This document shows, piece after piece, positions 1 through 64,000 of a DNA stretch of 64,000 bases. Position 1 is the stretch's first letter; each line of letters starts with the position of its first letter. The position numbers and the translations under genes were made by a program. The DNA comes from Eledone cirrhosa (lineage: Eukaryota): the NCBI GenBank assembly GCA_964016885.1, contig OZ024759.1:19034001-19098000 (forward strand). The letters run 5' to 3'. Under the pieces are notes generated by a model that was not told where the DNA came from, searched no databases, and worked only from the letters and a program-made list of their open reading frames with translations.

Positions 1-16203: not shown

Positions 16204-16539
16204 CAGTAGCAGTAGTAGTAATTTGCCAGGATATTTATAGTTAGGTTTTGTAAGTCTCTAACATTCCTTTCATCCATTCGAGGTCAATAAAAAAAAAGTA
16301 TTAGTTTAGTACTGGGGTCGATCCTTCCACAATGTCTCTTTCTTACTTCCTCTATCTCATTTTCTATCCTTCTCTGAAAGAAATCTGCTGTACTCAGTCC
16401 TGGAGAAGGATGGGCTCCACCAGGCTTTAAAATACCCTAGAAACGCTGTATCCCACTTCGGCGCCACTACGACTCCATCGGTCGTTACGGGACCATGCAT
16501 GCAATATTCAATTTAATCCTGGCTAACGTAACTACTACT

Positions 16540-17045
16540 TGGCTCATAATAATTGTTTCTTCTTTTGGCACAAGGCCAGCAATTACCCAGTACATTACTG
16601 GTACTTTATTTTATCGACCCCGTAAGGATGAAACGCTATGGCTCATAATAATTGTTTCTACTTTAGGCACAAGGCCAGCAATTACCCAGTGCATTACTGG
16701 TACTTTATTTTATCGACCCCGTAAGGATGAAACGCAATGGCTCATAATAATTGTTTCTACTTTAGGCACAAGGCCAGCAATTACCCAGTACATTACTGGT
16801 ACTTTATTTTATCGACCCCGTAAGGATGAAACGCTATGGCTCATAATAATTGTTTCTACTTTAGGCACAAGGCCAGCAATTATCCAGTACATTACTGGTA
16901 CTTTATTTTATCGACCCCGTAAGGATGAAAGGCAAAGTCAACCTCGGCGGGATTTGAACTCAGACCATAAAGGGACGTAACTATGCTGGAAAGCATGGCG
17001 TCCGACCCTCTACCGAGACTGCCAATCCAAATGGCTCATAATAAT
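16540..17045 (-). mobile_element. SINE with three extra tandem 99-bp copies of its 3' half
   Basis: ggctcataataattgtttc starts at 16541, 16640, 16739 and 16838; flank repeat tggctcataataat again at ~17032. Confidence 0.9.
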
Positions 17046-17084
17046 ACCTAACAGAAACACTAAATTGAATATAGTAAAACCTGC

Positions 17085-17658
17085 ACTGGCAGTATCCGGT
17101 AGAGCGTCAGACACTAGGCTGTGCAGCATAGAGTTATAGCCCTTACCTTCTGAGTTCAAATCTCGCCGAGGTTAACTTTGCCTTTCATCCTTACGGGGTC
17201 GATAAAATAAAGCACCAGTAATGCACTGGGGTAATTGCTCGCCTTATGTCAAGAGTAGAAACAATTATTATGGCGGTGAATGGCAATGTCGGTAGAGCAT
17301 TGGACTACATGCCGTGTGGCATGTAATTACGGCACTTTGCGTTGTGTTCAAATCCCGCCAAGATTAGCTTTACCTTTCATCCTTACGGGGTCGATAAAAC
17401 GAAGTACCAGTAATGCACTGAGTGCGATTTAATCGACATTACTCTCCCAAAGCTGTTGACCTTGTGCCTGGTGGATTGGCAGTATCGGTAGAGGGTCGGA
17501 CGCCATGCTTTGACGCATAGAGTTACGACCCTTGCCATTCTGAGTTCAAATCCGCCGAGGTTAACTTTGCCTTTCATCTTTACGGGGTCGATAAAATAAA
17601 GTACCAGTAATGTACTGGGTAATTGCTGGCCTTGTGCCAAAAGTAGAAACAATTATTA
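17085..17658 (+). mobile_element. Three head-to-tail SINE copies
   Basis: Family sequence at ~17085, ~17272 and ~17470. Confidence 0.85.
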
Positions 17659-18154
17659 TGTGATGGATCTTCGTCAGTTTCGTCGAGGTGTGCTCCAGTG
17701 TTCCAGTTGTTCGAACAACGCAAAAGCCTGCTCGCGAAATTAACGTGCAAAGTGGCTGAGAATTCTACAGACACGCACCCTTAATGTACTTCTCAGGGAG
17801 ATTCAGTTTGGCACATTGTATAACATGAGCTTTTCCTTTGAATTACAGGTACAACACATTTTTGTCGACCGAGGTTCCAACGCGCGTGCGCATGCACTCA
17901 ATCACTCACACTTGGCTGCAGTATAAAATATTTTTTTTTATCGATATGATATTGGTTTATTATAATTTCTGGAAAAAATATATCGATTAAATCGATCCAC
18001 ATAACTAATAGGCTGATATATATATTTATCTAACATTTTGTTCATACGAACAAGATTGATAAACGCCAGACGGTATTGGTTATTTTCAGGTCCGCCACTA
18101 TACATCAATATATTCAACTTTATTTCACTTATGTAAAATAACACCTTGGTGAGG

Positions 18155-18690
18155 GGTTGGCAGAATTAGTGGAGCGCCGGATAAAATCCAATTGCGGGTT
18201 TTGTTCTGGATCATATACATTCTCAGTTCAAATCCCACCGTTGCTAAATTTGCATTTCATTCTTTCGGGGTCGATGAAGTTAAGTACCAGTCACGTAATG
18301 GGGCTGATTTAATCATCTTTGACCTTCACCCAAATTTGGTGGTCAAATCCCACCGTTGCTAAATTTGCATTTCATTCTTTCGGGGTCGATGAAGTTAAGT
18401 ACCAGTCACGTACTGGGGATGATTTAATCATATTTGACCTTCACCCAAATTTGGTGGTCTAAACTGTCTAAATAAGAAATCAATAATGACTGTGGATTGG
18501 CAGAATCGTTAGGGATCGGATAAAATGCTTTGTGGCAATTCCCGGTGAAGACAACTTTATCTTTTTGAATCGATTATCTTTTATGAATCGATAATATAAA
18601 GTACCAATGAAATACGGGGGGGAGGAGGGGCTATGTAATCGACTTTCGCCTCCCCACAAATTGTAGGCCTTGTGCCTAGAATAGAAATCA
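18155..18690 (+). mobile_element. Old SINE copies with an internal ~117-bp tandem duplication
   Basis: tcaaatcccaccgttgctaaatttgc...aaatttggtggtc present twice. Confidence 0.7.
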
Positions 18691-18934
18691 TTGTGGGATC
18701 TCATACCCTTTCTAGTGAATTGAAACCAGCAATATTTTATAAATGGGTTGGAGTCTCAATATCTAAATTAAACGACTAGTTCTGGTTTATAAAAACATCA
18801 ACGGAAATATCCTAGAAAAATTACCGATTTTTCAACTTCCCAACCCTACCCCCACTTATTCCAACCGTCCTCATATTATTTGGGACCCGAGAGTTGTAGA
18901 GATGTACGACATATGGCTAGCAACTCAGTGCATT

Positions 18935-18966
18935 TTTTCCTGGGCAACACCGGTTACCCGACTAGT
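18935..18966 (+). mobile_element. Helitron-like 3' end
   Basis: cctgggcaacaccggttacccga-CTAGT; inverse-oriented relative at 41362-41388. Confidence 0.5.
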
Positions 18967-19549
18967 ATTGAATATCACGTGGTGAAAGTAGTTTGTCAAC
19001 AGTGCGAGAGATATTCAGATATAATCACATGTGGATGAAGAAAGCGAACAGAGAATCATCATTGCTTTAAGTGAATAATGAAGGAAATTACATTTGCAGA
19101 CAACAAACTGATTTTAATAAAACATTTCAGGCGATAACCATCTGATACGATCTCATGCTAGTATCAGATGCTATCTTCACGTTTCTATATTCACTTAATG
19201 GAGTATATTATATTTACCAACACGTTGCAGATGAAGGCGACAGAATATCTAGATATTATATATATATATATACATATATATACATATATAAACATATATA
19301 TATAAACATATATACATATATAGATAGTATATATATACATATATATATAAACATATATACATATATAGATAGTATATATATACATATATATATAAACATA
19401 TATACATATATAGATGGTATATATACACATAATATATATACGTAATATATATATACATATGTATACATACATATATACATATACACACACACATTATGTA
19501 TATTATGTATATATATATAGAGGCGGTGGATGTATATATATATATATAG

Positions 19550-19738
19550 AGGCGGTGGATTGGCAGTATCGGTAGAGGGTCGGCCGCCATGCTTTGACGC
19601 ATAGAGTTACGGGCCTTGCCATTCTGAGTTCAAATCCCGCCGAGGTTAACTTTGCCTTTCATCCTTACGGGGTCGATAAAATAAAGTACCAGTAATGTAC
19701 TGATAAATTTCTGACCTTGTGCCAAAAGTAGAAACAAT

Positions 19739-19741
<3 letters not shown>
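19550..19741 (+). mobile_element. SINE, full length, in TA-rich flank
   Basis: Family sequence. Confidence 0.9.
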
Positions 19742-19798
<57 letters not shown>

Positions 19799-19849
19799 CA
19801 TAATATATATACGTAATATATATATAATATATATATATATAATATATAT

Positions 19850-19883
<34 letters not shown>

Positions 19884-19887
19884 ATAT

Positions 19888-19986
19888 ATATTTATTAAAA
19901 TAACAGATTAAAGTTTCAGAAGATCCCGTTAAGGGGGAAAGCAGCGATTCTTTGCTTAAACTTTAATCTGTTATTTTAATAAATAT
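19888..19986 (+). ncRNA. Hammerhead-like fold, CAGAAGA core variant, with a long stem I
   Basis: aaagttt-CAGAAGA-tccc/gggg-GAAA-gca..tgc-TT-aaacttt; second copy at 33776-33826. Confidence 0.6.
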
Positions 19987-20335
19987 TTGCTCTACGGTTC
20001 TTATATATTTGATATATATTTATCCTTATCGAGCCCTCTTTGGATTTTAGTCTTCAAATTTATTATTATTACTATATAATATATATATATATAATATATA
20101 TATATAATATATATATAATATATATATAATATATATATATATATATTTTATTATTTTCTTTTCTCGTGAATCGTGGTTGTCTCCCTTTCCTGCTTAGTGA
20201 CGCTATGATACTTCCTCAGTCAAAAGACTGCGTGAATTTCAAATTTGGCGGTCATTCGATGCGTGAAGGAGCAGCTTAGCAGACACGATTTTTAACTGCG
20301 GTAAGAATTTTTTCTTATATCAAAGTTTAATGGGC

Positions 20336-20460
20336 TTCCACTGAAGATTTATAAGTGCCCACCTAAATATATTCTTACATGAATATATGTTAGGCTTCTA
20401 CATAAACTGGAAACATTCTCCCAATTTGTAGAAAACTTATAATGAAACAATTGTTTGGAA
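20336..20460 (+). ncRNA. Minimal hammerhead ribozyme with a large stem II insertion
   Basis: TTCCA-CTGAAGA-ttataagt...acttataa-t-GAAA-CAATTG-TT-TGGAA. Confidence 0.72.
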
Positions 20461-20705
20461 AGAGAGATATGGTTTAACTTTAATTATATCTCATAAAATA
20501 ATACAACTGGCTTTCCACAAAATACATATAGTTAGGACCCCAAACACTTAAATTGGGTTTATACTAACATATAACCTAATGTTTGTTTAGTGAGATGGTT
20601 ACTGCAAAATCAAAACAAGCTATTTTTGCGAGCAATGAACCTTGACGTGGACTTAACCCCAAAAACTCTTTCCGGGCAATGTAAGGAACACTTTCGATTA
20701 TTTAT

Positions 20706-20745
20706 GCCCTTGAGAAGCCCAACTGGGCGAAACGTACGTAGGTGC
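20706..20745 (+). ncRNA. Minimal hammerhead ribozyme, U3-A8 covariant core
   Basis: gccc-TTGAGAA-GCCC(aact)GGGC-GAAA-CGTACG-TA-ggtgc. Confidence 0.72.
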
Positions 20746-20964
20746 TGTTTTAAATAAACATGTTTTAACGGTCTATTCTCCGATTTCTTACTTTCCCACG
20801 TGCTTACGCTATGCTAATTCTCTAGCCCACTAAATATTAACACTTCGAATATTTAATACTGCCGGCACTAGTATCGAGCACCTTTGGTATACGCTACTTG
20901 GCAAATAACTATATGTATCACCTATACTCCCCTATTTTTCTCTCTCTCGATACGTAAATACTGT

Positions 20965-21262
20965 ATAATATATATATATATATATATAATATATATATAT
21001 ATATAATAAATATAATATATTTATATATATACATATATATATAATATATATACATATATAATATATATATATAAATATAATATATTTATATATATATATA
21101 CATATATATACACATATATACATACATATAAAATATATATACATATATATATATACATTTATACATACATATATATAAATTTATACATACATATATATAT
21201 AAATTTATACATACATATATATATAAATTTATACATACATATATATATAAATTTATACATAC

Positions 21263-21296
<34 letters not shown>

Positions 21297-21439
21297 ATAA
21301 CGAGAAAGAGATAGATATAAATCTATTTAGTTATGGTATGTATCAATCTATCTTTGTCCCCTCTTATTATATTTAAAGCTAATTGATAAATTTTACATGC
21401 ATATCATATAATTCTAAGCAGAAGCAGCAGCAGCACTAC

Positions 21440-21484
<45 letters not shown>

Positions 21485-21712
21485 GTTTTTACGCAAACAT
21501 AGGTATATGTAAGTGCTTACATATGCGTACAATATTCTATGTGTGTATACACACAGACACACACATGTGTGTGTGTGTGTGATGTGTTTGTAAATATCTA
21601 GGTATGGTTAAATATGTGTATAGTATATTTATTTATTGGTATAAGTATACAGATATACCAATAGAGTGTGAAACACCGTGGAATATTTGAACATAATTCC
21701 ATATTACAGTGG

Positions 21713-21749
<37 letters not shown>

Positions 21750-21787
21750 GTGTGTTGTGTGCGTGAACATTATATACATACATATGT

Positions 21788-21831
<44 letters not shown>

Positions 21832-22094
21832 TAATATATATGTGTAATATATATTTATAATATATATATACATATGTATAATATTTATATAACATATATA
21901 CATATTCATTAAATATATATAATATATATACATGTCTAATATATAATACATATGTATATAATATATATATGTATAATATATATATATATGATATATATAT
22001 ATGGTTAATATATATATATACATAGTATAATATATATATATATACACATACGTATAATATATATAATTATGATATATATATATAATATATATAT

Positions 22095-22135
<41 letters not shown>

Positions 22136-22560
22136 TACATATGTATAATATATATATGTGTATTATATATTATATATAGTATATATATGTATAATATATA
22201 TTATATATATATGTATGATATATATTATATATATATATATAATATATATAATATATACTGTATATTATATATATATAATATATACTGTATATTATATATA
22301 TATATATATATGTATGATGTATATTATATATGTATGTATGATATATATTATATATATATAATATATATATTATATATATATGTGTATGATATATATTATA
22401 TACATAATATATATTTGTCTGTATATAATATTTATAATATATATATATAATATGTATATGTATAGTATATATATATTTGTGTAATATATATATATAATAT
22501 ATATATATATAATATATATATGTATACTATATATAATATAAGTATAACATATATATATAT
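20965..22560. repeat. Degenerate TA-rich microsatellite zone with (TAG)n and (TG)n
   Basis: Directly visible. Confidence 0.85.
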
Positions 22561-23249
22561 AAACAAACATATGTGCGTGTATGTATATATTACATGCGGG
22601 TGGAGTTTGTGCGTGTGTATGTATGCGTACGTGAATGTTTGCTTGTATGTACGGCTGTCTGCGCGCCAGTGAGTGTTTGACTATGAGTCTGCATGCGTCA
22701 CGTGTATAATTTATATTTTTCTAACACGCAACCATTTTGTTGACAAACTTTCTATGTACTTTAATTCGATTTTGTTTAGTTTACTGAGTAATTACTAAGA
22801 GCATCCAATAAATTGATATCAACTTATTGATTCACTCACAACCTCGAAGTCTCACGAGATTCTCGATACACTCTGTGTAGTTGTTTAGAATTAAAGAGAT
22901 ATAGTCCGTGTTTTATACAAATATAGATATATACCGTGTTGAGATAATGTCTCCACTCTTTCATATTCGTCAGGCACGTGTGTACGAACACACACACACT
23001 CAATCACACTCACGTACACATACACACACACACACCAACGACACACACATACACGCGCTTGTAGATCAATCTTTCTATATACACATAAATTTATGTGTGT
23101 GTGTGTGTGTGTGTGCGTGTGTGTGTGTGTGTGTGTATAGATATATATATTATATAAGCGTTAAACTAATATGCTATTATTGTAATGGTTTTCTCTTGTG
23201 CTTTTTTCCATCTTTTTTTTTGCATTGTTTGTGTGTGTGTCTGTGTGAC

Positions 23250-23508
<259 letters not shown>

Positions 23509-23569
23509 AAATATGTTTTGCAGAGATTTGCGTCACCTCTTTTTCGATGCGACTGCGGAATTTACTTTT

Positions 23570-24690
23570 TTTATTATAAAAGCCTCGGTCAAATATTTTG
23601 TGGTATTTGTTCCGGCCCTTTACATTTAAAGTTCAAATCCATCTGTTGTCAACTTTGCCTTTCCCCCTTTCCGTGTCGATAACATAAAGTATCAAGAAAA
23701 ATTTAACCGACTTCCCATCCCCCGCAAAATTATACAAGTTGCCGTTATTTAAGTTAGAAACGATTATTTGAAACTAAAAGAGAATTAGAAGCTTTCACCT
23801 TAAATTGACTCCAGAAAATGGTTTAATGTTAGTGTGTATAAGGGCAGTAGATTGGCAGCATCGGTAGAGCGTCGGACAACATACTTTATGGTATATCTAG
23901 GTTTGCGCCTCTTTACAAACTGAGTTTAAATCCCGCCGAGTTTAGCTTTGGCTTTCATCCTTACGGGCTCCATAAAATAAAGTACCATTATGGGGGTCGA
24001 TTTAATCCACTAACCGCTCCCCAAAAATTGTTGGCCTTGCGCCTAAATCGGAAGCCAATATTAGGGTATATGAACACCCTTCTAATTCGATTTTCAAAAT
24101 GTTCAATCGTCATCGTATTCTAATTCACGTGAGGCTTTAAAAGTTAAACGCTGAAATTGCCACCATTTCATTATAAAAGGTGGTGCAAAAGTCGCGCAAC
24201 AGTAAAATAACACTGCCATATCTTCATATTTGTTATTTTTGTAAATAAATGTGATAACTGTTCATAATCTGATTGATTGGGGTGGTGATGCGTCACTTTT
24301 TATACCACTCTGTATTCAGCCGAGGTCAACATTTCCTTCGTCATTCTGGGGTCGGTAAAATAAATTACCAATAAAGTACTGAGGCTGAAATATTCCATTT
24401 TCCCCTCCACCTAAATTTCTCTGCTTGTGCCTAAATTAGAAATAATAATTATTTTATGGTGAGAGGCGGTGGGTTAGCAGTTTCTGTGGAGCACTGGGGG
24501 AAAATGCACTAAGTTATCTGGCTTCAACTTTCTACATTCTAAATTCACATCCGATCGGAGTCAACTTTCTTTTTATCTTTCCTGGGTCGATAAACAAAAG
24601 TACCAGTTAAATACTCGGGTCGATATAATCGACTTTCCATTTCCCTCAAATTTCTAGCCTTGTATCAATGTTAGAAAGAATTATTATTTT
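23570..24690 (+). mobile_element. Cluster of four older SINE copies
   Basis: Degenerate family cores at ~23630, ~23920, ~24320 and ~24540. Confidence 0.7.
24173..24314. mobile_element. Tc1/mariner-like MITE
   Basis: Imperfect TIRs taaaaggtggtgcaaaagtcgcgca / tgcgtcactttttataccactctgta. Confidence 0.55.
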
Positions 24691-26591
24691 ATCGTGAATG
24701 TCCTTAACAAATAGAAAAAAGACAAAGACATAACATCGTATTTCTCTTTACCTATCATTATAGTGTTTTGATCGCAGTAAGCGTAGAAATAACTAAGACG
24801 GTATATACCTCAACGAGAAGGTAAGTAAAACTGAACCAAACTCATGCTACCCATGAACCCACGCAAATAATAATCATTGTCATCTCTACCCACAAAACCC
24901 ACAAAACTGTACCCTGTCAGCCATAGATTAAATTCAAACGCGTCTTTCGATACCATTATAGGTGAATACATGTTTTAAAACATTAAACTTTCATTGAAAA
25001 TACAGCTATAATACGTTCTATATTAATATATTCTTGTTTATGTAATGTGATATAAAAAGTGAAACTGGAGTCACGCATTTATATAACAAGGTGGCAGTTA
25101 ATGAACAAAATATGGTTACAAAATATTTATAAAACACGAGACACAGCTAGACATAGAGATTTGTATTAACAAACATCAAACAACATCTCCCACCTATCAA
25201 AAATGATAATAATAATGATGATGATGATCATGATGAACATAATGATGATCATGATGATCATGATCATGATGATCATGATGATGATCATGATCATGATGAT
25301 CATGATGATGTGAATAATAATATACAAATAGCACTTTCTTCGTGACTATCAAGTTCATAACATAATAACAACATTTAAGAGAATAGAATTTGTAAATGCC
25401 ACATAAATGACATAATAGAGGTTATAATATTCTCCTACTGTCTTTTAACACAGCATATGAAATGTTTGCATAATTTGATTTGTTCAAAGTATGTAGGAAT
25501 AGTTAATTAGAAAGTTCAACGTTGCAGTGAAATTGCTATGAAAAATGTAAAACGGAATTGGATTGGACTGGCATGGCATGGAATGGAATGGAATACTTTC
25601 ATAAAAGGATGACAACCAGTGATCAATACAACATATCCCAGGGGCAATTAGTACATCGCTGCTATTATTTATTGATGATTGGTTCATTATAACAGAAAAT
25701 AACGCAGCTGGTCATATTGATATTATTTCTAATGATGGAAAACACCACAGTATTTCTGCTCAGTTTGAATGTGTCTCTTCATTCCTGGCGTCTAATTAGT
25801 TAAATTGTCATTCATGTAAAGCCAAATACCCTTAAAAGAAAACCAACACGTATATAAAAAGAGTGACCAGAAAAAAAAAAACAAAGCAACCAGTGAACGA
25901 ACGAACGTGTACAAGTGCACATATTCACAGACATATTGCAAATATATAGCTGGCAACAAGTACTTCATTGTGGAATAGAAGTTCTGTGTACTTCCTGCAG
26001 CGTTATTTCGATTTTTTCGCCAATTCTTATCTTTCCCTGCGGCTATGCATGATTTTATGCTATGAACTAATGCGGAGACATGCCAAAGGAATATTGTTTC
26101 TGTAAAAGTATCTTTCAATTTATATCATGATATTCTGTAAGACTTTCGACGATAATACCAAACATATAAAATACCATTAAAAAAAAGTTGACACCAAGAG
26201 GAAGCTATCATGTAGCTAATTGATTGTAGCTAATACTATGGCTTATATGCGGCCTTTTCTTAAAATATATCAACCCAGACTGTTAGATGATAGTGACCTG
26301 CTGTGCCACGATAAATTGGATCCAGTGAAAGGGTTGGCGTTAGGAGGGACATCCAACCGTAGAAATCATGCCAGAATGGAAACGTGTGAGTGAGATGCGC
26401 TCGGCTGAATTGTTTAGCCACTGATCGTCACAACCCGTCACAACCCGCCAAACACCGGCAAGCGTAGAAAATATAGGGTGGCGGCGGTGGTGGTGTAAAA
26501 CGGTGAAGGTGATGCTGATGGTGACGGTAACGTCCGTGTAATAAACATTTCTATTAGATACAGACGGCCCGAGTCACGCCATGGAACCGGG

Positions 26592-26644
<53 letters not shown>

Positions 26645-26687
26645 ATAGAATACACAGGAATCAAAGCTATGTTCAAAGCATTTATTC

Positions 26688-26732
26688 GCTTACAATTGTT
26701 TCATCCAAACCGAGGCTTGTAGTCTTCGGAGC
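26688..26732 (-). ncRNA. Minimal hammerhead, CCGAAGA (U4C) core
   Basis: Minus: GCT-CCGAAGA-..caagcc/ggtttg..-GAAA-CAATTG-TA-AGC. Confidence 0.6.
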
Positions 26733-27358
26733 ATTTTTCAATGTTTCTACACATACATGACCTCCTATCCAACGCAAGAGACATACAGATACATATGTAT
26801 ATATTGATGTACAGTGGGGTGACATATATTATATTATTTCTGAATGGCAATTTAAGTTCAAAAACAAAATCACATTAAAACAAAATCAAAGCACAATAAA
26901 AATTAAAATACAACATCAATGCAAAATTAAAATACAATCGGCAGTTAACGTAGATAATGCAAGAGGACAGTTTGTTAGTCAGTTGTAGTAGTTATTGTAT
27001 ACATTAGTTACACGTGGGGCATGCACGTGTGTCTTATTTATATATGATTATTGTGCGGCAGGGTGTTACATTTAATACAAGCACTTTAAGCGGGTAATCA
27101 AGAGTATTGACTCCTTCTTCCTCACTTTTCGTTGCATTACCTACTTTGTTTGTTTACTGTCTCGCTCGCTCCCCCTATTTACGTGTCCCAACGACTTTCT
27201 TGAACCGTTGTTTGCACCAACCAGAGGTATATGGTCTTTAAAGCGATGAAATACTAATGAAGGCTGGAAGATCACTGATGAAGGACTAATTTTATACATA
27301 TATATATATATACAATAACAGGAGGCTGGACTGGTGTAAATCCTTGAAAGGTTTATTA

Positions 27359-27414
27359 TGCTATGATCATTTCAATGACCGGGTTCAGTATGAATCCGGT
27401 GACATCGTCAGGTA
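27359..27414 (-). ncRNA. Minimal hammerhead ribozyme
   Basis: Minus: tac-CTGACGA-..accgg..ccggt..-GAAA-TGATCA-TA-gca; homolog at 42582. Confidence 0.7.
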
Positions 27415-27419
27415 ATTCA

Positions 27420-27606
27420 AAATTGGGAGAGGGGGAAATCGATTAAATCGAACCCAGTACGTTACCGGTACTTTATTTTATCGACCCTGTAAGGATGAAA
27501 AACAAAGTTAACCTCGGCGGGATTTGAACTCAGATCATAAAGGGTCGTCACTCCATGCTGCAAAGCATGGCATACGAGCCTCTACCGATACTGCCAATCC
27601 ACAGCC
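27420..27606 (-). mobile_element. SINE, longer-tail subfamily
   Basis: Family sequence. Confidence 0.85.
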
Positions 27607-27689
27607 CTTAGTTTCATACAATTAATAAAACCAGTTTATATATTTCTTTTGCATCCTCTTTTATTATATTTTTATAATTGTCATTTTCT

Positions 27690-27874
27690 TTGTAACTGCA
27701 CCTTTTCTGCTTTAAAACCCATAAAAAATGATTTTTTGGTTGGTTTGGGGCGCTGTAATGGATTATTAATATCTTAATTAATTTTAATGGGGAAAATTGA
27801 TATGCAAAACGAGTAAATCATAAAACGAGCTCGGCCATGGAGCGAATTTAACTCGTACTGAGAGGTATCACTGA
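27690..27874. mobile_element. Tigger/pogo-like DNA transposon end
   Basis: ttaatggggaaaattga..aacgagc..aactcgta..gaggtatcactg resembles Tigger terminal sequence. Confidence 0.45.
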
Positions 27875-28631
27875 ATAACGGTAAAGTCCTTTAGAACAAA
27901 ATGCATGCAGTATACATTGTATATATAGTGACTAATCAATTTCAATGGAATATATTCAACGACTAATATATGCTATTAATATTGTCATCGATTTCTCTTG
28001 CTACTTGTTTTAAAAGTTGTTGAATATTAAGCTAGATTGCTAGAATCAAAATAGAATGCTATTCATTCAATGCCTATAGAAAATCAATTATCGTATGGAA
28101 TGGTACATGAATAAATAATGACACAAAATGTAAACTTTTGAAATTACGAAAAGCAAAAGACAAACAAAGCTATTAAAATATTAAGAATGCATTGAATGTT
28201 CAACATAAGGAAATACGAATTGATGAATATTACAAAACATATATCTTCGAATACTTAATCTATAATTATGTTTGAATAAAGAATATAAAGAAAAATAAAG
28301 AATAGAATATACAGAAAAGCTGACGATAAATTATGAACAAGATGAAGGCATCGTTTTAATATACTTGATAACAAAATATGAATGAAATAAAAATATTTCT
28401 TCAGAAACTGTTAGAAATTGATAATGTTTTAATGCAGGTACAACATATTGTGAAGGTGGGGTTGTGGTAGAATCGGGGGTGTGATAGAATCGTTAGAACA
28501 TCAGATAGAATACTTTGTGGTATTCGTTTCAACTACATGAGCTCTGGGTTCAAATCGCTCCACGGTCAACTTTGCTTTTATCCTTTCGAGGTCGATAAAA
28601 ATGTACCAGTCATATAATGGACGATTCATCG

Positions 28632-28667
<36 letters not shown>

Positions 28668-28832
28668 TATATATATAACGAAGGGAATGTGGTAAGGAAC
28701 CAGGTGGACCATAACGAACCAAAGTACTCAATACTACCTTCCCTCCACAAATTGCCATGATAGAATTATTATGTCTCAACAACAAACTTTTGACCAATCC
28801 TTGTGACAATCACTTTTACCATATATGGAATT

Positions 28833-28928
28833 ACCCCCTGAGAAGCTCGGCTATTCAAATACCAGGATAAAAATTTCCATTTAGTCCAGAATTAGCCGTC
28901 GAAACGGCTTGAGCTCAGCCGTCGGGGT
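28833..28928 (+). ncRNA. Type I hammerhead of PLE-like family A
   Basis: ACCCC-CTGAGAA-cggcta.ttc/gaa.tagccg-GAAA-CGGCT(tgagctc)AGCCG-TC-GGGGT; all three stems pair, core has a C3.A8 mismatch. Confidence 0.72.
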
Positions 28929-28938
28929 CCTACTCGTT

Positions 28939-30527
<1,589 letters not shown>

Positions 30528-31154
30528 GGGTGTGTATGATTGTGTATAGAAGATTATATTAATAAAAGGAATTCCAACTTTGTCTCATTTACTCGTTTTA
30601 TTTACAATCCTTTAAAATTTATAATGGTATTAGAATGAAATAGTATGGTAGAATATTAAATGTTAAGTGTTAATTGAACAAGTACTTTCATGCTTTCGCA
30701 TTCTTCAGGTTCATATTGTGTGGTGACAGTCAAGTTTGCAATTTTCAACTGTATACATACATACACACGCTCTCTCTCTCTCTCTCAAGAAGAATTTGGT
30801 TGTGTTCCAACCTGGATAGGTATGAGTGTTCCGCCAGTTTTAACTGCCTGAGACGCTGCCCCTTCTACTTTATCACGAGTTAAGAACAATATTGTGGGGT
30901 CCAAAGAAGGGACTCAGTTTATCAAATAACAGTCACCTGTTTAAATCATCATCTCACGCTCTCTGTAACCAACATAGCGGCATACAGGTACGGGCCTTTA
31001 CGTTCTGAGTTCAAATCCCATCGAAGTCCTCTTTGCTATTCATCCTTACGATAAAATAAAATACCAGTCAAATATTGAGGGTCATATAATCGACGTCCCC
31101 TCCACACGAACTGCAGGCCTTGTGCCTAGATCATAAATCATTATTTCAACGTTT

Positions 31155-31195
31155 ATATACATATATATATAAATACATGTATAGTATATATATAA

Positions 31196-31258
<63 letters not shown>

Positions 31259-31283
31259 TATATATATACATATATATATATAC

Positions 31284-31314
<31 letters not shown>

Positions 31315-32294
31315 AATATATATACATATATAAATATATATACATATATAAATATATATACATATATATATATACATAAATATATATACATATATAAATA
31401 TATATACATATATATATATACATATATATATATACATATATATATATAAATATATATACATATATATATATACATATATATATATGTAGATAAATCTACC
31501 AAGAGTTTACGGTAGTGTCCAATCCGTATGAAGAACTCAATGTAATCCGGATATCATGGAAAGAAGAGATGCAATGAAAAATCACTTTTTACATATATAT
31601 ATATATAAATATATATACATATATATATATATATATAAATATATATACATATATATATATAAATATATATATATACATATATATATATATAAATATATAT
31701 ACATATATATACATATAAATATATATACATATATATACATATATACATATATATACATATATATATATAAATACATGTATAGTATATATATAAATATATT
31801 ACATATATATATATACATATATATATATACATGTATAGTATATATATAAATATATATACATATATATTTATATATATATATGTATAGTGTATATATAAAT
31901 ATATATACATATATATATACATGTATAGTATATATATAAATATATATATACATATATATATATACATGTATAGTATATATATAAATATATATACATATAT
32001 ATATACATATATTTATATATATATATGGATTGTATATATATAAATATATATACATATATATATACATGTATAGTATATATATAAATATATATATACATAT
32101 ATATATATACATATATAGTATATATATAAATATATATATACATATATATATATACATATATAGTATATATATAAATATATATATACATATATATATATAC
32201 ATATATATATATATACATATATAGTATATATATAAATATATATACATATATATATATACATATATATATATACATGTATAGTATATATATATAA

Positions 32295-32381
<87 letters not shown>

Positions 32382-32447
32382 CATATATATATAAATACAT
32401 GTATAGTATATATATAAATATATATACATATATATATATATACATAT
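31155..32447. repeat. Interrupted (TA)n arrays with ACATGTATAGT units, split by a PLE-like tail at 31486-31590
   Basis: The island is the reverse complement of ~61025-61135. Confidence 0.9.
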
Positions 32448-32741
32448 AAGGAGATAAGGAGCCGAAATACAAATAAATATTTACTGTGTTTACTTCTACA
32501 CATATTAATATTATAATGCTCAGTATTTATACTTTGAGCTTGTCAATTGCAGGGTATCTATATGAGTTAATAACTGTATATGTTATTTGTATTTCGGCTC
32601 CTTATCTGTTGAGCTTATAAAAATGAGTGTAAATAGGCTATTATTTCTAGCATATCCACTCGCACCGCATATGACTTTCAATGCTCGAGGTGTAAGCTTT
32701 AGTGAGTTTATTGTTGTGGGTGTTATGTAACATTTAATCTT

Positions 32742-32833
32742 ATCTCCTGATGACGAAATGCTTACGGATTACTTGTTACAAACACGATTCATTCAGGGCG
32801 AAACAGATTAAATCTTTAGTCTGTCCAGGAGAT
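32742..32833 (+). ncRNA. Hammerhead-like fold with a long stem III
   Basis: CTGATGA...GAAA-CAGATTAAA/TTTAGTCTG-TC; stem II weak and stem I out of register. Confidence 0.45.
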
Positions 32834-33775
32834 GAAATGGTTATTGATACGGTATGTATGAGAAATCTTGTAAGAAATCTTGTAAAATCCCATATGATTC
32901 AGATTGAATGATATATAACATTTGTGGTGTAATCTACCCTCGTAATTTTAGACACGGGTTTATGTGGAGCGTGGAGAACAATTGCACACAAAGACAAAAC
33001 CACGTAAATGGTATAACTGAAGTCGTAGACTAAAATTCTAACTAGGAAACCGAGTGATTCTCCGCTTCGGAGTTAAGAATAAAGTAAAAAAATACAGAGG
33101 TAATTGAAATTAAATAAATACATACACGCATCCAAATACGTAGATACACAAGCATACGCGAAAACAATCGCCATAGGTATACAAATACACGCACATATAA
33201 ATGTGTGTGTGTGCGTGTATACAAATAATTAAATAAACGTATATAAATAAATAAATAAATAAATACGTATATAACAAACGCACACACATACCTACATGTA
33301 AATACACAAATGTTCGGAGACGTACATCAACCAAAACACGAAGTACACATATACACACACCCTACATACGTACGAACCCGCATACTCACACAGACGCAAA
33401 ACTCACGTATACACATAACCGAAAGCATATGTACCAGAATATATAAATATACGCCATAACATATACAATCAAATATACGTACGAGAAAGTATACGTACCT
33501 TCGCAAAACATACAGGTAATATATACTTACCTATGCAAATAAGTAATGGTATAAACATAACATATACTTAGCTCCCACATCAAGACGTAAAATATCCGCG
33601 TATAGATCGTACTATCCGTTAGGGTATCGTCTTCCTGTCTTCCTCCGGTTGCAACGTTTTTTGAAATATTCAGATCGTACTATCCGTTAGGGTATCCTCT
33701 TCCTGTCTTCCTGTCTTCCTCCGGTTGCAACGTTTTTTGAAATATTCACTTCTGCGTTCACAGATTGATTTTGTT

Positions 33776-33826
33776 AGTTTCAGAAGATCCCGTTCAGGGT
33801 GAAAGCAGCGATTCTTTGCTTAAACT
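33776..33826 (+). ncRNA. Hammerhead-like fold, CAGAAGA variant
   Basis: agttt-CAGAAGA-ccc/ggg-GAAA-gca..tgc-TT-aaact. Confidence 0.55.
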
Positions 33827-33920
33827 TCTTATATATTTGATATATATTTATCCTCATCGAGCCCTCTTTGGATTTAGTCTTCAAATGTATTATTATTACT
33901 ATATATATATATATATATAC

Positions 33921-33967
<47 letters not shown>

Positions 33968-34653
33968 CATACATATATACAGATACATATATATACATAC
34001 ATATACAGAGAGAGAGAGGGGGGGGGAGAGATGGTAGATAAAGAGCGGGACAGAGCGAGATTTAAAAGGTTATGTAATTGATAGCAAGAAATTGTTCACT
34101 GATTTCGCGATATTTTTAGGTTAATAACTAGTTTAATATAGAACAAAGTTATTTTCAAAAATTCTTAGAATATTTTCAATACGGACAATTACTTGTCTTG
34201 TCTTTTGAAGATGTCTCCTTTTACCAAGAAAAATATTATTAATCATTTTTATGGTATTAATATTTTACATTTTATTTATTTTATTAAATAAGTGTCGTAA
34301 TTCCAGATCATAATTATAGGTAATCATGTGTGTGATGTTGCAAATATAATGAACATGCATACTAAATAGTCTGACGTTTACGCTTAATTAAAGTGAATAC
34401 CACTACCACTACGCTTTGCGGAACTGTATCACTTAAATCAGTTTACTTTTACGTCATTAATTAGTTTTCCTGTGCGTTAAGTAATTCTGTAATTGGTGTG
34501 ACTAATCAATGCTGCCGTGTAAAACTTTTGTTTTGTCTGAAGCAACATGAACTAATATAAACTAACTTAGGTATTTACATTTCTCTCTAATATGGTTTCA
34601 CATATCCCGTGCTATTGTAAATTATGTAATAATAATAATAATAATAATAATAT

Positions 34654-34844
34654 TAATAATTGTTTCTACTTTAAGCACAAGGCCAGCAATTACCCAGTGC
34701 ATTACTGGTACTTTATTTTATCGACCCCGTAAGGATGAAAGGCAAAGTCAATATCAGCGGGATTTGAACTCAGATCGTAAAGGGACGTAACTATGCTGCA
34801 AAGCATGGTGTCTGACCCTCTACCGATACTGCAAATCCACCGCC
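34654..34844 (-). mobile_element. SINE, full length, in (AAT)n
   Basis: Family sequence; flanks repeat ataataatattaataat. Confidence 0.9.
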
Positions 34845-34879
34845 CTGATAATAATATTAATAATAATAATGATAATGCT

Positions 34880-35270
34880 TTCTTTATTAACCACAAGGGT
34901 TTACATAAAGTAGACATTAAGGACAGTACAGGACAATACAGGACGGTACAAATGAGCATTTCTGCGTGTAAAAAAAAAAAAAACAGAGGATGTAACAAAA
35001 AAAAATAACAATGAAAAATTCCCCAATAGAGGGGAGACTTCCGAGGGATATTTGTGGAGAAAGCCCATTAAAAGACCACAGTGACCCTGACCACCAGGGC
35101 AAGTGCCCTCTCCCAGTTTTCCACCTTTAATTTACAGACACATACTCAGCGTAGGTCCATTCACTCGGGCCATACTTGTTTCTCTCACCCACCTTTCAAC
35201 AAAATGCTGGGAAGAGAGCACTTCCCTCTCTACCCTGATTTTCCTTTTCAAATGAAATTTGAAATAGTGC
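34880..35270 (-). mobile_element. Tx1/L1-like LINE 3' end
   Basis: Minus ORF end YFKFHLKRKIRVEREVLSSQHFVERW...; AATAAAG near the 3' end followed by (ATT)n. Confidence 0.5.
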
Positions 35271-35334
35271 TGAGACACTACTTCTCTCATGGAAGCCTGC
35301 ACAGCGCACTCTACATGTGAGTAGGACCCCACAG

Positions 35335-35525
35335 AAGCAGATGGAGGAGTTCAAGTAACTTGGAACCGTGTTCACGAGTAACGGAAGGCAGAATGCTGAA
35401 TTAAGTGCAAGAATTGAAGGAGCTGTTGCAGTAATGCGCCAGCTTCAGAATTCGGTAATCAGAGGAAGGGAGCCAAACTCGTGATTTTCAATTCGGTATT
35501 CATACCAACCCTATGGTCATGAATC
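35335..35525 (+). mobile_element. Decayed RTE reverse-transcriptase/thumb fragment
   Basis: KQMEEFK*LGTVFTSNGRQNAELSARI..A..VMRQL...KLVIFNSVFIPTL/YGHES with a stop and frameshifts. Confidence 0.75.
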
Positions 35526-35689
35526 AACAGAAAGTTTATAACACAGACAGACAGATAGATGGATAGATAGGTAGATAGATAGATAGATTTCTTTATTAGC
35601 CACAAGGACGCAGGTAGATAGATAGGTAGATAAATAGACAGGTGTATAGATAAATAGATAGGTAGATAGATATCTTTATTTATTTATTA

Positions 35690-35691
35690 TG

Positions 35692-35790
<99 letters not shown>
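35690..35790. repeat. (GATA)n microsatellite
   Basis: Directly visible. Confidence 0.97.
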
Positions 35791-37049
35791 GCAGATGTGT
35801 GGGAGGGGGCATGTTGGCTCATCCTCAGAATTAAATTACTGAATGTACTAAATGTAAAGAAACGTGTATGTCTGTGATTCAGTCAGACATTTCTATTTAA
35901 GGATTAGTCAACGATAATCATCCAACTGATAGTCTTATTCTGTCGAGGCTTCTACAATCTCTGCTGGAAGGATTCTAACAGAGACAGAATTCAGAAAGTT
36001 TGCTTATCTGAAAGGATCAAATTATCAATCTAATATAGTAATTGCATTGTGAGAAAGAATGTCTATAGATTTACAGATAAGAAGTAAAGGATTTCTATCG
36101 GAAAGAAGAAAAGAAAACAGGAAAAAAAAAAAAAGATGACCAGGAACTTTAGAAAAAAAAATCTGTTTACCTGATGTCATTTATCATTAATTATCTTGGA
36201 ATAATCTGTATCAATTACCTTATGTCAAATTTAATTAAAAGTTTGCTGTTGGTTATTTGGTTCTGACAGAAAATTGTTATGAAATATTGTTAGTTAATGA
36301 TGTAATTAAAGATATATTTTGCGGAATTTATATATTATCTCTTGCTTACGACATTAACGTATTGTTAATTGTATCATTTTGTTTAATTTCGACGAGATAG
36401 AAAAATGGTTGTGACGCCCATTTAACATCAACAACATGTATGTTGATAGTTTTAACATATATATATATATATATATTTAGCGAGAATCGTATTTCGGCGA
36501 GTAGAAATTAGCGAAACGCAACTTCTGATTTGTGTTGGCAAGCGCTCAATGGATACGAAGATACCAGAGCAATAAACATAAGTTTAAAAGGCCATACAAA
36601 CTGAGACGATGGTTAAGAAGCCATTAAACACCTAAGCCAAAAAAGCGAGCAAGCTAAGCGGGTCAAACAAAATAAGATAATAGATATATAGATATATAGA
36701 TATAGATATATATATTATGTAGAGTACTATAATAAAAACAGAAACATATGTTAAAGCAAATAAATTCTTTCTCTCTTTTCTCTTCGAAGTCTATATTTTT
36801 CTTGGTGTAATACTTGCTTATATATATATATATATAATAGTTTAGATGAGTTGATAACACAACCATATAAAGGCAAAGAATAATTCAAAGCTCAAATGTG
36901 ATTTTATAGTCCACAGTAAGATATATAAAAGACAGTTCAAAGTTTAATCCAATCGGGACACTCCCAATCATGGGAGTGTTACAATATCACAAAGCATATA
37001 TGAAATGAATAAAAATAACCAGGATTAAATAGCATTAAATTATTTAATG

Positions 37050-37116
37050 GATTTACGAACGTTTCTATCAATACAGTAAGAAAATACATGTGTGCTGTAT
37101 TGATTTCTTCTGAATC
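37050..37116 (-). ncRNA. Minimal hammerhead (CAGAAGA copy), left arm of a palindrome
   Basis: Minus: GATT-CAGAAGA-atcaatacag/ctgtattgat-GAAA-CGTTCG-TA-AATC. Confidence 0.62.
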
Positions 37117-37208
37117 TATTAAACAACAAAAATAACATAAACCTTTTCGGAATCAAGATTTTCGGAGATGTGGTCAGGAAATAATTATATTATTTATATT
37201 GTTTAATA

Positions 37209-37275
37209 GATTCTGAAGAAATCAATACAGAAGAAATGTATTTTCCTACTGTATTGATAGAAAAGTTCGTAAATC
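37209..37275 (+). ncRNA. Minimal hammerhead, right arm of a palindrome
   Basis: GATT-CTGAAGA-atcaatacag/ctgtattgat-GAAA-agttcg-TA-AATC. Confidence 0.7.
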
Positions 37276-37399
37276 TTTTAAATAATTTAATGTAATATAA
37301 CTCTGGTTATTTTTGCTCATTATATATGACATGCCTATTTTAAGTTGACCGTATGAGGTCTATTTTGGTGGGTATGTTTCTATCGTACATCAAATATTA

Positions 37400-37459
37400 T
37401 ATTTTATCTGATGAAAGCATACTTTAAATTAGTATCCTAGAAATATATATAATGAAATA
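37400..37459 (+). ncRNA. Minimal hammerhead ribozyme
   Basis: tattttat-CTGATGA-..atact/agtat..-GAAA-TATATA-TA-atgaaata; 8-bp stem I with one G-U. Confidence 0.72.
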
Positions 37460-37817
37460 AATATGATGCTAAAGGGATATATTTTCCATTTATTACTATT
37501 ATTATATGTGTGTGTGTGGCGGGGAGTGTAGATCACGAGTTAAATCGGGAATAACCACAGTAAATAAGGTACTCAATACATAAATAGTGTAAAAACAACT
37601 AAAATTTAACATAGAAATGGCTTCTACAGGACTATAACTGTTTCATTCGTATGAAATCATCGAGATTCCTGATATAGTTTAAGATTGTAAAAGACAAACA
37701 GAGAAATACAATTGAACAGCTTTATTAGTGTCACGCTTGTTGGAAAAGGAATGCCTCAATGTATTGGACAATAAGTTTTCGTGAGGAGGAGTTCAGTTGA
37801 GAGAGAGAAAGATGTAT

Positions 37818-37948
<131 letters not shown>

Positions 37949-38436
37949 TGCGTGCGTGTGTGCGTGTGCGTGTGCGTGTGTGTGTGTGTATATATATGTA
38001 TGTATATATATATATATAACGAGGGGACAGCCATCATATATGTATATAAGTTCAGTTAAAATCGAGGAACAACAGACAACACTAATGTATGGTAACAGAG
38101 GTGTTAATATAGCACTTTAAAGAAGATATTATAAATGTTTTTAACGTTTCGAACGCTAATCTGTTATCTGGACGGAAGGGAAACATAAAGAAAAGTAAGG
38201 ATTTTTATCGGAAAGAGGAAAAAAGTAAAAAATAAAAAAATAAGAAAGAAAGAAAATACAGATGGAAAAAAAAGAAGAGAGAAATATATGTTCATTACTA
38301 AATTCTATTCCTATAACAACTGAATATATTGTTACTAACTCCCTTCATTTCTCAGCATATAAATAATATAATACTCTGGTAGAGCTTTAGGTTATCCACA
38401 CAAAAATTATAGGTTACTATGATAGCTTTCGATGAT

Positions 38437-38621
38437 GGATTGGCAGTATCGGTAGAGGGTCGGACGCCATGCTTTCCAGCATTGAGTTACGGCCCTTGCC
38501 ATTCTGAATTCAAATCCCGTCGAGGTTAACTTTGCCTTTCATCCTTACGGGGTCGATAAAATAAAGTACCAGTCATGCACTGGGTAATTGCTGGCCTTGT
38601 GCCAAAAGTAGAAACAATTAT
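38437..38621 (+). mobile_element. SINE, full length
   Basis: Family sequence. Confidence 0.9.
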
Positions 38622-38634
38622 ATATATAAAATAT

Positions 38635-38851
38635 ATAGGAACGAGTAGGACCCCGACGGCTGAGCTCAAGCCGTTTCGACGGCTAATTCTGGACTAAATG
38701 ACATTTTTTTTTTAGTCGAGAATTAGCCGTCGAAACGGCTTGAGCTCAGCCGTCGGGGTCCTACTCGTTCCTATTACCCACTCTACTACCCTAAGTATTG
38801 AGTACTTTGGTGCGTCATGGTCCATCTGGTTCCTTACCACATTTCCTTCGT

Positions 38852-38852
<1 letters not shown>
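38635..38852 (+). mobile_element. PLE-like family A fragment folded back inside HHR stem II
   Basis: Near-perfect palindrome 38635-38774, then the tail ending ttccttcgtt-(AT)n. Confidence 0.8.
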
Positions 38853-38898
<46 letters not shown>

Positions 38899-39104
38899 GA
38901 ATGTAGAATGTATGAATTTTTCTGTGTATCTATGTATGCATGTATGTATTTGTGTGTATGCACGCGTGTGTTTATTTCTATGCATATATGTAGTCATGTA
39001 TGTACGTGTGTATGCATATGTAGACACGTATGTGTATGTGTAGGCATGTATGTACGTATATATGAATATGTAAGCATGTATGTACGTGTGTATACATATG
39101 TATA

Positions 39105-39335
39105 AATGTATATCTATATGCATATGTATGCATGTATGTACGTGTGTATGCATAGGTAGGTATGTATGTACATGTATATGCATATGTAGGCATGTATGTA
39201 CGTTTCTATGCATATGTAGGCATGTATGTACATGTATATGCATATGTATGCATGTATGTACGTGTGTATGCATATGTAGGCATGTATGTACATGTATATG
39301 CCTATGTATGCATTTATGTACATGTATATGAATAC
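39105..39335. repeat. 30-bp minisatellite (catatgtaggcatgtatgtacatgtatatg)
   Basis: About 7 tandem units. Confidence 0.85.
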
Positions 39336-39824
39336 TTGTATGTAAGCGTACATACATATATTGGAATGTATGTATGTATGTATACATTTTTGTATATACG
39401 TAGGTGTGTATATTTCTATGTATATATATATTTATGCATGTGTGGTTGCATATGTAGGCATGTGTGTACATACCGTTATATGATACATAACGGCAAATGC
39501 TGCATATATCCTCTTTATTCATAATTGTTTCTACTTTAGGCACAAGGCCAGCAATTACCCAGTGTATTACTGGTACTTTACACTTTATTCATAATGTTTG
39601 CTTCTCCTCTCGTTTTCCACCGGCTCGCTTTGTTTATTTCATTCTTCCTATAATTCGCTTCTTTCGTATTTTTTCCATTTTGTGTACAAGAAACACAAAT
39701 AAACAAAACAAACAAACAAACAGACAAACAAACAGACAAACAGACAGACAAACAGACAAACAAACAGACAGACAGACAAAGGATACGGATATCCTCTCAT
39801 TTTGTCGACGATGTAGCAATGCAG

Positions 39825-40066
39825 ATATTTCATATAATAAACCTTTATTTCCTTTTTTTTTTCAAGTATTCGTTGTACTAAACGGAAATTCGATGCCTTA
39901 ACCAAGTTCCTTTATAAACACCTGTATTCGACGTTATTCTCCAGCAGATATTTCATATAAAAAACCTTTATTTCCTTTTTTTTTTAAGTATTCGTTGTAC
40001 TAAACGGAAATTCGATGACTTAACCAAGTTCCTCTATAAACACCTGTATCCGACGTTATTCTCCAA
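39825..40066. repeat. ~121-bp direct tandem duplication
   Basis: gcagatatttcatataa...cgacgttattctcca present twice. Confidence 0.9.
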
Positions 40067-40943
40067 TTTAGTTTGACTCAACGGAATCGAATTATCCGTG
40101 ATCATTATTCTTGCTCTTCTTTAGCATCAAATTGAACATAATGAATATTATCATTGCGTGTTCTTCTACATCACGAAGTTAAGTTATGGATATTTCAACG
40201 TTGTGTAATGTAGTTCGTGCTTACAGCACTTCAATTTGATTTATATTATCAGTATTTTTTTTCCACACATTTATATTTAGATTTATTTTACTCTTTGCTG
40301 TCATGATATTACCTAGTGCAAAGCATTGTGCCTCGGGGTTTATATGCAATGTTTATTATATTTCATATTATATTATATTATTTTGCTCTATATAAAAATA
40401 CACTCCGTAATATTTGTATACTGGCGATTGTTGATGTTTTCTCTGTGTATGTGTGTATACTTCCGGGACCAGTAAAATAAACTAGCTGAGAAGTACTAGG
40501 GTATTTTTAATTGAATATGCCCCTCCCCACCACCAGCATGACCACCGAAAACATGTTTTGTGCATACAATAAGGAACAACACTATTAGTATTATTCTGAC
40601 TATTATTCGTACTGTTTTCACTTCAGTGATGTCCCTTTGATGTAAATCCCACTTTCTGTTGTTTTCTGTTGTCTTTGTATTTGCATTGTCCCAAATGTAC
40701 TGTGCCCATGTAGCTAATAAAAGATATTATTTTTAGTAATAGTAGTAGTAGTTGTTGTTTTATTCACTGCGGATCTAGTCGGATCTATTTTTGACAGGCT
40801 CCTCAGAGCGAAATATTCTCGACGGTTTAACTGCATAGGATCTTTTATTTTTATTCAATTTATTCACATACAGAAAACATTGAGAATCTAAAAGCCTGGA
40901 ATTTGGTAGATGTAACTGCAGAATGCCGTCATCTGTGCGCGCG

Positions 40944-41014
<71 letters not shown>

Positions 41015-41396
41015 AGAGAGCTCAGCCGTCGTAGTCTTGACTCTTCTCCTATATATATATATATATACGCTATGTTGTCCTGGCCCCCGATTAGATGCCA
41101 GTTTTGAAAAGGTTACTCCACTACACAATGGTAGTCATGATTTGACCCCGAAACCTTCAGTCGCACATACATGTCAAGTGTATGAAATATTCATTATATA
41201 CTATATATGTGTGTGTACTTGCAATTCAACGAGGCATATTGACATACACTGTCTCATGCTGAATCACCCTGATAATTACGTTATGGGTGCACGAGACTAT
41301 GGAACACCCGTCCATCTAGACGTTAAGTTTTTGAGTAAGCTCCAAAGAACGTTGTTCAAATAACTAGAACACCCGGCGTTGCAACCGACGGAGATC

Positions 41397-41468
<72 letters not shown>

Positions 41469-41521
41469 CAGGAAAGAAGAGTGACACGGTTTGCTATACA
41501 AAAAAGGTTTTTAATCTCATT

Positions 41522-41627
41522 GCTGACAATTGTTTCTCTGAACTGGTAGGTCTAGAGATCGCTATCCGCTTATTTTCGCGTTACTCGATCGCCAATACAA
41601 AATTATAACCAGGCAGTTCATCGGAGC
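41522..41627 (-). ncRNA. Minimal hammerhead, CCGATGA (U4C) core, long stem II
   Basis: Minus: GCT-CCGATGA-ctg.ctggt...accag..cag-a-GAAA-CAATTG-TC-AGC. Confidence 0.6.
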
Positions 41628-41660
41628 TTGCGAGAATGAAGAGAATATACAGGCATGAAA

Positions 41661-42047
41661 AGAATATACTATATGTAGTAGTAATGGCATTCAGTTAGAA
41701 CAATAACAACAATATCAACAATGCTACCAATAAATTATTTGAAATAATCACAACATCAATCTAGGTGGGAAGTATAGTATATCTATCATTTTAGCTTGTA
41801 AAACTAGCTGACATGAGGCAGATGTATAAAATTGACATGTAAAAACTGCCGTAGGGTGTATTATATACATCTGTATTTTTATACATCTGCCTCATGTCAG
41901 CTAGTTTTACAAGCTAAAATCATAGATATACAATACTTCCCACCTAGACTGATGTTGTGATTATTTCAAATAATTTATTGCTAGCATTGTTGATATTGTT
42001 GTTATTGTTCTAACGGAATGCCATTACTACTACATATAGTATATTCT
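41661..42047. repeat. Palindrome with ~170-bp arms
   Basis: agaatatactatatgtag...gcagatgtataaaa / ttttatacatctgcc...ctacatatagtatattct. Confidence 0.92.
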
Positions 42048-42070
42048 ATTATTTGTTACCCCGTAACTAG

Positions 42071-42260
42071 GGCAGTGGATTGGCAGTATCAGTAGAGGGT
42101 CGGACGCCATGCTTTCCAGCATAGTTACGTCCCTTTACGATCCGAGTTCAAATCCCGCCGAGGTTGACTTTGCCTTTCATCCTTACGGGGTCGATAAAAT
42201 AAAGTACCAGTAATGCACTGGATAATTGCTGGCCTTGTGCCTAACGTAGAAACAATTATT
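42071..42260 (+). mobile_element. SINE, full length, with TSD
   Basis: attatttgttacc at ~42048 and ~42256. Confidence 0.9.
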
Positions 42261-42581
42261 TGTTACCGCGTATATATATATATATATATATATATATAAC
42301 GAAGGAAATGTGGTAAGGAACCAGGTGAACAATAACGCACCAAAGTACTCAATACTTAGGGTAGTAGAGTGGGTAATAGGAACTACTCGTAGTAGAGTGG
42401 GTAATAGGAACTACTCGTAGTAGAGTGGGTAATAGGAACTACTCGTTCCTATTATATATATATATATATATATTGAGGGCGACCGACTAAAGTAGAAGAT
42501 GCTAGATGGTCGGTCGTCCTCTTGTCTATGATTTTCAGCCCCATGGATTTTATCTGTTACATTCATTTATTATATTTCGAA

Positions 42582-42637
42582 TACCTGATGATATCACCGG
42601 ATTCATACGGAACCCGGTCATTGAAATAATCATAGTA
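42582..42637 (+). ncRNA. Minimal hammerhead ribozyme
   Basis: TAC-CTGATGA-..accgg..ccggt..-GAAA-taatca-TA-GTA. Confidence 0.7.
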
Positions 42638-42832
42638 AAATAAACCTTTCAAGGATTTACACAAGTCCAGCCTCCTGTTACTTTATTATAATAATTAACT
42701 TCGTACTCGGACTACCAACTACACAAACGAAGACGGGTGAGCTGCTTTACGTTGAGTGCTCTCCATAATATTACATCAAGATTGACTATACGGAATGACC
42801 AGTTCCATCCAGTGGTGAACCAACAAACCTAA

Positions 42833-42873
<41 letters not shown>

Positions 42874-43074
42874 ACTCTTTTACCTGTTCGATCCATCCGC
42901 TAGTTATATGTGGATTTGAGCCAGAATATTAATTAAAATAAATAATAAAATAAATTTCTAAATATGCCAATTTCCGATACTTTTTATTCAGTTATCGATT
43001 AACAAATCGTTAAATATTGTCTTCATTTTCTTGTTTGTTTTACTTTTTTCTTTTTTAACATAAATTACACGATA

Positions 43075-43720
43075 ATAATTTTTTCTACTTTTTGGCACAA
43101 GGCCAGCAATTATCCCAGTGCATTACTGGTACTTTATTTTAACGACCCCGTAAGGATGAAAGGCAAAGCTCACCTCGACGAAATTTGAATTCAGGACATA
43201 AAGAGCCATAACTCTATGCCGCTAAGAATGTTGTCCAGAGCTCTACCGATTCTGCCAATCCACCGCACGAGGCCAACAATTTAGTGAGAGAGGAAAGACG
43301 ATTATATTAACCCTAGTACATTACTGGTGCTTTATTTTCTTGACACCATAAGGATGAAAGGCAAAGTTAACCTCGGCGGGATTTTAACTCAGATTATAAA
43401 GGGCCGTAACTCTATGCTACAAAGTATGGCGTCCGACGCTCTACCGATACTGCCAATCTACCACTCTAACTGCCCTGTAATAATTGTTTCTACTTTTGGC
43501 GCAAGGCCAGCAATTGTCCCAGTGCATTACTGGTAGTTTATTTTATCGACCCCGTAAGGATTAAAGACCAAGTTAACATCGGCGGGATTTGAACTCAGAC
43601 CGTAAAGGGACGTAACTCTATGCTATGCTGGAATGGAAAGCATGGCGTCCGACCCTCTACCGATACTGCCAAAGATCAGCAATTTGGAGGAAAGGGTGAA
43701 ATGAATTATATTGACCCCCA
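43075..43720 (-). mobile_element. Three tandem SINE copies plus a tail fragment
   Basis: Family sequence at ~43075, ~43270 and ~43478. Confidence 0.85.
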
Positions 43721-43919
43721 GTAATTGACTGATAGGCTGCAATTGGCAGAGTCGTTAGAGCGTCGGAGAGAATGCTCTGTAATATACATTCCTGCTCTCT
43801 GCGTGGGAGACTGCTGCTATCTAGGAACGATCGACTTTCGTCAAATCGGACCGAGGGAACAATGTTTCCGTTGGTCTTTCCAATTGCTAATACTATCTAT
43901 CGGTCGCAACTCCAGGTAG

Positions 43920-44040
43920 AAGGAGCAACGTGAAATAAAGTGTCTTGCTCAAGGACATAACGCATCGCCTGGTCCAGGGATCGAACTCACAACCTTACGA
44001 TTGCGAATCCAATTCTCTAACCACTCAGCCACACGCCTTC
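43920..44040 (-). mobile_element. tRNA-derived CORE-like SINE 5' part, nested in an older SINE
   Basis: Minus TGGCTGAGTGGTTAGAG A-box and GAGTTCGATCCC B-box. Confidence 0.75.
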
Positions 44041-44723
44041 ACTGCTATATCACAAAAAAAACATGGTCTTTTACATTCTGAGTTCAAAGCCCGCCGAGAT
44101 CAACGGTGCTTTACATCCTTTCAGGGTCGATAAAATAAAGTACCAGTTAAATACTGGTGTCAATATAATCAAATTTCTCCTTCATCAAAATTGCTGGCCT
44201 TCTGCCAAAATTAGAAGAGAGAATTATTACGATTCTTTTCGTTTTGGTTCTATTTGTCTGTCTTTTATATTTTTCATCTTATTATAATTCAGTTAAATTA
44301 TATATATTTATTTTTGTCTCTTTCTATTCCTTTATGCGATAAACCGTTTCCTAATGCCATCTTAAGATACTAATGCTTTGTCCTTCCATTCCATGAAACC
44401 GGAGATCATATCTGTGGAAACAGAAATACATTGAATTCCGATATATTCCGAGTCACATGTAGTATAGATTATTTTGAGCTAAGCCATATTATATAATAGC
44501 TTGTTAAGGGTCTCAGGTACGCAATCAATACAGTCGGAAACATTTCCATTAACTGATATAATAAACTAAAAATCAAAACTCTGTGTATGTGTGCGCGCGC
44601 GCATGTGTGTGTATGTGTGTGTGTGTCTTTTTTTTAAAAGCTGGTACAGTGCAATACAAAATACGAAGGCCAAATGATGTTAAATTGAACAAAGTAAAGT
44701 AATGTTTTAATCAGTGTATTATG

Positions 44724-44762
44724 GCATGATATTTCAGGGATGAAACCCTCTTTTTCAGATGC
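44724..44762 (-). ncRNA. Very compact hammerhead-like fold
   Basis: Minus: GCAT-CTGAAAA-aggg/ccct-GAAA-TA-TC-ATGC; non-canonical core. Confidence 0.4.
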
Positions 44763-45121
44763 GTGGCTGAAACAATCTTAGATGAAACAAACGAACGATT
44801 TGATTTTTTTTTTCTGCAACAGAAATATATATTAGATAGTCGGAGCCTGGTGGCTGAGCTCTTAACGATTCAACATGAAATTCCAGACTAGAGATTTTTC
44901 TCTCTGCTGTGAGTAAGCCGTCACATCAGGGGCGTGGTCTAAGATGATTGACGTGTGGATCAAAATGGAGAAAGTATAAGAGGGGCTGTGGTAAAGTAGT
45001 CAAGAAAAGGTTAATGACCCTTCTCTGCGAATAATGGGTCTTGCTAGTTTAAACTAATAAAATCCTAATATATATATGTATGTATATATGTATTATGTAG
45101 GCATATGTGTATTATGTAGGC

Positions 45122-45153
<32 letters not shown>

Positions 45154-45185
45154 ATGTTTATATATATATAAACATACATACATAC

Positions 45186-60533: not shown

Positions 60534-60820
60534 GTTAACTTTGCCTTTCATCCTTACGGGGTCGATAAAATAAAGTACCAGTAATGTACTGGTTAATTGC
60601 TGGCCTTGTGCCAAAAGTAGAAACAATTATTTCTTGGATTGGCAGTATCGGTAGAAGGTCGGACGCCATGCTTTCCGGCATAGTTACGTCCCTTTACGGT
60701 CTGAGTTCAAATCCCGTCGAGGTTAACTTTGCCTTTCATCCTTACCGGGTCGATAAAATAAAGTACCAGTAATGAACTGGGTATTTGCTGGCCTTGTGCC
60801 AAAAGTAGAAACAATTATTT
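60534..60820 (+). mobile_element. Truncated plus full SINE in tandem at one target site
   Basis: attatttct at 60524, 60626 and 60814. Confidence 0.9.
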
Positions 60821-60947
60821 CTGAAGACAGCATATATATGTGAAGGTGTGTATATTTCCTCTGATAGTTTGTAAAATGTTTACATAGATCTATATGATAT
60901 ACATACCAACACACATATATATCCTAGAAACGATCGTAAAATGATGA
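60817..60947 (+). ncRNA. Minimal hammerhead with a long stem II, SINEs inserted in stem I
   Basis: ATTT-CTGAAGA-atatatatgtg/cacatatatat-GAAA-CGATCG-TA-AAAT. Confidence 0.7.
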
Positions 60948-61134
60948 ATTTTTTAATTTAAGGAACTTGTTCTTTGTTTTTATTCATTGTTTTTAATAAT
61001 TAATCTTGACTCTGTTTTCCTGTGATTTTCATCGAAAAATTTTTGAATGCATCTTCTCTTTTCATGATATTTGGATTACATTGAGTTCTTCATACGGATT
61101 GGACACTACCGTATATTTTGGTAGATTTATCTAC

Positions 61135-63122
<1,988 letters not shown>

Positions 63123-63717
63123 GGTGGCTGCCAACTCGTTTTCGAGTACGGCCACTACCTTATATCCATGTAGGAGAACCCCTACCGATGCGCTAAACAA
63201 GTGTGACTTTTAGTCCAGCCAGCGACTTGAAAACTCTGGTACAAACACTACACCTGTGACAATTATTGACACATAGTGTTGGGCCTTTGGTACCATGTGA
63301 CGACAAGTGTAGAGAGATCTCCAGATACAAAGCAATGCCTGTGCCGTGAAGCTTTTATAGTGAGCAAAGGCACTGCACAAAGCCAGTCCCACTCTCTTAA
63401 ACCAAGATGATATTTACCAAAAAGAAGAATAAGTCAACATCATTGGATACTATCAGGGTTGCAGGTGTTATATCAGAGTTTTCCTTCTCTTAGAATTCTG
63501 CCTTGACAAAGGCTAAGGGGTCATCTCTCCCGGTGATTTTGGATGGCCATTGACTCTTAAGAGCTCCTTGCCAGGTTTTGTTTTAGTCCTGCAGGATGTC
63601 CAAAGTCACCCTCCTCACCAAGAAACCTTGGTGGGGTTGCCCAGTTTAGTCGCCAACGACCCGACCATGGACAGGTTGTACTGGGATACAGGTTACCAGT
63701 AGCACCAACTGGTGACC
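63123..63717 (-). mobile_element. Internally deleted (bipartite) RTE-derived element
   Basis: Minus: RTE 5'-UTR-like GAGAAGGAAAACTCTGA motif, then the C-terminal zinc-finger remnant [17 protein letters not shown] and a short 3' UTR abutting (TA)n; 5' part shared with ~55790-55980. Confidence 0.6.
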
Positions 63718-63923
63718 TGACATAATATATATATATACATATATATATATATACATATATATATATAATACATATATATATATTTATATATATATATATT
63801 TATATATATATATATATATTATACATATATATATATATACATATATATATACATATATATATACATATATATATATACATATATATATATATACATATAT
63901 ATATACATATATATATATATATC

Positions 63924-63954
<31 letters not shown>

Positions 63955-63969
63955 CATAAATTTATATAC

Positions 63970-64000
<31 letters not shown>

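Follow-up and report, generated by a model that had tools for sequence, protein, structure and literature searches.

A palindromic insertion of very likely Penelope-like origin that inverts within the stem II loop of a hammerhead-like motif in Eledone cirrhosa

The insertion at 38635 and its relatives

The window analysed here is a stretch of 64,000 nucleotides from Eledone cirrhosa, AT-rich and microsatellite-rich animal DNA, and all positions are counted from its first letter. An inverted repeat occupies 38635–38774; its outermost 56 bases are perfectly complementary and complementarity over the 140 nt is 92.9%. In none of 20 block-shuffled windows did an inverted pair of 16-mers (at least five G/C, within 200 nt) occur. 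The palindrome belongs to an insertion with these features:

38619–38635, no strand: TA-rich target, left side, the AT-rich end of a frequent interspersed repeat (read from the sequence)
38636–38713, minus strand: inverted arm of 78 nt, running from site 2 (28943 equivalent) into loop II, up to the A-run (28869 equivalent)
38696–38713, no strand: inversion junction, with a short AAAT/ATTT mini-hairpin of loop II and a T10 run; axis at 38700–38702
38711–38774, plus strand: forward arm, the 3′ half of a hammerhead-like motif
38775–38851, plus strand: one-sided tail of 77 nt that stops at site 1, the fixed 3′ end of the family
38852–38898, no strand: (TA)n target, right side

The interspersed repeat on the left, about 100 nt long and found window-wide in at least 14 matches (e.g. 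38479–38600), is presumably an octopus SINE.

The inverted arm passes through the stem I 3′ arm, stem III, GAAA, the 3′ strand of stem II and loop II; beyond the apparent axis the loop letters agree with common read variants of the family (T28875G, C28877T), and the A-run that comes next is lengthened. In the forward arm we found GAAA at 38732–38735, stem III with its palindromic loop, GUC at 38752–38754 and the stem I 3′ arm at 38755–38759. An earlier note, made from the sequence alone, had described the palindrome as a duplication in both directions, and indeed both strands carry GAAA, stem III, GUC and the 3′ arm of stem I. The 5′ half of the core is absent, so the insert cannot form a ribozyme alone. 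The centre at 38696–38713 consists of a 3-nt turn, the T10 run and one mismatch, and is asymmetric, with the T10 run at 38704–38713 and a single C/G mismatch at 38718. The axis is equivalent to about 28877 in the copy at 28833 and thus lies inside the 32-nt loop of stem II, as the note had proposed; the reference used for that placement, 28833–28928, is however not a free intact element. What had been taken for an intact copy is part of a long inverted arm, joined at 28735/28736 to an inverted tail. The insert at 38635 is most likely a 216-nt, 5′-truncated, dead insertion with no evident function.

BLAST within the window found the family, here called family A, in five full copies and one partial copy. 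Besides the insert at 38635 they are:

11447–11655, minus strand: second palindromic copy (the 11444 copy), arms ending at the 28883/28884 equivalent
28675–28943, minus strand: copy with a 208-nt inverted arm and a 61-nt tail piece
42296–42451, minus strand: inverted arm of 13 nt, with two more re-priming repeats; joins 3′ of the hammerhead motif
56875–56978, minus strand: inverted arm short and degenerate; also joins 3′ of the hammerhead motif
41018–41056, plus strand: diverged partial copy ending at site 2 beside (TA)n

The five full copies share a plan. In each, (TA)n is followed by an inverted arm that starts at a fixed site, by the junction and by a forward part reaching the tail end, after which comes (TA)n again; TA runs adjoin both ends in every copy. 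The tail end, site 1, is common to the five, and so is site 2, in one of them degenerate. Site 2 corresponds to 28943; it lies 20 nt 3′ of the predicted cleavage site (past the GUC triplet) and 77 nt upstream of site 1.

The junctions vary. When the copies were aligned, as the earlier note had suggested, two of the five (38635 and 11444) proved to invert in stem-loop II, and the others join at 28735, 42439 and 56961. The two loop II junctions are themselves different, lying at the equivalents of 28869–28880 (38635) and 28883/28884 (11444), about 6 nt apart. The 11444 copy has an arm of about 60 nt with an extra re-copied piece of about 15 nt at its junction, and its inverted arm carries five private mismatches, none of them common to 38635. 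In the copy at 28675 there is no duplication, and 23 nt are absent between its two parts. Two turns in loop II out of five have a P of about 0.13 under a uniform model, which is not significant alone. No junction in the window maps to the cleavage-site position, 28923.

A T10 run at an axis could be a homopolymer error, and the earlier note had itself named an assembly artefact as a possible source of such copies. The palindrome at 38635 ends exactly at the family-fixed end with the flanks excluded, it recurs with different centres, and in independent runs site 2 adjoins (TA)n (82 contigs in run X1 have such a loose end) as well as the tail. A hairpin chimera of sequencing or assembly is thus hardly credible here.

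The copy at 11447 is nested in a TA run that ends a family C fragment (11345–11659), and the one at 56875 adjoins an arm of a palindromic MITE-like family whose TA-run centre varies in length (56527–56676, 60023–60069, 47337–47771). A separate palindrome at 41650–42050 has arms of about 170–190 bp and a spacer of about 45 nt; it shows neither TA flanks nor a hammerhead pattern, and has no second copy in the window.

The hammerhead-like motif in three families

A relaxed scan of the window gave a type I hammerhead topology at 28833–28928 (plus strand), which is the sole complete family A motif in the window and lies within the 208-nt inverted arm. It has a stem I of 5 bp, a stem III of 6 bp that includes A15.1-U16.1 and bears a palindromic loop, and a stem II with G10.1-C11.1 in which 9 of 11 positions pair. 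The fold of 28845–28900 has a z of −2.5. Free folding of 28815–28945 did not recover the hammerhead fold, and Rfam hammerhead families gave no match either in a gathering scan of the window or in an e-value scan of 28700–29000. Pattern scans found nothing in viral or prokaryote collections; one metagenome match, a 20-mer in a GC-rich coding context, was set aside as chance.

In the core of this copy C3 stands unpaired with A8, and by its sequence the copy is probably impaired as a ribozyme. The variant C28838T, which makes up 37–72% of read depth depending on the run, puts U3 across from A8, a covariant core already described for the hammerheads of Penelope-like elements (PLEs; PMC4209133). 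Among 40 listed of 222 variant rows the commonest family changes in stem II are C28846A, T28892A and C28856T, each of which converts a mismatch into a pair; the same 40 also include two that weaken the stem, A28891T, which breaks a pair, and C28897T, which gives G-U. Some 90 nt separate the end of the motif from the 3′ end of the element. A structured tail was considered and is unsupported (z about 0).

An open frame of 46 codons crosses motif and tail (28825–28943; 38716–38853, plus strand); it is in phase with an ATG at 28825 and contains a single TAG, at 28882, a position where C occurs in some read joints. Judged by its position, the frame is compatible with an ORF start overlapping the pLTR; protein searches with it returned no genuine homologue, only three spurious repeat proteins.

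The same plan was seen in two further families:

46809–47050, plus strand: family B insertion (46807), consisting of TA, a perfect inverted arm of 68–70 bp, a 3-nt loop II spacer, an 89-nt tail and TA
19888–20072, plus strand: family C insertion of the same plan, its 29-bp inverted arm joining at stem I, not stem II

The earlier note had equated the geometry at 38635 with that at 46807. Both do turn in loop II, 16 nt before GAAA in family B and 18–24 nt before it in family A, but the geometry is not obligatory, being found in two of the five family A copies. Stem II of family B pairs poorly and its first pair is A-A. In family C the junction at 19888 exchanges the bulged natural 5-bp stem I arm for a perfect 29-bp copy. 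Taking the three families together, four of the seven junctions examined fall on a hammerhead helix or loop, and three of these are in loop II.

Relatives of both families occur in the window. A complete family B motif lies in a relative at 37408–37451 (plus strand), with a CTGATGA core, a TA-palindrome stem III, an 8-pair stem I for a predicted cleavage after 37451 and a weak stem II base. Family C has relatives at 33776–33895 and 11372–11430, and the core of both motif copies is CAGAAGA, which places A at position 4. A minimal hammerhead-like motif with a CTGAAGA core and a palindromic GTAC after GAAA was seen at 30708–30680 (minus strand), with a (TA)n run about 150 nt downstream of it; it is single-copy in the window.

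Junctions of family A in sequencing reads

Reads of four runs (X1, X10, X11 and X4), two RAD runs among them, were compared with 28673–28945; runs with small shares were left aside, and no RNA run was listed as carrying the sequence. Family A is very abundant, with about 22,000 reads in each RAD run and 13,278 contigs in X1. Depth over the 3′ half of the motif was higher than over the 5′ core by 17-fold in X1, 21-fold in X10 and 28-fold in X11, and by only 2.2-fold in X4, which comes from another species (13 contigs). In X1 the depth over the 3′ half was 1.8 times that over the tail, as expected if many inserts carry the 3′ half twice. RAD molecules end at AATT sites (28830, 28872 and 28890), and this biases the two RAD runs. 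Moreover, upstream of 28893 at least one subfamily has a different sequence (1343 loose ends in X10), and divergence rather than truncation accounts for part of the depth drop. This subfamily has a different and apparently shorter stem-loop II, and one of the listed junctions also ends in its loop.

Of 70 joints the 15 with the best support are considered here, and of 52 between-letter rows the 12 best. Three of six skip joints contain undetermined letters, and five rows of the '5c' class carry no orientation. In this set, 13 of 14 distinct non-colinear tail-to-arm junctions begin the arm at 28882–28889 or an equivalent position; two of the 13 may be a single event, and the fourteenth, of uncertain orientation, lies at 28925. 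The tail-side partners of the 28882–28889 junctions vary over about 60 nt in the listed rows. Among these listed rows there was no palindromic junction in loop II. A P of 1.6e-9 for the clustering under a uniform model was set aside, since the rows were selected by support and are non-independent. As they stand, the reads are suggestive of arm ends truly clustering on the 3′ side of loop II.

Microhomology of at least 3 nt (3–4 nt) was present at 4 of 10 junctions tested, against a background of 4.7%. Complementarity between loop II and the tail is insufficient to account for the hotspot: for microhomology with the tail, 28882–28889 ranks only 20th of 183 windows, and the stop therefore seems intrinsic to that place. 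The cleavage site was also considered as the turn-around point and rejected; beyond the absence of window junctions at 28923, the reads offer one ambiguous row at 28925.

The same picture would arise if a small number of non-autonomous masters, truncated or palindromic and beginning in loop II, had been amplified in trans in the manner of SINEs, with junction differences arising later by slippage or central deletion of the palindromes. Palindrome centres are prone to rearrange, and the depth drop of 17–28-fold in one organism against 2.2-fold in another suggests a lineage-specific expansion of short forms. Against such inherited geometry, the two loop II junctions of the window differ in length and content and the private mismatches of 11444 are absent from 38635, three of the five copies are not palindromic in the motif, helix-located junctions occur in three unrelated families, and the tail-side partners vary over 60 nt. 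Descent of all such copies from one ancestral inversion is the other refuting outcome foreseen in the earlier note; descent of many copies from a few masters is still conceivable, though we consider it unlikely.

Probable Penelope-like origin and a proposed mechanism for the inversion

PLE insertions are described with an inverted 5′-truncated copy, a one-sided tail of 30–40 bp and a (TA)n bias (PMC8557442), and palindromes at their inverted junctions have been attributed to self-priming (PMC3846280). Family A resembles EN+ PLE insertions in its head-to-head inverted truncated copy (all five copies), its one-sided tail (77 nt at 38635) and its junction palindrome, and it also has a hammerhead near the 3′ end; its (TA)n target is that of the Neptune and Naiad PLEs. 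It differs from the EN+ insertions in an insert of only about 105–270 nt, a 77-nt tail where 30–40 bp are published, which counts against the PLE mechanism, and the absence of any ORF seen. By inspection there was no RT/EN ORF among window ORFs of at least 90 aa, and stumps are not expected to carry one; nor does the window contain a long copy that could show partial-tandem direct pLTRs on either side of a body. Two near-identical 91-codon frames at 7772–8047 and 45172–45447 (minus strand) resemble what we take to be the C-terminal end of an RTE-type LINE ORF. PLEs are reported to be abundant and partly recent in Octopus vulgaris (PMC13282606, PMC8967140).

The motif is close to the type I hammerheads of metazoan PLEs (PMC4209133) in its 5-bp stem I, G10.1-C11.1, long bulged stem II, palindromic loop III, a U3-A8 core in part of the copies and close opposite-strand motifs. 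In contrast to these, stem III has 5–6 bp rather than being minimal, loop II has 32 nt, about half of the family A copies have C3 with A8, and most hold the 3′ half only.

A hammerhead-bearing retrozyme, a SINE or a MITE-like element that favours (TA)n would also be consistent with the lack of a coding region or protein relative in the window and of an Rfam hammerhead match. The family has neither tandem monomers nor terminal inverted repeats enclosing a whole unit, and its one-sided tail and inverted truncated copy fit the PLE descriptions (PMC8557442, PMC3846280). Non-LTR retrozymes form head-to-tail tandem monomers, each of which carries a complete hammerhead, whereas the family A matches in the window are dispersed single inserts; retrozymes of animals are in turn reported to derive from PLEs (bioRxiv 2026.07.22.740005). 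A non-PLE origin is accordingly very unlikely, and the insert at 38635 is very probably a PLE-type stump.

In vitro, the Poseidon protein of Anolis carolinensis cleaves the two target strands and extends both; RT starts internally at two sites, which bound the tail, and ribozyme cleavage is unnecessary (PMC11167929). On this pattern we propose that the source element is a (TA)n-targeting Penelope-like retrotransposon and that the insert is its truncated terminal repeat (pLTR). The RT/endonuclease would cut both strands of the (TA)n target, and each target end would prime a cDNA, one at site 1 and the other at site 2. Synthesis of either cDNA would tend to break off in loop II, once the 3′ strand of stem II is copied; the stop might come from the RNA hairpin refolding and ejecting the cDNA end, from a bound protein, or from an RNA 5′ end in loop II. 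Such same-sense cDNAs could be joined only through inverted microhomology, which the RNA hairpins would supply. At 38635, RT slippage on the A-run of the loop may have produced the T10 run, and base pairing between the T-run and AAA in the copied other (3′) strand of the loop would place the axis at the apex of stem II. A short site 1 cDNA would give non-palindromic copies such as 28675 by the same process. The role of the ribozyme here would be structural, as a stop and annealing site, and not cleavage, given that no window junction maps to 28923. For the mechanism as a whole (two-site priming, a stop in loop II and joining by inverted microhomology) we estimate a probability of roughly 0.55.

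Like Poseidon, the proposed process has two RT start sites bounding the tail, priming of both strands and an AT-rich target, and the open frame of family A agrees with an ORF start that overlaps the motif; the site spacing is longer in family A, and inverted junctions are unanalysed in the available text of that study (PMC11167929). The accessible parts of the EN+ PLE reports (PMC8557442, PMC3846280) likewise leave the junction position relative to the ribozyme undiscussed.

The arms of the two window palindromes end 1–11 nt apart, which speaks against the two-site model and is explained equally well by a single cDNA. Such a cDNA would start at site 1, reach loop II, snap back on its own hairpin and copy itself as far as site 2, after which the endonuclease or TA microhomology would join it to the other target end. 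The near-zero spacers at 38701, 11576 and 46885, where both arms end almost together, fit this fold-back, and self-priming has been proposed for PLE junction palindromes (PMC3846280). The cDNA strand of 28866–28892 does fold at the same apex, marginally (−0.4 kcal/mol, z 0.12). Fold-back cannot yield 28675, or read junctions whose inverted arm includes sequence missing from the forward part, and the fixed site 2 would need a separate cause, which two-site priming supplies directly (PMC11167929). We regard fold-back as improbable, though worth keeping in view.

Two-site priming also has a counterpart outside PLEs, and the copy at 28675 has exactly its non-overlapping form. In L1 twin priming, two cDNAs on two target ends are joined head to head by microhomology. 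Family A differs in that its second priming site is fixed, not random, and in that its arms often overlap, giving palindromes. Twin priming is mentioned in bioRxiv 2024.12.14.628481.

Palindromic PLE insertions are already known; the junction hotspot in loop II is possibly new and a modest addition. The role of hammerheads in PLEs and the origin of inverted insertions are stated as open (PMC8557442, PMC11167929). Among the titles and abstract openings found, in a coverage that leaves out subscription papers such as the main 2005–2006 Penelope reviews, none tied PLE inversion junctions to hammerhead helices, and the available part of PMC6431247 added nothing on junctions.

A very abundant family whose two ends are sharply fixed and which has a loop II hotspot provides thousands of natural junctions with which two-site priming could be separated from fold-back, and the same family A junctions could show whether RNA structure positions inversions. 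More tentatively, and with clear doubt, hammerhead helices, above all stem-loop II, may be a programmed stop or turn-around signal for PLE reverse transcription. If so, the fold of the RNA and not its cleavage would set the sites of inverted junctions, and short palindromic inserts would be what these families chiefly produce. The PLE ribozyme would then have a non-catalytic role in integration, and maps of genomic junctions would read out a retrotransposition intermediate.
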